64,000 nt of DNA from an uncultured Eubacteriales bacterium (GCA_902796025.1 CADBNW010000060.1:972-64971); one strand, 5' to 3'; shown: positions 1 to 64,000, counted from the first letter of the stretch. Translations and numbers: made by a program. Notes: a model not told the origin generated them from the letters alone.

Positions 1-933
1 GGTGTTCGTAAGAATGATCAATATAAGGTTGATGATCGAGTTGAACAGGCCGATGGCCGCCGAGGTATCCCAGTAGATCGTGCTGCCGCCGGCGCCAAGG
101 GTAAGCTCGTACACGTAGGTGGAAATAACGCGGCTTGCGGAGATGTTTCTTTGCGTCTGCAGCAAAAAGATCTTTTCAAAGCCGACGCCCAGGATGCCGC
201 CCACGCGAAGGATCAGCATGATGACGATGGTGGGAAGGATCGTAGGTACGTTCACATGCCATATGATGTCCCAGCGCGTCGCACCGTCGATGCGCGCGGC
301 CTCGATCAGGTCAGGCGAAACGTTTGCAAGGTTTGCAAGGTAGATGATGGTACCCCAGCCAAGGCCCTGCCAAACGCCGCTCCACACGTAAAGGTGATCG
401 AACATGTCCGTCCGGTACAAAAACTCCACCGCCTGCCCGCCAAGGGCCACGATGGCCTTGTTCACGATGCCCGTTGAGGCGTTAAAGAACATGTGCACCA
501 TGGCGCACACCACGACCGTGGATATGAAGTGCGGCATGTAGGAGATCATCTGCACGGTCTTTTTCAGCTTTTTGCTGGTGAGCTCGTTGATCATCAGCGC
601 AAAGATGATGGAGCAAGGGAAGGTGGCAAAGGAGTACAGCGAGATCCGGATCGTGTTCCACAAAATGTCCAGAAAGCTTGGTCGGTTCAAAAACCATTTG
701 AAGTGCTCCAGGCCATACCAGGGACTGCCGATGATACCGAGGTTGGAATCGTAATCCTTAAAACCGATCAGCACGCCGTACAGTGGAATGTAGTGCCAGA
801 TAAACGTGGTGATGACGGGCGGCAGCACCATAAGATACAGCTGCCAGTAGCGCCCCATAAGCTTGGTTTTCAGCTTAAGCTTATCGGAAAAGCTTTCCCC
901 GCGGAAGGGCTTAGCCGATACAGAGTTCGTCAT
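1..933 (-). CDS. ABC transporter permease, LplB/YteP type (sugar/polysaccharide uptake); C-terminus cut by window edge
   Basis: Absent from the ORF track because it runs off the window. The minus-strand ATG at 933-931 follows a GGTGGGGG RBS. My translation is MTNSVSAKPFRGESFSDKLKLKTKLMGRYWQLYLMVLPPVITTFIWHYIPLYGVLIGFKDYD...ISYMPHFISTVVV...PDLIEAARIDGATRWDIIWHVNVPTILPT, which includes an EAA loop. It is colinear with the permease at 45956-46909. Confidence 0.85.
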   Translation of the reverse strand, partial: MTNSVSAKPFRGESFSDKLKLKTKLMGRYWQLYLMVLPPVITTFIWHYIPLYGVLIGFKDYDSNLGIIGSPWYGLEHFKWFLNRPSFLDILWNTIRISLYSFATFPCSIIFALMINELTSKKLKKTVQMISYMPHFISTVVVCAMVHMFFNASTGIVNKAIVALGGQAVEFLYRTDMFDHLYVWSGVWQGLGWGTIIYLANLANVSPDLIEAARIDGATRWDIIWHVNVPTILPTIVIMLILRVGGILGVGFEKIFLLQTQRNISASRVISTYVYELTLGAGGSTIYWDTSAAIGLFNSIINLILIILTNT

Positions 934-1252
934 GAAGCAATTACCCCCACCTTTCCGTTGCGGCGGCGTCACGTGAGTAAAGCGCTTGTAACGCAGCCAA
1001 TGTAAATATCTTTCCTAATTCAAGTAAATTCTATCACAATTGATTGCAAATGTCTACCCATTTTACCAAATTTCTTTAATTTTATGTTTGGATAAGGGCA
1101 AGCTTTGTTTCACATTGGTTTCAACGGCGTTTTTCTCCAGCCCGATGTAAAAACACAGCAGCCAGCATGGGCTTTCGCGCCTTGCACGTTTAGAATATTT
1201 ATAAGTAGAAGCGTGTCGCAGCGCGTCAGGAGCAGGCCCCTTTCCCCTCTTC

Positions 1253-1297
1253 AAAAAAAACAGATCCCCGCGATCGTCCGTGGGGATCTGTTTTTTT
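1253..1297 (-). terminator. Intrinsic terminator (bidirectional hairpin) after the riboflavin kinase gene
   Basis: CAGATCCCC (1261-1269) pairs with GGGGATCTG (1282-1290). An A8 run lies upstream and a T7 run downstream, so a U-tract is present on both strands. Confidence 0.75.
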
Positions 1298-1306
1298 GTT
1301 CTATAT

Positions 1307-1717
1307 TTATTTTGGCAGTGCGCTTCGCCTTTTTACTTCGCCCTGCAGCAGCTCGCGGGCACGCAGGGCGTCCTTTTCCACCTGGGCGTGCACCTGCGTT
1401 AGCGACGCCATGCGGCAGGTGGGCCTGAGGTAGATAAAAAGCTCAAGCGTCATCTCTTCGCCGTAGATGTCCTTGGAAAAATCCTCGATATACGTTTCCA
1501 CGCTCACGCGCGCGTCGGAGTCCACTGAGGGGCGAAGCCCTACGTTGGTAACGCCCACATAGCTTTGGCCGCGCAGGGTGACGATCGAAGCGTATACCCC
1601 GTGCTTGATCGCCATCGCCTCGGGCCCCGCCGGGAGATTTGCCGTGGGCATGCCGGCTCCCGCGCCCTTGCCCTGGCCGTGGATCACCCGTCCACGCAGG
1701 GTGCAAATCGGCTGCAT
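1307..1717 (-). CDS. Monofunctional riboflavin kinase (RibF C-terminal domain only)
   Basis: 136 aa. Motifs are GRVIHGQGKGAGAGMPTANL and ETYIEDFSKDIYGEEMTLELFIYLRP, typical of the flavokinase domain. There is no FAD-synthetase N-domain. The start lies 1 nt after the ribU stop. Confidence 0.85.
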   Translation of the reverse strand: MQPICTLRGRVIHGQGKGAGAGMPTANLPAGPEAMAIKHGVYASIVTLRGQSYVGVTNVGLRPSVDSDARVSVETYIEDFSKDIYGEEMTLELFIYLRPTCRMASLTQVHAQVEKDALRARELLQGEVKRRSALPK

Positions 1718-1718
1718 T

Positions 1719-2315
1719 TTACTTTACCCTTCCGTGGAGCAGCGGCGACAGGGGCTTGTAGATGAGCCCCGTCACGATGCTTAGCACGATGCCCTTAAAA
1801 AGATTGAAGGGCGCGGTGATCAAAAGAAGCAGCTTCCATTCGCTGTCTACGCCTTTGATGCCCACCCAGTCCACGAGGGCTGCCGTATCCATATGATACA
1901 TGCCAAGGTAGAACGGGATCATGATAAATTTGTTTGCCGCAACGGCCACAAGCGCCATGCACAGCGTGCCAAACAGCATGCCGCAAAGCGCGCCCTTTCT
2001 GGTTTTGTTCAAGGCGTAGGTGACAGCCGCTGGCACCACAAACGCCGCGCCCATCAAAAAATCCGCAAGCTCCCCTATGCCGCCGGAGCTGGAGTGCAAA
2101 AGTCCCACCGCGCTTTTCAAAAGCAAAATGATAAGCCCCGGCACGACGCCCATCGAAAACGCGCCGAGCAGCACCGGCAGATTGCTAAGATCCAGCTTGT
2201 AAAACGCGACGACCGGGATCTCGATCAGAAACAGGATGCTTGCGATCGCGGCCAGCACGGCCATGCGGGCGATGTTGCCTACGCTGAATGTTCTTTCCCT
2301 CCAGGTTTTGTTCAT
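1719..2315 (-). CDS. ribU: ECF transporter S-component for riboflavin
   Basis: Start trimmed to the ATG at 2315, preceded by the AGGAGGTG RBS. The product is about 198 aa and multi-pass hydrophobic (MNKTWRERTFSVGNIARMAVLAAIASILFLIEIP...). It sits directly behind an FMN riboswitch. Confidence 0.85.
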   Translation of the reverse strand: MNKTWRERTFSVGNIARMAVLAAIASILFLIEIPVVAFYKLDLSNLPVLLGAFSMGVVPGLIILLLKSAVGLLHSSSGGIGELADFLMGAAFVVPAAVTYALNKTRKGALCGMLFGTLCMALVAVAANKFIMIPFYLGMYHMDTAALVDWVGIKGVDSEWKLLLLITAPFNLFKGIVLSIVTGLIYKPLSPLLHGRVK

Positions 2316-2327
2316 GGTACACCTCCT

Positions 2328-2540
2328 AAAACAAAAAGCGCCGTCCATGCAGCAAAGCAGGGACGGCGCCAAAATACAATAGCGCCAGCCTTCTTCTTTC
2401 ATCCAGACTGCGGAGGAAACGCGCCTTTGCGCTTACCCCCTCACTGTCGGCATCGGAGTTTCACCGATTCTGCCAAGGGCTTTCCCTGGCTCGCGGGCTG
2501 TACCGCCGGTATGGAATTTCACCTGTCCCTGAAGAAGCTG
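2328..2540 (-). promoter_or_regulatory. FMN riboswitch (RFN element) with terminator-type expression platform
   Basis: The minus strand reads CTTCTTCAGGGACAGGTGAAATTCCATACCGGCGGTACAGCCCGCGAGCC...GGTGAAACTCCGATGCCGACAGT...AGTCTGGATGAAAGAAGAAG, which are the canonical RFN core blocks plus a P1 helix. A hairpin GCGCCGTCC/GGACGGCGC and TTTTTGTTTT follow, just before the ribU RBS. Confidence 0.9.
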
Positions 2541-2665
2541 ATGGCACAATTGTAATGCCGCAAATACGCCGCGTCAAGCAGGGCTATAAGATTTAACACC
2601 GCCCGTATATGCGCGCTCCACGCGCTGCACTTTCTCCCGTTCAAGCCCCTTTTCAAAAAAATCAG

Positions 2666-2694
2666 TTGCCGCCCAATGGGCGTTATGGTATAAT
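2666..2694 (+). promoter_or_regulatory. SigA-type promoter: TTGCCG, 17-nt spacer, TATAAT, with TGn extension
   Basis: -35 TTGCCG at 2666-2671 and -10 TATAAT at 2689-2694, with a 17-nt spacer. It lies about 30 nt upstream of the ATG at 2725. Confidence 0.6.
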
Positions 2695-2724
2695 CTACGC
2701 AGAAAGCTTTACAGGAGATGCAGC

Positions 2725-5097
2725 ATGAAAAACGCCGCGATCATACTTTGTGCCGGCAAGGGCACGCGGATGAACGATGATTCCCAAAACAAGGTCTGCT
2801 TCGATTGCGCGGGCGTTCCCGTGATCAAGCGCATCCTTCACAACATGCGCCTTGGCGGCATAGACCTGTTCGTCATCGTGGTTGGGCACCTGCCGGAATC
2901 GGTCATGCGCTGTCTGGACGGCGAGGAGGGCGTGATCTACGCCTATCAAAAGGAGCAAAAGGGCACCGGGCACGCGGCCCTGTGTGGGCTCAGGGCCCTA
3001 AAGGACATCGGCTACAGCGGCAGCGCGGTCATCTCCATGGGCGACAAGATCATCGCCCCGCAGGTCATAAGCGAATTGCTCTCCAAAAAAGAGGGCGCGG
3101 TGTGGGGCGTGCAGCCCGTAAACAACAACTACCACGGCGGGCGCGTGGTGATGTGCGAGGGCAGGCCCTGCGGCGTGGTGGAGCTGCCGGACGCGGTGCT
3201 CATGTCCCTTGCGGATAAAGCAGAATGCGAATACGACTCTGAAATTGCGCGCTACCGCCTGAACGAAAAAAAGGCGGCCAGGATCCGCGCCGCCGCTTCC
3301 AAGCAAAAGCCCTGCGGCACGCGGCTTTTGGCGGGCAAGCTCTTTACAGCCCAGCAGATCCTTGAAAGTCCCTACGCAAACGGCGGCCTGTACTGCTTTG
3401 ATGTAAACAAGGTGATCACCGCCCTTTCCACCTGCAACGCGCAAAACGCGCAGGGGGAGATCTATCTGACGGACGCCTTGGAATGGTTTGCCTTAAACGA
3501 CAGCGTCACGATCTACGAGATCAAAAACGCCGAAGACATGCTGACCTACAGTTCCAAATCCGAGCTGCGCGAAATGAGCATGCACTTTATGAAGACGGCC
3601 TCCGCCCTGCTTTGCGACATCGAAAGCGGCGCCTGCGACGAGGTCTTTGATGAGCTTTATGGAAGCATCGATGAAAAGGCCCGCTATACCCAGTTGCTCA
3701 AGGCGTTCCTCTCCCGCTACGGCGACAAAAAGCTTATGATCACCCGGGCCCCCGGGCGCGTGAACCTCATGGGCCGGCACATCGACCACCGCGGCGGCAG
3801 CATAAACGTGATGGCCATAAACCGCGACACCCTCTTTGCCGTAGCGCCCCGCGCAGACGATCAGGTGAACCTTTCTAACGTCGACCCTGCCTATCCTGAC
3901 CGCTCCTTTTCGATCAGCGCCTTGATGCCCCGGGGAAGCTACGCCTCCTGGCTGGATTACCTAAACGCGCCAGAGACCCAAAGCGCCCTTGCAAGCAGCC
4001 GGGGCGACTGGGCCAACTATGTCAAATCGGCCGTGGCCCGCGTGCAGCTGGATACCGACCTGCCCCTTTGCGGCATGGACATGATGGCAAGCGGCAACAT
4101 CCCCGTGGCCGCCGGGCTTTCCTCCTCCTCCAGCATCGTGGTCGCGGTGATGGAGGCCGTAACTTCGCTCAACTGCCTCAATTACACCGACAGCGCCTTT
4201 GTGAGCCTGTGCGGCGAGGGTGAATGGTTCGTGGGCTCCCGCGGCGGCGCGGGCGACCACGCGGCCATGAAGTGCGCCAAAAAGGGCAGCGTGATCCACT
4301 TGGGCTTTAAGCCCTTTACGATCGGTCAAACCGTTCCCTTCTCGGATAAGTACGCGGTGATCGTCGCAAACAGCATGCTCAAGGCCAAAAAGTCCGAGGG
4401 CAGCAAGGATATCTTTAACGCCCGCGTGGCCGCCTATGAGGTGTCGTTCATGATCCTAAAGCGCCTGTTCCCGACGCTGAACCTCGTGGAATTTCGCGAC
4501 CTTGCGGCGATCCGCCCCTATTCCAAAATTTATACAATTCTAAAAAGCCTGCCCGAGACCATGACCCGAAGCGGCATCAAGGCGCTTTTGCCGGAGTACG
4601 CAAACGAGCTTGAGCGCCTCTTTGCCACCCACAGCGATCCCGTTGTGTACGAGCTTCGCGCCGTCACCCTCTACGGCATATCGGAGTGCGTGCGCGCCGA
4701 GGCCTTCATGGAGCTTTTGAAAAAGGGCGATTACGCCGCTCTTGGGCAGATGATGAAGATCAGCCACGACGGCGACCGCATAAAGCGCTGCGCGGTAAGC
4801 GACGCCTTTTTGGATCAGCTGATCCGGGAAAACGCGGACGTCGCCCTGCAGTACGGCGGATACGGCTGCTCCACCAAGCAGATCGACGCGCTATGCGATC
4901 TGCTGAACGCCGCCCCCGGGGTGCTAGGCAGCGAGCTTGTGGGCGCGGGCCTTGGCGGCTGCGTGGTTGCGCTTGTGCAAAAGGACCGGGCGCAGGAGGT
5001 CATACGCCTTTTGAATACCGAATACTACGACAGGCACGGCTACGAGCACAGCGCTTCGGTCTTTACCTCCTCCCCCGGCTCCCGCGCGATCTATTAA
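2725..5097 (+). CDS. Fused sugar-1-phosphate nucleotidylyltransferase (N-terminal) / GHMP-family sugar kinase (C-terminal)
   Basis: 790 aa. The N-terminus has LCAGKGTRM and QKEQKGTGHA (NTP-transferase signatures). The C-terminus has APGRVNLMGRHIDHRGG (galactokinase-like), PVAAGLSSSSSIVVA (GHMP motif 2) and GAGLGGCVVALV (motif 3). Confidence 0.8.
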   Translation: MKNAAIILCAGKGTRMNDDSQNKVCFDCAGVPVIKRILHNMRLGGIDLFVIVVGHLPESVMRCLDGEEGVIYAYQKEQKGTGHAALCGLRALKDIGYSGSAVISMGDKIIAPQVISELLSKKEGAVWGVQPVNNNYHGGRVVMCEGRPCGVVELPDAVLMSLADKAECEYDSEIARYRLNEKKAARIRAAASKQKPCGTRLLAGKLFTAQQILESPYANGGLYCFDVNKVITALSTCNAQNAQGEIYLTDALEWFALNDSVTIYEIKNAEDMLTYSSKSELREMSMHFMKTASALLCDIESGACDEVFDELYGSIDEKARYTQLLKAFLSRYGDKKLMITRAPGRVNLMGRHIDHRGGSINVMAINRDTLFAVAPRADDQVNLSNVDPAYPDRSFSISALMPRGSYASWLDYLNAPETQSALASSRGDWANYVKSAVARVQLDTDLPLCGMDMMASGNIPVAAGLSSSSSIVVAVMEAVTSLNCLNYTDSAFVSLCGEGEWFVGSRGGAGDHAAMKCAKKGSVIHLGFKPFTIGQTVPFSDKYAVIVANSMLKAKKSEGSKDIFNARVAAYEVSFMILKRLFPTLNLVEFRDLAAIRPYSKIYTILKSLPETMTRSGIKALLPEYANELERLFATHSDPVVYELRAVTLYGISECVRAEAFMELLKKGDYAALGQMMKISHDGDRIKRCAVSDAFLDQLIRENADVALQYGGYGCSTKQIDALCDLLNAAPGVLGSELVGAGLGGCVVALVQKDRAQEVIRLLNTEYYDRHGYEHSASVFTSSPGSRAIY

Positions 5098-5147
5098 TAA
5101 GCATTTTACGCAAAACAGAGCAGATTTCATCTTTTACATTTGCTGTG

Positions 5148-5176
5148 TTGCCATACGGCGCTTTTCGCGCTATAAT
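5148..5176 (+). promoter_or_regulatory. SigA-type promoter: TTGCCA, 17-nt spacer, TATAAT
   Basis: TTGCCA at 5148-5153 and TATAAT at 5171-5176. It lies about 30 nt upstream of upp. Confidence 0.6.
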
Positions 5177-5208
5177 AAAGGCGCAACGAAATACGCGAGG
5201 AGGACACC

Positions 5209-5838
5209 ATGGGAAACGTTCATGTTATAGACCATCCGCTCATACAGCACAAGCTCACGCTGATGCGCCGCGCCGACACCGGTGCGAAGGATTTCCGCGA
5301 GCTGCTTGAGGAGATCGCCACCCTCATGTGCTACGAAGTAACCCGCGACCTCCCAATGGAAGAAATAGAGATAGAAACCCCCATCTGCAAGTGCAAAAGC
5401 CGCGTGATCACCGGCAAGAAGCTGGGCATCGTGCCCATCCTGCGCGCGGGCCTTGGCATGGTGGACGGCTTTGTGAACCTGATCCCCACCTGCAAGGTGG
5501 GCCACATCGGCCTGTACCGCGACCCCGAGACCCACGAGCCCGTGGAGTATTACTGCAAGCTGCCCCCGGACGTTGAGGAGAGAGAGATCATCGTGGTGGA
5601 TCCCATGCTGGCTACCGGCGGTTCCTCCACCGACGCCATCACCATGCTCAAGCAGCACGGCTGCAAAAACATCAAGCTCGTGTGCCTGGTCGGCGTAAAC
5701 GAAGGCATCCAGCGCGTGCAGCAGGCGCATCCGGACGTGGACATCTACATCGCAGCCATCGACGAATACCTAAACGAGCACAAGTACATCGTGCCCGGCC
5801 TTGGCGACGCGGGCGACCGCATCTTCGGCACCAAATAA
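5209..5838 (+). CDS. upp: Uracil phosphoribosyltransferase
   Basis: 209 aa. [20 protein letters not shown]...[10 protein letters not shown]...[14 protein letters not shown] is a full-length match to the Upp pattern. Confidence 0.95.
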
Positions 5839-5889
5839 AAACAGCCCCGGCAGCGACCCTGCCGGGTTTTAAAAAGGAGCGATAGCAAA

Positions 5890-7548
5890 ATGAGCCTGTA
5901 TCAACAGTGGCTTTCCTCTCCCGTTCTGACCCAGCAGCAGCGCGCGGAGCTCGAGGCCATCAAGGACGATCCCAAAGAAATCGAAGACCGCTTTTACAAG
6001 GACCTTGAATTTGGCACCGGCGGACTTCGCGGCATCCTCGGCATGGGCACCAACCGCATGAACGTCTACACCGTGCGCCGCGCGGCAAAGGGCCTTGCAG
6101 AGTACCTGCTGAAGCACCCCGTTCCCGGCAAAAAGGGCGTCGCCATCGCCCACGACTCCCGCCATTTCAGCCGCGAGTTTGCAGAGGATTCCGCGCGGGT
6201 CATCGCAAACATGGGCATCCCCGTATATCTGTTTGACGCGCTTCGCCCCACCCCGGAGCTCAGCTTTACCATCAAACACTTGAACTGCGCCGCCGGCATC
6301 GTGGTGACCGCCAGCCACAACCCCGCCGAGTACAACGGCTTTAAGGCCTACGGCGCGGACGGCGGCCAGATCACCCCCGACACCGCGGACGCGGTGCTTG
6401 GCGTAATGAAGCAATTGGATCCCCTTACTATCGAGCTTCTGCCCGATCTTAACGATCCCCTGATCACCATCATCGGAAAAGAAGTGGACGACGCCTACAT
6501 CGATCACGTCCTGTCCCTTCGCCCCGATAAGGAGCTTTTGAAGCGCACGGGCGTAAAGCTCAAAATCGTCTATACCCCCCTGCACGGCGCCGGCAACAAG
6601 CTGGTGCGCGAGGCGCTTCGCCGCGCGGGCTACGAGGACGTGACCGTAGTCAAAGAGCAGGAAGCGCCCGACGGCAGCTTCCCCACCGTAAAAAGCCCCA
6701 ACCCTGAAAATCCCGAGGCCTTCACCCTGGCCATCGGCTACGCGGATAAGGTGGGCGCGGACGTGATCATCGGCACCGATCCCGACAGCGACCGCATGGG
6801 CATGATGCTGAAAAAGGACGGCGTCTGGACGCCCGTCACCGGCAACCAGGCGGGCTGCCTGATGCTGGAGTACATCCTGCGCGCCGCAAAGCCCGCGCCG
6901 GACGCCTACGCCGTGACTACCATCGTTTCCACCCGCATGGTCGACTTCATCGCCGCCCACTACGGCGTACAGGCGGAGCGCGTGCTGACCGGCTTCAAGT
7001 TCATCGGCGAAACCATCGACAAAAAGGAAAAGCAGGGCAATCCCCACTTCCTTCTGGGCTTTGAGGAAAGCTACGGCTACCTTACCGGCGGCTACATCCG
7101 CGACAAGGACGCCGTGATCGCAACGCTGTTGGCCTGCGAACTTACCGCGTTTTACAAGTCCCAGGGCGTAAGCCTGATGGACGCGCTGGAGGATATGTAC
7201 AAGCGCTACGGCTACTTTGCGGAGAAGACCGTCTCCGTCGTGATGCCTGGCGTAGACGGCATGGAAAAGCGCGAAAGGGCCACCCAGGCACTGAGGGATA
7301 ATCCTCCTTCAGAGATCGGCGGCCGCAAGGTGCTGAAGGCCCTCGACTTCAAGCCCGGCGGAGTGATGGGTCTGCCCAAGGCCGACGTGCTGCTTTACAA
7401 TCTGGAGGGCGACGCGTGGGTATGCGTGCGTCCAAGCGGCACCGAGCCCAAGCTCAAAATCTACACCGGCGTTCGCGAAAGCAGCAGCGAGCAGGCCAAA
7501 AAGGCCGTGGAGCAACTCTCCGCCGCTGCCGCAGCCTTTGGCGCGTAA
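5890..7548 (+). CDS. Phosphoglucomutase/phosphomannomutase (alpha-D-phosphohexomutase family)
   Basis: 552 aa. LEFGTGGLRGILG is present, with the active-site loop TASHNPAEYNGFK and the metal loop GTDPDSDR. Confidence 0.9.
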   Translation: MSLYQQWLSSPVLTQQQRAELEAIKDDPKEIEDRFYKDLEFGTGGLRGILGMGTNRMNVYTVRRAAKGLAEYLLKHPVPGKKGVAIAHDSRHFSREFAEDSARVIANMGIPVYLFDALRPTPELSFTIKHLNCAAGIVVTASHNPAEYNGFKAYGADGGQITPDTADAVLGVMKQLDPLTIELLPDLNDPLITIIGKEVDDAYIDHVLSLRPDKELLKRTGVKLKIVYTPLHGAGNKLVREALRRAGYEDVTVVKEQEAPDGSFPTVKSPNPENPEAFTLAIGYADKVGADVIIGTDPDSDRMGMMLKKDGVWTPVTGNQAGCLMLEYILRAAKPAPDAYAVTTIVSTRMVDFIAAHYGVQAERVLTGFKFIGETIDKKEKQGNPHFLLGFEESYGYLTGGYIRDKDAVIATLLACELTAFYKSQGVSLMDALEDMYKRYGYFAEKTVSVVMPGVDGMEKRERATQALRDNPPSEIGGRKVLKALDFKPGGVMGLPKADVLLYNLEGDAWVCVRPSGTEPKLKIYTGVRESSSEQAKKAVEQLSAAAAAFGA

Positions 7549-7584
7549 GCGAACTTTTTACTGCACATTTACGTCTTAAGTGAA

Positions 7585-7640
7585 GCGCGTCCCCTTTGGG
7601 GCCAAACCCTTTTATGGGGACGCGATTCATTTTTGATTTT
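7585..7640 (+). terminator. Intrinsic terminator after the phosphohexomutase gene
   Basis: GCGCGTCCCC (7585-7594) pairs with GGGGACGCG (7616-7624). A T-rich tail ATTCATTTTTGATTTT follows. Confidence 0.6.
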
Positions 7641-7669
7641 TATCCTGGCGCAGCTTTGGAGGTATTTTG

Positions 7670-9592
7670 ATGGGAAGCAAATCCGCAAAAAAGCGCAAAA
7701 AGGCGCGCAGGCAGCGCACAAGGCGCTTTGTCCTGTGGCTTAGCTGTATTCTGATCACCGCGGTCGCGCTTGGCGTGTGCACGCTGCTGCTCCGCAACCG
7801 GTCGGATATCATGGCGCAGCCCTCCGACATCGTGGACGAGGGAATGGTGCGCGTGTTTTTGCGCTCCATCAGCGGAAAGCCCGCCCTGGGTCTTACCCTG
7901 GACGGCGTATACACCGTAGACGGGGACGCCGGCTTTCGCTTTGCAAGGGGCACCGAGGTTAGCGTTGCCTCCGAGGGCGGAGAGCTGTACTTGAGCGCGG
8001 GCGGCCTGACCATCGATATGGGCTCCTCCTTTAGTCTTAAGCGCCACGCGCCGGAGGACGGCCAAGAGCCCGGCGGCCTCTACATCCACGAAAGCGAAAA
8101 GGACAACCTCTTTCTTGGCGATCTGCAGCTTGCCTCCACGGGCAGCGGCGTGGACTGCATCCTTACGATACAGGTAGAAGACTATCTCTACGGCGTCGTC
8201 GCGTATGAAATGAGCAATTCCTTCCCCCTTGAGGCATTAAAGGCGCAGGCCATCGCCGCGCGCACCTACGCGATGCGGGCCGCAAACGCAAATAGATCCA
8301 AGAGCTACGACCTTGTGGACACCACGGCCGATCAGGTCTTCAAGGGCTATGACGCAAGCCTTCAAAACGTCATAAAGGCCGTCGATTCCACCCGCGGCAT
8401 CGTGGGCATGGCGGGCGGCAGCTTTGCGCAGTGCTATTACACCGCTTCAAACGGCGGCCAGATCGCCTCCACCAAGCAGATCTGGGGCGGCACGGTGAGC
8501 TATATCGAGATGAAGGAAGACCCCTACGACCTCGAAAACAGCTTGAGCACCGTAAAGCGCGGTCTCATCCCGATCTCGCCCGAATCGAACACCGCCCTCA
8601 ACTGGGAGCTTTTGAGCCGTCTGGATCCCCTGATCCCGGACGCCCAGCAGCTGAGGATCGACGAGATCACCTCCGTCACCCTGATCGAGCCGGACGTCCC
8701 CGGCAGCCTTATGTATAAGGCGGCGCAGATCGAAATGCGCGTATCCAAGCGCGTGCTGGAAAAGGCGGAGGCTGGCGAAGAAGCCAAAGCCGCCGAGGCC
8801 AGCGAAAGCGAGCCGTCTGACCCGCAGGACGAAGCGGAAACCCCATCGCCCAGCGAGCAGCCCGTCACGCCGCAGCCTACGGTCCTTGAAACCGCGGCCC
8901 CTTCACCTGAAGGCAGCGCCTCGCCCACCCCGGCCGCAAGCGCCCTTATGGACGAAGCCACCCAAAGCCCCGAGCCTGCCCCCTCGCCCACGCCCGAAAA
9001 CCTCTGGGTCTTAAGCGACTGGCAGCAGCTTACAGACGTCATCACCCTTCGCGTGGAGACCTACGGCTGCTTAAAAGCGCTGCTTGGCATCGGCATCAAC
9101 TCGCAGCCCTTCGAGGTGTTCAGCGTCGAAAAGGCGGACGACGGCTTCTATCTCGTGGCGCGCAGGTTCGGCCACGGCGTGGGCATGAGCCAGCGCGGCG
9201 CACAGATCATGGCCAGCAAGCATCACAAAAACTGCGAAGAGATCCTCTCCTTCTACTATCCCGGCGCAAGCTGGTACGAGATCAGCTGGACGGAGCACAA
9301 GCTGGAGCCCCTGAGCGCCCTGCCCTCGGGCCTTGGCTACGCAAGAGCAAAGCCCACGCCCCGCCCCACCCAGCAGCCCCTTCGGGCGCTAAAGGAGGGC
9401 GAATACTACGCCGGCGTCACCGCCACCACCCTGAACGTTCGCTCCGGCCCCAATACCTCAAGCGCGATCAAGGCGCTTTTGTACAGCGGTGAGCGCGTGA
9501 TCGTGACCGGCAGCTATCCCGACAACTGGGTCAGCATCGCCACCCAGGAGTTTGAAGGCTACGTGAAGGCCGATTATTTGAAAAAGGAATAA
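7670..9592 (+). CDS. SpoIID/LytB-domain protein with internal Pro/Glu/Ser-rich insert and C-terminal SH3b domain
   Basis: The ATG at 7670 follows GGAGG. An N-terminal TM anchor is present. SpoIID motifs are ALKAQAIAARTYA, YTASNGGQ and GHGVGMSQRGAQ. The C-terminal stretch YYAGVTATTLNVRSGPNTSS...GYVKADYL is SH3_3-like. Confidence 0.85.
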   Translation: MGSKSAKKRKKARRQRTRRFVLWLSCILITAVALGVCTLLLRNRSDIMAQPSDIVDEGMVRVFLRSISGKPALGLTLDGVYTVDGDAGFRFARGTEVSVASEGGELYLSAGGLTIDMGSSFSLKRHAPEDGQEPGGLYIHESEKDNLFLGDLQLASTGSGVDCILTIQVEDYLYGVVAYEMSNSFPLEALKAQAIAARTYAMRAANANRSKSYDLVDTTADQVFKGYDASLQNVIKAVDSTRGIVGMAGGSFAQCYYTASNGGQIASTKQIWGGTVSYIEMKEDPYDLENSLSTVKRGLIPISPESNTALNWELLSRLDPLIPDAQQLRIDEITSVTLIEPDVPGSLMYKAAQIEMRVSKRVLEKAEAGEEAKAAEASESEPSDPQDEAETPSPSEQPVTPQPTVLETAAPSPEGSASPTPAASALMDEATQSPEPAPSPTPENLWVLSDWQQLTDVITLRVETYGCLKALLGIGINSQPFEVFSVEKADDGFYLVARRFGHGVGMSQRGAQIMASKHHKNCEEILSFYYPGASWYEISWTEHKLEPLSALPSGLGYARAKPTPRPTQQPLRALKEGEYYAGVTATTLNVRSGPNTSSAIKALLYSGERVIVTGSYPDNWVSIATQEFEGYVKADYLKKE

Positions 9593-10420
9593 ATGATAAA
9601 GCGTCTGTTTGCCTGCGTCCTGCTTCTTGCAATGATGATGCCCGCCTGCCATGCGCAGACGGGCACCTTGCGCGCGCTCAGCGTCGGCATCGCGCGCTAT
9701 GAGGACGGGCGCGTCAGGACTGGCGGCGTAAACTCCACCCAGGGCATGTACGACGCCCTGAGCCGCGCCTTTGGCGTCAACGGCAGCTTTCAGGGCGATC
9801 TTGCGCTGGACACCACAAAGCAGCAGCTATTGGATTTGATATCAGAAACCTTTTCAGAGGCTGAGGAAGGCGACGTCTCCCTTTTGTACATAAACGCCCA
9901 CGGGGGCGCGCAGGCCGGCATCAGCTGGATCGAAACGCGCGAAGGCGCGCGCCTTACCGCCTGGGAATTGGAGCGCACGCTGCGCAGAATAAAGGGACGG
10001 GTCGTGCTGCTGATCGACTGCTGCGCAAGCGGCGGCTTTACGGGCTTTGCGGGCGCGTATACAGGCGGCTTTACCGCCAATTTCCTCGCCTCCGACAAGT
10101 ACATGGCGCTGGTGTCCTGCGCGCTCGACGAAAACAGCTATCGCGTAAGCGCCAAGGACGCGCGGGAAGCCTACGTCTCCACCGCCTTCAGCCGCGCCGT
10201 GTGCGAGGGGCTGGGCTGGGATCTGATCAACGACCGCAGCACCTCCCTGAAGGCCGACGCCGACCGGGACAGGAGCGTAAGCTTAAGCGAACTGTATTCT
10301 TACGTCCTGCGCCGCGCGGGCTTTTACTTATCCGGCTCCAGCGAGGCCGTGCAGACCGCAAGCCTCTACCCCGAGGCCTGCGCCTTCATTATCGCCTCCC
10401 GGGGCAGCCGGGACGAATAG
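9593..10420 (+). CDS. Secreted caspase-like (peptidase C14 family) protein
   Basis: 275 aa. The signal peptide is MIKRLFACVLLLAMMMPACHA. A His-Gly (LLYINAHGG) and a Cys (VLLIDCCASGG) occupy the order and spacing of the caspase catalytic dyad. A C-terminal DADRDRSVSLSELY loop is present. The ATG directly abuts the TAA of the upstream gene. Confidence 0.6.
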   Translation: MIKRLFACVLLLAMMMPACHAQTGTLRALSVGIARYEDGRVRTGGVNSTQGMYDALSRAFGVNGSFQGDLALDTTKQQLLDLISETFSEAEEGDVSLLYINAHGGAQAGISWIETREGARLTAWELERTLRRIKGRVVLLIDCCASGGFTGFAGAYTGGFTANFLASDKYMALVSCALDENSYRVSAKDAREAYVSTAFSRAVCEGLGWDLINDRSTSLKADADRDRSVSLSELYSYVLRRAGFYLSGSSEAVQTASLYPEACAFIIASRGSRDE

Positions 10421-10421
10421 C

Positions 10422-10889
10422 TTATTCCGGATAGCTTAGCCGCCTGTGCTCCGTAAGCGCACGGCGGTATTTTTCTGTGTAGTACTTGGCCATCGGAAGA
10501 TTCTGGTCCAGGTAATTTCCGCACTCCTCCGGGCGCGCGCCGGGGATCTCCCCTTCAAAAGACAGGATAAAGTCGCACATCGAAAGCACCGTATCCACTA
10601 CCTCTTTGCTTTCAAGCGCTTCAAACATCACAAGATAAAAGCCGGTGCGGCAGCCCATGGGGCCAAAATACACCACGTCGTCCTTTACGGCGCTGTTTCT
10701 TAAAAACGTCGCGCCAAGGTGTTCGATCGTGTGGATCGCGGGCACATCCATCACCGGCTCGCGGTTTGGCGCGGTAAAGCGAAGGTCAAAGGTCGTGACG
10801 CACACGTCCCCGTGCCTGTCGCGCCTGGATACGTACAGCCCCGGCAATAGCTTCGTGTGATCGATCGTAAAGCTCGCGATTTTTTCCAT
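10422..10889 (-). CDS. luxS: S-ribosylhomocysteine lyase
   Basis: MEKIASFTIDHTKL...HTIEHLGATFLRN...GPMGCRTGFY. I chose the ATG at 10889; the track's start at 10907 is a TTG. Confidence 0.93.
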   Translation of the reverse strand: MEKIASFTIDHTKLLPGLYVSRRDRHGDVCVTTFDLRFTAPNREPVMDVPAIHTIEHLGATFLRNSAVKDDVVYFGPMGCRTGFYLVMFEALESKEVVDTVLSMCDFILSFEGEIPGARPEECGNYLDQNLPMAKYYTEKYRRALTEHRRLSYPE

Positions 10890-11001
10890 TTCATTTTTCC
10901 TTTCCAAAGGCCCTAAGACAAGGCCCTCTTGCGCAAGGCCCGCGCATTTCTTTCCAGCGCCTGCGCCTTAGCGCGGGCAGATTTCTGATTGACCTTCCCG
11001 C

Positions 11002-11030
11002 ATTGTAAGCAAAACCCCTTCTCCTGTAAA
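11002..11030 (-). promoter_or_regulatory. SigA-type promoter for luxS: TTTACA, 17-nt spacer, TACAAT
   Basis: On the minus strand, TTTACA is at 11030-11025 and TACAAT at 11007-11002. This leaves a leader of about 105 nt. Confidence 0.5.
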
Positions 11031-11112
11031 CCGCCGTGGGGTAAATTCTTGCATCATCTCAAGTTTTCACCCCTATTTTGGCCGCGTAAGCACTCAAGTG
11101 CGCATTTTGCGC

Positions 11113-11141
11113 TTGCAATGGCGACAAAAAACAGGTATAAT
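11113..11141 (+). promoter_or_regulatory. SigA-type promoter: TTGCAA, 17-nt spacer, TATAAT
   Basis: TTGCAA at 11113-11118 and TATAAT at 11136-11141, upstream of darA. Confidence 0.6.
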
Positions 11142-11178
11142 GGCAAAGGAAACTATTACTCTTAAGGGAGCTGATATT

Positions 11179-11508
11179 ATGAAACTACTTATTGCTATCG
11201 TTCAGGACGAAGACGCCTCCAAGCTGATCAGCGCCTTGATGGGCGAAGGCTACGGCGTAACAAAGCTTGCCACCACCGGAGGTTTTCTGCGCGCAGGCAA
11301 CACCACCCTGCTCATCGGCGTAGATGACTGCAAGCTCGACGGCGCGATGAGCGTGATCGAAAAGGTCTGCCACAGCCGCAAGCAGATCGCGACCGCTCCC
11401 ACCCAGATGATGGCGGGCATGACCAACTACACCCCCTACCCGGTCGAGGTCGTGGTGGGCGGCGCAACGGTATTCCAGCTGCACGTTGAACAGTTCAAAA
11501 AGTTCTGA
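11179..11508 (+). CDS. darA: PII-like cyclic-di-AMP receptor (YaaQ/DarA)
   Basis: Start trimmed to the ATG at 11179, after the AAGGGAG RBS. MKLLIAIVQDEDASKL...VTKLATTGGFLRAGNTTLLIGV...PYPVEVVVGGATVF closely follows B. subtilis DarA. The darA-holB-yaaT order is conserved. Confidence 0.9.
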   Translation: MKLLIAIVQDEDASKLISALMGEGYGVTKLATTGGFLRAGNTTLLIGVDDCKLDGAMSVIEKVCHSRKQIATAPTQMMAGMTNYTPYPVEVVVGGATVFQLHVEQFKKF

Positions 11509-12461
11509 TGGAGCTAAAGGGGCGCAAAAGCCTTTTGGAGCAGCTTAAGCGCCCGGTCAAGGCCGGGCGCGCTGCGCATGCCATGATCTTTGCCGGGCCC
11601 TCCGGCTCAGGTCGGCACAGCGCCGCGCTGTGGATGGCACAGGGTTTCAACTGCCTTGAAGCGCCCGAAAAGCGCCCCTGCGGCAAATGCCCGGAGTGCC
11701 GCCGCATGCTTTCGGGCTCCGCAAACGAGCTGATCGAGATAGAGCCGGACGGCGAAAGCGCGCGCAGCATCAAGATCGAAACGGCCCGGGCGCTGATCGA
11801 GCGCATCAGCATCCGCCCGGAAGGGCGCGTAAAGTGCGTGATCATCCGCGAAGCGGACAAAATGACCATCGACGCGCAGGACGCGCTGTTAAAGACCTTC
11901 GAGGAGCCGCCGCCCTACGTCGCGTTTTTTCTGATCACAGAGCGCCCCACAGCGCTTTTGCCCACCGTGCGCTCCCGCTGCGTCACGCTGCGCTTTGCGC
12001 CGCTTAAGACGGACGAGGTGCGTTCGTACCTGATCAGGCAGCAAAACCTTCTGCCGGACGAGGCCGAAAGGCTTGCGCATCTGTCCGGCGGCTGCATCGG
12101 CAAGGCCCTGCTTTGGATAAGCGACGCCCGCCTGAACCAATGGCACGACAAAATTTGCGAGGTCTTCAAGGATTTTGCCGCCCCGAAGGACGTCGCAAGA
12201 GCAGGCGCTGCGCTTGGCGCGATCGCGCCAAAGCCCGCGCAGAAGGCGGCCTTTGCGTCCTTTCTTTCGGCGATGCTTGAGCTTAGCGCCGGAGAGCTTC
12301 TACGGCAAAAGCCCAAAACGCAGCTTGCAGGCATCCTTTTGCAAAACGGCCTGGATGCGGAAAAGCTGCTTTCGGCGATCATGGAATTCAATCGGCTTCG
12401 CGCCGCAAATATAAATATTCAGTATGCCGTGGACGCGCTGCTCTACGGCATGGTAATGTAA
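11508..12461 (+). CDS. holB: DNA polymerase III delta' subunit
   Basis: HAMIFAGPSGSG, the zinc module CGKCPECRR, LLKTFEEPP and TVRSRC are present. The ATG overlaps the darA TGA. Confidence 0.9.
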   Translation: MELKGRKSLLEQLKRPVKAGRAAHAMIFAGPSGSGRHSAALWMAQGFNCLEAPEKRPCGKCPECRRMLSGSANELIEIEPDGESARSIKIETARALIERISIRPEGRVKCVIIREADKMTIDAQDALLKTFEEPPPYVAFFLITERPTALLPTVRSRCVTLRFAPLKTDEVRSYLIRQQNLLPDEAERLAHLSGGCIGKALLWISDARLNQWHDKICEVFKDFAAPKDVARAGAALGAIAPKPAQKAAFASFLSAMLELSAGELLRQKPKTQLAGILLQNGLDAEKLLSAIMEFNRLRAANINIQYAVDALLYGMVM

Positions 12462-12473
12462 ACGGAGGGATCC

Positions 12474-13478
12474 ATGGCAACAGTCGTTTGTGTCCGGTTC
12501 AGCAATACCGGCAAAGTGTATTATTTTTCTCCCGCTGAGGTCTGGCCGGAGCCGGGCGACAAGGTCATCGTCGAAACCGTGCGCGGCATCGAGCTTGGCG
12601 AAACCGTGACCGGCGCCCGCGAGGTCAGCGACGACAGCATCGTGGGCGAATTAAAGCCCATCATCCGCCGCGCGACCGAAAGCGATCTGGCCACCGAAAG
12701 GGCAAACCGCAAGCGCGAGATCGAGGCCTTCCCCATCTGCGAGGAAAAGATCCGCGATCACAAGCTGGACATGAAGCTTGTAAACGTGGAATGCACCTTT
12801 GACGGCTCCCGGATGGTATTCTATTTTACCTCAGAGGGGCGCGTAGATTTCCGCGAGCTGGTGCGGGACCTTGCAAGCGCCTTCCACACGAGGATCGAGC
12901 TAAGGCAGATTGGCGCGCGGGACGAGGCGCGCTTTATGGGCGGCCTTGGCGTGTGCGGGCGCGAGATCTGCTGCGGCGCGTTCCTTAGCGACTTTACGCC
13001 CGTATCCATCAAAATGGCCAAGGAGCAAAACCTCTCCTTAAACCCCACCAAGATCTCCGGCCAGTGCGGAAGGCTGATGTGCTGCCTGAAATACGAGCAG
13101 GATTTCTATGAGGAGACCTTAAAAAAGCTGCCTCGCGTGGGCAAGGACATCATGACGCCGGACGGCGTCGGGGTCGTGACCGATATAGACGTGCTGCATG
13201 AGACCGTAAAGGTGCGGGTGCAAAGCGGGGACGATTACGAGATCCGCGCCTACAAGGTGGACGACGTGCGCCGCCTCGCGCCCGGTGAAAAGCCCGTCAA
13301 GGGCCGCGAGGAGCCCCAAAAGCCCCAGGAGGAGGCGCAAAAGCCCGAGCCCGAAAGCAAAAAGGAGGAGAAGCCCCGCTATCCCCGCCCCAAAAAGAAC
13401 AAAACCATGAACACCGACGAGTACATCGAGCGCCACAGCGCGCAGGCCCAGGATCCCGCTGAGGGACCCGAGGCCTGA
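12474..13478 (+). CDS. ricT: PSP1-domain regulator RicT (YaaT), with Lys/Glu/Pro-rich C-terminal tail
   Basis: The PSP1 pattern is present (VRFSNTGKVYYFSP...VECTFDGSRMVFYFTSEGRVDFRELVRDL...CGRLMCCLKYE). The gene sits after holB, its conserved position. Confidence 0.88.
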   Translation: MATVVCVRFSNTGKVYYFSPAEVWPEPGDKVIVETVRGIELGETVTGAREVSDDSIVGELKPIIRRATESDLATERANRKREIEAFPICEEKIRDHKLDMKLVNVECTFDGSRMVFYFTSEGRVDFRELVRDLASAFHTRIELRQIGARDEARFMGGLGVCGREICCGAFLSDFTPVSIKMAKEQNLSLNPTKISGQCGRLMCCLKYEQDFYEETLKKLPRVGKDIMTPDGVGVVTDIDVLHETVKVRVQSGDDYEIRAYKVDDVRRLAPGEKPVKGREEPQKPQEEAQKPEPESKKEEKPRYPRPKKNKTMNTDEYIERHSAQAQDPAEGPEA

Positions 13479-13512
13479 GCGTCCGAACGCTTAAGAAGCA
13501 AGATAAAAACCG

Positions 13513-15786
13513 TCACACGGTGCACAGCACCTCGCCGCTTTCAAGCGGCAGTAGATCGCCGTCCAGCAGCGCGCCTTTAAAGTATAGGGCGCGCTTTCCT
13601 GTGCGCTTGTAGCTTATGTCGTAGGTATAGCCCCTGAACTGCTTTTTGACGCGCGCTTCCTTCCAGCTGTCCGGCAGGCAGGGGGCGACATGCAGGCCCT
13701 CGAGGCTGGGCTTCAAGCCCAGCACGAACTGCGCCATGGCCTTCAAAAACCACTGTCCGGTGGCGGTGCGCCAGCTCTGCCCGGGCGTGCCGTAGCGGTA
13801 GCCGGTCTCCTTGCCCATGTAGCAGTTGCAAAGCACATAGGGCTCCGCCCGCCCGTTCACGACGGGATTGCGGAAGGGCAGGATCTGCATAACGTCCTCC
13901 CCCACGGCCTTTTCGTCGCCGCGCAGGGCGTCCACGGCCAGCTTCCAGCACATGGAATGCAGGTACACGCCGCCGTTTTCCTGCACGCCGGGGGCCTTCT
14001 GGGCGATGCTGCCGATCCACGCGCTGTGCTCGGGGGTGTAGGGCGGGCAGCTTACGCGCGTGCCCAAAGGATCCTTCAAAATCGCGCATGCCGCTTGGTA
14101 GGCCGCTTCCTCGCGCCCCTCTCCAAGGCCGCCTGCAAGGATCGCCCAAAGCTGGGGATTCAAAAACACGCTGCCCTCCGCGCAGTCGGAAGCGCCGACA
14201 TTTTCACCGTCGTCGCTGATGGCGTAGATGTAATAGCCGCCCTTTTCGTCCCAGCCGTAGCGGTTGATGAGGGCGCACATTTCGCTGATCTGCTTAGACA
14301 GCGCGTCCAATTCCTCTTTGCCCCGGCCAAGCGCCCTGCCAAGCTCGCACAGCTGCCTTGCCGCCCGCACCCAGGCGATGGACAGCCACAGGCTCACGCC
14401 CTGGCCCTTGATGCCCACGTTGTTCATGCAGTCATTCCAGTCGCCGCCCCAGATGCGGATCAGCCCGTGCAGGCCCTTAAAGTGATACAAAAAGTCCACC
14501 GAGCGGCGAATGTGCTCGTAGACCGTTGCGACGGAACCGTCGTTAAAGGGCACCGCCTCGTTAAGCAGGCTGATGTCCCCAAGATCCATGACGATGTAGT
14601 ACACGGTAAAGCTCAGCCACACGGCGCAGTCCGAAAAATTGTTGTCGCGGATCTGGCCGTCGATAAACGTGCGCGGCGCGTAACCGTTTGCGTACTGATA
14701 GCTCAACAGCCGCTTTATGCGCTGCCAGGCCAAAGCCGCGTCAAAGCAGGCCAGGCACTCGGTGTCGCTTGCGATGTCGCGGTAGCCGTTGTGGCGCACC
14801 CTGGCCCAGCGGGAGCCAAGGTCGGTCTGCTGCTTTAGCCATACGTTCATAAGCGCGTTGAGCTCGGGATCTGGCGTAGTGAACTGCGCTCCCCTCTTGC
14901 TTAGGTCCTTTGCGCGCTCACTCAAATACTCCGTGTCAAGCGCGGTCTTTGCAAGGCCGTCAAGACCCGCGCAGTACTCCTTTGCAAAATCCAGCGTGTC
15001 GCAAAGCCCGCTCGCAAAGGCGATGATCGCGCTTTCCCCGGGCTGAAGGCTCAGGCTGCACTGCACGGCAAAGCCCATCTTTTCCGCGGTGCAGTCGCTA
15101 TTTTGGCACCCGCCCCTGTGCAGGGCCGCGGGATCCGCAAGGCTTCCGTAGGGGCCGATAAAGGCGTTGCGCGCGTGATCGTAGCCGGAGATCGGGCGGC
15201 TGCACGCGTGGAAGAAGCAAAAGCACCGCTGCGCCCTGTCAAACAGCTCGTCAAATTCAAAGTGGATGCCCTGCGCCCAGTCGTCCCTGCGGGCGGAAGC
15301 GGTGTTGTAGCCCTGCGGCCTGTACACGCCGTCAAAGTCGTTGTCCACGTAGGAGATGAGCTTCAGGCTTCGGGGCGCGCTGCTTTCATTGGTCAGGCGC
15401 ACGCAGCTTACCTCGATCCCCGTGTATGGCTGCTCCGTCCTGGGTACAAACAGCGTATACTCGCTTTTGATGCCGCAGTTTTTCAATGTGATGGTCGTAG
15501 AGCCCGGCCTGTGCGTACAGTCGTAGCTTTCCCACTTATGGTACACGGGCAGGCCGCAAAGGCTCCAGCCCGCATCCCCCTCCACGAGGTACAGGCCTCT
15601 TGCCTTTACGGGCATCAGCCTTATGCCAAGCTTATCCTGCAAAAAGCCCTGCCCCGTGCCGACCTGAGAGGTGAAGGTGACGTAGTCGTCGGTAAAGAAG
15701 TAGTTGTACCAGTTGCGCGGAAGCTCAGGTGTGGTGATGTGGTATTCGCGCCCTTCGTCTGCAAAGAAACCGTAGGGTGAAAGCAT
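13513..15786 (-). CDS. GH94-like glycoside phosphorylase (cellobiose/chitobiose phosphorylase superfamily)
   Basis: About 757 aa. The N-terminus FFADEGREYHITTPELPRNWYNYF resembles the GH94 N-terminal pattern. GGDWNDCMN and ENGGVYLH are catalytic-domain-like. The ATG at 15786 fits the GGGGAGGA RBS better than the one at 15792. Confidence 0.6.
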   Translation of the reverse strand: MLSPYGFFADEGREYHITTPELPRNWYNYFFTDDYVTFTSQVGTGQGFLQDKLGIRLMPVKARGLYLVEGDAGWSLCGLPVYHKWESYDCTHRPGSTTITLKNCGIKSEYTLFVPRTEQPYTGIEVSCVRLTNESSAPRSLKLISYVDNDFDGVYRPQGYNTASARRDDWAQGIHFEFDELFDRAQRCFCFFHACSRPISGYDHARNAFIGPYGSLADPAALHRGGCQNSDCTAEKMGFAVQCSLSLQPGESAIIAFASGLCDTLDFAKEYCAGLDGLAKTALDTEYLSERAKDLSKRGAQFTTPDPELNALMNVWLKQQTDLGSRWARVRHNGYRDIASDTECLACFDAALAWQRIKRLLSYQYANGYAPRTFIDGQIRDNNFSDCAVWLSFTVYYIVMDLGDISLLNEAVPFNDGSVATVYEHIRRSVDFLYHFKGLHGLIRIWGGDWNDCMNNVGIKGQGVSLWLSIAWVRAARQLCELGRALGRGKEELDALSKQISEMCALINRYGWDEKGGYYIYAISDDGENVGASDCAEGSVFLNPQLWAILAGGLGEGREEAAYQAACAILKDPLGTRVSCPPYTPEHSAWIGSIAQKAPGVQENGGVYLHSMCWKLAVDALRGDEKAVGEDVMQILPFRNPVVNGRAEPYVLCNCYMGKETGYRYGTPGQSWRTATGQWFLKAMAQFVLGLKPSLEGLHVAPCLPDSWKEARVKKQFRGYTYDISYKRTGKRALYFKGALLDGDLLPLESGEVLCTV

Positions 15787-15808
15787 GTTCATTCCTCCCC
15801 GCTATTAT

Positions 15809-17248
15809 TTATCCAAGCTGCTCCTTGATGCGCTTTACGGTGTGCAGCAAAAAGATCATGCACAGGATCAGCGAAACGACCTCCGCGATCGGGAACGCCG
15901 CCCACACGGCGCTTAAGCCAAATAGCCTTCCAAGCAGCCAGCTTGCCGGCAGCAGCACGCCGAGCTGGCGCAGGATGGAGATGAGCATGGAGTGCGCGGG
16001 ATTGCCCACCGCCTGAAACACAGAGGTCATGATGATGCAAAAGCCCGCGATGGGAAAGTGGATGCCGATGATGCGAAGCCCGTTAGAGCCGATTTTAAGA
16101 AGCTCCGGGCTTGCGTTGAACAGGCTCAGCAGCGCTTCCGGCATCAGCTCGAAAACCAGACAGCCCACCGTCATGATCGCGATCGACGCGCACAGTGCAA
16201 GCTTTACGGTCTTCCACAGGCGCTCGCGCTTTTTCGCGCCGTAGTTGAAGGAGATGATCGGCACCATGCCGTTGTTTAGGCCAAACACCGGCATGAACAC
16301 AAAGCTTTGCAGCTTGTAGTACACGCCGAAAAACGCGGTGGCGGTATCGGTAAAGGAGATGAGGATCAGATTCATCAGATAGTTCATGACCGAGCCCACG
16401 CACTGCATGATGATGGAGGGAATGCCGATCTTATAGATCTGCTTTACCGTCGGGCCATGCCAGCGCAGCTTGCTTATGCGGATCCTGACCTCCTTCACTG
16501 TGCACATCACAAGGATCGTCGCAAGCCCACCCGCGACGAACTGTCCGATCACCGTGGCGATCGCCGCGCCCTTTACCTCAAAGGCCGGGATGCCAAGCTT
16601 TGCGTTTCCAAAGATAAACACGGGATCCAGCACGATATTCGTGATCGCGCCGCAGAGCTGGCACAGCATCGCAAGGGCGCTGCGCCCGGTCGCGGTCAGC
16701 ATGCGCTCAAACGTGGCCTGCATAAAAAAGCCCAGCGAGAAGCAAAGGCAGATCGTGCAATAGGAGGTGCCGTAATCGATGATGCTGCCGATCCTGGCAA
16801 TTTCGTCCGCGCGCCGCGCGGCGTCCTCGATGGCCCTTGCCGCGCGCAGGTTCGGGATGTTGATGGAGCGGAAATACACCCCCGAAAGCCCTATGCCGAT
16901 CAGCGCAAACAGGGCGTAGGTGATCAGGGACAAAAGCAGGCCCGTGTTCACGCTGCGCTCGGCTTCCGGCAGCATGCGCGCGCCAAGATACCTTGAAAAC
17001 ATCGCGTTGGTGCCAACAGCCGTGCCTATGCCGACACCGATCATCAGCGTCTGCAGCGGGAACGCCAGCGACACGGCATTCAGCGCCTCCTGGCTGAGCT
17101 TGGATACATACAGGCTGTCCACCACGTTGTACAGCGCCTGCACCAGCATGGAAACCATCATCGGCAGCGCTGTTACAAGCAGCAGGCGTCCGACAGGCGC
17201 AGTGCCCATATCGTTTTGTTTTGCGGCGTTCAAAGCGGATTTTTGCAT
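15809..17248 (-). CDS. MATE family efflux transporter
   Basis: 479 aa with about 12 hydrophobic segments. The N-terminus PVGRLLLVTALPMMVSMLVQALYNVVDSLYVS is the typical MATE pattern. Confidence 0.85.
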   Translation of the reverse strand: MQKSALNAAKQNDMGTAPVGRLLLVTALPMMVSMLVQALYNVVDSLYVSKLSQEALNAVSLAFPLQTLMIGVGIGTAVGTNAMFSRYLGARMLPEAERSVNTGLLLSLITYALFALIGIGLSGVYFRSINIPNLRAARAIEDAARRADEIARIGSIIDYGTSYCTICLCFSLGFFMQATFERMLTATGRSALAMLCQLCGAITNIVLDPVFIFGNAKLGIPAFEVKGAAIATVIGQFVAGGLATILVMCTVKEVRIRISKLRWHGPTVKQIYKIGIPSIIMQCVGSVMNYLMNLILISFTDTATAFFGVYYKLQSFVFMPVFGLNNGMVPIISFNYGAKKRERLWKTVKLALCASIAIMTVGCLVFELMPEALLSLFNASPELLKIGSNGLRIIGIHFPIAGFCIIMTSVFQAVGNPAHSMLISILRQLGVLLPASWLLGRLFGLSAVWAAFPIAEVVSLILCMIFLLHTVKRIKEQLG

Positions 17249-17382
17249 GGGTCCCTCCGTTGGAATGAGATTATACTATGATACGCCGAAAACACTATCT
17301 GCATGCGTAAAAGAGATTAATTTTGAGTTTATGTGTGCAAAGAGGCCTTGCATGAAGCGCTTTTTTGCAGGGCCGCTTTCTA

Positions 17383-18420
17383 TCAGGACCTTTCACCCAT
17401 GCTTTTCCACATCGCCCCGGCAAGGTCTGTGATCAGCTTTATCAGTTCCAGATCGCGCGTGTACTTCTCCGGGATCCCCCTAAGGCCAAGCCTTGCGCCC
17501 ACCAGGTTTCCCGCGATCGCGCCCGTGGAATCGCTGTCGCCCTTGTGGTTCACCGCGGCGCACAGGGCCCGTTCAAAGTCGTCTTCATACCGCGCCGCGC
17601 AAAACAGCGCGATGGCCAGCGCCTCGTCCCCCACCCAGCCTTCGCCAAGAATGTGGACGGCGTCAAGGTCCGTTAGGGAAGAGCGCGAAAGCTCCAAAGC
17701 GCGCTCCAACTGCTTTTTGTGCAAAAAACTGTCAGAAAGCTTCCCCCACAAGTCGTCAAGCACGTTCAAGGTATCCTCTGCCGCAGCTTGAACGCTGCAT
17801 GCGCCCTCGCTTAACTCCCATACCATCACGGCGAGCGCCGCCGCGGGCAGCCAGCCAAGCGCGTGGCCGTGCGTGAGCGCGCCAGCCCACGCGCCAAGCC
17901 GGGCAACGTCCCTTGCGTCCGCACCCGTGCCCGCAAAGTACAGCCCCACGGGCGCGGTGCGCATGACGCCGCCGCAGCCCTTGCTGTTGTTGATCGGGTT
18001 TTCCGGCGTTCCGCCGCCGCCCATGCGCAGCGCGCTTAGGCAGCTGTTGCCGGGAGCCCGGCGCGAAAACAATTCCTTAACGCCAAGCAGCCCCGCGTTT
18101 TTCTCCTGCTCCTCAAATCTCTCCGTCTGCGTTTTGAACCAGTCAAGATAGGCTCTGTTGATGCTTAGCGCATACTGTGGCAGGCTTTCTTCGTTCAGCG
18201 GCCCGGCGTCTGCATCCAAAAGCCCCTGGGCGGTAAACAGCGTCATCTGCGTATCGTCAGAGATGCGCGCCGCGCCGTCCGAAAGCGCATACTCGCTTAT
18301 CCCGCCGCGCCCGAATCTGGAAAAGATCTCCCCCTCGCTCATAAACTCTACGGGATAGCCCAGCGCGTCGCCAGCCGCGCCGCCGATCAGGCAGCCCTGG
18401 AATCTGTCCAGCTCTCTCAT
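17383..18420 (-). CDS. ADP-ribosylglycohydrolase family protein
   Basis: 345 aa. DRFQGCLIGGAAGDALGYPVEF and the C-terminal GDSDSTGAIAGNLVGA are metal-binding signatures. Confidence 0.85.
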   Translation of the reverse strand: MRELDRFQGCLIGGAAGDALGYPVEFMSEGEIFSRFGRGGISEYALSDGAARISDDTQMTLFTAQGLLDADAGPLNEESLPQYALSINRAYLDWFKTQTERFEEQEKNAGLLGVKELFSRRAPGNSCLSALRMGGGGTPENPINNSKGCGGVMRTAPVGLYFAGTGADARDVARLGAWAGALTHGHALGWLPAAALAVMVWELSEGACSVQAAAEDTLNVLDDLWGKLSDSFLHKKQLERALELSRSSLTDLDAVHILGEGWVGDEALAIALFCAARYEDDFERALCAAVNHKGDSDSTGAIAGNLVGARLGLRGIPEKYTRDLELIKLITDLAGAMWKSMGERS

Positions 18421-18482
18421 TTTTGCATCCTCTAAATTTGCTTATCGCCCACCTGCGGCAGCGCCAGATTTTGGCCTTCCCT

Positions 18483-20714
18483 TTACAGGCGCGCCGCTTC
18501 CCCGGTCAGAATTTCGATTTCTGCGTCTTTTGGACCCTTCACGACCGAAACACTCTTTTCGCCGCATACCCGCAGCGTCATCGCGCTTTCTCCGCCAGCC
18601 GAGGGGATGTCCACCTGAACCTCCGCGCCCTCCGCCATTTCATACAGCGCAAGCTTCAGCCCCTTCGTGTAGTCGTAGTCGGGCCGGTCGTCCCTTGCGC
18701 CGATTGGCAAAACGGTGCCGGGCCGCACCCACAGGGGCAGCGACATAAAGTCGTATTTTTCCGTGATCCACCTTCCGCCCGTCATTTTGCGCCCATCCAG
18801 CAGATGCGTCCACACGCCGTCCGGCAGATAGTAGGTCACCTGCCCGTCCTCGCGGAACACCGGCGCGACCAACAGCCTGTCGCCAAGCATGTACTGTCTG
18901 TCCAGCGTCTCGCAGGCAGGATCCCCGGCAAACTCCATAAACATCGGGCGCAGAAGCGGCGTGCCCTTCGTATGCGCCTCCACGGCCTTTTGGTAGATGT
19001 AGGGCATCAGGCGGCACTTTAAGCGCACAAAGCGGCGCAATACGTCCACGGCCTCCTCGTCAAACAGCCACGGCACCCTGAAGGAGGAGGAGCCGTGCAG
19101 GCGGCTGTGGCTGGAGAGCAGCCCAAACTGGCACCAGCGCTTGTAGATATGCGCGGGAGCGGTGGATTCAAAGCCGGAAATGTCGTGGCTCCAAAATCCA
19201 AAGCCGCTTGCGGAGAGACTGAGCCCCGCCCGCAGCGTTTCCGCCATGGAGACGTAGGCGGCGGAGTTGTCGCCGCCCCAGTGGCAGGGGAACTTCTGGC
19301 TGCCGGCGGTGCCGCTTCGGGCAAAGAGGACGGCGTTGCCCTTTCCCTTTTCGCGCTCAAGCAGCTCGAACACGCACTTATTGTACAAATAAGAATAATA
19401 ATTATGCATCCGCATGGGATCGCTGCCGTCAAAGTACTTGACGCCCTTTACCGGGATGCGCTCGCCAAAGTCGGTCTTGATGCAGTCCACGCCGTCGTCC
19501 AGCAGCTTTTTCAGCTTTTGCTGATACCATTTCCAGGCCTCGGGATTGGTAAAATCGATGATGCCCATGCCCGCCTGCCAAAGGTCGGTCTGCCAGACGC
19601 CCCCGTCCGCCTTTTTGATAAGGTATCCCTTCGATACGCACTCCTCAAAGCACTCGCTGTTTTGCGCGATATAGGGATTGATCCACACACAGATCTTAAG
19701 CCCTCTTTCGTGGTAGCGCCGAAGCATCCCTTTGGGGTCTGGGAAGGTCTCCCTGTCCCAGGTAAAGTTTACCCACTTAAAGCCCTCCATCCAGAAGCAG
19801 TCGAAGTGGAACACGCTAAGGGGGATGTCCCTGTCCGCCATGCCCTGGATAAAGCCGCTCACGGTCTTTTCGTCGTAGTTCGTGGTAAAGCTGGTGCTGA
19901 GCCACAGCCCAAACGACCACTCCGGCGGCAGCGCGGGGCGGCCGGTCAGGCGGGTATAGCGTTCCAGCACGTCCTTGGGCTCCGGGCCCGCGATCACCAT
20001 ATAGCTCAAGTGCTCGCCCTTTACCGCGATCTGCACCTTCTCGCAGTTTTCGCTGCCGATCTCAAAGGCGGTGTCGCCCGTGTCGTCCACAAACACGCCG
20101 TAGCCCTTGCTGGACAGATACAGCGGCACGTTTTTGTACGCAAGCTCCGAGCAGGTGCCGCCGTCGCCGTTCCACATTTCCACGGTCTGGCCGTTTTTCG
20201 TAAACGCGCCAAAGCGCTCGCCAAGGCCGTAGATGTATTCGCCGACGTCCAGATCCAATTCCTCGCACATGTAGGAAACGCCGGTGTTTTTGTCCAGGAT
20301 GCGCGCGGCGGATTTTTCCCCGCTGCTCGTTAAGCGCTGTCCGCCCTGCATAAACTCAAGCCCCCACTGCCCGGGGCGCTTGCTCACGCGGCAGGTGAGC
20401 GCGCCGGAGGTGCAGTCGGCGTATTCCTCATTTTCGCTGATCTCAAGGCTGCGCTCCTCCTCGTTCAGCTCATACCTTGGATACTTTGCGCCGTCTCCCT
20501 TAAAGTGCCAAAGATCCACCCGGATGACGCCCTCCGATGGGGCAGAGATCCTTACGTTCAGCGCGGCGCTCAGGGTGCAGCCCCGGTTAAAGATCCTGCC
20601 CGAGGGCGCGATGAATTCAAGCCCCCCGTTTTTGCGCTCCAGCCCGTAGGCCTCCGCCGCGTAGATCGGATCCATGCCAGGCCTCAGCAGCCAGTGTCCC
20701 ATTCTGAATTTCAT
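18483..20714 (-). CDS. GH31 alpha-xylosidase/alpha-glucosidase (YicI-like)
   Basis: 743 aa. The N-terminus MKFRMGHWLLRPG is YicI-like. The nucleophile region is GVDCIKTDFGE, and CHWGGDN is present. Confidence 0.85.
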   Translation of the reverse strand: MKFRMGHWLLRPGMDPIYAAEAYGLERKNGGLEFIAPSGRIFNRGCTLSAALNVRISAPSEGVIRVDLWHFKGDGAKYPRYELNEEERSLEISENEEYADCTSGALTCRVSKRPGQWGLEFMQGGQRLTSSGEKSAARILDKNTGVSYMCEELDLDVGEYIYGLGERFGAFTKNGQTVEMWNGDGGTCSELAYKNVPLYLSSKGYGVFVDDTGDTAFEIGSENCEKVQIAVKGEHLSYMVIAGPEPKDVLERYTRLTGRPALPPEWSFGLWLSTSFTTNYDEKTVSGFIQGMADRDIPLSVFHFDCFWMEGFKWVNFTWDRETFPDPKGMLRRYHERGLKICVWINPYIAQNSECFEECVSKGYLIKKADGGVWQTDLWQAGMGIIDFTNPEAWKWYQQKLKKLLDDGVDCIKTDFGERIPVKGVKYFDGSDPMRMHNYYSYLYNKCVFELLEREKGKGNAVLFARSGTAGSQKFPCHWGGDNSAAYVSMAETLRAGLSLSASGFGFWSHDISGFESTAPAHIYKRWCQFGLLSSHSRLHGSSSFRVPWLFDEEAVDVLRRFVRLKCRLMPYIYQKAVEAHTKGTPLLRPMFMEFAGDPACETLDRQYMLGDRLLVAPVFREDGQVTYYLPDGVWTHLLDGRKMTGGRWITEKYDFMSLPLWVRPGTVLPIGARDDRPDYDYTKGLKLALYEMAEGAEVQVDIPSAGGESAMTLRVCGEKSVSVVKGPKDAEIEILTGEAARL

Positions 20715-20931
20715 ATAAACAGTCCTCCAGATCGCATTTCACTATGGCTTTTATTATATACAAAGCCCTCATTTTTTCAAGGGGCGGCACAGTAAAACCT
20801 TTTGCCCGCTAAAGTGTCTGCGCAAATCAAAAATTGCACATGCAAAATGCTCCGACCCCTATAGATTATTTCTCCCAAAAGATGTATAATATACTAAGGG
20901 TAATTATCATCTTCATTTCCAAGGAGGAGTA

Positions 20932-21432
20932 ATGCCAGTTCATCCCTTTGCTCCGGTGTACACGCCTGCGTCCCGCGCGCTGATCCTGGGCAGCTTTCCC
21001 TCGGTCAGGTCGCGCCAGCAGAATTTTTACTACGGCCACGAGCGCAACCGCTTCTGGCCGGTGCTGTGCAGCATACTGAACGCGGACGCGCCTCAAAGCA
21101 CCCAGCAAAAATGCGATCTTCTAAACAGCCATCATATCGCCCTGTGGGACGTGGTCGGCCAGTGCACCATCCACGCATCCTCCGACAGCAGCATCCGAAA
21201 CTGCGTCCCAAACGACGTAAGCTGGCTGCTTTCCAAAACCCAGATCACAAGCATCTTTACAAACGGCCAGACCGCGCACAGGCTGTATGCAAAATACCTT
21301 TACCCCGTCACCCGCATCCCCGATATCTGCCTGCCCTCCACAAGTCCCGCAAACGCCAGATGGAGCCTTAGCGCCCTTTTGACCCCCTGGCGTCAGGTGG
21401 CCCTTGCCGCGGAAAGCGAGGCGGGCCTATGA
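20932..21432 (+). CDS. Uracil-DNA glycosylase superfamily protein (hypoxanthine/deoxyinosine glycosylase-like)
   Basis: 166 aa. ALILGSFPSVRSRQQNFYYGHERNRFWPVL is the family-6 UDG-like motif. A strong AAGGAGGAG RBS precedes it. Confidence 0.7.
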   Translation: MPVHPFAPVYTPASRALILGSFPSVRSRQQNFYYGHERNRFWPVLCSILNADAPQSTQQKCDLLNSHHIALWDVVGQCTIHASSDSSIRNCVPNDVSWLLSKTQITSIFTNGQTAHRLYAKYLYPVTRIPDICLPSTSPANARWSLSALLTPWRQVALAAESEAGL

Positions 21433-22889
21433 AAAAAAGTCTTTGCGCCATCGTCCTGCTTGCGCTGCTTCTTTTACTGCTCCTGCCCCGTCCCGCAAAG
21501 GCGGAATACATAAACCCCGCCTCCCGCATCAGCTTTTACTATCAGCACGACGGCGGCGCGCGCAGCGTCGAGGGCAAATGGGACAGGCTCCTTGCGGACA
21601 GACTTATGGCCCTTTGCGGCCACAGCAGCGTCTACCCCTACACCGACCAGTATCTGACCGGTCGGGGCTGCTGCCTGTTTACCTTTTCGCACGCCTGGCA
21701 GTTCCTTTTGGGCTACGCCTCCGGCGACGCGGCAAAGAGCGACATCCTCTACCGCTACCTTTCGCAAAAGCCGGTCTGGAGCAACACCGGCTCCACCCTT
21801 TCGCCGCCAAACGCCGCCAGCTACTACGCCTCCTATCTCAAAAAGCAAAGCGGCGTCACGCAATACACGGGCAGCCTTTCCACCTACAAGCTGCTCAGCG
21901 CCTTTTTGTCCGGCGGGCAAAGCTGCGTGATCGTAAACGCCCCGGGGCATTACATCCTTGCTACCGGCTGCACGGTGTACCAGGGGGTACAGTACGTGCA
22001 GGTGGTGGATTCCATCCTCTCCGCGACCGTCCAAAGCGGCCGCCTGAGCAGGGGCATGTCCTACGATTTTTCCTATGCCATCACCCCCGCAAACGCCGGA
22101 CAGTTGCAGGCCGCCGTGCACTGCTACTGGCTGCCCTACAGCGAATTTGCCTCCCGCTGCAAACTGAAGTACGCCTTCCGCCGCCAGGCGCAGGCCGCCC
22201 CCAGCGCGCAGATCAGTCAGTTTATCCTTGCCCCCGGGCAGAGCGCGCAGATCGAGCTTCTGAACGCGCCGGAGCAAATGCAGTACCAGTCCCTTGACGA
22301 AAGCATCTGCAGCGTAAGCGAGGACGGGATCATCCGCGCGCTTTCCCCTGGCAAGGCGCAGATCCTTTGCCTCTCCTCCCAAAGCAGCGCCCGAAACGTC
22401 ACCGTCGAAGTCTACTGCGCCCTCCTTCCCCCGCAGCAAACGCTGATCGCCGCGCCCGGCGAAGCGCTGCCAGATCCGGAGTACGAGGGAGAACTGCCCC
22501 CGGACGTCCGATTCAGCTTCAGCCTCTCCCCGCAGCAGACCGGCGCATACGAGTGCGAGATCTATGTAAGCGACAGCCGCGGAAACGTCTGGCTGAGCGC
22601 CCCGGCCCTTGCCGTGGTGCTGGATCCGCAGCGCCTCATTCTGATCCCCCCGGGCGTAAGCGTGATCGAAGAAAGCGCCTTCGAAGGCACAGACGCCTGC
22701 GCGCTTGCGCTGCCCGAAAGCGTTCAAGTCGTCCAGGCAGGCGCGTTCAGCGATGCCAGTCTCAATGTCGTCTTTATAGAAAGCGCCTCTACCCGCATCG
22801 ACGAAACAGCCTTCGACTCAGACGTCGTCCTTTGCTATGATTATGCCGCCTTTGGGCGCTGGCTGTCGGCCCGCGCCCAGGGCGACTGA
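21429..22889 (+). CDS. Secreted protein: putative papain-fold (C39-like) Cys-peptidase domain + Big_2 + BspA-type LRR
   Basis: The signal peptide is MKKSLCAIVLLALLLLLLLPRPAKA. Candidate Cys (GRGCCLFTFSHAW), His (NAPGHYILATG) and Asp (VQVVDS) are present. The Big_2 segment is SLDESICSVSEDGIIRALSPGKAQILC. The LRR is IPPGVSVIEESAFEG...LPESVQVVQAGAF. The ATG overlaps the upstream TGA. Confidence 0.55.
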   Translation: MKKSLCAIVLLALLLLLLLPRPAKAEYINPASRISFYYQHDGGARSVEGKWDRLLADRLMALCGHSSVYPYTDQYLTGRGCCLFTFSHAWQFLLGYASGDAAKSDILYRYLSQKPVWSNTGSTLSPPNAASYYASYLKKQSGVTQYTGSLSTYKLLSAFLSGGQSCVIVNAPGHYILATGCTVYQGVQYVQVVDSILSATVQSGRLSRGMSYDFSYAITPANAGQLQAAVHCYWLPYSEFASRCKLKYAFRRQAQAAPSAQISQFILAPGQSAQIELLNAPEQMQYQSLDESICSVSEDGIIRALSPGKAQILCLSSQSSARNVTVEVYCALLPPQQTLIAAPGEALPDPEYEGELPPDVRFSFSLSPQQTGAYECEIYVSDSRGNVWLSAPALAVVLDPQRLILIPPGVSVIEESAFEGTDACALALPESVQVVQAGAFSDASLNVVFIESASTRIDETAFDSDVVLCYDYAAFGRWLSARAQGD

Positions 22890-22910
22890 TTCTTAAAGGA
22901 GGTACCTGTC

Positions 22911-25439
22911 ATGAAAACGCGAACCCTGCTGTGCCTGCTGCTTGTAAGCGCATTGCTGTTTGGCTGCGCGCAGGCGGCAAATGAGAGCCACATCATCCCC
23001 TACCTTGGCGCCTATGACGCCCAAAGCTATCCCCCGCGCGAGATCAGCGCCGTTTTCACTGATGAAGCGCCCATCGCGGTAGACGGGCAAAAGGGTGCCG
23101 CCTACGGCGAAGGCTACGCTTTTGGCAGCAAAGACCAGGCGCACGGAACGCTCTACACCGCCTGGACCGGCCCTGTGCTGTATCTCTTTATCGAGGTAAA
23201 CGACCCCACCCTGACCGCGGGCGAAGCGGAGCCCGACGCGCTGATGGGCAATCCCGCCTGTCCCGCCCAGACCGACAGCGTGACCATCGGCATCGACCTT
23301 TACAACGACAAGGTGGTCTACGAAACCGACACCATCGGCACCTTCAACATCGACTGTCTTGGGCAATTGCACTTTTTCCGCAACGGCTCCATTCCCTCCC
23401 TGGGCTCCGTCATGGCAGACCCGATCCACCCGGAATATCAGAACCGCATCCTTGAATACGCGGCGGTCGCCCCGGGCAATTCCTCCTACTTTGTCGAGGT
23501 CGCGATCGATGTCGAGGGCCTTTCCCTCGATAATGGCAGCGTCATGGGCGTGGAGGTCCAGATCAACGACGTCGTTCCCTACAGCGCCGTTCCCGCCGCC
23601 GAGGGCGAGACCGTGCCCGAGGGCGCGACCGCGCGCGTGCTGAACCGCGCGTTTTTGAGCCATCAGCAAATGGAGCTCTACAGCGCCCTAAACGATTCCT
23701 CCCCCAACTGCACCGACTGGGCCAACCTCAGCTTCACCGGAAAGCCCGAGGGCGCTCAGGGCGCGTTCAGCACCTGGCGCATCGATAATACCCTGCGCTA
23801 TCTCGATTCCATCTCCTTCCCCAAGGACGTCTACACCCCTGAAAGCCAGGCGGCGCTGAACGAAGCGCGCGCTGCGGCTGAAAAGGCCCTTACCGAGGCA
23901 AACGGCGACATGGCAAAGGTCACCGCGGCTGCCGATCAGCTGGACGCGGCGATCACCGCCCTTCGCTGGGCAGACACCCGCTATCCGGACCCGGACGAGC
24001 TTCCTGACTGCATGACGCTTCCCAATCCCTATCAGTTCTTCCAAAGCGAGCGCATGGTAAAAACCTCCGAGGACTGGCAGGAGCGCCGCGCGGAGATTTT
24101 GGACCTTGCCCAGTTCTACGAGTACGGCTATAAGCCCCAAGCACCGGAGAAGGCCGAGATCGTAAACATCACTCACTACAACATCGGCGACAGCTACACC
24201 ACCCTCCTTTGGGGCTTTTGGGAGTGGACGGTCACCATGACCAACCCCACCGATATCGTGACCCTCGCCATCACCGATAACGGCGTCACCGCTCAGCTCG
24301 AGTTCACCGTCTATCTTCCCACCGAAGAGCAGCTGATCGCTTCCGGACACACCGAGGGCAAAGTTCCCGTGGTGCTGAGCTTTGACGGCTCTAACGACGC
24401 GTATCTGAACGCTGGCATCGCGGTCGTTCAGGTCCCCGCCGGTTCCGCGGGCGACGGCCGCTCCAACGAATACGCCTGGGGCACAAGAAGCGGCGCTTTC
24501 TACGAGCTCTATCCCTACAGCAGAAACGGCGAAGGCGCGCTCAAGGAGGTCTCCAGCGAAATGGCAGCCGCCTGGGCGGCAAGCCACGTGATCGACGCGC
24601 TGGAAACCATGGATCAGTGCACCCTTGAATATGCGGACGAGATCTCAGGCCTCCTCGACCCCACGAAGCTTGCGGTCACCGGCTTTTCCATCAACGGCAA
24701 ATACGCCTTCGTCGCTGCGGTCTTTGACGAGCGCATCGGCATCTGCATCCCCGGCGCGGCGGGCGCAAGCGGCCCCTCCCCGTGGAGATACGTCTATACC
24801 GGCCACGTGTACGACTGGACCGGCACGCCCTTTGCTCCCGCAGAGGGCTCGGCCAGCTCCCCCGTGCAGACGGCCTTCGGCACCGAGGTCATGGCAAACA
24901 GCATCCGCCACAACCGCGTGCGCGAAACCGAGCTGTTCCGCCAGTTCCTTACGCCCTTCAACTTCTATAAGCGCCTGCCCGGAGCCTACGGCTTTGGCAC
25001 GCGCCTGCCCTACGACCAAAACGACCTGATCGCCACCCTCGCGCCCCGCGCCATCGTGCTGGTGAACACCGTAAACGACTGCAACGACGGCAGCGAAGCG
25101 GACGCCCTGGGGCTTGAGGTCGCTTCGTCCGTCTACCGCGCGCTGGGTTACGACGCAGACGAGCTCGTTCGCTACAACTACCGCGGCGTGCAGGACGGCG
25201 AGCCTCACGGCACCGATCCCATCCAGTACCAGCGTAACGCCGAATACATCAATCACTACTTCCTGGGCGAGGCGCTAAGCGAGGAGACCGACCGTCACCT
25301 TTCCACCGATCCCTTCATGCTGAACATCTGCGACGGGCAGACCGCCACGCCCTTTGACCTCTACTACGGCGGCTTCAACACCATTACCGGCGGCAGCGCC
25401 GAAAAAGACGGCTGGTACTACTACAGCCTCGAAAAATAA
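22911..25439 (+). CDS. Lipoprotein with CBM9-like module and CE15 glucuronoyl-esterase-like domain
   Basis: The lipobox is LLFGC. The N-terminus YTAWTGPVLYLFIEVNDPT...MGVEVQINDV is CBM9-like. The middle section LPNPYQFFQSERMVKTSEDWQERRAEILDLAQFYEYGYKP matches the CE15 N-terminal pattern. The nucleophile motif is TGFSINGKYA (compare GCSRxGK). Confidence 0.6.
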   Translation: MKTRTLLCLLLVSALLFGCAQAANESHIIPYLGAYDAQSYPPREISAVFTDEAPIAVDGQKGAAYGEGYAFGSKDQAHGTLYTAWTGPVLYLFIEVNDPTLTAGEAEPDALMGNPACPAQTDSVTIGIDLYNDKVVYETDTIGTFNIDCLGQLHFFRNGSIPSLGSVMADPIHPEYQNRILEYAAVAPGNSSYFVEVAIDVEGLSLDNGSVMGVEVQINDVVPYSAVPAAEGETVPEGATARVLNRAFLSHQQMELYSALNDSSPNCTDWANLSFTGKPEGAQGAFSTWRIDNTLRYLDSISFPKDVYTPESQAALNEARAAAEKALTEANGDMAKVTAAADQLDAAITALRWADTRYPDPDELPDCMTLPNPYQFFQSERMVKTSEDWQERRAEILDLAQFYEYGYKPQAPEKAEIVNITHYNIGDSYTTLLWGFWEWTVTMTNPTDIVTLAITDNGVTAQLEFTVYLPTEEQLIASGHTEGKVPVVLSFDGSNDAYLNAGIAVVQVPAGSAGDGRSNEYAWGTRSGAFYELYPYSRNGEGALKEVSSEMAAAWAASHVIDALETMDQCTLEYADEISGLLDPTKLAVTGFSINGKYAFVAAVFDERIGICIPGAAGASGPSPWRYVYTGHVYDWTGTPFAPAEGSASSPVQTAFGTEVMANSIRHNRVRETELFRQFLTPFNFYKRLPGAYGFGTRLPYDQNDLIATLAPRAIVLVNTVNDCNDGSEADALGLEVASSVYRALGYDADELVRYNYRGVQDGEPHGTDPIQYQRNAEYINHYFLGEALSEETDRHLSTDPFMLNICDGQTATPFDLYYGGFNTITGGSAEKDGWYYYSLEK

Positions 25440-25518
25440 CCCGTAACATATCCCACAAGGCCGCGCGGAGCGCCCCTTCGCGCGGCCTTCCCCAAAAAAG
25501 CAAAAAAGAGGTGAATCC

Positions 25519-28500
25519 ATGCTCTACCCCAAAAACCGGAAGTCCTTCGATTTAGACCTGTTCCAGTCCCCCACCTCAGAATACCGGGGCGTGCCCTTCT
25601 GGGCCTGGAACTGCCGCGTGACCCCGGACAAGATCCGCCGACAGACCGAGTGTTTCCGGCAAATGGGCATGGGCGGAGCCATGCTGCACCCAAGAACGGG
25701 CATGGACACCGAGTATTTGAGCAGCGAATACTTTGATCTTGTGCGCAAGGCCGAGGAGGAGCTGCGCGCCCGGGGCATGTACTGCTGGCTCTACGACGAG
25801 GAGCGCTTTCCCTCGGGCGTCGCTGGCGGCATCGTGACAAGAAATGTGCGCTTTCGCGCCCGCACGCTCCTTTTGACTACCAAGCCCCAGCAGGGCTTCT
25901 GCGCAGATTTAAATGAGTTTGACCGCCGGGTTAGCGCCGGAGAAAAGCCGCGCGGCTATTTCCTCTGCGCTTACGATATCGAGCTCAAAAACGGATATTT
26001 GAGCAGCTATCGCCAGGATCCCGCCGGGGCTTACCGGGCCTACGTCGAATTGTGGCCGGAGAGCCCCTGGTTCAACGGTGAAAGCTATGTGGACGTGTTC
26101 AGCCCCCAGGCGATCGACCGCTTTTTGGAGGTCACCCACGCCGCCTATGCAAGGGCGCTCGAAGGGCACGTCGGCAAAACGGTGCCCGCGATCTTTACGG
26201 ACGAGCCGCACATGAAGGGCAAATACTGCATGCCCACCCCGGACGCCGAGCGCGCGACGCTGGTCTTCACCGAGGAGCTGAACGCATCCTTCCATGCGCA
26301 GTGGGGCGTTTTCATCACCGACATCCTGCCGGAGCTTTTGTGGGAGCAAAAGGATCTGCCCTCCGCGTGGCGCTACCGCTATCACGAGCACGTAACGGAG
26401 CGCTTCAGCGCCAACTACGGCGACCGCATCGGCGCCTGGTGCGAAGATCATCACATCGCCTACACCGGGCACTTCCTGTCCGAGCGCACCCTCTATTCCC
26501 AGACCCTCGCCCTTGGCGAAACCATGCGGCAATACCGCTCCCAGCAGCTGCCGGGCATCGACATCCTGGCCGGGCAGCTTGAGATCACCACCGCAAAGCA
26601 GGCGGAGTCCGTGCGCAGGCAGCTTGGCCGCGAGGGGCTGGTCTGCGAGATGTACGGCGTTTTGGAGTGGGACGTGCGCTTTTTGCAGCACAAGCTGCAG
26701 GGCGACTGGCTGGCGGCGCTTGGCGTCACCACGAGGGTGCACCATCTGGCCTTCATGTCCATGGCGGGCGAGGCCAAGAGGGACTGGCCTGCCTCCATCG
26801 CCTGGCAAAGCCCCTGGTGGACACAGTATAACGAGCTGGAAAGCTACTTTGCAAGAGTCAACACCCTCCTTACCCGCGGCACGCCCATTTCGCGCGTGGC
26901 GGTAGTGCATCCCATCGAATCCTTCTGGCTGCGCTTTGGCCCCTCCTCGCAGACCCTCGAGGCGCGGGAGCAGATGGACGAGCAGTTTGAGTCTCTGGCC
27001 CAGTGGCTTTTGTACGGGCTGATCGACTTTGACTACATTTCCGAAAGCCTGCTGCCCACCCAGTGCGAGGAAGGCGGCGCTCCCCTTTGCGTTGGATATT
27101 GCAAATACGATACCGTCATCCTTCCTCCGCTTCTCACCATCCGCTCAAGCACCCTAAAGCGCCTTACGGCCTTTGCGCAAAACGGCGGAAGACTGCTTTC
27201 CCTCTCCGACGCGCCGCGCCTTGTGGACGGGCTTCCTTCAAACGAGGCCGAGGGGCTTTGGCGTTTGACGCAGCGCGTCGGCATGGCAAGAAGCGACCTA
27301 TTGAACGCGCTTCAAGGCGAGCGGGACATCGAGGTGCGCTATAAATCCAGCGGCAAGCGCTCGGACAATCTGTTTTACCAGCTGCGCCAGGACGAAAACG
27401 AGCGCACGCTGTTCCTTTGCCACGTGCGCGAGGTGCCGGGCGAACAAATGGAAAGCTACGCTGTCCGCCTGCGCGGGAACTGGAACCTTATCTGCATGGA
27501 CGCGCAAAGCGGCAAAAGCGCTCCCCTTGGCGCGCTTCAAAGGGACGGCTGGACGGAATTTACCTGGGATTGCTATGCGCAGGACAGCCTGCTATTGCGC
27601 CTGACGCCCGGCGCTTGCGCCGCGCCCGCTGTTACAAAGAAAAGGCTTACGCCCCTTTTCAGCTTTACCGAAGCGGACAGCTTTACCATGGACGAACCAA
27701 ACGCCCTGCTGATCGACCGCTTTGAGTATGCGCTGAACGATGAGCCGCTTGAAAAGCCCTGCGAGATCCTGCGCCTTGACAACCTGCTAAGAGCCCGCGT
27801 GGGCCTGCCCGTCCGAAACGGCGATCAGGTGCAGCCCTGGCTTTTAAAGCCCGAGGCCCCCTGCGGCACGATCCATCTAAGGGCGCGCTTTCAAAGCGAG
27901 ATCGACTATAACGGCGCGCTGCTTGCCATGGAACAGCCAGAAAATGCCCGCGCCTTCTTAAACGGCGAGGCGATTTCCACGCAGCCCACAGGCTTCTACG
28001 TGGACGAGGATATCGAGACCTTGCGCCTTCCCCCGATCAGAAAGGGCGAAAACGCGCTGGAGCTCTTCATTCCCCTTACCCGCCGTGCAAATCCGGAAGC
28101 CGTCTACATTCTTGGCTCCTTTGGCGTTTGCGCCACGGGCACGGGCGCTTCCATCGTTCCCCCGCCCAAGGCGCTTGCGCTCTACGACGTAACGCGGCAG
28201 GGTCTTCCTTTCTATACCGGGAACCTGCGCTACCGCTTTACCTTTGACCTACAACAGGACGTCCCCTCCGCACGCGTGCGCCTTCCCCACCTGACCGCGC
28301 CCTGCGCCCGCGCCTTCATCGACCAAAAGGACGCCGGCCTCATCGCCTGCGCGCCCTTTGAAGCGGCGCTTGGCGCGCTCAAAAAGGGCGCGCACACCCT
28401 TGAGATCCTCGCCTTCGGCAGCCGCTACAACGGCTTTGGCACCCTGCACTGCGCCGATCCCAATTACAAATGGTACGGCCCCATAGCCTACCGCACCGAG

Positions 28501-28590
28501 GGCTGGCAGTGGACGGACAACCGCATCCTGCGCGCCGGACATCTGACGCAGCCCATCTGGATCATCGAAGAAACTATTCTAAATACCTGA
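25519..28590 (+). CDS. Large glycoside hydrolase, family uncertain (GH106-like pattern)
   Basis: 1023 aa. The N-terminus RGVPFWAWNCRVTPDKIRRQTECFRQMGMGGAMLHPRTG...YCWLYDEERFPSG recalls rhamnosidase-type families. This assignment is from memory only. Confidence 0.4.
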   Translation: MLYPKNRKSFDLDLFQSPTSEYRGVPFWAWNCRVTPDKIRRQTECFRQMGMGGAMLHPRTGMDTEYLSSEYFDLVRKAEEELRARGMYCWLYDEERFPSGVAGGIVTRNVRFRARTLLLTTKPQQGFCADLNEFDRRVSAGEKPRGYFLCAYDIELKNGYLSSYRQDPAGAYRAYVELWPESPWFNGESYVDVFSPQAIDRFLEVTHAAYARALEGHVGKTVPAIFTDEPHMKGKYCMPTPDAERATLVFTEELNASFHAQWGVFITDILPELLWEQKDLPSAWRYRYHEHVTERFSANYGDRIGAWCEDHHIAYTGHFLSERTLYSQTLALGETMRQYRSQQLPGIDILAGQLEITTAKQAESVRRQLGREGLVCEMYGVLEWDVRFLQHKLQGDWLAALGVTTRVHHLAFMSMAGEAKRDWPASIAWQSPWWTQYNELESYFARVNTLLTRGTPISRVAVVHPIESFWLRFGPSSQTLEAREQMDEQFESLAQWLLYGLIDFDYISESLLPTQCEEGGAPLCVGYCKYDTVILPPLLTIRSSTLKRLTAFAQNGGRLLSLSDAPRLVDGLPSNEAEGLWRLTQRVGMARSDLLNALQGERDIEVRYKSSGKRSDNLFYQLRQDENERTLFLCHVREVPGEQMESYAVRLRGNWNLICMDAQSGKSAPLGALQRDGWTEFTWDCYAQDSLLLRLTPGACAAPAVTKKRLTPLFSFTEADSFTMDEPNALLIDRFEYALNDEPLEKPCEILRLDNLLRARVGLPVRNGDQVQPWLLKPEAPCGTIHLRARFQSEIDYNGALLAMEQPENARAFLNGEAISTQPTGFYVDEDIETLRLPPIRKGENALELFIPLTRRANPEAVYILGSFGVCATGTGASIVPPPKALALYDVTRQGLPFYTGNLRYRFTFDLQQDVPSARVRLPHLTAPCARAFIDQKDAGLIACAPFEAALGALKKGAHTLEILAFGSRYNGFGTLHCADPNYKWYGPIAYRTEGWQWTDNRILRAGHLTQPIWIIEETILNT

Positions 28591-28601
28591 GAGGCAATGC
28601 T

Positions 28602-29645
28602 ATGACCGAATGCACCCTGCACGACCCCGCCGTACGCCTGCTTGGCCGCCTGGACGAAACGCAGCAGATCATCTCCTTCGACTGGACGGCCAGCGGCTTT
28701 GAAACCATGCTGCGCGGCAGCGAGCTTTGGGCGGAAATGGAATCCACCGACCCGGAGCACGACATTTGGGCCGCAGTCTACGTGGACGACGCGCCCGTTT
28801 CCCGCTTTCTCGTGGAGCCCGGCAAGCGCTGGTATCCGCTGGTCCGCCACATGAGTGCGGAGCTATGCCGCCGCGTGAGCCTCGTAAAGGAGACCCAGCC
28901 CATGCCCCACGCCCCGGCCTCCACCCTGCGCGTGCACGGCCTGCGCTACGACGGGGCGCTTTCTCTTCCCGCGCCGCACAGGCTCCGCATCGAATTTATC
29001 GGCGACTCCCTAAGCAGCGCCGAGGGCGCGCTGGCCCCAAAGGACAACAGCGAATGGCTCAGCATGTGGTTTACCGCGACCGGCAACTACTCCTTTTACT
29101 GCTGCCGGACACTGGACGCCGAGCGCCGGGTGCTGTCCCAAAGCGGGCGCGGTGTATACTGGGACTATACCGGCAACCGCCAGGGCAACATGCAGGACGA
29201 TTACGAAACCGTCTGCGGCGTGCTGCGCGGCGACGCGCCTGAGGCCCGCGGCTGCCAAAAGCCCTATGATTTTGCCTCGTGGCCGGCGGACGTCGTGTGC
29301 ATCCGCCTTTTGAGCAACGACGCCAGCGGCCTTCGGGCGCGCGGCGTAAATGATGAAAACACCCAGGAGCTGATCGACGGCGCGGCGGCGTTTTTGAAAA
29401 AGGTCCGCCTGCGCAACCCCAGCGCGTACCTTCTTTGGATCCTGCCCGCCAGCGACACCATGCCGGAGCTGGGCGTGCAGGTCGTGGGCAAGTGCGTAAA
29501 AGAAGGCATGCAGCGCGTAAGCACCTTTACTTTGCCCGATTACGGGCCCGAGGACATGGGCGCGCGCAATCATCCAAACGCCGCCTACAACGCCCGCGCC
29601 GGGCTGCTGCTTGCAAATCACCTAAAGCAGCTTCTCAGCCTCTGA
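28602..29645 (+). CDS. SGNH/GDSL esterase with N-terminal beta-sandwich (CE2-like acetyl esterase)
   Basis: Start trimmed to the ATG at 28602, because the track start at 28470 overlaps the upstream gene. The block I motif is IEFIGDSLSS, and a C-terminal NHPN histidine is present. Confidence 0.7.
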   Translation: MTECTLHDPAVRLLGRLDETQQIISFDWTASGFETMLRGSELWAEMESTDPEHDIWAAVYVDDAPVSRFLVEPGKRWYPLVRHMSAELCRRVSLVKETQPMPHAPASTLRVHGLRYDGALSLPAPHRLRIEFIGDSLSSAEGALAPKDNSEWLSMWFTATGNYSFYCCRTLDAERRVLSQSGRGVYWDYTGNRQGNMQDDYETVCGVLRGDAPEARGCQKPYDFASWPADVVCIRLLSNDASGLRARGVNDENTQELIDGAAAFLKKVRLRNPSAYLLWILPASDTMPELGVQVVGKCVKEGMQRVSTFTLPDYGPEDMGARNHPNAAYNARAGLLLANHLKQLLSL

Positions 29646-29646
29646 T

Positions 29647-30393
29647 ATGGCGCTGTATGCGATCGGCGATCTGCACCTGCATTTCGCTTCTGACCTGAGG
29701 GCCCCGGGCCAACTGAACAGCAAGCTTTGGCAAAACCACGAGCAGCGCTTTGCAGACATCTGCGAAGCCCTGATAAAGCCGGACGACACGCTTTTGCTGC
29801 TTGGCGACCACAGCTGGGGCAAAAACCTCGATCAGGCCGCGCCGGATCTGGACTACATTTGCCGCCTCCCCGGCAAAAAGATCCTGCTTCGCGGCAACCA
29901 CGATATGTTCTGGGACGCCAAGAAGACCGCGCAGCTAAACAGCATGTACGAAGGCCGGCTGCGCTTTTTGCAGAACAACTTTTACCCCTACCGAGACTTT
30001 GCCCTTGTTGGCACCAAGGGCTACACCTTCGAGGGCCCCTTCCGCGTAAACGCCCGGGGGCAGGTGATCGGCTGGGACGAGAACGCAAAAAAGCACGCCG
30101 ACGCACTTGTCGAGCGGGAAATGGAGCGCCTTGAGGCCTCCTTTCAGGACGCGTGCAGCCAGGGCTATTCCCGCTTTATCATGCTTTTGCACTATCCCCC
30201 CACAAGCGTTCTTGAGCGGGAAAGCGATTTTACGCGCATCGCCGAAAAGTACCGGGTCCAGCAGGTCGTCTATGCCCACTGTCACGGGCAAGCGCGCTTT
30301 CACGACAGCGTGATCGGCATGATGCACGGCATCCGCTACGACCTCGCCTCCGGCGATTATCTCAAATGGCAGCCGCTAAAGATCCTCCCATAA
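29647..30393 (+). CDS. Metallophosphoesterase
   Basis: 248 aa. ALYAIGDLHLHF, LLLLGDHSWG and LRGNHD are calcineurin-like phosphoesterase motifs. Confidence 0.8.
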   Translation: MALYAIGDLHLHFASDLRAPGQLNSKLWQNHEQRFADICEALIKPDDTLLLLGDHSWGKNLDQAAPDLDYICRLPGKKILLRGNHDMFWDAKKTAQLNSMYEGRLRFLQNNFYPYRDFALVGTKGYTFEGPFRVNARGQVIGWDENAKKHADALVEREMERLEASFQDACSQGYSRFIMLLHYPPTSVLERESDFTRIAEKYRVQQVVYAHCHGQARFHDSVIGMMHGIRYDLASGDYLKWQPLKILP

Positions 30394-30415
30394 AAGTACA
30401 AAAGAGGAGAAGCCT

Positions 30416-33133
30416 ATGAAAATCACAAATCTTTTGACCAACCACATCGACCGTCCCCTGGGCTTTGGCTTTGAAAAGGCGCGCCTCAGCTGGCAGGTAA
30501 CGGAAGCAGCAGGCAACAGGGCCGTATGCGAGCGCATCCAGATATCCCTTTCCCCTTCCGATGAAGCGCCTATCTACGATTCCGGCGCGCTCAACGGTGC
30601 GCTTCCGGACAGCAGCGGCTGGGTCTTGCCCATGGACCTTAAGCCCCGCACCCGCTACTACTGGCGCGTGTACGTAAAGGACGATCTGGGAGACGAGGCC
30701 TTCAGCGACTGGACCTGGTTTGAAACGCCAAAAGCCGCAGACGAAGCCTGGCAGGCCTCCTGGATCACCTCGCCCTTTGGGCGCGACTGCCGCCCCATAT
30801 TCACAAAGCGCTTTGCCTGCACCTCGGATGTAAAAAAAGCGCGCCTCTACCTTCTTGGCCTTGGCCTTTATGAAGCGTACTTAAACGGCAAAAAGCTCGG
30901 CAGCGAGGTGCTGGCCCCCGGCTTTCACGCCTACGACAGCTACCTTATGTATCAGACGCTGGAGCTTAGTCCCGTTGAAGGCGAAAACGTGCTTGAGGTC
31001 TGGCTTGGCGAAGGCTGGTACATGGGCCACTACGGCTTAAAGCCCCGCGCGCCCAAATACGGCGACCAGTACGCGCTGCTTGCGGAAGTCCACCTTTGCC
31101 ATGAAGGCGGCAGCGAGGAAGTTTTCGGCACGGGCGAAGACTGGCTCGTCACCTGCAGCCCGATCCGCTTTGACAGCATCTACGACGGCGAAACCTGGGA
31201 CGCCACCCTTTTGCCGGGCGATCCCCTGCCCGCCCTCCGAATGGACGCCCCCAAGTCCCCCCTCGGCGCGCGCATCAATCCCCTGATCGAGCGCCACGAA
31301 AGCTTTACTCCCTCTCTCACCCAGCACCCGCAGGTCCTGGACATGGGACAGAACTTTGCCGGCTGGTGCGAATTCGACTGCGACGCGCCCAAAGGCACGG
31401 TCATTCGCCTGCTCTACGGCGAATACATGAAGGATGGCGACATCTATCGCGAAAACCTGCGCACCGCAAAGCAGGAATTCGTCTACGTCTCCGACGGCGT
31501 TCCCCGCCGCGTGCGCCCTCGCTTTACCTACTACGGCTTCCGCTACGTAAAGGTAGAGGGCTGGCCGGGCGCGCTGGATCCCACGCGCTTTGAGGGCCGC
31601 GCGATCTATTCCTCCCTGCGGCGCACTGGCGAGATCGCAACCGGAAACGAGCAGGTGAACCGCCTCTTCTTAAACACCCTTTGGAGCCTCAAAAGCAACT
31701 TCCTGGATGTCCCCACCGATTGCCCTCAGCGGGACGAGCGCATGGGCTGGACGGGCGATATCCAGATCTTTGCAGACACCGCCTCCTACCACATGGACAC
31801 CGCCGCATTCCTCGATAAGTTCATGCGCGACCTGCGCTGCGAGCAAATGCGCTTAGACGGCTCCGTGCCCTGCGTCGTGCCCATGTGCCGCTATGAACTA
31901 AACGGCGTCGCTGCCTGGGGCGACGCGGCCTGCGTCATCCCCTGGCAGCTTTACCTGCACACGGGAGACTGCGACATGCTTGCGCGCCAGCTGCCCGCGA
32001 TGTGCGACTGGGTGGATTGGATTCTGCGCCATTCCATGGACAAGGATTCGATGTACCTGTGGGCCCACAGCCCGCAGCTTGGCGACTGGCTGGCGCTTGA
32101 CGGCGACAGCGTCTACGGCGGCACGGATCGCACTTTTGTCGCGACGGCGTACTTTTACTACTCCGCCATGCTTACCGCAAAGGCCGCAGGGGTCCTTGGC
32201 AAAAAGGATCTGCAAGCGAAGTATCAAGGCATCGCAGACAGCGTCAAAGCCGCCTTCCAGCGCGAGTACTTCACCCCCAGCGGGCGCATCGCGGTGCGCA
32301 CACAGACCGCCTGCGTGATGAGCCTGTACCTGGGTCTGTGCCCCGGCGACGCCATCCAACCCACCGCCTGGCTTCTAGAACAGCTCCTGCGCGAAAACGG
32401 CTGCGCGCTGTCCACCGGCTTTGTGGGCACGCCCTGGCTTTTGCCCGTGCTGTGCGATCATGGCCTCCAGGCCCTTGCCTACGATCTTTTGCTTCGCCAG
32501 GACTTCCCCAGCTGGATGTACGAGCTCAACAACGGCGCCACCACGATCTGGGAGCGCTGGAATTCCATCGAACCGGACGGCAGCATGAACAAAGACGGCA
32601 TGAATTCCTTTAACCACTACGCCTACGGCTCCGTCGCGGGCTGGATGTACCGCTACGCCATGGGCTTAAGCCCCGTCGAGGATGAGCCGGGCTTCCGCAG
32701 GGTGCGCTTTGCCCCCAAGCCCGATCCCCGCATCGGCAGCGTGAGCGCCTCCTTCGAAAGTCCCTGCGGCACGTACAAAGTGCAGTGGAACTTTACGAAC
32801 AATCAGTGGCGCTGCCAGCTCACGATCCCCTTTGGCTGCGCCGCCGACGTATCGCTGCCAGGCGGCAAGGAATGCACGCTTTACGCGGGCATGCACGAGC
32901 TGATGTGCCCCTTTGGCAAGCGCTATCACAGCCTCGACAGCTCCTTGGACGCCCTTTTGACCGATCCCAAAACGCGCGAGGTCATCTCGGAGTATTTCCC
33001 AAAGGCACTTAAGGGCATCCCCTTCCAGTACGAAATGCACACCATGCGCCAGCTGGTCTCCTCCCCCTTTGCCGAGATCAGCGCAAGCGAAGTCGAAGCG
33101 CTCGACGAAGCGCTTAAGAAGTGCGAGATCTAA
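30416..33133 (+). CDS. GH78 alpha-L-rhamnosidase
   Basis: 905 aa. The hallmark DVPTDCPQRDERMGWTGD is present, along with the N-terminal bacterial rhamnosidase pattern (RYYWRV, WFET). Confidence 0.88.
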   Translation: MKITNLLTNHIDRPLGFGFEKARLSWQVTEAAGNRAVCERIQISLSPSDEAPIYDSGALNGALPDSSGWVLPMDLKPRTRYYWRVYVKDDLGDEAFSDWTWFETPKAADEAWQASWITSPFGRDCRPIFTKRFACTSDVKKARLYLLGLGLYEAYLNGKKLGSEVLAPGFHAYDSYLMYQTLELSPVEGENVLEVWLGEGWYMGHYGLKPRAPKYGDQYALLAEVHLCHEGGSEEVFGTGEDWLVTCSPIRFDSIYDGETWDATLLPGDPLPALRMDAPKSPLGARINPLIERHESFTPSLTQHPQVLDMGQNFAGWCEFDCDAPKGTVIRLLYGEYMKDGDIYRENLRTAKQEFVYVSDGVPRRVRPRFTYYGFRYVKVEGWPGALDPTRFEGRAIYSSLRRTGEIATGNEQVNRLFLNTLWSLKSNFLDVPTDCPQRDERMGWTGDIQIFADTASYHMDTAAFLDKFMRDLRCEQMRLDGSVPCVVPMCRYELNGVAAWGDAACVIPWQLYLHTGDCDMLARQLPAMCDWVDWILRHSMDKDSMYLWAHSPQLGDWLALDGDSVYGGTDRTFVATAYFYYSAMLTAKAAGVLGKKDLQAKYQGIADSVKAAFQREYFTPSGRIAVRTQTACVMSLYLGLCPGDAIQPTAWLLEQLLRENGCALSTGFVGTPWLLPVLCDHGLQALAYDLLLRQDFPSWMYELNNGATTIWERWNSIEPDGSMNKDGMNSFNHYAYGSVAGWMYRYAMGLSPVEDEPGFRRVRFAPKPDPRIGSVSASFESPCGTYKVQWNFTNNQWRCQLTIPFGCAADVSLPGGKECTLYAGMHELMCPFGKRYHSLDSSLDALLTDPKTREVISEYFPKALKGIPFQYEMHTMRQLVSSPFAEISASEVEALDEALKKCEI

Positions 33134-33426
33134 TCCCCATCAAAAAGGGCTGTTGCACAAATGTAAAAGCCCGGGGTAGCTTGGAGGGGCCGCAGCCCCT
33201 CCAATTTCGATCCGCAGGGGTAGCTTTGCCGCCCCAAGGACGATTTTTGCAAAGCAATGCTTGCCCTGCGAGAGCAAAAACTGCTTCCCTCTTGCCCAAG
33301 CTTTTACGCCCGGCGTTTTGTCCAAAACACAAATCAGGGCGACCTAACCAACCGCTCAAAATGGATCTCCGATTCATTTTGAGCGATAAGCTGCGCAACA
33401 GCCCCCATATTTAGGAGGATTCTATT

Positions 33427-34227
33427 ATGTCCTTTATCGACCGTGAGCTTATGCCCGGCGTCCATCACATTGAGGACGCGCTCGGCGTGTGCTTTACCCT
33501 GCTTCTTGGCAATAAGCGCGCGCTGCTGTTGGATGCGGGCTACGGGCTTGAGGACGTGCGCGCGTTTGTGCAGTCGATCAGTCCCGTCCCCGTAACGCTC
33601 TGGCTCAGCCACGGCCACCACGATCACGCCCCTGGGGCGATGTGGTTTGACGAGGTGTGGATGCATCCAAAGGAAGCAAGCGTATTTTACGCCTACACCT
33701 CCCCAGCAAAAAGGCAAGGCGTCCTTGAAAGCGCGCGCCAAAGGGGCGTGCTGCCCGCGCGCGGGGATTACGCTTCCGCCACCATGCCACCTGTCCTCTT
33801 TTCAGAAGAAAGCGAAATCGACCTTGGCGGCCTAAGCGCCCATCTCCTTCCCCTGCCTGGTCACACCCCCGGCTCCATGGTCGTTTACATTCCCCAGCAC
33901 CGTCTTTTGCTCAGCGGCGATGACTGGAACCCCACCACCTGGCTGTTTTTCCCGGAGGCGCTGGACGTTTGGCGCTATAAACAAAACATGATGGGGCTTA
34001 CACGCCTGCCCTTTGAGCGCGTGCTCTGTCCCCACCGAAGCGCCCTGTATGGCAGGCAGCAGCTTGACGCCTTTCTTGACGCGCTCACACCAGAAACTTT
34101 GAAGGCCGCCTCCCCCTCCTCCGCCGGAAACGCGCTTGGCATCGACACCCGCGAGGCGCATCTGCCCATGGAGCAGACCCTCGTCTTCGACTGGAACAAG
34201 GCCTTCCCTCCGCAGGGCGCATATTAG
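33427..34227 (+). CDS. MBL-fold metallo-hydrolase
   Basis: 266 aa. LLLDAGYG...WLSHGHHDH is the HxHxDH motif. TAGGAGGA RBS. Confidence 0.8.
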   Translation: MSFIDRELMPGVHHIEDALGVCFTLLLGNKRALLLDAGYGLEDVRAFVQSISPVPVTLWLSHGHHDHAPGAMWFDEVWMHPKEASVFYAYTSPAKRQGVLESARQRGVLPARGDYASATMPPVLFSEESEIDLGGLSAHLLPLPGHTPGSMVVYIPQHRLLLSGDDWNPTTWLFFPEALDVWRYKQNMMGLTRLPFERVLCPHRSALYGRQQLDAFLDALTPETLKAASPSSAGNALGIDTREAHLPMEQTLVFDWNKAFPPQGAY

Positions 34228-34341
34228 ACACACGCGCACAGATTTGTTAGCTTAGGGTAAATTAAAACTATGTTAACTCATTGAACGCGCGCCCAGTGCG
34301 TAGTAAACTATACTTCGATAAACAAACAGGAGGATATATCC

Positions 34342-34512
34342 ATGGCGTATAAAATCAGTGACGATTGCATTTCCTGCGGCGTTTGCGCGGAGAATTGCCC
34401 CGTAGAAGCCATCACCGAAGGCGACGGCAAGTACGTGATCGATCCCGACAAGTGCATTTCCTGCGGTCTGTGCAAGGAAAACTGCCCTGTAAGCGCTCCC
34501 GCTGAGGAATGA
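34342..34512 (+). CDS. 2x[4Fe-4S] ferredoxin (56 aa, below the ORF-track cutoff)
   Basis: My translation is MAYKISDDCISCGVCAENCPVEAITEGDGKYVIDPDKCISCGLCKENCPVSAPAEE. It has two CxxCxxCxxxCP motifs, an AGGAGGA RBS and a terminator directly downstream. Confidence 0.9.
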   Translation: MAYKISDDCISCGVCAENCPVEAITEGDGKYVIDPDKCISCGLCKENCPVSAPAEE

Positions 34513-34522
34513 TCCAAGGCAT

Positions 34523-34559
34523 AAAAAAGCAGGCCGGCGTTTTGCCGGTCTGCTTTTTT
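34523..34559. terminator. Bidirectional intrinsic terminator between convergent genes
   Basis: AAAAAAGCAGGCCGGC-gtttt-GCCGGTCTGCTTTTTT: an 11-bp stem flanked by A6 and T6. Confidence 0.8.
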
Positions 34560-34576
34560 GTTTACTGCTTCGAGCC

Positions 34577-35134
34577 TCAGGCCTCTGCGGGCACAAAGTC
34601 CAGATCGCTCAAAAAGTCGATGCACATGGTCACCTGCTCGTCGGTCAGGCTCATGCCCTCGGCGGGAACCAGCACGAACTCGATGGAGTAACCCTTGTAG
34701 AAGGTCATGATGTCCACGTACTCGTAGTCTTCGTTTGCAACGTGCACCACAAACAGCTCAGTGCCGTAGGCAGTGTAGTCCTTGGTCACCGTAACGGTGT
34801 CGGGAAGCTCGTCCTCGTAGAAGCTGGCCTCAAGCAGGGCCTTGTCTTCTTCGTTCATATCGTTCAGGCGCTCCAGATCGAAGAACTCCTCGTTGAAGGC
34901 GATGGAGAGCATCATCGTGGGCTTGGTCTCGTCCTCAGAAGAGATCATGCCAAAGATCTGGCTGTCGGTGTTGTACATGATCTCGATCTCGTAGCCGTCC
35001 GCCAGCACGCCCTTCAGGGTGAACTGATCGTTTACGTTCAGGCTGCCGATCTCCTGCTTTTCAGCGGTCTCCGCCAGGGCGGATACGCCAAGCAGCATCG
35101 CAAGGCACAGAGCAAAAGCCAATAATTTCTTCAT
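34577..35134 (-). CDS. Secreted acidic protein, unknown function
   Basis: 185 aa. The signal peptide is MKKLLAFALCLAMLLGVSALA. AAGGAGA RBS. I recognised no motif. Confidence 0.7.
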   Translation of the reverse strand: MKKLLAFALCLAMLLGVSALAETAEKQEIGSLNVNDQFTLKGVLADGYEIEIMYNTDSQIFGMISSEDETKPTMMLSIAFNEEFFDLERLNDMNEEDKALLEASFYEDELPDTVTVTKDYTAYGTELFVVHVANEDYEYVDIMTFYKGYSIEFVLVPAEGMSLTDEQVTMCIDFLSDLDFVPAEA

Positions 35135-35177
35135 AGCGGTATTCTCCTTACTTCAAGTCGTGATCTGCCTATGCTTC

Positions 35178-35780
35178 TTACATGGGCACCACAGAGGTGT
35201 ACTTCTTGCTGATAAAGCCGATCCTGCCGGTCTCGGGATCCTGCACCTGGTACCAGTTGTTGCCTTCAGCGATGGCGGTCAGGCGCTTGCCGGAGGGGAA
35301 GGAGGTGATGATGCTGGCGGCAGTGTTGGGAGCCCAGCGGAAGTATACCCAGCTGGATACACGGTTGGGGGCCACGGCCAGGGTCACGGGGGTTGACAGC
35401 ACCTTCATGGACTTGAACTCGCTGTTGACCTGGGTCATGGAGGTGTCGGCAGCCGTCTTGTTGGTGGTCTTGCTGGCGGTCTTGCTGGGGGTGCTGGTGG
35501 GCTTGGTGGTGCTAAGGTAGCGGCTTGCTACGTAGCCTTCGCCCTTGCTGCCAAAGAGGACCTTGGCCCAGCCGTTGGACTGGACGCTTACGACGGTCAC
35601 GGGTTCACCGTATTTAATGCTGCCCAGGATATTATTGCCGACCCTTGCAGCGCTGCGCACGTTCAGGCCGACACCGGTCTTGGTGACGACGTACATGGTG
35701 GTCTCCGCAGAAGCGAAGGGCAGGAAGAGCGCGGCCAGAAGCGCCAGCGCCAGAGCAAGAGTAACGACGCGTTTGAACAT
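35178..35780 (-). CDS. Secreted protein with two SH3b-like domains joined by a Thr/Ser/Lys linker
   Basis: Start trimmed to the ATG at 35780, after AGGAGG. The signal peptide is MFKRVVTLALALALLAALFLPFASA. GLNVRSAARVGNNILGSIKYGEPVTV...GYVASRYL is followed by a second, similar module. Confidence 0.75.
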   Translation of the reverse strand: MFKRVVTLALALALLAALFLPFASAETTMYVVTKTGVGLNVRSAARVGNNILGSIKYGEPVTVVSVQSNGWAKVLFGSKGEGYVASRYLSTTKPTSTPSKTASKTTNKTAADTSMTQVNSEFKSMKVLSTPVTLAVAPNRVSSWVYFRWAPNTAASIITSFPSGKRLTAIAEGNNWYQVQDPETGRIGFISKKYTSVVPM

Positions 35781-36108
35781 GGATTCTGCCTCCTGTATTC
35801 CACGGGCGCGGCTTGCCCCGCGCGCCGTGTGATAATGTGTGAGGTGTTGCAACCTCGTCGCGTGTGTTGAACGCGGCCAACAACTAATTATACTCCGCAA
35901 ATCGCGGGGATGGCAATAAAGTTGTAACGATTTACCAACTATTAATATTATCGCGTGAAAATTCGTTCCCTCCTTTCCTTTTCCGCCCCTTTCGGCCGCA
36001 AATTTACAAAACCTTCTTTTGCCATCTTTCTTTTACGCCCGCCCGCTTGAAAAATGTGGAAATAGGTGTATAATGTAAGCATACCACAACAGTATATGGA
36101 GGTTGATT

Positions 36109-37905
36109 ATGGCAAAGAGCAGACTCATCGGTGAATATCCCGTGATCGGCATCCGCCCCACCATCGACGGACGCCGCGGCGCGCTGAAGGTGCGCGAATC
36201 GCTGGAAGATCAGACAATGAACATGGCAAAATCCGCCGCGAAGCTGTTTGAGGACAATCTTCGCTATTCCAACGGCGAAAAAGTAAAGGTCGTCATCGCG
36301 GACACCACCATCGGCCGCGTGGCCGAGGCCGCCGCCTGCGCCGCAAAATTCAAAAAAGAAGGCGTCGCCATCACCCTTACGGTCACTCCCTGCTGGTGCT
36401 ACGGCAGCGAGACCATGGATATGGAAAAAGACACCATCAAGGCCGTTTGGGGCTTTAACGGCACCGAGCGCCCCGGCGCGGTGTATCTGGCAAGCGTTCT
36501 GGCCTCCCACGCCCAGAAGGGCCTGCCCGCCTTTGGCATTTACGGCAGAGACGTACAGGACGCCGACTGCACCGAGATCCCAGACGACGTAAAGGAAAAG
36601 CTGCTTCGCTTCGGCCGGGCGGCCGTAGCCGTCGCCACCATGCGCGGCAAGAGCTATCTGCAGATCGGCTCCATCTGCATGGGCATCGCCGGCTCCACCA
36701 TCAATCCCGAATTTGTGGAAGAATACCTGGGCATGCGCGTTGAAAGCGTGGATGAAGTCGAGATCATCCGCCGCATGACCGAGGGCATCTACGATAAGAA
36801 GGAATACAAAAAGGCCCTGGAGTGGACCAAAGCGCACGCCATCGAGGGCTTTGACAAAAACCCCGAGGAACTGCAAAAGGACAGAAAGCAAAAGGACAAG
36901 GACTGGGAGTTCACCGTCAAGATGATGTGCATCATCAAGGACCTGATGAACGGCAATTCCAAGCTGCCCAAGGGCCGAGAGGAAGAAATGGTCGGCCACA
37001 ACGCCCTGGTCGCCGGCTTCCAGGGACAGCGCCAGTGGACGGACTTCTATCCCAACTGCGACTATCCCGAGGCGCTTTTGAACACCTCCTTCGACTGGAA
37101 CGGCGCGCGCGAGCCCTACGTTCTGGCAACCGAGAACGATACCCTCAACGGCATCGGCATGATGTTCATGAAGCTGCTCACGGGCCGCGCCCAGATGTTT
37201 GCGGACGTGCGCACCTACTGGAGCCCCGAGGCGGTCAAAAAGGCCACCGGCTACAAGCTCGAAGGCAAGGCAAAGGAAGCGGGCGGCTTTATCCACCTGA
37301 TCAACTCCGGTGCGTGCTGCCTTGACGCGACCGGCAAGGCCAAGGACGCAAACGGCAACCCCGTCATGAAGCAGTGGTGGGACGTGACCGAGGAGGATCA
37401 GAAGGCCATCATGGCGGCCACCACCTGGAACTACGCCGACCTTGGCTACTTCCGCGGCGGCGGCTTCTCCAGCCGCTTCGTGACTGACTACGAGATGCCC
37501 GTCACCATGATCCGCCTGAACATCGTCAAGGGTCTTGGCCCGGTCCTGCAGATCGCCGAGGGCTGGACGGTCGCCCTGCCCGAGAAGGTCAACGACATCC
37601 TCTGGAAGCGCACCGACTACACCTGGCCCTGCACCTGGTTCGCCCCGCGCACCGACGGCAAGGAAGGCCCCTTCAAGGATGCCTACAGCGTCATGAACAA
37701 CTGGGGCGCCAACCACGGCGCGATCAGCTACGGCCACATCGGCGCGGATCTCATCACCTTCTGCTCCATGCTGCGCATCCCCGTGTGCATGCACAACGTG
37801 CCGGAAGAGAAGATCTTCCGCCCCGCCAGCTGGAACGCCTTCGGCATGGACAAGGAGGGCGCCGACTATCGCGCCTGCGCCGCCTACGGCCCCATGTACA
37901 AATAA
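36109..37905 (+). CDS. fucI: L-fucose isomerase
   Basis: About 598 aa. [44 protein letters not shown]... is a full-length FucI pattern. The ATG at 36109 lies 6 nt after GGAGG; the track start at 36103 is a TTG. Confidence 0.9.
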
Positions 37906-37920
37906 GCACCAGGAAAGGCT

Positions 37921-37950
37921 TGAGCTGCCTCTGCGGAGGCAGCTCAATTT
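37921..37950 (+). terminator. Intrinsic terminator after fucI
   Basis: TGAGCTGCCTC-tgcg-GAGGCAGCTCA followed by ATTT. Confidence 0.6.
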
Positions 37951-37959
37951 AAAAACACT

Positions 37960-38670
37960 ATGATATTGGACATACTGGGCTGCAACGGCCCCTTCCCCGC
38001 CGGGGGCGGCGCGTGCTCCGGCTATCTCGTCTCCTCAGACGACCGAAAGACCCGTGTGCAGCTGGATCTTGGAAGCGGCGTTTTGGGGCGGCTTATCGAA
38101 AAGCTCGATCCCGCAAGGGAGCTGGACGCACTGGTGCTAAGCCACCTGCACTTCGATCACATGAGCGACGTGCCGGTGCTTGGGTATCTGCTCGATTTCA
38201 CGGCGGACAGGCCCCTTAAGCTCATCTGCCCCGAAACCCCTGCAGAAACGAGAAAGCTGATCAAGGGAAAATTTGACGTCTATCCCCCTGCCGACACGAA
38301 CATCGGCAGCATGCGGCTTGAATTTGTCCAGGGAAAGCATCCCGTGGAGACCTACGCCGTAAAGGTGATCTGCGATGGCTCCACCCTCGTATACACCGGG
38401 GACACCAACGACTGCGCCGAGATCAGCCTCTTTTGCGCCGGTGCGGACGCAATCCTTGCAGACTGCGGGCTGTCCAGCGCAAACTGGGGCCCCGCAAAGC
38501 CCCACATGGACGCGCTGCACTGCGCGCGCCTTGCAAAGGAGGCGGGCGCGCGGGAGCTGATCCTCACCCACCTGTCTCCGCTAAACGATCCAGAGGCACT
38601 GCTTGATGAAGCGCGGGCGATTTTCCCCTCTGCTTACCTGGCCGAGGCGGGCAGCAGCATCCTTATTTGA
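37960..38670 (+). CDS. MBL-fold metallo-hydrolase (RNase Z/ElaC-like size)
   Basis: 236 aa. ACSGYLV...LVLSHLHFDHMSD...YTGDT...THLSP. Confidence 0.8.
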   Translation: MILDILGCNGPFPAGGGACSGYLVSSDDRKTRVQLDLGSGVLGRLIEKLDPARELDALVLSHLHFDHMSDVPVLGYLLDFTADRPLKLICPETPAETRKLIKGKFDVYPPADTNIGSMRLEFVQGKHPVETYAVKVICDGSTLVYTGDTNDCAEISLFCAGADAILADCGLSSANWGPAKPHMDALHCARLAKEAGARELILTHLSPLNDPEALLDEARAIFPSAYLAEAGSSILI

Positions 38671-40942
38671 CGCGCTTAGGCGCTTTGCCGATCGGCGCAA
38701 AAGCGTCACACTGTCGCTTTTTGCGCTGCTTGGCTGCGCGTGCGCCAGTGCAGGCAGGCTCGCTTCGGCTGCCGCGCTGCTTTTTGCCCTTTTCTGCGCC
38801 CTTGCCGCGATAAAGCTTCGCCGCCTTCGAAGAACGCTGCTCCCCGGCCTTATTGCGCTAAGTCTGTTCACCTGCTGGTACGCAGTAAACGACCGCGTCC
38901 CGCCGCTCCCAGCGGAGGGGAAATACCCTCTCAGCGCCACCGTATCCGGCGTCCCGCTTGCGCAGACGGGAAAGCACCGCACGGTCGTCACATTAAAAAA
39001 CGCCCAAATAGACGGGCAGCGCATCCCGGGGTGCGTCCGCATGTACATCTACGGAAGCGCGCCAAGCCTCATCGAGGGCGACCGGGTGCACTTTGACGAA
39101 GCTAAACTAAGCCTGCCCTCCTCGCGCCAAAATCCCGGCGGCTTCGACTTTGCAGCATACTTAAAGCGCCGCGGCGTTTTTCTTTGCGCAAGCGCGCAGG
39201 GCGTGGATACAGCGCTTGCAGGCGCGGCCTTCTCCCCCATGCGCGCGCTCACCCTCGCGCGGCAAAGCCTGTCGGATACGGCAGATCAGATCTTTGCTTC
39301 TGACGCGGACGTCATAAAGGCCGTGCTGCTTGGCGATCGCAGCGATCTTGACGACGCGCTGTACAACGATTTTTCCACAAGCGGCCTAAGCCACCTGATC
39401 GCCCTGTCCGGCCTGCACGTAAGCGCCATCGCGCTGTTGCTCGAAGCGCTGTTAAAGCTTCTAAGGCTCCCCCGCGGCCCAAGGTTTGCCCTCACCCTTA
39501 TTGCGCTTACCGTCTATACGCTGATGACGGGCGCAAGCTCCTCCACCGTGCGCGCGGTGGTGATGTACGCGCTTTTGTGCGCGGGGCTCCTGCTTGGATA
39601 CCGCGTAGACACGCTCACCCGCCTTGCGCTGTCGCTTCTGATCCAGCTTGCGGCAAATCCCCTGCTGATCGGCGACACCGGCTTTGTCCTGTCCTACGCC
39701 TCGGTCACCGGCATCCTTTGCTTTGCGGACGCAGCAGAGCTTCGGCAAAAGGGCATTTGGGCTAAATTGCTAAGCGGCGCGCGCACCTCGTTTTCCGCGC
39801 AGGTGTTCACTTATCCGCTGCTTGCCGGCTTTTTCTACACTGTGCCCCTCCTGGGCGTACCGGTAAACGCGCTGTGCGTCCCGCTGGCGCTTGCGGGCGT
39901 GTATCTTGGCGCGGGGGCGCTGCTGGCAGGTGTCATATATGCCCCCGTTGGCGCCGTCGCCGCCGTTCCCGCGCGCTTAATCTGGAGCGCCATCAAATGG
40001 GCGGGCGCGCGCGTCGCCTCCTGGCCCTTTTCCGCCATCTACAGCGGAGCCTGGCCCTGGGCGCTCACCGCGGGATACCTTGTGCTGGCGTTTTTGTCAA
40101 GCGCCTACTTTACCGCCTCGCGGGATAAAAGGATCTACGGCCTTACGGCGCTCGTGCTCATTTGCGCGCTCACGCTTCTGCCCGCAGCGCCCATCGACCA
40201 CATGCAGGTGACGTTTCTGGACTGCGGCAACGCGGACGCCGCCGCGATCAACGCCCAGGGGCACACCTACCTTATCGACTGCGGCTCAGACAGCAGTGTC
40301 ACGGCGGACTACCTCATTTCCTCCCGCGCGGTGGTGAGCGGCATCTTTCTAACCCACGCGGACGCGGATCACTACGGCGGCATTTTCGACGTGCTCAGGC
40401 GCTATCCCAAAGCGCCCCTGTACCTTCCGGAATGTTGGGATCGCATGAGCGCGCCGGAGGAACTTAGTGACCTGCTCTACGGCAGAAACGTCCACTACCT
40501 GTGCCAGGGCGACAGCGTGACGCTCTCAGGCGACGTGCACTTGGAGATCCTTTGGCCTCCGGAGGGCTTTACGCCCCCCAACGACAACGACGGCTCGCTT
40601 GTTGCCCGCGTAATATACGAAGACTTCAGCCTGATCCTCTACGGCGATCTGACCAGCGCCTACGACGCGCTTTGCGCGCAGGATTCCGACGCCATCAAAA
40701 TCGCCCACCACGGCTCAAAGCACGCAAGCAGTCCCGAGATGCTCTCGCTCGTAAGCCCGAAGATCGCCATCATTTCCGTCGGCAATAATTCCTACGGGCA
40801 CCCGACGCCGGAGGTGCTGACAAGGCTTAAAGAGGTCGGAGCAAAGGTCTACCGCACGGACGAATCCGGAGCCATCCGCCTGGACGTACAGGCAAACGGA
40901 GACATACAGATCCAGCAATACGCACTTGGAGGCTTTTCATGA
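38603..40942 (+). CDS. comEC: DNA internalisation competence protein ComEC/Rec2
   Basis: 779 aa. The competence domain is LSHLIALSGLHVS, and multiple TM segments are present. The C-terminal MBL domain is FLDCGNADAA...THADADHYGG...HHGS. No in-frame ATG, GTG or TTG occurs downstream of 38606 until well inside the gene, so the 68-nt overlap with the upstream gene appears real. Confidence 0.85.
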   Translation: MMKRGRFSPLLTWPRRAAASLFDALRRFADRRKSVTLSLFALLGCACASAGRLASAAALLFALFCALAAIKLRRLRRTLLPGLIALSLFTCWYAVNDRVPPLPAEGKYPLSATVSGVPLAQTGKHRTVVTLKNAQIDGQRIPGCVRMYIYGSAPSLIEGDRVHFDEAKLSLPSSRQNPGGFDFAAYLKRRGVFLCASAQGVDTALAGAAFSPMRALTLARQSLSDTADQIFASDADVIKAVLLGDRSDLDDALYNDFSTSGLSHLIALSGLHVSAIALLLEALLKLLRLPRGPRFALTLIALTVYTLMTGASSSTVRAVVMYALLCAGLLLGYRVDTLTRLALSLLIQLAANPLLIGDTGFVLSYASVTGILCFADAAELRQKGIWAKLLSGARTSFSAQVFTYPLLAGFFYTVPLLGVPVNALCVPLALAGVYLGAGALLAGVIYAPVGAVAAVPARLIWSAIKWAGARVASWPFSAIYSGAWPWALTAGYLVLAFLSSAYFTASRDKRIYGLTALVLICALTLLPAAPIDHMQVTFLDCGNADAAAINAQGHTYLIDCGSDSSVTADYLISSRAVVSGIFLTHADADHYGGIFDVLRRYPKAPLYLPECWDRMSAPEELSDLLYGRNVHYLCQGDSVTLSGDVHLEILWPPEGFTPPNDNDGSLVARVIYEDFSLILYGDLTSAYDALCAQDSDAIKIAHHGSKHASSPEMLSLVSPKIAIISVGNNSYGHPTPEVLTRLKEVGAKVYRTDESGAIRLDVQANGDIQIQQYALGGFS

Positions 40943-42075
40943 CGGGAGAGGAATTTGGACGCCAACTCAAAGGCCGCGCGCTGTCCGGCCTGTACCTGTT
41001 TTACGGGCCGGAGGAATACGCAAAGCAGCGCGCCCTGAGCGCCCTGCGCGAAGCGCTTTTGCCCGCGGGGCTCGAGGCGCTAAATGAATCCATCCTCGAA
41101 AACCCCACGGCGGCGCAGATCTACGAAAGCGCGCTCGCCGTCCCCTTCATGTGCGATCAGCGCCTGGTGGTGGCTAAGGATCCCGCCTTTTTGCTGAAGG
41201 CCAAAGATGCAAAGCCGGACGAAAACGCTTCCGAGCAGCAAGACCCGGAGGATCCCGCCCAGCCGTCCCAGGAAAGCGCTCCCGAGCCCGCAGAGGCGCA
41301 GAGCGCGCAAAATGCCGAAAGCGGCAACGAAGCGCTTAAAATCATGCGCCAGCTGCTTAACGACAGTCTACCAAGCTGCGTGATCGTCCTCTACATCCGC
41401 GCAGACGCGATAGAAGACAGTGCGCTCAGCAAAAAGACGCTTTTCAGAAACATCGACGAAAAAAACAGGACCGTCAGCTTTGGACAGCTTACCCCTTCCC
41501 AATTGCAAAAGCTTTTGGAAAGCGAAAGCAAAAAGCGCGGCTGCGAGCTAAGCAGGGAGGCCTTTGAGGAGCTTACGGACTACGCCGGCCTTCTCGTGGA
41601 GCCGCTTTTGCTGGAGCTGGACAAGCTGTGCTCCTATCGGGGCAGCGGCCTTATCACCCCCGAGGACGTGCACACGGCGCTTACCCCCAATATCGAATCG
41701 GGCATCTTCAAGCTGATCGACGCCTTCATAGACAGAAAAACCAGTCTGGGCTATCTGATACTTGAGCGCATGCTGGAAGCCAACGAACCCGTGCCCCGCA
41801 TAAGCTTTATGATACTTCGCCAGATTCGCCTGATGGCCCACATAAAGTCGTTAACCTTAAACGGTATAAGCGTACCCGAAATCACACGCGTGCTGAGTCT
41901 GACGAGTGATCGACAGGTTAAAAATCCTCAGCGGCAGTGCGCCAGCCTGGACTTTACAAAGCTCGCCGACGCTTACCAGCGCGCCGTGCGCCTGCAGGCG
42001 CTGGCCAGAACCGGCCGTCTGTCAGAGAGAAACGCCCTCGACGAAATTCTGCTCGTACTGCAAACACTGAAATAA
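40939..42075 (+). CDS. holA: DNA polymerase III delta subunit, with acidic low-complexity insert
   Basis: 378 aa. The N-terminus is GLYLFYGPEEYAKQRAL. The gene is in its conserved position after comEC, and the ATG overlaps the comEC TGA. Confidence 0.85.
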   Translation: MTGEEFGRQLKGRALSGLYLFYGPEEYAKQRALSALREALLPAGLEALNESILENPTAAQIYESALAVPFMCDQRLVVAKDPAFLLKAKDAKPDENASEQQDPEDPAQPSQESAPEPAEAQSAQNAESGNEALKIMRQLLNDSLPSCVIVLYIRADAIEDSALSKKTLFRNIDEKNRTVSFGQLTPSQLQKLLESESKKRGCELSREAFEELTDYAGLLVEPLLLELDKLCSYRGSGLITPEDVHTALTPNIESGIFKLIDAFIDRKTSLGYLILERMLEANEPVPRISFMILRQIRLMAHIKSLTLNGISVPEITRVLSLTSDRQVKNPQRQCASLDFTKLADAYQRAVRLQALARTGRLSERNALDEILLVLQTLK

Positions 42076-42130
42076 TTTCGGGAACAAAACCGATCTCCTG
42101 TGCGCCTAAGCAAACGAAGGAGTGGTATCG

Positions 42131-42610
42131 ATGATGAAAAGGATGCTGTGTTTCCTAATGGCACTTACGCTTTCTGTGCTATTTACAGGCCAGGCCCTGG
42201 GACAGGCGCAAAGCCTTCCGCCGGACGAGGTCTTTGAAAGCGCCCGCGAGGCGCTGGTACTGCTAAGCAACCGGCAGTTCGACGCGGCCTCCCAGCTGCT
42301 GGGTTCAAAAATCAGCGCTTCAGCCCTGCGCAAGGAGATCGACGCAAACTGCAAATGGCTGTACTCCATTTTTGTGCAAAACGAGATCGCCGTTGCCTGG
42401 ATCAGCTCCGGCCAACTGTACCTTGCAGTGCCCTTCGAGCAGCCGGCAGACGGTTATGTGGACGCCCTGGTCTTCAGCCTTAATGAAAATTTTGAATTTA
42501 CCGGCGCAAAGCACTTTGTCTGGTCTGACGTCAGCCAAAGCTTTTCCGAATCTGCCCAGGTCAGGTGGCACCTGCCCTACACGCCGGAGTACTCGATCTT
42601 CGTGGACTAA
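42131..42610 (+). CDS. Secreted hypothetical protein
   Basis: The ATG at 42131 lies 8 nt after GAAGGAG. The signal peptide is MMKRMLCFLMALTLSVLFTGQALG. I recognised no motif. Confidence 0.65.
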   Translation: MMKRMLCFLMALTLSVLFTGQALGQAQSLPPDEVFESAREALVLLSNRQFDAASQLLGSKISASALRKEIDANCKWLYSIFVQNEIAVAWISSGQLYLAVPFEQPADGYVDALVFSLNENFEFTGAKHFVWSDVSQSFSESAQVRWHLPYTPEYSIFVD

Positions 42611-42618
42611 ACAGGCAT

Positions 42619-42648
42619 AAAAAAGCGCTTCCACAAAAGTGAAAGCGC
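42619..42648 (-). terminator. Intrinsic terminator after tRNA-Leu(CAA)
   Basis: The minus strand reads GCGCTTTC-acttttgt-GGAAGCGC followed by TTTTTT. Confidence 0.6.
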
Positions 42649-42650
42649 GA

Positions 42651-42735
42651 TGCCGGTGGCGGGGGTCGAACCCGCACGGGTGATGAGCCCAACGGATTTT
42701 GAGTCCGCCTCGTCTGCCAATTCCAACACACCGGC
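42651..42735 (-). tRNA. tRNA-Leu (anticodon CAA)
   Basis: The minus strand reads GCCGGTGTGTTGGAATTGGCAGACGAGGCGGACTCAAAATCCGTTGGGCTCATCACCCGTGCGGGTTCGACCCCCGCCACCGGCA. Acceptor pairing is GCCGGTG/CACCGGC, the anticodon loop is CT-CAA-AA, a long variable arm is present, and the T-loop is GGTTCGA. Confidence 0.92.
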
Positions 42736-42746
42736 AAACAAGCAAT

Positions 42747-42775
42747 ATTATACACGCCCGCCGCGGCAAATGCAA
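42747..42775 (-). promoter_or_regulatory. Promoter for tRNA-Leu(CAA): TTGCAT, 17-nt spacer, TATAAT
   Basis: On the minus strand, TTGCAT is at 42775-42770 and TATAAT at 42752-42747, about 11 nt upstream of the tRNA 5' end. Confidence 0.65.
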
Positions 42776-42820
42776 GTGCCTGCGGCAATAAAAAAATGTA
42801 AAGAACGACAGGTGAATCAT

Positions 42821-43384
42821 TTGCAAGCCGAGCAGTTAAGTCTGATCCAGCGCGCCGCCAGCGGCGACAGCGCGGCCTTCGAGGCCCTGGTCATGCCTCA
42901 CGAAAAAATGATGTACGCGCTCGCGCTGCGCCTGTGCCGCGAGCCGGAGGACGCCAAGGACTGCATGCAGGAGGCGATGCTGCGCATTTACCGCAGCCTG
43001 CGCTCCTTTCGCGGCGATTCCTCCCTCTCCACCTGGATCTACAGGATCGTAAACAACGTCTGCCTCGACAGCCACCGAAGGCGCAAGGTGCGCTCCGCAG
43101 AATCGCTCGACCAACTCAGCGAGGACGGGTGGAATCCCGCCGATCCCCAGATCGGGCCGGAGGCCTCGCTGGAAAACCAGATGCTGAAGGCCGCCCTCGC
43201 CCGGGGCATCCGCGCCCTGCCGGACGGCATCCGCGAGGCGGTCATCATGCGCGACGTAAACGGCCTAAGCTACGAGGAGATCGCCGACGCGCTCGACATC
43301 AACATCGGCACCGTCAAAAGCCGCATCAACCGTGGCCGCGAAAAACTGCGAAACTTTTTGCAGGAATCGGGCGAACTTTCTTAG
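42821..43384 (+). CDS. ECF-type RNA polymerase sigma-70 family factor
   Basis: LIQRAASGDSAAFEALV...STWIYRIVNNVCLDSHRRRK (region 2) and LSYEEIADALDINIGTVKSRINRGREKL (region 4 HTH) are present. The track start at 42650 overlaps the tRNA and its promoter, so I chose the in-frame TTG at 42821. GTG at 42812 is also possible. Confidence 0.8.
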   Translation: MQAEQLSLIQRAASGDSAAFEALVMPHEKMMYALALRLCREPEDAKDCMQEAMLRIYRSLRSFRGDSSLSTWIYRIVNNVCLDSHRRRKVRSAESLDQLSEDGWNPADPQIGPEASLENQMLKAALARGIRALPDGIREAVIMRDVNGLSYEEIADALDINIGTVKSRINRGREKLRNFLQESGELS

Positions 43385-43425
43385 TTCCCATGCGTCATAA
43401 TGTACGGAGGTGCAGTTAAACCGAT

Positions 43426-44505
43426 ATGAAGCAGCAATTTACAGATCAGCAAATCTCCGACATGCTGCGCGGCATGGACGAATTTGTAAGCGTGCCCCGG
43501 GACGTCACGCGCGCCTGGCAAAGCGCGGTGCGCCGCGAAAGCAAAAGCCACAAGCTGCGCCGCAGGGTGACCTGGGCCATAGAGCTTGCCGCCGCGTTTC
43601 TTTTGGTGATCGGGCTTACGGCCTTTACCCGAGGCTTCACGGCCCTTGAAAGCAGCCGTCCCAACGCGTCGGAGGCCGGCGTAAAATATATGTACCTTGC
43701 CTCAAGCGAAACTCCCGCTCTCCTTGGCAGCGACAATAGCGCCTCCGCCCTCCTCCAGGAGGACGACGGTCTGCTGCTTACCCAGACCACCGGCGCCGCG
43801 CTGGCGGCGCAGGGCGAGGCGGGCCATCTGCTCAGCGCAAATCCCGCGTCTGACACAAGCGAAACCGAAGAAAGCGCCTTTGACGGCGATCAGCCCATCC
43901 GCTACGCGCAGGCAGCCATCCGCACCGGTGACACCGCCCAGGCAGGCCAGATGCTGCGCACGGTCCTTGGGGGCTTTGACGCCTCCATCGCCGAGGAAAG
44001 CAGCCGCGTCACCGGCGGCGTCAGCAGCGTAAGCGGCGTCATCCGCGTATCCTCCTACCAGCTGGACAGCCTGATCGAGGCTTTGAAAAACTGCTTTGAC
44101 GACATCGACTTAAGCGTCCGCTCGATCGACCCCGCCGAAGTCAGCCAAAGCGTTCACGAGCGCACCGAGGCCGCCTACGCCGCGATCGATCATCTGAACG
44201 CCCTGATGGATACGGCGGACCCGGAGCAAATGCATCAGCTCTACGCCCAGATCAATCAGCTCTACGACGACATCGACAGCTACCGCGCAGACGCGCAGGC
44301 CTCCATGGCGGGCGATGGCTGGTCGGCGGTGTTCTACACCATCCGCGCGCAGGAAAAGGGCGTGCTTGCGCTGGGCTTTACGGGCGGCGCTGGCTCCTTC
44401 GCGCTGGACGCGGCAAAGACGCTTGCCCTGCTTCTGCCCGTGATCGCGCTTACCGCCCTGATCACCTGGCAACTAAGCCGCAAAAAGAGCCGCGTCAGCG
44501 CCTGA
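43426..44505 (+). CDS. Putative anti-sigma factor, single-pass membrane protein with DUF4349-like extracytoplasmic domain
   Basis: The gene sits directly after the ECF sigma gene. A TM segment lies at about aa 55-75, and a C-terminal TM plus a basic tail is present. The central part follows a coiled-coil/DUF4349-like pattern. Confidence 0.6.
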   Translation: MKQQFTDQQISDMLRGMDEFVSVPRDVTRAWQSAVRRESKSHKLRRRVTWAIELAAAFLLVIGLTAFTRGFTALESSRPNASEAGVKYMYLASSETPALLGSDNSASALLQEDDGLLLTQTTGAALAAQGEAGHLLSANPASDTSETEESAFDGDQPIRYAQAAIRTGDTAQAGQMLRTVLGGFDASIAEESSRVTGGVSSVSGVIRVSSYQLDSLIEALKNCFDDIDLSVRSIDPAEVSQSVHERTEAAYAAIDHLNALMDTADPEQMHQLYAQINQLYDDIDSYRADAQASMAGDGWSAVFYTIRAQEKGVLALGFTGGAGSFALDAAKTLALLLPVIALTALITWQLSRKKSRVSA

Positions 44506-44548
44506 TAGGCCCCGATCCTCTCGGAAACCTCATCCCGATGTAAATTTC

Positions 44549-44589
44549 GCAATAAGAATTCGGAAATCCGCCGAATTCTTATTGCTTTT
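44549..44589 (+). terminator. Intrinsic terminator (perfect 15-bp stem)
   Basis: GCAATAAGAATTCGG-aaatc-CCGAATTCTTATTGC followed by TTTT. Confidence 0.85.
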
Positions 44590-44696
44590 CTCGGCTCATA
44601 AGATTATAATTGCATTAACAAATTAAACTTGATAAAATCAATTTAACCATTCATATACATTCAGCCTGCCTGGCTGCCAAAGAAGGAGAATGCGGC

Positions 44697-45926
44697 ATGG
44701 TTCTTAGCAAAGACGAGGTCCAGCTTTTGCGCAGCCTTGCAGCGCAATTAAAGACGTTTGCCCTTGAGCACGCCGCCTCCGGCCGCCGCCAGCGCTGGGA
44801 AAGGCACAACAGCCTGCAGCCTGAGCGCCCTCTGTTTTTGGCTGATCAGCTTCCCTGGAACGAGCTGTCCTCCGCGTGCATGCCCGAAAACGCCGTCATT
44901 ATGGATCCCTACTGGCGGCGGGTGGAGATCTGGATGCGCCGCGAGATATGGAAGGCAGAAAACCTTCGCACCGACATGGTCGTCGATCCCTACGTCAAGC
45001 TTCCCGTTCCCTACCGCAATTCCGGGCGTGGGATCGTAAGCAAGGTGACCGAGCTCAAGCTCGACAAAAGCGGCGACGTGGCCAGCCAGCAAATGCAGGC
45101 TGTCCTGTGCGAGCCCGAGGACATAGACAAAATCAAAACCCCCGTCATCGAAGCGCTGCCGGATCTAACCGCCCGCGTCACAAGCGAGGCGGACGAGATC
45201 TTCGGCACCATCCTCCCCTGGCGCTTTACCGGACCCGTCATGCACCTTGGCGCGTGGGACAACATCGCCTATTGGATGGGCGTTGAAAATCTCTATATCG
45301 AATTGATCGACCGCCCCGAAATGATGCACGCCATCATGGAGCGCATGGTCGAAACCTATTTTGCCGAGGCCGAGCAGTATAACCGCCTGAAGCTTTACGA
45401 TACCGCGGAAAACTACTGCCACTGCTCCCAGACCTATATGCCCGGCGAAGATCCCGAGCGGGAGCACACGAGCTATAACGGCTGGGCCTTCGGCCTTGCG
45501 CAGCCCTTTACCTCCGTTTCGCCCAAGGTGACGCAGGAATTTGAATGCGCCTACATGCAGCGCGTCTTTCCCCTCTTCAAAAACATCTATTACGGCTGCT
45601 GTGACCGTTTGGACGACCGTTTGGAGATGGTAAGCGCTCTGCCGAACGTGCGCAAGATCTCCTGTTCCCCCTGGAGCCAGCGGGAGGCCTTTGCCGAAAA
45701 GCTGCCCTCTAACATCATCATGAGCAATAAGCCAAGTCCCGCCTTCCTGGCCGAGGACAGTCTGAACGAAGACGAGGTACGAAAGGACATCCGCCGCACG
45801 GTAAACGCAGCCGCGCGCTACGGCAAAAAGCTCGAGTTGATTTTGAAGGACGTCTCCACCGTGCGCTACGACGTAAACCGTCTAAAGCGCTTTTGCCAAA
45901 TCGTCATGGAGGAAATCGGCGCGTAA
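44697..45926 (+). CDS. Uroporphyrinogen-decarboxylase-like (URO-D/MtaA superfamily) protein, function unknown
   Basis: 409 aa. The C-terminal half (YGCCDRLDDRLEMVSALPNVRKISCSPWS...IIMSNKPSPAFL...ELILKDVSTV) resembles the URO-D barrel pattern. This assignment is by eye only. The gene leads the ABC operon. Confidence 0.4.
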   Translation: MVLSKDEVQLLRSLAAQLKTFALEHAASGRRQRWERHNSLQPERPLFLADQLPWNELSSACMPENAVIMDPYWRRVEIWMRREIWKAENLRTDMVVDPYVKLPVPYRNSGRGIVSKVTELKLDKSGDVASQQMQAVLCEPEDIDKIKTPVIEALPDLTARVTSEADEIFGTILPWRFTGPVMHLGAWDNIAYWMGVENLYIELIDRPEMMHAIMERMVETYFAEAEQYNRLKLYDTAENYCHCSQTYMPGEDPEREHTSYNGWAFGLAQPFTSVSPKVTQEFECAYMQRVFPLFKNIYYGCCDRLDDRLEMVSALPNVRKISCSPWSQREAFAEKLPSNIIMSNKPSPAFLAEDSLNEDEVRKDIRRTVNAAARYGKKLELILKDVSTVRYDVNRLKRFCQIVMEEIGA

Positions 45927-45955
45927 AAACGCGCCTGTATGGGAGGTGACCGCCT

Positions 45956-46909
45956 GTGACCGCCAGCGCCCATCCCAAAAAGCGCTTGCTTCCCCCTGCC
46001 CTGCGCGAATTTCGGGGCTACATAAAGTATTGGGACCTGTGCCTTATGCTTTTGCCCGTCATCGCCTACTTCGTCATTTTCAAGTACATTCCCATGGGCG
46101 GCATCGTGATCGCCTTCAAGGATTACAAGCTGGGGCTTGGCATCTCCGGCAGCGCCTGGGTGGGACTTGAAAACTTCATTCAGGCCTTCCGCACCCGCTT
46201 TTTCATCCGCTCCATCCGCAATACCCTGATCATCAGCGTCTTAAAGCTCGCCGTGGGCTTCCCCGCGCCGATCATTCTGGCGCTCATGCTAAACGAAGTT
46301 CGCCACTCCCTCTATAAGCGCGTCGTTCAGACCATCAGTTACCTTCCCCACTTCTTAAGCTGGGTCATCATGGCCGGCATCCTCACGCAGTTGCTATCGC
46401 CAAACAACGGCGCGGTCAACGCCCTGCTCAAAAACTGGTTTGGGCAAAAGGAGAGCATCTCCTTTTTGCTGGACAACACCTATTTCCGCCAGACCGTCGT
46501 GCTGAGCGACGTATGGAAGGGCGTTGGCTGGGGCTCCATACTGTACCTTGCCACCATCAGCTCCATCGACCCCACCCTGTACGAAGCCGCCATCTGCGAC
46601 GGCGCAAGCCGCCCCCAGCGAGTGCGCTACATCACCCTTCCCTCTATTTTGCCCACCATCACGATCATGCTGATCCTGAACCTCGGCAGCATCCTGGACG
46701 CGGGCTTTGACCAGATTCTGAACCTCTACTCCTCCGCCGTCTATGAGACCGGCGACATCATCGACACCTACGTCTACCGCGTGGGCCTTGTGGACTGGAA
46801 CTACAAGCTCTCTACCGCCATTGGCCTTTTCAAAAACCTGATCGGCTTTATCCTGGTGGTAACGACAAACGCCGTCGCCAAGCGCATCGGCGGAAACGGC
46901 ATCTGGTAG
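45956..46909 (+). CDS. Sugar ABC transporter permease (LplB/YteP type)
   Basis: 317 aa. GTG start after GGGAGG. FKDYKLG and SYLPHFLSWVIMAG are present, with the EAA loop YEAAICDGASRPQRVRYITLPSILPT. Confidence 0.88.
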   Translation: MTASAHPKKRLLPPALREFRGYIKYWDLCLMLLPVIAYFVIFKYIPMGGIVIAFKDYKLGLGISGSAWVGLENFIQAFRTRFFIRSIRNTLIISVLKLAVGFPAPIILALMLNEVRHSLYKRVVQTISYLPHFLSWVIMAGILTQLLSPNNGAVNALLKNWFGQKESISFLLDNTYFRQTVVLSDVWKGVGWGSILYLATISSIDPTLYEAAICDGASRPQRVRYITLPSILPTITIMLILNLGSILDAGFDQILNLYSSAVYETGDIIDTYVYRVGLVDWNYKLSTAIGLFKNLIGFILVVTTNAVAKRIGGNGIW

Positions 46910-46919
46910 GAGGCGCGCT

Positions 46920-47798
46920 ATGAAAAAAGAACGCTTTTCCCTGGGCGACGCGCTGATTTACCTGTTGCTCGGCCTTCTGTGCCTTACGATCGTGTTTGCG
47001 TTTTTACACCTTGCCAGCATTTCCCTGTCTCCCAACTACGTTGCGACCAAGGGTGGCCTTCTGCTTTTCCCAAAGGATCTAACATTTGATAACTACCTTA
47101 AGGTCTTCAAAAACCGCTACATCTGGCTGGGCTACAAAAACACGCTCATCCGTACCCTCGCGGGCACGACGCTGCAGCTCATTTTTACCGCGCTTGGCGC
47201 GTACGTGCTGAGCAAAAAGTACTTTCCCCACCGCAGCTTTTGGACGCTGGTGATCGTATTTACCATGTTCTTTTCCGGCGGTCTCATCCCAACGTTTTTG
47301 CTGGTAAAGCGCCTGGGACTTGTGGACACCTACGCTTCGATGATCCTGCCTGGCCTCGTCAGCGCCTATAACCTTACGATCATGCGCAATTACTTTCAGT
47401 CCCTGCCCGAAGAGATCGAGGAAAGCTGCATGATCGACGGTGCCGGCCGCATGCGCATCTTCTGGCAGTTCATTTTGCCCCTGTCCACGCCCATCCTGGC
47501 CACCGTCGCCCTGTGGCTTGCGGTCGGCCACTGGAACGCCTGGTTCGACGTGCTCATCTACGTCTCGGACAAAAACAAGCGCACCTTGCAGGTCGTTCTC
47601 AGAAACATCATCGTGACCGGCACGCAGGAGCTGGATTCCGACGCCTCCGCGCACTCCGTTGCGGACGAGCCCCTGGTCAGCTCCGAGGGCCTCAAGGCCG
47701 CAAGCATCTACGTCGCCACCATCCCGATCCTTTGCGTTTACCCCTTCCTGCAGCGCTATTTCGTAAAGGGCATCATGGTGGGTTCCCTGAAAGGTTAA
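46920..47798 (+). CDS. Carbohydrate ABC transporter permease (LplC type)
   Basis: 292 aa. The EAA loop is EESCMIDGAGRMRIFWQFILPLSTP. Confidence 0.88.
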   Translation: MKKERFSLGDALIYLLLGLLCLTIVFAFLHLASISLSPNYVATKGGLLLFPKDLTFDNYLKVFKNRYIWLGYKNTLIRTLAGTTLQLIFTALGAYVLSKKYFPHRSFWTLVIVFTMFFSGGLIPTFLLVKRLGLVDTYASMILPGLVSAYNLTIMRNYFQSLPEEIEESCMIDGAGRMRIFWQFILPLSTPILATVALWLAVGHWNAWFDVLIYVSDKNKRTLQVVLRNIIVTGTQELDSDASAHSVADEPLVSSEGLKAASIYVATIPILCVYPFLQRYFVKGIMVGSLKG

Positions 47799-47841
47799 AC
47801 GCCACGGGCGTTGACACCATAGAAAAAAGGAGGATAAAAAC

Positions 47842-49467
47842 ATGACCCGCAAGCTTCTGTGCGTGCTTCTGGCGGCTGTGATGGCGCTGGGACTGATGTC
47901 CTTCAGCCCCGCCGAGGAAGCTCCCACCAAGATCACCGTGGCCGGCTATATGTTTGGCCCCATCGACGACGCCAAAGACGTAGTCACCCCCGCGGTCGAA
48001 AAGATGCTGCTTGAAAAGCACGGCATCAACGTCGACATCGAGGTAGAGTACGTCGAGTACGCCAACTACTCCGAGATCATGGCCCCCCGTCTCGCGGGCG
48101 GCACCGCGCCGGACGTGTTCCTGGCGCTGAGCTCCAACACCCTGGACACCTACTACGATCAGGGCGTCATCGCTAGCTGGGACGTGGACTTCTTCAAGGA
48201 GAACGCTCCCGACGTCTGGGCCTTCGTTGAAAAAGGCGGCGTGAACGGCGATCTGGCCAGCCAGTTCGACATGTGGCTCGAGTACGCCACCAAGGACGGC
48301 AAGATGGTGGTCGTTCCCTCCCTGAAGCCCGACGGCAACATGCCCTACAAGACCCTGATCTATCGCGGCGACTGGATCGAGAAGCTGGGCGTGACCGAGC
48401 TTCCCAAGACCGTTGACGACTTTGTAGACCTCATGTACGCCTTCACCGACGACGATCCCGACGGCGACGGCGAAAAGGACACCTACGGCATGAGCCTGAC
48501 CGGCATGAAAGCGCTGTTTGGCGCTTACGGCATGTCCAACGGCTTCCTGGGCGGCTCCAGCTACTGGTACGAGGATAACGGCGAGCTCATCAACCCCGAC
48601 GTCTCCGAAAAGAGCAAGGAAGTGCTCTCCATCCTCACCGAGATGTACGCCCACGGCGCAATCGATCCCGAGTACGTCAAGGGCAAGGAATCCGCTGACG
48701 GCGCTTACTGGGCGGCCTCCGCAGGTCTGATCAACGGCCTGTACGGTGCAAGCGCCAACGCCTCCATCGACCACTTCCGCCTGAAGGAAGTCCTGGGCGA
48801 CAACGGCGGCCCCGTTGCGCAGACCTACTGGCAGGTAAACGGCGACGACGCAACCTTCGTCTACGCTCCCTGGCCGGCCGGCCCCGACGGCGACTACGGC
48901 TGGGCGGTGGGCTACGCGGTAGCCGTAAGCGAGAGCGCTGTGTACAACAAGGCCCTGGAAGAGAATCCCGAGAAGCTTGCTCTGATCTTCCAGATCATGA
49001 ACGCCTTTGCCACCGATGACGAACTGTACATGCTGGCTGCCTGGGGCATCGAGGGCGAGCAGTACAACGTCGTGGACGGAAAGCCCGTCCGCAATGCAAA
49101 TCTCACCAACGCGGATCTCAACGAAGTGGGCGTTTGGGGCTGCAGAAGCCTCTACGGCGCGGACCGCGCGTTCAGCGAACTGGCCTACAACCTGGCCTTC
49201 TACAATGACGCGGCCATCGCCAACCGCCTCAACTACTTCAAGCTGGATCAGTACAACAGCTACATCCAAAACGCCGTGAGCGTCACCCTGCCCTCCGAAG
49301 GCGCCCTGCTGACCGACCTCAACACCCTGCGCGACGAGTACTACAATGCCGTCATCCACGGGGAAAAGGATCTTGAGGGCGACTGGGACGCCTATGTGGC
49401 CGACTACATGGCCATCGGCGGACAGCAGCTCCACGACGAAGCCAACGAGTGGTTCGCCAGCAAATAA
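47842..49467 (+). CDS. Extracellular solute-binding protein (large LplA type)
   Basis: 541 aa with a signal peptide, sitting after the two permeases. The size and DDDPDGDGEKDTYG loop are typical of family-1 SBPs of LplABC systems. Confidence 0.8.
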   Translation: MTRKLLCVLLAAVMALGLMSFSPAEEAPTKITVAGYMFGPIDDAKDVVTPAVEKMLLEKHGINVDIEVEYVEYANYSEIMAPRLAGGTAPDVFLALSSNTLDTYYDQGVIASWDVDFFKENAPDVWAFVEKGGVNGDLASQFDMWLEYATKDGKMVVVPSLKPDGNMPYKTLIYRGDWIEKLGVTELPKTVDDFVDLMYAFTDDDPDGDGEKDTYGMSLTGMKALFGAYGMSNGFLGGSSYWYEDNGELINPDVSEKSKEVLSILTEMYAHGAIDPEYVKGKESADGAYWAASAGLINGLYGASANASIDHFRLKEVLGDNGGPVAQTYWQVNGDDATFVYAPWPAGPDGDYGWAVGYAVAVSESAVYNKALEENPEKLALIFQIMNAFATDDELYMLAAWGIEGEQYNVVDGKPVRNANLTNADLNEVGVWGCRSLYGADRAFSELAYNLAFYNDAAIANRLNYFKLDQYNSYIQNAVSVTLPSEGALLTDLNTLRDEYYNAVIHGEKDLEGDWDAYVADYMAIGGQQLHDEANEWFASK

Positions 49468-49503
49468 TCCATTCCACAGCTTTCTTTAACAATCTTGCAA
49501 GCT

Positions 49504-49536
49504 GGATGGCGCGGCGAAAGCCCGCCATCCTTTTTT
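49504..49536 (+). terminator. Intrinsic terminator after the SBP gene
   Basis: GGATGGCGCGG-cgaaag-CCCGCCATCC followed by TTTTTT. Confidence 0.75.
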
Positions 49537-49584
49537 GCATCTTATTTTTATTCTGTTGCACAAATATTTCATAATGTTTCCATG

Positions 49585-49613
49585 TTGTAATATCTTTCCT
49601 CCTGTGGTATAAT
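49585..49613 (+). promoter_or_regulatory. SigA-type promoter: TTGTAA, 17-nt spacer, TATAAT, with TGn extension
   Basis: TTGTAA at 49585-49590, TGg plus TATAAT at 49605-49613. It lies 25 nt upstream of the ATG at 49639. Confidence 0.6.
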
Positions 49614-49638
49614 ACAATTGAAGTATTATGGAGGCAAC

Positions 49639-52600
49639 ATGAACAAGCTCATTCGCGCGCTTTGCCTTATGCTGGCAGCCCTGCTTGCGTTGAACGCATT
49701 CGGGGCCGGCGCAGAAATATTTGTCATTCCAAACGGCGTCGCTGTGATCGAGAGCGAGGCCTTTTCGGGCGTGGATTTCCCGGACGGCGTGCTGATCCCC
49801 CCGACGGTCACCCATATCGGCAAAAACGCCTTTAGCACAAACGTCATTTACGGCCTTGAGGGCAGCGCGGCGCAGGCCTACGCCCAGGAGAACGATCTGG
49901 AGTTTCGCGGCGCAGGCATCAGCGGCTTAAGCGTCGAGGCCCCGGCCTTTGCGTCCCCTTACCGCCCCTTCGAGGTAAAAGTAAGCTGCGTTTCTCCCCT
50001 GCCCGTAGACTACAGCGTGCGCTTTTACAAAAACGGCGCATGCCTTGCCGAGGTCTCCGCTTTAGACGGCGTCGCAAGCGCCACGCTCCTTGAGGGAGGA
50101 CTGTACGACATCGGCGTCACCGCCCAAAATGGCATCGGTCATGCGGAAGCGTACTTCGAGGGAGAGATCGAGATCTACGAGCCCGTGCACCTCATCGCCT
50201 CTTCCTGGACGGTGCGCACAGGCGAAGCCTTTTGCCCTGTGGACGAAGCCGAAACGCGAAGCGTGACGCTCTCCTGCGCCGATCCCGCCATTTCCATCCA
50301 GGGCGGCAGCGTAACGGCGACGGCCACGGGCGTCTACACTGTTACCGCGCAGACCGAATGCGAGGGCCTGCCCGTCTATACAGACTTCACGGTGAACTGC
50401 GTCATTCCCGTGGACGCGCTTACCACCTCCGAAGCGGATGTCGAGCTCTACATCGGCGAAAGCTTTGCCCCGGAGATCCGCGCGCTACCGGAGAACGCCT
50501 CCCCTTACACCCTGGATTTTGCAAGCAGCGACCCCGCCGTCGCCTCTGTTGACGCCTACGGCACCGTCACTGCGCTTTCGCAGGGCCAGTGCCGCGTAAG
50601 CGTCACTACCTTCGACGCAGCGGGCGACATCTTTATCCGCGTGAAACAGCCCGCGCAGACGCTTTACGTCAGCAGCGAGCGCGTCACCCTCCAAACCGGG
50701 GCGCAGCAGCAGCTTGGCTTTGAAATCTCCCCGGCCAATGCCGACGACGTCGCCGTCATTTGGTCGTCCTCCGATCCCTCCATCGCCTCCGTCACGCCGC
50801 GAAGCGGCCTTGTGACCGGGCTTACGCCCGGCGATTGCCTGATCACCGCTCGCCTGTCCTCTCAAACGGAGCTGGTGTTCTCTGTCCCCGTCACCGTGAC
50901 GCAGGGCGTTTCCGAAATCAGAGCCGAGATCCCCTCCATCCTGTACGCAGGCGATTCCTGCACCATCCATCCCGTCGTCCTTCCGCAGCAAGCCGGTGAC
51001 GCGCGCATCCAATATGCCGTGAGCGACGAAAGTGTGCTCGCCGTAAGCCCGGATGGTGAACTGGACGCGCTCAATCCCGGGCGCGCGCTTGTGACCCTGA
51101 CCGCTCCCAACTGGGTAAGCGCCAGCTACGAGGTACAGGTGTACGAGCGCTGCGAAGCCATCGTGCCGCGCATCAGCGAGCTGGTTTTGAATCCCGGCCT
51201 CAGCGCAGACGCAAGCGCGCTGTTCAGCTTTTTGCCAGAGGGCGTGCCTGCAGAAAACGCTTCCTACACATCAAGCGATCCCTCCATCGTCTCCATAGAC
51301 GCCCAGGGGAGAATCAGCGCCCTGTCCGCCGGCAGCGCCAACATCGAGGCGCGCTTGGACGAGGCTGTATATTCCTTGCCCGTGCGCGTGGTCACGGACG
51401 GTAAGGTCATAAGCAGCGTAAGTCTTTCGCAGTATTACGCGGTTTTGACCCCCGGTGCAACGGTTTCCGTCACGCCCTCCTTTGGCAACGCCGCCGCCAA
51501 ATACAAGCGCGGCGCATGGTATTCCGACGCGCCGCAGGTAGTGAGCGTCGCCTCAACCGCTTCAAACGGCACGGTCACGCTGAAGGCGCTGTCTCCCGGC
51601 AAAGCCACCGTGACCCTGCTGTCCAGCAGCGGCTGCAGCGCCTCCCTGCTTTTGATCGTAAACCCCGTCGCCTTAAAGTCCATAAGCGTCAAGGCCCCCG
51701 CCGAGCCGCTTTATCCCGGCGACAGCGTAGCGCTTTCCTACACCTACAGCCCGTCCGGCGCGGACACGAGCGGCGTTTTCCTCTATTCCTCGGACGACTC
51801 CGTGGCCACCGTCAGCGAGGACGGCATGCTGACCGCCGTCGGCGCCGGAACATGCGACATCTTCGTAAGCTGCGATACGGCGCTTGCCAGCTGCTCCATC
51901 ACGGTAAACGGCCGCCCCATGACCTCGGCAGCGCTTGCAAGTGATACGCTCCTGGGCATGGCAGGAGAGGGCGCTTCCATCCAGTATAGCTTTGAACCCT
52001 CTGACGCCTCTCCCGCACGCTTTGCCTGGCAAAGCGACGATCCCGCAATCGCAGAGGTAAGCGCAAACGGTCATGTCAGCTTTGTGACCGCCGGCACGAC
52101 ACAGCTGCACGGCACGGCCACAGACGGCAGCGGCCTTAAGCTGGAGCTCAGCGTACAGGTAAGCGAGATCGCCCTGCGCGCACTGGAGCCGGATTTTGAC
52201 AGTCTGGACCTCGAATACGGCCAGTCCCGCCAGATCACCTGCGCTGTCTATCCGCAAAACGCCAGCTACGGTGAGGTGCGCTTTACTTCCTCCGACGAGA
52301 GCGTCGCGCTTGTGGACGAAAGCGGCATGGTCACCGCCCTTCGCGAGGGCAGCGCGGTCATCTTCGCAAGCGCCGGGCACGGCGATACTCTCATAACCCG
52401 CACCGTGGAGGTAAACGTCACCCGCCCCTCCAGTACGGTCTACCGCGCCTTCATCATGGGCCAGTTCACCGTTCCCGGCGCGGACGGCTATCTGCCCTTC
52501 AGCGTAAATGGCACCCGGGGCGTGCACGACGCGATCAGCCAAAGCACCCTGGGCGGCGCGGCGTACCAGATCAATTACCTGCCCGCAAGCCCCTCCGTGG

Positions 52601-53229
52601 AAAGCGTAAGGGCGGCCCTGTCCAGCCTGGCCGCGCAGGCGGACTCGGATGACGTCACCTTCCTCTACCTCCTCACCCACGGCTCCTATACGGATTCCTC
52701 CGGCTACTTCATGCAGTTTTCAAACGGCGCGCATTATTACGCCGACCAGCTGATTGCGGACGTCAGCCGCATCTCCGGCCACGTGGTGCTGGTGCTTTGC
52801 ACCTGCCACAGCGGGCGCGTGTTCGGTTCTGCCAAATTGAAGGCCATCGTCAGCGCCGGTGGAGCCTATACCGGCGCAAAGGGCCCAGGGCATCTTAGCG
52901 TGCTTTGCTCCTCCACCGACACCAACTCCAGCTATTACAAAACCCTGAACGCCCTGCAATCCTACGATTTCTTTACCCGCGCGTTCACGCTGGGGCTGGG
53001 CTGGAACATGCTAAGCGACGTCTCCGCCCCCCTCGCCGCAGACGCAAACGGCGACGCGCGCGTGACGCTAAGCGAGCTTGCTCCCTGGTCGCGCAGCAAA
53101 ACCCAGCAGCTGATCTCCTCCTTCGTGCAATTGAAGGGCACAGGCGAGTTCGGCGGCAATCAAAACCAGTTTCCAAGATACTTCATCGCCGCGGGCGACG
53201 AGGATCTTGCGCTCACAGAAAGGCGATAA
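49639..53229 (+). CDS. Giant secreted protein: BspA-type LRR + about 8-9 Big_2 Ig-like repeats + C-terminal caspase-like (C14) domain
   Basis: The ATG at 49639 follows GGAGG. The signal peptide is MNKLIRALCLMLAALLALNAFGAGA. The LRR is VIPNGVAVIESEAFSG...IPPTVTHIGKNAFS. Recurrent SSDPxxASVxxxGxVTAxxxGxxxI motifs mark the Big_2 repeats. The C-terminus has FLYLLTHGSY and VLVLCTCHSG (a His/Cys dyad) and ADANGDARVTLSELA. Confidence 0.75.
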   Translation: MNKLIRALCLMLAALLALNAFGAGAEIFVIPNGVAVIESEAFSGVDFPDGVLIPPTVTHIGKNAFSTNVIYGLEGSAAQAYAQENDLEFRGAGISGLSVEAPAFASPYRPFEVKVSCVSPLPVDYSVRFYKNGACLAEVSALDGVASATLLEGGLYDIGVTAQNGIGHAEAYFEGEIEIYEPVHLIASSWTVRTGEAFCPVDEAETRSVTLSCADPAISIQGGSVTATATGVYTVTAQTECEGLPVYTDFTVNCVIPVDALTTSEADVELYIGESFAPEIRALPENASPYTLDFASSDPAVASVDAYGTVTALSQGQCRVSVTTFDAAGDIFIRVKQPAQTLYVSSERVTLQTGAQQQLGFEISPANADDVAVIWSSSDPSIASVTPRSGLVTGLTPGDCLITARLSSQTELVFSVPVTVTQGVSEIRAEIPSILYAGDSCTIHPVVLPQQAGDARIQYAVSDESVLAVSPDGELDALNPGRALVTLTAPNWVSASYEVQVYERCEAIVPRISELVLNPGLSADASALFSFLPEGVPAENASYTSSDPSIVSIDAQGRISALSAGSANIEARLDEAVYSLPVRVVTDGKVISSVSLSQYYAVLTPGATVSVTPSFGNAAAKYKRGAWYSDAPQVVSVASTASNGTVTLKALSPGKATVTLLSSSGCSASLLLIVNPVALKSISVKAPAEPLYPGDSVALSYTYSPSGADTSGVFLYSSDDSVATVSEDGMLTAVGAGTCDIFVSCDTALASCSITVNGRPMTSAALASDTLLGMAGEGASIQYSFEPSDASPARFAWQSDDPAIAEVSANGHVSFVTAGTTQLHGTATDGSGLKLELSVQVSEIALRALEPDFDSLDLEYGQSRQITCAVYPQNASYGEVRFTSSDESVALVDESGMVTALREGSAVIFASAGHGDTLITRTVEVNVTRPSSTVYRAFIMGQFTVPGADGYLPFSVNGTRGVHDAISQSTLGGAAYQINYLPASPSVESVRAALSSLAAQADSDDVTFLYLLTHGSYTDSSGYFMQFSNGAHYYADQLIADVSRISGHVVLVLCTCHSGRVFGSAKLKAIVSAGGAYTGAKGPGHLSVLCSSTDTNSSYYKTLNALQSYDFFTRAFTLGLGWNMLSDVSAPLAADANGDARVTLSELAPWSRSKTQQLISSFVQLKGTGEFGGNQNQFPRYFIAAGDEDLALTERR

Positions 53230-53232
53230 AGC

Positions 53233-53460
53233 ATGAGATGCTCCTGTCAGAATTGCGGCACCTACATGGTGCAGTCCGAAGGCCTTGAAAAGGGCTGCGT
53301 GTGTCCCAACTGCCTCACCCGCTGCAAGCAATGCCTGGGCACGGACAGCGTCGTGCCCCGCGACGCGCTTAAGCAGGCAGCGCTTACATACCTGTACCGG
53401 GCCGAAGCGCAGGAGGCGCTTGACGACGAGGAGGAGTACGATGGCAACGACGTCGATTGA
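53233..53460 (+). CDS. Small Cys-rich zinc-ribbon protein with acidic tail
   Basis: 75 aa. MRCSCQNCGTYM...GCVCPNCLTRCKQCLG carries 8 Cys in 34 aa. The C-terminus is DDEEEYDGNDVD. The gene starts 4 nt after the upstream stop. Confidence 0.55.
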   Translation: MRCSCQNCGTYMVQSEGLEKGCVCPNCLTRCKQCLGTDSVVPRDALKQAALTYLYRAEAQEALDDEEEYDGNDVD

Positions 53461-53962
53461 ATCTGCTCCCCTCGAGATCGAGCGCAAGTATCTGATCAAA
53501 AAGCCCCGGCCCGAAGCGCTTTTAAGCGTCCCCGGCTGCGTCTCAAGTGAGATCACGCAGACCTACCTTCTCAATCCGGAGGCGGTCGAACGCGTGCGAA
53601 AGCGCGTATACGCCGATAAAACCGTCTATACGCACACCCTGAAAAAGCGCATCAGCGCCCTGTCCGCGCACGAAGCAGAAAGCGAGATCGGCCCGGAGGA
53701 ATACGAGCAGCTTCTCCTTAAGCGCGATCCTGCCAGAAACGTCATCCACAAAACCCGCTACGCCCTGCCCTGCGGCAGCCTTGTTGCCGAGGTAGACGTC
53801 TATCCCTTCTGGCAGCGCCAGGCCGTCATGGAGATCGAGCTTCCCTCCGAGGACGCGCCCGTAACCATCCCTCCCTGCATCACGCTGCTTCGGGAAGTCA
53901 CCGGAAACCACGCCTATTCCAATAACCAGCTCAGCCTGCGCATCCCGGAAGAGGATATTTAG
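53441..53962 (+). CDS. CYTH-domain protein (triphosphate tunnel metalloenzyme)
   Basis: Start trimmed to the ATG at 53441. LEIERKYLIKK is the ExExK signature. At about 173 aa it matches the size of small bacterial TTM triphosphatases. It overlaps the preceding ORF by 20 nt. Confidence 0.8.
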   Translation: MATTSIESAPLEIERKYLIKKPRPEALLSVPGCVSSEITQTYLLNPEAVERVRKRVYADKTVYTHTLKKRISALSAHEAESEIGPEEYEQLLLKRDPARNVIHKTRYALPCGSLVAEVDVYPFWQRQAVMEIELPSEDAPVTIPPCITLLREVTGNHAYSNNQLSLRIPEEDI

Positions 53963-54011
53963 CCCAGATCTATGCTGTACACCCAATCCCCATCAGGAGG
54001 TTATCCCCTTA

Positions 54012-54887
54012 ATGAAAAAGCTGTTGTCCGCCCTTCTTTGCGCCCTGCTGCTCCTCTGCCTAACCGCCCAGGCCGGCGTGGTCACCGTGCTGGACCGGGA
54101 CGTGGAGCCACAGTTCGACGAAAACAGTCCGCTGCTTCGGGTCTACTTTTTCAATACCCGCGCCTCCGACTGCATTTTGCTGATGTGCGGCGGCAAGAGC
54201 ATGCTCGTGGACTGCGCGGACACCAACTACGGCAGCAAAGTCATCTATCCGGAGCTTCAAAAGCTCGGCATCACGCGCATCGATTACGCGGTGAACACCC
54301 ATCCCCACAACGACCACATCAACGGCTTCATCTCGCTTTTCGATTGCATCGAGGTAGGGCAGTTTTTCACCTGCTTCCCCCTGGATTACTGCCAGGAGCA
54401 GATCGACTGCATCGCCGCCTGCCGCGCGCACGGCATCGAGGTCGTGGAGTTCGATAACGACGCGGATCTCTCCTTCGGCGGCCTCGATATCTGGGTGTGG
54501 CGCGATCACAAGTACGATACCCCCTGGCCCACTGCCTGCAATCCCTGCTCGCTGATCATGCACGTAACATACGGCGATTGCACCCTCATCCTGACCGCAG
54601 ACTGCACCATCGAAAGCTTTATCGATCTCTACGCCGAAAAGGGCGAGCGCATCGCCTCGGACATCATCAAAATGCCGCATCACGGCCACAATCGCCCGTC
54701 CTACGACGCGTTCAAGGCCATCCATCCCCAGGTCGGCATAATCACCAACCATTACAGCGAGCGCATCCATCCCGTTTACCAGTTCATGTGCAACCATCGC
54801 TGCTTCCCCATGTACACCGGCAGCGGTCTCATCCAGGCTGCCACCGACGGTAAAACCTGGCAGGTCACGCAGTATTTGATCTGGTAG
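54012..54887 (+). CDS. Secreted MBL-fold hydrolase (ComEC C-terminal-domain-like)
   Basis: The signal peptide is MKKLLSALLCALLLLCLTAQA. CILLMCGGKSMLVDCA...VNTHPHNDHINGF...KMPHHGHN. Confidence 0.8.
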   Translation: MKKLLSALLCALLLLCLTAQAGVVTVLDRDVEPQFDENSPLLRVYFFNTRASDCILLMCGGKSMLVDCADTNYGSKVIYPELQKLGITRIDYAVNTHPHNDHINGFISLFDCIEVGQFFTCFPLDYCQEQIDCIAACRAHGIEVVEFDNDADLSFGGLDIWVWRDHKYDTPWPTACNPCSLIMHVTYGDCTLILTADCTIESFIDLYAEKGERIASDIIKMPHHGHNRPSYDAFKAIHPQVGIITNHYSERIHPVYQFMCNHRCFPMYTGSGLIQAATDGKTWQVTQYLIW

Positions 54888-55025
54888 CGCCCGGCTTAAG
54901 AAGCTCAAGATGGATCTGCGTTTTTACAGATGGATTCAAGCTCGCGGCAGATGCTGAAGAATGAATGCTGAAAACTGAAGATTCTATGCCAGATGTAGTG
55001 TGGATTATTTAGCGCTTACTGGCAA

Positions 55026-55058
55026 AAAAGACTTGAGGCAAATCGCTTCAAGTCTTTT
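55026..55058. terminator. Terminator-like hairpin at the left edge of the low-GC island
   Basis: AAAAGACTTGA-ggcaaatcgct-TCAAGTCTTTT. Confidence 0.4.
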
Positions 55059-55089
55059 CTCATGCTTTCAAAGGCTCAGTTTTCAGTAT

Positions 55090-55245
55090 ATCACTTTGGA
55101 TCACGGCAAGGCGCAGGCCAGCGCAACGGTCTATTCCGTCATGGAAACAGCGAAGGCCAACGGCCTGAATCCGGAAAAATACATAAGACACCTACTGACC
55201 ATCCTTCCGGAGCGCTTCGCCAAAGACTCGAAAGCCGATATTTTT
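55090..55245 (+). pseudogene. IS66-family transposase, C-terminal fragment only
   Basis: The translation ...DHGKAQASATVYSVMETAKANGLNPEKYIRHLLTILPERF matches the conserved IS66 TnpC C-terminal block (..ETAKANGLNPxxYL..LL..LP). No upstream transposase body is present. Confidence 0.7.
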
Positions 55246-55751
55246 GTCTTTTCTATGACCATGCAAAAAAGGGGCTGTGACACCCCGGCTTTCTCTTAAT
55301 GCCGTTCTTTCACAGCCCTATCCTTATTCAATCAATCTAATTCTTAAAGCATATAACACAACAATTTACTTGTTCGAACCAAATAGTCGTTCTCTGTTGT
55401 AGGAAATACATTGATTACGGCATTCGTCTGTTTATATTTTAAACATTTAGTAACTTCATGAACATCAAGAATTTCAGTTCGTCTGAGTTATACAAAACCT
55501 CATCAAAACACTTCTACGGCTAGCCAGATTTATCTCTCTTCGTTACAACTTATAACCAAACTTCCCCCTGCCGCAGATTGTAGTACCGTCAGTGACACAG
55601 GATGGTTTGCAATGTGCTTCGCTTAATATTACTTATGCGACGTTATTCTTTTGTCAAAGTGCAATTATCATGCAACTTATAGTTTTACGAGCTATCCTCT
55701 CTTTTCCTGCCAATTTCTGGAACTATTCCAAATATTGTTTTCAGCAACTTG

Positions 55752-56618
55752 TCAATCGCCCGGAATCTCACCGATATTGTTCGCAGCATTACGTCCCATA
55801 GCGATGATTTCTTCTGCCGAGAAAAGCTTTATAATAGATTCCGAATTTCTTATTGCTTTCTCCATGATTTGAGCTTTTCTTTTATCGCGTTCTTTTTGTG
55901 AAACGGTCAGCCTTTTCAGATCCTCAACCTTTTCCTGAAGCTCGTCTATATGCTTTTTTCTTTCCGGTATTCTGTCCAATTCATCCTGATATCTTTTTTT
56001 CTGCTTGTCTGCTGACAGCAGCTTTTGGATTTTGGGGTTCATTTCATCCAGCTGAGCCATTTTTTCTTGTATTTGTTGTTTGCTCCCCAGGGTGTCATTG
56101 TAAAGAAAATCTATCCATTCCTGCATCTTTGATATGGTTTCTGCAACTTCGTCTTCTCTGTTCAAAAATAAAAGCATATCGATCCAATGCATTCCTTTCG
56201 ACAGGGTAACCATGAAGTCCCGATTGAGTCTTTTTTCCAGTTCATAGATGTCATGAACTGAGTGGATCTTATTGAATGCACCGCAGACCTGCTCCTTATA
56301 GATCTGCAGAGCTGTCTGATAATCATCTGGATGTCGCCACAGTCGAAAGTACTCCCCTGGGTTCCAAAGACCAAATAAGGAGTATTCTTGACGATGGAAC
56401 ATTGTCATAAACGCATCGATGCTGAGGTCCCACAACCCGCCCACAGCATAGTTCACATCAAATGTGTGTCCCTGGCTTTTATTGAGAAGCCAAAGGGCAA
56501 TATACCATGAATTTTGAAAGTCGATCCGCCAGAAAGTCTGAGATCGTGCAACAAAACCGCTCTCAGACATTGTCATGTCAAAAACCTTGTGGAAGTATGA
56601 TAAGTTTTCTTTGTTCAT
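55752..56618 (-). CDS. Hypothetical protein, DUF4304-like N-terminal domain + charged coiled-coil tail (immunity-like)
   Basis: 288 aa, AT-rich. AGGAG RBS 8 nt upstream. The N-terminus ...SESGFVARSQTFWRIDFQNSWYIALWLLNKSQGHTFDVNYAVG follows the GF-x-(K/R)-x3-F-x-R-hydrophobic-strand pattern. The C-terminus is K/E/Q-rich and helical. Confidence 0.65.
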   Translation of the reverse strand: MNKENLSYFHKVFDMTMSESGFVARSQTFWRIDFQNSWYIALWLLNKSQGHTFDVNYAVGGLWDLSIDAFMTMFHRQEYSLFGLWNPGEYFRLWRHPDDYQTALQIYKEQVCGAFNKIHSVHDIYELEKRLNRDFMVTLSKGMHWIDMLLFLNREDEVAETISKMQEWIDFLYNDTLGSKQQIQEKMAQLDEMNPKIQKLLSADKQKKRYQDELDRIPERKKHIDELQEKVEDLKRLTVSQKERDKRKAQIMEKAIRNSESIIKLFSAEEIIAMGRNAANNIGEIPGD

Positions 56619-56631
56619 AGGCTATACTCCT

Positions 56632-56719
56632 TGGACTGGCATGGACAACCTGAGTGGTCAACGTCACCATATGTATACCAGTCTTTCGTTGTAGCCAGGC
56701 TATGTTTGCCTGTTGGTAG
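56632..56719 (-). mobile_element. Solo end remnant of the IS3-family element (IR + about 55 bp)
   Basis: TGGACTGGCATGGACAACCTGAGTGGTCAACG...ATACCAGTCTTTCGTTG..CAGGCTATGTTTGCCTGTTGGT aligns with 58230-58317 of the full copy. Similarity then stops. Confidence 0.75.
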
Positions 56720-56733
56720 GTAGGTAATTGCGT

Positions 56734-57609
56734 CTATTCACCAAGAAAAGAGCCCATATAATTCTGAAACGGAAATTTCCTTGTAAGTGTTTTTGAATAT
56801 CTCTCAAGTCTAGCATACCCTTCCCTCGCTGAATAATAGAGGAATTCGTTTACTATTAACTGGTTGTTTGACTTGACGACTTCCAGTATTTGATTATAAC
56901 GTAGATATATATCAAATATTTGAGATGCTCCTGGATATTCATTTGGAAACTTATAAGCGGTATTATATTTGTTGGGTAGCTTTATATTGTTATTTTCAAA
57001 TGTTTCTGTTAAATCAGCAATGACCTTCATTAAATCTGGTAGTAGCTGTGCACCTTTGCCAACTCGTAGCATTGGCATTATTTCTGCTGTTGCTGCTCTT
57101 CGATTCTCTTTATTCAACTGGGACGTTAATACTTTATCATAAAAACATAGTACACTCTGTGCATCAATTATCTTATCAAATAGCGGTAATATGTTTTTTT
57201 TCAACATCTCTATTTCTATGTCTATATCTGGCATGGTTTGAATAGGTAAATGAAGTATTTCCTCGATAGAAAAACCTTCCCAGCCATTACCAGACTTAGT
57301 AGACGCTAATTGTATGTCCCATGATGTTTTTTCAGCCAAATAATTATATAGAGGTTTAATTCCTATGCGAATTTTAAGGGGATCTCTATTATTATGAACT
57401 ATGCTGATAATTTGCAAAATGCCTTCACCATGTATTCTATAAAAAGTTGAATACTTTTTATAGAAGTTGAATTTATTCAAATCAGATAATAGCAACTCTG
57501 CAATCGAATTCCTTAACATTCTTTTCTCTTTAGGTGTTTCATTAAGCACATCTAAATACGTTTTTTGCGTCGTCATCCTTCTATTAGTTCCTCCCATATG
57601 CATGATCAT
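56734..57609 (-). CDS. Hypothetical protein, second DUF4304-like paralogue (immunity-like)
   Basis: 291 aa, AT-rich. ...DLNKFNFYKKYSTFYRIHGEGILQIISIVHN...ILPLFDKIIDAQSVLCFYDKVL has the same architecture as 55752-56618. The start is uncertain (57609, 57597 or 57576). Confidence 0.6.
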   Translation of the reverse strand: MIMHMGGTNRRMTTQKTYLDVLNETPKEKRMLRNSIAELLLSDLNKFNFYKKYSTFYRIHGEGILQIISIVHNNRDPLKIRIGIKPLYNYLAEKTSWDIQLASTKSGNGWEGFSIEEILHLPIQTMPDIDIEIEMLKKNILPLFDKIIDAQSVLCFYDKVLTSQLNKENRRAATAEIMPMLRVGKGAQLLPDLMKVIADLTETFENNNIKLPNKYNTAYKFPNEYPGASQIFDIYLRYNQILEVVKSNNQLIVNEFLYYSAREGYARLERYSKTLTRKFPFQNYMGSFLGE

Positions 57610-57745
57610 CCATCAGGTCGCTTCCGCACTCCCGGAATACTCCGTCGTCATGGCCATGAATGGCGTTGGTCCCACACTGGGGCCCTCAGCTTATGGCCGA
57701 GATCGGTGACCCCACACGGTTCACGCACAGGGATGCGGTACTGTC
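57605..57745 (+). pseudogene. IS110-family transposase fragment (frameshifted)
   Basis: A GC-richer patch. Two frames together read ...LPEYSVVMAMNGVGPTLGP / QLMAEIGDPTRFTHRDAV, the conserved IS110 C-terminal block (..PGIGP..A..L.AEIGD..RF). Confidence 0.65.
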
Positions 57746-57810
57746 AATTTGTCATTTTTACTCCATTTTGGGTAGGCTTAACAATGCGTTGTTCATCCCG
57801 TGGCTTCTGA

Positions 57811-58116
57811 CTATTGATTTTTAACATCTTCATTTCTATTACATCGCCGCAGGACTAAACTTGCCTTTTGGGCCGCCTCTATGATTTCATCATCGTTATA
57901 ATACATATTTGGGATTTTCAAATCTTCGACGTATGGCGAGTATCGTTCTGCTTTAGAAAAGAGATCAAAGAACGCAGAATGATCTTCATCTGTTAATTTA
58001 GAATAGTCTGTATTCACAGCATATTTCAATACAAATGCATCGCAGAAACCATGAACAGAACATTTTCGCTCTAAAAGCATATTAATCATACTTAAAAGTT
58101 CATCTCTATCGGTCAT
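57811..58116 (-). CDS. Colicin-immunity-like small protein (orphan immunity candidate)
   Basis: About 101 aa from the ATG at 58116; the track's GTG at 58149 is an alternative start. MTDRDELLSMINMLLERKCSVHGFCDAFVLKY...DHSAFFDLFSKAERYSPYVEDL...YYNDDEIIEAAQKASLVL follows the self-protective colicin-like immunity pattern (L..li..ll...is..eF..f...y....f..lf.a.e.y.P). This assignment is by eye only. Confidence 0.5.
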   Translation of the reverse strand: MTDRDELLSMINMLLERKCSVHGFCDAFVLKYAVNTDYSKLTDEDHSAFFDLFSKAERYSPYVEDLKIPNMYYNDDEIIEAAQKASLVLRRCNRNEDVKNQ

Positions 58117-58229
58117 TGTTAATTCACCACACAGTTTTCTTTTAGTCACGAATACGGCTCAATGGACCTATTGAGTCTTTTAGATACAAGAAATGATAAA
58201 CTGTACGATTATTCTCATTATATAATACT

Positions 58230-59477
58230 TGGACTGGTATGGAAAACCTGAGTGGTTTCCGTGATCCTATGCATACCAGTCTTTTGTTGGGTTCAGGCTA
58301 TGTTCGCCTATTGGTGCTGTAGCCTATAGGCTACAGGGCTCATGGAGCCCAGTGTGCTGTGCAGACGCTTCCGGTTATAAAATATTTCGACGTAATAAAA
58401 GATATTCCTGCTTTAGCGCGCTCATTCCGTCGTATTCTTTTCTCAAAATGTACTCTTTCTTCATGCTCGCGAAAAACCTCTCCACGCAGCTGTTGTCGTA
58501 CGGATAGCTCGGCTTGCTCATGCTGCCTTTGATCCCGTATTCTTCCAGCAGCTGCTGAACCATCCGGCTGCTGTATTGACTTCCTCTGTCGCTATGGAAA
58601 ACCAGAGTTTCGGTTTCCTGTTACGCGCGACCGCATTCATCAGTGCCCTGCAGACAAGCTCCGCGTTCATCTTCCTGCTGACCGCATATCCGATCACTTC
58701 CCGGTTATACAAGTCCATTACGACCGCAAGATATGCCCAGCCCAGTTTTGTTTTGAGATACGTGATGTCTCCCGCCCAGATCTCATTCATCCTTCCAGGC
58801 CTGAACTGTTGCTTCACGATGTTCTTGCAATATCTCCCCTCAGACCGTTCCTGCCTTCCGGGCTTGTACTTCTTCAACTGCACCGGATAGAACCCATTTT
58901 CACGCATGATCCGCCGGATCTTTCATTCACTCATCTCCTTCCCGCTTTTCTGCAGTGCTCCCCTTATACGCCTGCAGCCATAGGTGCTATTGCTGTCTTT
59001 GAACACTTCCTGGACTTCCCGGATGTCCCTCTCCTCATTTTTGATCTTTTCTCTTCGCCTCGCCTCTGCTTTCTTCCAATGATAATATGCTGCTTCCTTC
59101 AACCCCAATGCCCTGCACTGTTTACATAGATCGCTTCACATTTCATTCGTGTGGTTGCATAAAGATGTGCAGGGATTTTTTAGTATCTCAACTTTCTCCT
59201 TCTCGTCCGCCAACTCTTTTTCTTTCTTCTTCAGCTCTTTCTCCAGCTCTTTTACTCGGTACACCAGTTCTCCCTCCGTCTTTGGCTCTTTCTTCCTGAC
59301 GATCCCTTTTGCTTCGGCGTAGCTGGGCATGTTGTGCGCTCGTCGGTCATACTCGCCACATCGTAACCGCCGGTATCCAGAAAGCCTTTAGTGTGGCAAG
59401 CGACGTGGTTTTCAGGTACTTACTGAAGCCATATGCATATGGTTGCGGAAACCACTCAGGTTTTCCATATCAGTCCA
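58230..59477 (-). mobile_element. IS3-family insertion sequence, full-length ends but inactivated orfAB
   Basis: The terminal inverted repeats are TGGACTGGTATGGAAAACCTGAGTGGTTTCCG (58230-58261) and the reverse complement of 59446-59477, matching at 31 of 32 positions. Inside are an orfA remnant with a leucine zipper (59136-59330) and an rve/DDE orfB split over at least 3 frames. The 3 bp flanking each end are ACT and CAG, so no target-site duplication is present. Confidence 0.85.
58375..59108 (-). pseudogene. IS3-family transposase orfB, frameshifted
   Basis: Three fragments remain. They are 58923-59108 (..STYGCRRIRGALQKSGK), 58518-58907 (EIWAGDITYLKTKLGWAYLAVVMDLYNREVIGY..) and 58375-58563 (MVQQLLEEYGIKGSMSKPSYPYDNSCVERFF). 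The frame breaks just before the HSDRGSQY block seen intact in the copy at 59851-60354. Confidence 0.85.
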
Positions 59478-59487
59478 CAGCTCTCAT

Positions 59488-59799
59488 CTATTGGGAATCC
59501 GAAAATAGTGTGACATCATCCGAATAGCTCTTTTTACTTGCTATTAATTCATCATTAATATACTTATACTCTACAATTAATACTCGTCTATCTTTCAGAA
59601 GGTGGAAAGAACAAATGACCATGCTTCCTCCGCTTTGAGCCTGAGGGTCAACTTGCATTGCTTCTTCAAAAGTTGTCTGCCCAATTTTTATAAAAGCATC
59701 GATGCTCTTTTGCTCCATTTTTTTATTCATAAAACTCAGACAGTACAGTAAAAGTAGACTTAAACCTATAATTAAGAATATTTTCTTATTGAACTTCAT
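59488..59799 (-). CDS. Small membrane-anchored/secreted hypothetical protein
   Basis: The ATG at 59799 lies 9 nt after AAGGAG; the track start at 59808 abuts the RBS. MKFNKKIFLIIGLSLLLLYCLSF is a hydrophobic anchor, followed by a domain of about 80 aa. AT-rich. Confidence 0.6.
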   Translation of the reverse strand: MKFNKKIFLIIGLSLLLLYCLSFMNKKMEQKSIDAFIKIGQTTFEEAMQVDPQAQSGGSMVICSFHLLKDRRVLIVEYKYINDELIASKKSYSDDVTLFSDSQ

Positions 59800-59823
59800 A
59801 CTCAACATCTCCTTAGAGGGTTA

Positions 59824-60354
59824 CTCATGCATACCAGTCTTTTGTTGTGATCAGGCTATGTTCGCCTGTTGGTGCTGCAGCCTATAGGCTACAGGGCTCA
59901 AGGAACCCTGTGTGCTGTGCAGACGCTTCCGGTTATAGAGTATTTCGACGTAATAAAAGATATTCCTGCTTAGCGCACGCTTTCCGTCGTATTCTTTTTT
60001 CAAAATGTACTCTTTCTTCATGCTCGCGAAAAACCTCTCCACGCAGCTGTTGTCGTACGGATAGCCCGGCTTGCTCATGCTGCCTTTGATCCCGTGTTCT
60101 TCCAGCAGCTGCTGAACCATCCGGCTGCTGTATTGACTTCCTCTGTCGCTATGGAAAACCAGAGATTTCGGTTTTCCGTTCCGCTCGACCGCATTCATCA
60201 GTGCCCTGCAGGCAAGCTCCGCGTTCATCTTCCTGCTGGCCGCATATCCGATCACTTCCCGGTTATACAAGTCCATTACGACCGCAAGATATACCCAGCC
60301 CAGTTTTGTTTTGAGATCAACCGCAAAATCGGCAAAATGGAAGGATTCAGGCAT
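59824..60354 (-). pseudogene. Truncated IS3-family orfB copy (both IS ends missing) fused to flanking sequence
   Basis: Positions 59824-60317 align with 58266-58760 of the full copy, at roughly 90-95% identity by eye with small indels. The ORF at 59851-60354 keeps HSDRGSQY and the C-terminal E-region. It lacks the first catalytic Asp block (WAGDITY is replaced by MPESFHFADFAVD from flanking DNA). Confidence 0.8.
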
Positions 60355-60417
60355 GAACCACCCGTTGATGGTGTAACGGGAAGCTCGCCGAAAGCCCGTA
60401 TTTACCGGGGTTTTCGG

Positions 60418-60463
60418 GCAAAAAGCAACAACCCCAATCTCGTATCAGGATTAGGGTTGTTAG
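60418..60463 (-). terminator. Intrinsic terminator after tRNA-Leu(UAA)
   Basis: The minus strand reads AACAACCCTAATC-ctgatacga-GATTGGGGTTGTT followed by GCTTTTTG. Confidence 0.7.
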
Positions 60464-60467
60464 GCGC

Positions 60468-60550
60468 TGCTGAAGGCGGGACTCGAACCCGCACGCCGGT
60501 GAGAGCAGGGGATTTTAAGTCCCCGGTGTCTGCCATTCCACCACTTCAGC
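60468..60550 (-). tRNA. tRNA-Leu (anticodon TAA)
   Basis: The minus strand reads GCTGAAGTGGTGGAATGGCAGACACCGGGGACTTAAAATCCCCTGCTCTCACCGGCGTGCGGGTTCGAGTCCCGCCTTCAGCA. Acceptor pairing is GCTGAAG/CTTCAGC, the anticodon loop is CT-TAA-AA, and a long variable arm is present. Confidence 0.92.
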
Positions 60551-60559
60551 ATGCGAAAT

Positions 60560-60588
60560 ATTATAATCGTGCCAGAACAAGCTGTCAA
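60560..60588 (-). promoter_or_regulatory. Perfect consensus promoter (TTGACA, 17-nt spacer, TATAAT) for tRNA-Leu(UAA)
   Basis: On the minus strand, TTGACA is at 60588-60583 and TATAAT at 60565-60560, 9 nt upstream of the tRNA 5' end. Confidence 0.75.
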
Positions 60589-60623
60589 GCAAACAGTGTT
60601 AAATTGAAAATGCGCGGCCGTTG

Positions 60624-60652
60624 TTGACATTTTGCAATATTTATGATATACT
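60624..60652 (+). promoter_or_regulatory. SigA-type promoter: TTGACA, 17-nt spacer, TATACT
   Basis: TTGACA at 60624-60629 and TATACT at 60647-60652. It lies 32 nt upstream of the ATG at 60685 and diverges from the tRNA promoter. Confidence 0.65.
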
Positions 60653-60684
60653 TTCTTCATACTTTCAAAAAGGGAGTTCTGCTT

Positions 60685-62238
60685 ATGTGCAAAAGTAAAC
60701 GAGTGCTGGCATTGATTTGCAGCCTTGTGCTTATATTCTCTTGCTTTGATTTTGCCGCCCGCGCGGAGTCTGCGAGCTACGCCTTTATAAAGACCACGCG
60801 CGCTTCGCTGTATTCTTCCTCCGCCATGAGCTCCCGCTCCCGTTACCTCTATAAATACGAGATCGTAAGCGTGCTTAGCACCGACAACGTCAAGGCGCGC
60901 GTGGAATACAACAACAAAAACTATTATATATACCTTAAGGATATCGCGATCGTTTCCAATCCCCTGAATCAGCAAGCTGTGGTAAGCCGGAATACCTACG
61001 TTTACGCCAAGCCATCCACCTCCGCCGCTCGGGCCTCCGTAAGCAAAAACCTGAGCCTCACGGTGCTGGCCATAAACGGCAGCTGGGCCATGGTGGAACG
61101 AAACGGCAACACCGGCTACATCAAAACCGCCTGCCTTGCAAAGCCCGAGGCCGAGACCCAGGCGCCCATCGCCACCAAGCCCACAAAGGATAGTTACGAC
61201 CTGGGCACCGGCGCCGTGTCCTGCGATTTGGAGGCGCTGGTCAGCACCGCCTCCCTTTCCGTGTACGCAAAGGCCTCCGCCTCCTCGACAAAGCTTGGCA
61301 GCCTCAAAAAAAACACCCGGGTAAACGTGTACGCCTACAACGGCACCTGGGCGTATATCGAGCTTGAGGGACACTTCGGCTACTGCAAAAAGGCGTATCT
61401 GAAGCTCGTCCCCGCAGCCACCCCCACGCCCCAGCCCACGCCGACTCCGGACGATTCCCTCTACGGTCTTACCAAATGCGATTCCGTGGACGCCGTGACC
61501 AAGGCCAAGGTCAAGGTCTACGCGCAGCCAGACACCAAGTCCACCTATCTTGGCTACATCAGCAAAAACACCCAGCTGCAGGTGATCGCCCTAAGCGCAA
61601 AATGGGCGCTGATCGAGCTTGCGGGCAGGCAGGGCTATACGCAGCTTTCGGGGCTTAAAAAGCTTAGCCCCGCAGTAACGCCGACGCCCACCCCCACGCC
61701 TGCTCCTACGCCCACCCCCACGCCTGCTCCTACGCCCACCCCTACACCTGCTCCTACTCCTGCGCCGACCTACACCTCCACCGATCCTCTGTTTTTGAAT
61801 ACCTCCACCAGCAACGAGCAAAAAATCTACGAATACCTGACCGCGCACACCCCCTACAACGAGGCGGTAGCCTGCGGCATTCTTGCAAACATCAAGCAGG
61901 AATCCAACTTCAGCCCCACCAGCGGCAAAGGCAGCAATTATCAGGGGCTTTGCCAGTGGAGCACCACGCGCTTTGCGATCCTCGTAAGCTGGTGCGAAAA
62001 GCAGGGCTTTGATCCCTATTCCCTGGAGGGCCAGGTAAAATTCCTCTATTACGACCTTTCCCAGCGCTATACGCTGTACAACAAAGCGCTTTTGCAGATC
62101 GAAAACACCTCTGAAGGCGCATACGAGGCGGGCTACTATTTCTGCTATCACTACGAGCGCCCGGCGAGCCTCGAAAGCTCCTCCGTAAAGCGCGGCACGC
62201 GCGCCAGGGACGTTTACTGGGTAAAATACGCACATTGA
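60685..62238 (+). CDS. Secreted cell-wall hydrolase: four SH3b-like modules + Pro/Thr linkers + phage-tail-type lysozyme domain
   Basis: The ATG at 60685 follows AAGGGAG. The signal peptide is [27 protein letters not shown]. There are four modules, each ending in G(Y/F)(I/C/T)(K/Q). The C-terminus [21 protein letters not shown]...[11 protein letters not shown]...[12 protein letters not shown] matches the phage tail lysozyme pattern. Confidence 0.75.
61684..61755 (+). repeat. 3 x 24-bp tandem repeat encoding a (TPTPTPAP)3 linker
   Basis: ACGCCCACCCCCACGCCTGCTCCT occurs at 61684, 61708 and 61732. The third copy has 2 substitutions. The repeat is in frame within the CDS. Confidence 0.9.
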
Positions 62239-62246
62239 GGCCAGGG

Positions 62247-63026
62247 ATGAAGCTGTTTGATTCTCATTGCCACATAAACGATCCCGCCTTCGACGAAGAT
62301 CGCGCCGAGGTCCTATCCCGCATGCACGAAAGCGGGATCGTCAAGGCCGTCGTCGTCGGAAGCGCCGAAAACGACGGGGCGGACGTGCTTCGATTGCTTG
62401 GATCTGAAGCCTTCCTCTACGGCGCGTACGGGCTTCACCCGCATAACGCCGATCTGTACAGCGCGCAGGTGGAGGATGCGATCGTATCCATGATGGCAAA
62501 ACCCAAAATGCAGGCGCTTGGCGAGATCGGGCTGGATTATCACTACGACTTTTCTCCCCGCGATACCCAAAAGCGGGTCTTTGCGCGCCAGCTGGAGCTT
62601 GCAAGCGAATTGGATAAGCCCGTCGTCATGCACATCCGCGAAGCCCACGGCGACGCTTACGAGATCCTGAGCGCCCATCTGAAAAAGGGCCTTAAGCTGC
62701 GCGGCGTGATGCACTGCTTTGGCGGCAGTCTTGAAAGCGCGCAGGAATATGTGCGTATGGGATTGTACATTTCCTTTTCCGGCTCGCTCACCTTTAAAAA
62801 CGCGCCCAATCTTACGCGCTGCGCCATAGGGCTGCCCCTTGATCGCATTTTGATCGAGACCGATTCTCCCTATATGTCACCCATTCCCCTGCGAGGGCGC
62901 AGAAACGAGCCCGCAAACGTGTTTTACGTGTGTCAAAAGCTTGCCGAGCTAAAGGAAATAAGCCCCGAGGAAGCGGCGCAGCAAACGTACCTTAACGCCT
63001 TGACGGCATTCGATATCGGAGGGTAA
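62247..63026 (+). CDS. tatD: TatD-family metal-dependent DNase/hydrolase
   Basis: MKLFDSHCHINDPAFDEDR...GEIGLDYHY...VMHIREAH...MHCFGGS...ETDSPYMSP. I chose the ATG at 62247; the track start at 62235 is a TTG overlapping the upstream stop. Confidence 0.9.
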   Translation: MKLFDSHCHINDPAFDEDRAEVLSRMHESGIVKAVVVGSAENDGADVLRLLGSEAFLYGAYGLHPHNADLYSAQVEDAIVSMMAKPKMQALGEIGLDYHYDFSPRDTQKRVFARQLELASELDKPVVMHIREAHGDAYEILSAHLKKGLKLRGVMHCFGGSLESAQEYVRMGLYISFSGSLTFKNAPNLTRCAIGLPLDRILIETDSPYMSPIPLRGRRNEPANVFYVCQKLAELKEISPEEAAQQTYLNALTAFDIGG

Positions 63027-63033
63027 TCTTTTC

Positions 63034-64000
63034 ATGTACGATGTGGCAATCATCGGCTGCGGCATTAGCGGCGCAGCGCTGGCCTATGAGCTTAGCCTGT
63101 ACAGGCTGAAGGTGCTGGTGCTGGAGAAGGAAAACGACATCGCGCTTGGGGCCACCAGGGCCAACAGCGCGATCATTCACGCGGGCTACGATCCGGAGCC
63201 CGGCACGCTGATGGCGCGTTTGAACGTCGAGGGCTGCCGCATGGCGCCGGAGATCTGCAAGCGCCTTGGCGTATCCTACCGCGCCTGCCCCTCGCTGGTG
63301 CTGGCGTTTGACGAGGAAGACGCAAAAAGCGTACAAAAGCTGTACGAGCGCGGCGTCAAAAACGGCGTACCCGGCCTTGAGATCCTGAACGGCGAGCAGG
63401 TGCACGCCCTCGAGCCGCACGTGAGCCAAAGCGTTTGCGCGGCGCTGTACGCCCCGTTCTCCGGCATCATCAATCCCTGGGATTACGCCCTGGCCTTTGC
63501 CGAGGTCGCCGTGCAAAACGGTGCAGACATCCGCTTGAGCGCACCGGTCAGCGCCATAAACCGCACCCAGCAGGGCTACATGCTCTTTAGCGGCAGCAAG
63601 TGTTTTGAGGCAAGGCGTGTCGTAAACGCCGCCGGCGTGGACAGCGCGGCCATCCACAATCTGGTAGCGCCCAAAGCCTTCAATATCATTCCCACCAAGG
63701 GCAGCTACTATCTGATGGACAAAAGCGAGGGCTTCCGGGCAAAGCACGTGCTGTTCCAGTGCCCAAGCGCACGCGGCAAGGGCGTGCTGGTGACCCCGAC
63801 CGTGCACGGCAACCTGCTCGTGGGGCCGGACGCCGCCGTAAGCGCTGACGCGCATCGGGTAAACACCACCGCCGAAAGCCTTGACTACATCAAAGCGGAA
63901 GCCGCTAAGAGCGTTCCCGACATCAATTACCGCTCCTGCATCCGCTGCTTTGCGGGCATGCGCGCAAACAGCGATCAGAAGGACTTCATCATAAGCTTTG
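63034..64000 (+). CDS. FAD-dependent oxidoreductase (glycerol-3-phosphate dehydrogenase/GlpA-like), 3'-truncated by window edge
   Basis: Absent from the ORF track because there is no stop in the window. My translation is MYDVAIIGCGISGAALAYELSLYRLKVLVLEKENDIALGATRANSAIIHAGYDPEPGTLMARLNVEG..., which contains a GxGxxG FAD fold. Confidence 0.8.
   Translation, partial: MYDVAIIGCGISGAALAYELSLYRLKVLVLEKENDIALGATRANSAIIHAGYDPEPGTLMARLNVEGCRMAPEICKRLGVSYRACPSLVLAFDEEDAKSVQKLYERGVKNGVPGLEILNGEQVHALEPHVSQSVCAALYAPFSGIINPWDYALAFAEVAVQNGADIRLSAPVSAINRTQQGYMLFSGSKCFEARRVVNAAGVDSAAIHNLVAPKAFNIIPTKGSYYLMDKSEGFRAKHVLFQCPSARGKGVLVTPTVHGNLLVGPDAAVSADAHRVNTTAESLDYIKAEAAKSVPDINYRSCIRCFAGMRANSDQKDFIISF

Follow-up and report, generated by a model that had tools for sequence, protein, structure and literature searches.

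The window analysed here is a stretch of 64,000 nt (64 kb) from an uncultured Eubacteriales bacterium. Beside its leucine tRNA gene lies an AT-rich islet of about 5.6 kb that we interpret, with moderate confidence, as an acquired patch assembled by insertion sequences (IS) and carrying at least two stand-alone immunity genes (ORF2 and ORF3) directed against the toxins of rivals. The interpretation is built on foreign composition, IS anatomy, homology, the gene neighbourhoods of homologues and purifying selection, all of which were observed directly.

The islet (54,900–60,465) is the sole compositional outlier of the window, by GC content and by tetranucleotides. The GC fraction is 0.57–0.64 (about 0.60) outside and falls to 0.32–0.50 across approximately 54,900–60,900, and no 1-kb bin elsewhere in the 64 kb is below 0.53. 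The islet lies at a tetranucleotide L1 distance of 0.616 from the remaining window sequence, compared with 0.134±0.014 (maximum 0.165) for 50 islet-sized chunks of host sequence, and GC3 is 0.28–0.47 in the four islet ORFs versus 0.68–0.83 in host genes. These values agree with the drop described in the earlier note, from the stop of the MBL gene to the terminator of tRNA-Leu(UAA), and by composition the DNA is foreign. Three composition classes occur within it: ORF2, ORF3 and ORF4 at about 0.33 GC, ORF1 at 0.415, and the IS pieces at about 0.50. The features of the islet and its borders are:

54888–54999, no strand: left junction; synteny with L004, a relative of 86% identity, is lost at 54,901
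55000–55299, plus: C-terminal fragment of an IS66-family transposase (Pfam DDE_Tnp_IS66_C, E=5.8e-9)
55752–56618, minus: ORF1, 288 aa, whose N-terminal domain is W-rich and whose C-terminus forms a coiled coil; GC 0.415
56623–56717, minus: IS3 right-end remnant, a 95-nt repeated block with the 46-nt terminal repeat at 56,632–56,677
56734–57609, minus: ORF2, 291 aa, from a rare family with members of 270–311 aa; GC 0.33
57610–57750 (approximate), plus: frameshifted fragment of an IS110-family transposase (Transposase_20, E=5e-6)
57811–58149, minus: ORF3, a small helical protein of 101 aa (ATG at 58,116) or 112 aa (GTG at 58,149); GC 0.345
58230–59477, minus: IS3-family element of 1,248 bp, with 46-nt inverted repeats that are 89% complementary
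59488–59808, minus: ORF4, 106 aa (103 aa from MKFNKK), with a hydrophobic N-terminus (anchor or signal) and a small domain
59827–60317 (end approximate), minus: 3' part of an IS3, rve core and C-terminus in one frame
60378–60465, minus: tRNA-proximal segment of 88 nt, with the tRNA terminator hairpin (60,427–60,460) and a second hairpin
60466–60551, minus: tRNA-Leu(UAA), 3' end facing the islet

The stop codon of the MBL ORF is at 54,887 and the islet begins 14 nt later. At the other border, tRNA-Leu(UAA) has a perfect promoter (TTGACA-17-TATAAT, 60,588–60,560) and is directly followed by a terminator consisting of a hairpin with a 13-bp stem and a U-run. The genes in the islet flanks, like the largest ORFs of the window, serve carbohydrate metabolism and housekeeping.

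While the orientation of the tRNA, with its 3' end towards the islet, was as the earlier note had described, the tRNA-targeted integration that it had read from this geometry was not borne out. As in tRNA-linked genomic islands, DNA of anomalous composition with accessory cargo adjoins a tRNA gene at its 3' end, but the window differs from such islands in having neither an integrase nor a duplicated tRNA 3' segment. No tyrosine or serine integrase is present among the islet ORFs at the tRNA-proximal end, no part of 60,456–60,560 recurs exactly over 11 nt or more in 54,000–60,460 on either strand, and none of the repeat families involves the tRNA. A search for relatives, in a genome collection that lacks this species, recovered none with an empty MBL/tRNA-Leu junction. 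The tRNA-proximal segment is 84% identical to one adjoining a tRNA-Met at other loci (L009–L013), where a homologue of ORF1 is also found; since the ORF1-bearing islet of L009 adjoins a different tRNA, a single site-specific integrase is a poor fit. Accretion driven by IS accounts for the anatomy of the islet equally well as tRNA integration. The island is present in conspecific contigs (99–100% identity), and the block ORF1-ORF2-ORF3 is found again in other assemblies. In L004, the sequence past 54,901 carries a different IS3 at the same MBL junction, followed by an alpha/beta-hydrolase gene and no tRNA.

All the remnants of three IS families noted earlier (IS66, IS110 and three IS3) were located, by domain matches and repeats. 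The IS110 match was obtained with a peptide stitched across the frameshift. The 1,248-bp IS3 has two frameshifts in orfB relative to the neighbouring copy, and a comparison of its flanks revealed no direct repeat or target duplication. That neighbouring copy (59,827–60,317), from which the terminal 45 nt and 5' half are missing, is 94–96% identical to 58,269–58,759, while the block at 56,623–56,717 shares 81% identity with 58,221–58,315 and is cut off against the 3' end of ORF2. Directly oriented IS3 pieces bracket both ORF4 and the ORF2-ORF3 pair, every copy being damaged and the flanks being without duplication. The only rve domains in the islet belong to IS3 transposases, and its only repeats are IS3 ends. 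At the right end of the 1,248-bp element, a -35-like TTTCCA pairs with a flanking TATAAT (58,245–58,217), and the resulting putative promoter is aimed at ORF3.

Such debris invites another explanation, in which AT-rich DNA beside the tRNA terminator is a tolerated landing pad for IS, and the ORFs are random passengers, or remains of a prophage or conjugative element, that share no function and were not retained for immunity. It would suit the crowding of three unrelated and uniformly damaged IS families into 5.6 kb, the full-length IS3 whose flanks lack matching repeats (suggestive of recombination between IS), the different IS3 at the MBL junction of L004, the dissimilar composition of the ORFs and the lack of any functional signal for ORF1 and ORF4. 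Homologues of ORF3 also adjoin IS3 ends or other transposases at two other loci (L014 and L015). Against it, the searches gave no similarity to phages or plasmids, and ORF1 and ORF3 are under purifying selection (dN/dS about 0.2; 0.20 for ORF1 relative to L009, and 0.22 for ORF3), so that selection has acted on the proteins. The families of ORF2 and ORF3 also point separately to toxin loci, as described below, and we regard the passenger explanation as unlikely.

The four minus-strand ORFs reported earlier are all present. Searches of ORF1–ORF4 against Pfam, NCBIfam, PADLOC and PHROGs returned no match except coiled-coil noise in ORF1; the Pfam-type profile searches proposed in the earlier note thus matched no housekeeping or other family, and its statement that the ORFs lack enzyme motifs stands, as no match to an enzyme family or fold was found. 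None of the four has a Pfam hit at E≤0.1 to the curated immunity families Imm44, Imm48 or colicin D-type immunity. In their small size, lack of enzyme matches and patchy distribution (few homologues of ORF1, ORF2 and ORF3), they conform to the general picture of polymorphic-toxin immunity proteins as fast-evolving and non-enzymatic.

For ORF2, a search of 1.84 billion representative sequences gave seven hits, and full-length members of the family align from end to end. Its start is probably Met12 (57,576), giving 280 aa, and a 280-aa form is on record. The gene for one relative (P0011) begins 24 bp downstream of a gene tipped with an RHS core; over its first 32 residues, the product of the latter aligns with the end of the RHS-associated core (TIGR03696, E=5.7e-4; 20.3 bits, below the curated cutoff of 32.5 because the contig edge cuts the gene), and a variable tail of about 190 aa follows. 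Another relative (P0010) belongs to a low-GC run of unknown genes, at least 9 kb long and all on one strand, among them an Imm44-like gene (E=5.9e-5, 23.8 bits against a cutoff of 25). Matches within the family itself are sub-threshold: Imm48 in P0012 (18.8 bits against 25), and DUF4304 (PF14137) in P0007 and P0009 (15.5 and 14.2 bits, below the gathering threshold of 23.2). The likeness to DUF4304 was noticed by eye and is a lead only, and neither ORF1 nor ORF2 has a hit to that family. The AF2 model of ORF2 (pLDDT 80, pTM 0.79) matched no fold, enzymatic or otherwise, among solved structures. Judged by the company its homologues keep, ORF2 is a candidate immunity protein against an RHS-delivered toxin.

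ORF3 has only two hits in a collection of 5.8 billion sequences. Its family is homologous to the Listeria protein WP_014600482.1 (hhalign probability 97%, E=1.1e-10), encoded in the order DUF3130 - hypothetical - LXG toxin - hypothetical - WP_014600482.1. DUF3130 proteins act as factors in LXG export (PMC9600955). The Listeria homologue comes second behind the toxin gene, not first, so that the two are not necessarily a cognate pair. In a second Listeria strain (L025), the homologue occurs in a displaced module that retains a 28-aa LXG remnant. A Foldseek search of 350,542 chains placed the colicin D immunity protein (ImmD; PDB 1v74_B, 1tfk_B) as the two top matches of the ORF3 model (pLDDT 63), but at a non-significant level (E=0.25, TM 0.34–0.38). 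Both proteins are small, four-helix and share the motif (D/E)LF..AER(Y/F).P; pairwise comparison is likewise not significant (E=0.012–0.037) and covers only this 11–15-residue motif. Consistent with the absence of a Pfam hit for ORF3, its homologue P0004 has no match at E≤1 among curated Pfam immunity families. The last ~17 residues of ORF3 are unlike those of the homologues P0004 and P0005; homology stops at 57,822–57,832, beside the IS110 fragment, so the native C-terminus has been replaced, and ORF3 may be impaired.

ORF1 and ORF4 are preceded by AAGGAG 8 nt and 9 nt upstream of their starts, respectively. The AAGGAG of ORF1 directly abuts an IS3 end. ORF1 has two hits in the 5.8-billion-sequence collection, the homologues being P0002 (96%) and P0003 (73%). 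An ORF1 homologue in L009 offers the only informative context, a lone gene amid housekeeping genes with no adjacent toxin gene. ORF4 is the sole member of its 90%-identity cluster.

Low-GC islets beside tRNAs often hold defence genes, and the ORFs could instead belong to an uncharacterised small-protein system (anti-phage, abortive infection or toxin-antitoxin), intact or as a remnant, with no relation to interbacterial toxins. A long coiled coil like that of ORF1 is seen in some defence proteins too, and ORF1 gave weak PADLOC matches to PbeC (E=5e-4) and DruC (E=7.5e-4), but these fall wholly or largely within the coiled-coil region and fit coiled-coil noise, and ORF2, ORF3 and ORF4 have none. 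The genes are not found together outside the species (only ORF1 occurs in L009 and only ORF3 in L014 and L015, and the ORF2 family has other contexts), and in the islet IS debris lies between them with no operon. Such a system is very unlikely.

The claim that three ORFs resemble immunity proteins thus holds in part: ORF2 and ORF3 are supported by the context of their homologues, whereas curated families are not matched and ORF1 and ORF4 give no signal either way. With two families tied independently to toxin loci, one directly after an RHS-core gene and the other second after an LXG gene, chance passengers would be an unlikely source of both. The islet, its flanks and the largest window ORFs scanned are free of toxin, integrase and secretion genes, as the earlier note had stated for the island, and no LXG, RHS, toxin-fragment or export-factor gene occurs in the islet or the scanned window ORFs. 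The same absence bears on a further possibility, that these are immunity genes but not orphans, the cognate RHS and LXG toxins being encoded elsewhere in the genome and the islet serving as a store of displaced or duplicated self-immunity genes, of a kind known behind many toxin loci. The 64 kb examined are a portion of the genome, and displaced toxin-tip and immunity modules are common (e.g. that of L025), so this has some appeal; the GC content of the islet, however, is far from that of the host, and this speaks for import and against duplication within the genome. We consider it quite unlikely, and infer that ORF2 and ORF3 are orphans beyond the window as well. Of the decaying orphan immunity depot proposed earlier, what stands is a foreign, IS-riddled and toxin-less islet, orphan within the 64-kb window, in which two ORFs have homologues at toxin loci; integration at the tRNA is not shown.

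Arrays of orphan immunity genes on mobile DNA have been established before (10.1101/471110), and the islet was compared with acquired interbacterial defence (AID) and rAID-1 clusters of Bacteroidales (Ross et al., 10.1101/471110), an islet of Salmonella Typhi (PMC7400221) and the arrays of Vibrio cholerae (PMC5361080). In common with these are immunity-type genes without toxins, acquired DNA of deviant composition, a variable spot and a presumed resistance to non-self toxins. Those systems act against T6SS effectors in Gram-negatives, whereas the toxins linked to homologues of the window genes are RHS and LXG proteins of Bacillota. AID clusters are carried on conjugative elements or have a tyrosine recombinase and repeated intergenic sequences, but the islet has damaged IS only, with no (XerD-like) recombinase or conjugation gene, and its 2–4 genes include none of a curated immunity family. 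In the LXG cassettes of T7SSb in Bacillota (PMC9600955, PMC10765036), the order is Lap1(DUF3130) - helper - LXG toxin - small genes, and the Listeria homologue of ORF3 sits in this canonical order, where immunity genes and orphan modules occur. The window, by contrast, has no LXG, Lap or T7SS genes, and its ORF3 is detached, flanked by IS and altered at the C-terminus.

In the favoured scenario, the islet would have been acquired horizontally and built piecemeal, repeatedly cut and rejoined by IS, at a variable site flanked by an MBL-fold gene and the tRNA-Leu(UAA) terminator in an uncultured, high-GC lineage of gut Clostridia. The IS3 copies would account for the truncations and missing target duplications; they probably carry genes as IS-flanked pieces and provide outward transcription. 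The ORF2 protein may bind and neutralise the C-terminal domain of an RHS-type toxin delivered by competitors, and the ORF3 protein an LXG/T7SS-type toxin; with no cognate toxin nearby, both would represent acquired defence and not self-protection. ORF1, a soluble protein with a coiled-coil tail, and the membrane-anchored ORF4 would be conserved passengers and may be further immunity genes. Orphan immunity islets are a known class but have been little described in gut Clostridia, where this islet probably represents a degenerate one.

The island between the MBL-fold gene and tRNA-Leu(UAA) (54,900–60,465) is best explained, with moderate confidence, as an acquired islet that has been shuffled by IS elements and holds at least two immunity genes without their toxins (ORF2 and ORF3), together with two passengers. 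In 400-nt windows, GC content is 0.32–0.50 at about 54,900–60,900 versus 0.57–0.64 outside, and in 1-kb bins it is 0.38–0.46 in the island, while the remainder of the 64-kb window is always at 0.53 or higher. The tetranucleotide profile of the island has an L1 distance of 0.616 to that of the host, compared with 0.134 ± 0.014 for 50 host chunks of the same size, and third-position GC is 0.28–0.47 in ORF1–ORF4, the four minus-strand ORFs of the island, versus 0.68–0.83 in host genes. The low-GC, IS-riddled segment described in the earlier note is, therefore, real, as both the GC scan and the tetranucleotide comparison confirm it as an outlier. Three GC classes are present within it (ORF2, ORF3 and ORF4, about 0.33; ORF1, 0.415; IS pieces, about 0.50), and because of this mosaic its content probably came from more than one source.

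Features of the island and its borders, in minus-strand reading order from the tRNA
60,466–60,551, minus strand: tRNA-Leu(UAA)
60,465–60,378, read on the minus strand: 88-nt segment containing the terminator, first after the tRNA
about 60,317–59,827, minus strand: 3' part of an IS3 element, with rve, rve_3 and rve_2 domains in a single frame
59,808–59,488, minus strand: ORF4
59,477–58,230, minus strand: IS3 copy of 1,248 bp, bounded by 46-nt inverted repeats
58,149 or 58,116 to 57,811, minus strand: ORF3
between ORF3 and ORF2, strand opposite to the ORFs: IS110 fragment (Transposase_20, E = 5e-6)
57,609 or 57,576 to 56,734, minus strand: ORF2
56,717–56,623, minus strand: IS3 right-end remnant
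56,618–55,752, minus strand: ORF1
between ORF1 and the IS66 fragment: AT-rich spacer of about 450 nt
55,000–55,299, plus strand: IS66 C-terminal fragment (E = 5.8e-9)
54,887: end of the MBL-fold gene

Compared with the neighbouring copy, the orfB of the 1,248-bp IS3 copy has two frameshifts, and the sequences on either side of the complete element are unlike (…ACT / IS / CAG…), which would fit recombination between copies and not one clean insertion. Three of the four ORFs (ORF1, ORF3 and ORF4) start a short way downstream of an IS3 right end and in the same orientation, and a promoter-like sequence at 58,217–58,245 (minus strand), with a -35-like TTTCCA in the right inverted repeat followed after 17 nt by a TATAAT just outside it, points at ORF3; the IS3 copies probably supply both mobility and transcription. 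The ribosome-binding site of ORF1 abuts another IS3 right end (56,625–56,632). Between the truncated IS3 element and the conserved segment next to the tRNA, the sequence at 60,318–60,377 matches neither, and encodes the first 13 codons (MPESFHFADFAVD) of a 167-aa ORF that runs into the IS3 fragment. Damaged elements of this number would also suit an IS graveyard with unrelated passengers, an unlikely though credible alternative, and two of the genes that would then be chance passengers, ORF2 and ORF3, have homologues at toxin loci.

The island is carried by a conspecific metagenome contig (L001, 99.3% identical over 52,345–55,839) and a second such contig (L002) is identical over 56,535–58,076, while cluster records include further short contigs with ORF1 and ORF2, and with ORF1 and ORF3. 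The nearest non-conspecific relative found (L004, 86% nucleotide identity) is colinear over 51,121–54,901 and then diverges. At exactly the same post-MBL junction it has a different, apparently intact IS3-family element (L004 3,800–5,600; orfA 151 aa, orfB 337 aa), followed by an alpha/beta-hydrolase gene that the window lacks, and no tRNA. Since L004 diverges into another IS3 element there, the junction is a variable, IS-prone spot. No empty MBL/tRNA-Leu site was recovered: the scan of representative genomes, among which the species is not included, gave one relative as best match, a water-buffalo rumen MAG of 57% identity cut by a contig end, and the metagenome scan gave one useful relative, L004, with its rearranged junction.

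The tRNA-Leu(UAA) gene is preceded by a perfect TTGACA-17-TATAAT promoter and, as it lies on the minus strand, its 3' end faces the island. Directly 3' of it is a hairpin with a 13-bp stem and a U-run (z = -4.0 for the 101-nt stretch folded), and the tRNA was the sole RNA match in an Rfam search of the island. The earlier note took this geometry for tRNA-targeted integration, a claim that we could not uphold: the island contains no integrase, and no tRNA segment of 11 nt or more is repeated within it, so that an att repeat was rejected and integration at the tRNA is not demonstrated. An origin from a phage or plasmid was also rejected, as neither the island nor its ORFs gave a nucleotide or protein match in the plasmid, phage and viral-contig collections, the Listeria match described below excepted.

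Pfam scans covered 10 kb on the left, the right-hand genes and the largest ORFs of the window. They identified a Big_2 surface protein, ABC-transporter components, DNA polymerase III delta, TatD, an SH3-lysozyme, glycoside hydrolases, sugar kinases and similar enzymes, while one ORF of 1,023 aa had no Pfam match. Genes for toxins, T7SS, RHS or LXG proteins and integrases were absent among the window ORFs scanned, which bears out the statement that no toxin, integrase or secretion gene is present. We regard it as decidedly unlikely that the genes are spare copies for self-immunity, their toxins being encoded elsewhere in the genome; under the favoured reading, of acquired immunity genes without toxins, ORF2 and ORF3 would be orphans beyond the window as well.

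Pfam, NCBIfam, PADLOC and PHROGs gave no match for ORF1–ORF4 other than coiled-coil noise, which was confined to the C-terminal half of the ORF1 protein. With ORF2 as the query, a word-indexed search of 5.8 billion proteins returned only ORF2 itself, and an exhaustive HMMER search of 1.84 billion representatives found seven proteins of its family. Five of the seven (273–311 aa) align from end to end, the 'KYSK.F.K.(Y/F)P' motif at the C-terminus included, and ORF2 is therefore full length. The gene of the relative P0011 (L022 686–1,549) follows, at a distance of 24 bp, a gene that is truncated by the end of the contig (L022 3–662). The first 32 residues of the upstream product (…RFVNADAIFEGNLYTYCFNNANGFTDEDGD) match positions 42–75 of the 76-position model of the RHS-associated core (TIGR03696, E = 5.7e-4), and are followed by a tail of about 190 variable residues, which has a D…EVK pattern, nuclease-like by eye, and a hydrophobic C-terminus. 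An RHS-core end with a variable tail, and another gene directly after it, is the classic arrangement in RHS systems for a polymorphic toxin tip with its immunity gene, and the two L022 genes are a candidate new toxin/immunity pair. No further toxin contexts for the family were found when the relative P0008 and the L022 toxin tail were searched against the plasmid collection.

Another relative, P0010, lies among same-strand unknown genes that extend over at least 9 kb of low GC (about 0.40 versus 0.53; L017 7,000–16,365 and L018 4,500–11,463). One gene of this stretch is Imm44-like (E = 5.9e-5; 23.8 bits versus a cutoff of 25), and the whole may be a larger immunity island. The stretch also holds a BhlA-type holin gene and adjoins a polysaccharide-synthesis cluster. 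Members of the ORF2 family give sub-threshold DUF4304 and Imm48 signals. The AlphaFold model of ORF2, built from a seven-sequence alignment, is confident (pLDDT 80.4, pTM 0.79). It shows a helix-hairpin at the N-terminus, a four-strand sheet and a C-terminal half that is helical, and neither the PDB nor BFVD gave a match to it at E ≤ 0.001.

ORF3 has two close homologues, P0004 (96% identical) and P0005 (83%), over an aligned 83% of the query. They end in '…EEAQKCRQ(R/S)LAAI' and the window ORF3 in '…EAAQKASLVLRRCNRNEDVKNQ', and because DNA homology to L014 and L015, which carry ORF3 homologues in other assemblies, stops at 57,822–57,832, beside the IS110 fragment, the native C-terminus of ORF3 has been replaced. 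There, too, the homologues are surrounded by transposase sequences: the same IS3 right end occurs upstream of the homologue on both contigs, with an HTH_23/HTH_Tnp_1 protein downstream in L014 (577–1,347) and an inverted IS3 end downstream in L015 (780–877). A tblastn search of the plasmid collection with P0004 gave matches (E = 2e-6 to 7e-6) in two records of Listeria monocytogenes, and profile comparison with the annotated Listeria protein (WP_014600482.1) gave a probability of 97% (E = 1.1e-10, 83 columns).

On NZ_LR134402.1, the ORF3 homologue is the last of five genes on one strand, after those for a DUF3130 protein, a hypothetical protein, an LXG-domain protein (482 aa) and a hypothetical protein of 123 aa. 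LXG toxins of the type VIIb secretion system have DUF3130 proteins as their export factors (PMC9600955). On NZ_CP030101.1, the homologue is in a displaced module (L025 7,042–8,297), and a full LXG gene with a different C-terminal domain lies about 5 kb upstream of it. The module consists of a degraded DUF3130 gene, a 28-residue remnant of an LXG C-terminus, a gene of 123 aa and the ORF3 homologue, and no gene is listed for this stretch in the PLSDB gene table. Orphan toxin-tip/immunity modules usually take this form. The structural model of ORF3 is weak (pLDDT 63), and its two best matches among 350,542 PDB chains were the colicin D immunity protein, ImmD (1v74_B and 1tfk_B; probability 0.77 and 0.75, E = 0.25–0.30, TM 0.34–0.38), with only a (D/E)LF..AER(Y/F).P motif in common at the sequence level. 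Bona fide ImmD membership was rejected, as the Foldseek result was not significant and a motif of 11–15 residues alone aligns, leaving the likeness as a weak lead. The C-terminal domain of the Listeria LXG protein had no sequence match in the PDB, and was rejected as colicin D-like.

ORF1 has two homologues, 96% and 73% identical. The latter (81% at the DNA level) is the lone gene of a 1.2-kb, 41%-GC islet in a genome of about 60% GC, flanked by an SH3-domain gene and the 3' end of two tRNA-Met genes. With a dN/dS of 0.20 between ORF1 and this homologue (dS = 0.67), ORF1 is a real gene under selection. No relationship between ORF1 and ORF2 was detectable by BLASTP or hhalign: a 'GF..(R/K)..TF.RI' motif noticed by eye was not significant (BLASTP E = 1.0; hhalign probability 1%), so they were rejected as paralogues and, having no above-threshold match, as DUF4304 members. 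ORF4, 103 aa counted from MKFNKK, is the sole sequence of its 90%-identity cluster, which occurs on eight contigs; it has a charged N-terminus followed, by eye, by a 17-residue hydrophobic stretch, and no match in the PDB or in the plasmid, phage and viral-contig collections. The four ORFs could belong to an unrelated small-protein system, for example in phage defence, which we consider highly improbable; known defence systems were rejected, the PADLOC matches being weak only and in or near the coiled-coil region of ORF1.

The hairpin after tRNA-Leu (AACAACCCCAATCTCGTATCAGGATTAGGGTTGTT) is identical, loop included, at 34 of 35 positions to that after tRNA-Met in L009–L013. The surrounding 88 nt are 84% identical (60,378–60,465 versus L009 10,978–11,065), and also occur in L010, L011 and L013. 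At the tRNA-Met loci the ORF1 homologue is 140 nt from the hairpin and in the opposite relative orientation. L009 was rejected as an orthologous neighbourhood, since tblastx found no common genes besides ORF1 and the tRNA-adjacent segment. The hairpin marks low-GC islets with ORF1 beside two different tRNAs in two lineages, and the 88-nt segment may either mark where a mobile module ends or be a lineage-wide terminator cassette. It is a long shot that IS3 right ends and the tRNA-adjacent hairpin form an integrase-free platform for the capture and expression of immunity genes in gut Clostridia; if so, it would be a Bacillota counterpart of recombinase-associated AID arrays, by another mechanism.

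In the explanation favoured here, the islet would have been gained horizontally and shuffled by IS elements, the ORF2 and ORF3 proteins would neutralise incoming RHS- or LXG-type toxin domains by binding them, and ORF1 and ORF4 would be conserved passengers beside them. Composition, anatomy, homology, the contexts of homologues and selection are observed; neutralisation of toxins, orphan status outside the window, and mobility and transcription through IS elements are inferred. The decaying orphan-immunity depot first proposed is partly supported: the DNA is IS-shuffled and the homologues of ORF2 and ORF3 have toxin-locus contexts; ORF1 offers no functional clue and integration at the tRNA is undemonstrated. 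As an orphan immunity store, the islet resembles in concept the AID clusters of Bacteroidales (10.1101/471110), the immunity islets of Salmonella and the immunity arrays of Vibrio, and it matches the immunity tails of LXG loci. It differs from these in occurring in an uncultured lineage of gut Clostridia, in being linked to RHS and LXG toxins rather than T6SS, in lying amid damaged IS elements without a recombinase or conjugation gene, and in having gene families that are absent from curated databases. It lacks the recombinase of rAID arrays, and the integrase and att repeat of tRNA-integrating islands. It is a new, degenerate islet of an already known class, an incremental finding that introduces no new principle.

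In Gram-negative gut bacteria, the documentation of orphan immunity stores for T6SS is good; that of stores for RHS and LXG toxins in uncultured lineages of gut Clostridia is much sparser. Toxin/antidote pairs that can be tested are supplied by the L022 genes in the case of ORF2 and by the Listeria locus (LXG toxin WP_014930824.1, with WP_014600481.1 and WP_014600482.1) in that of ORF3. Should the ORF2 and ORF3 proteins act as proposed, they would add two candidate families of immunity proteins that lack annotation: the partner of one would be an RHS-tipped toxin, nuclease-like by eye, and the other would be a family of Listeria LXG cassettes with a faint likeness to ImmD. It would also mean that damaged IS elements, and not integrases, can carry immunity genes between lineages.
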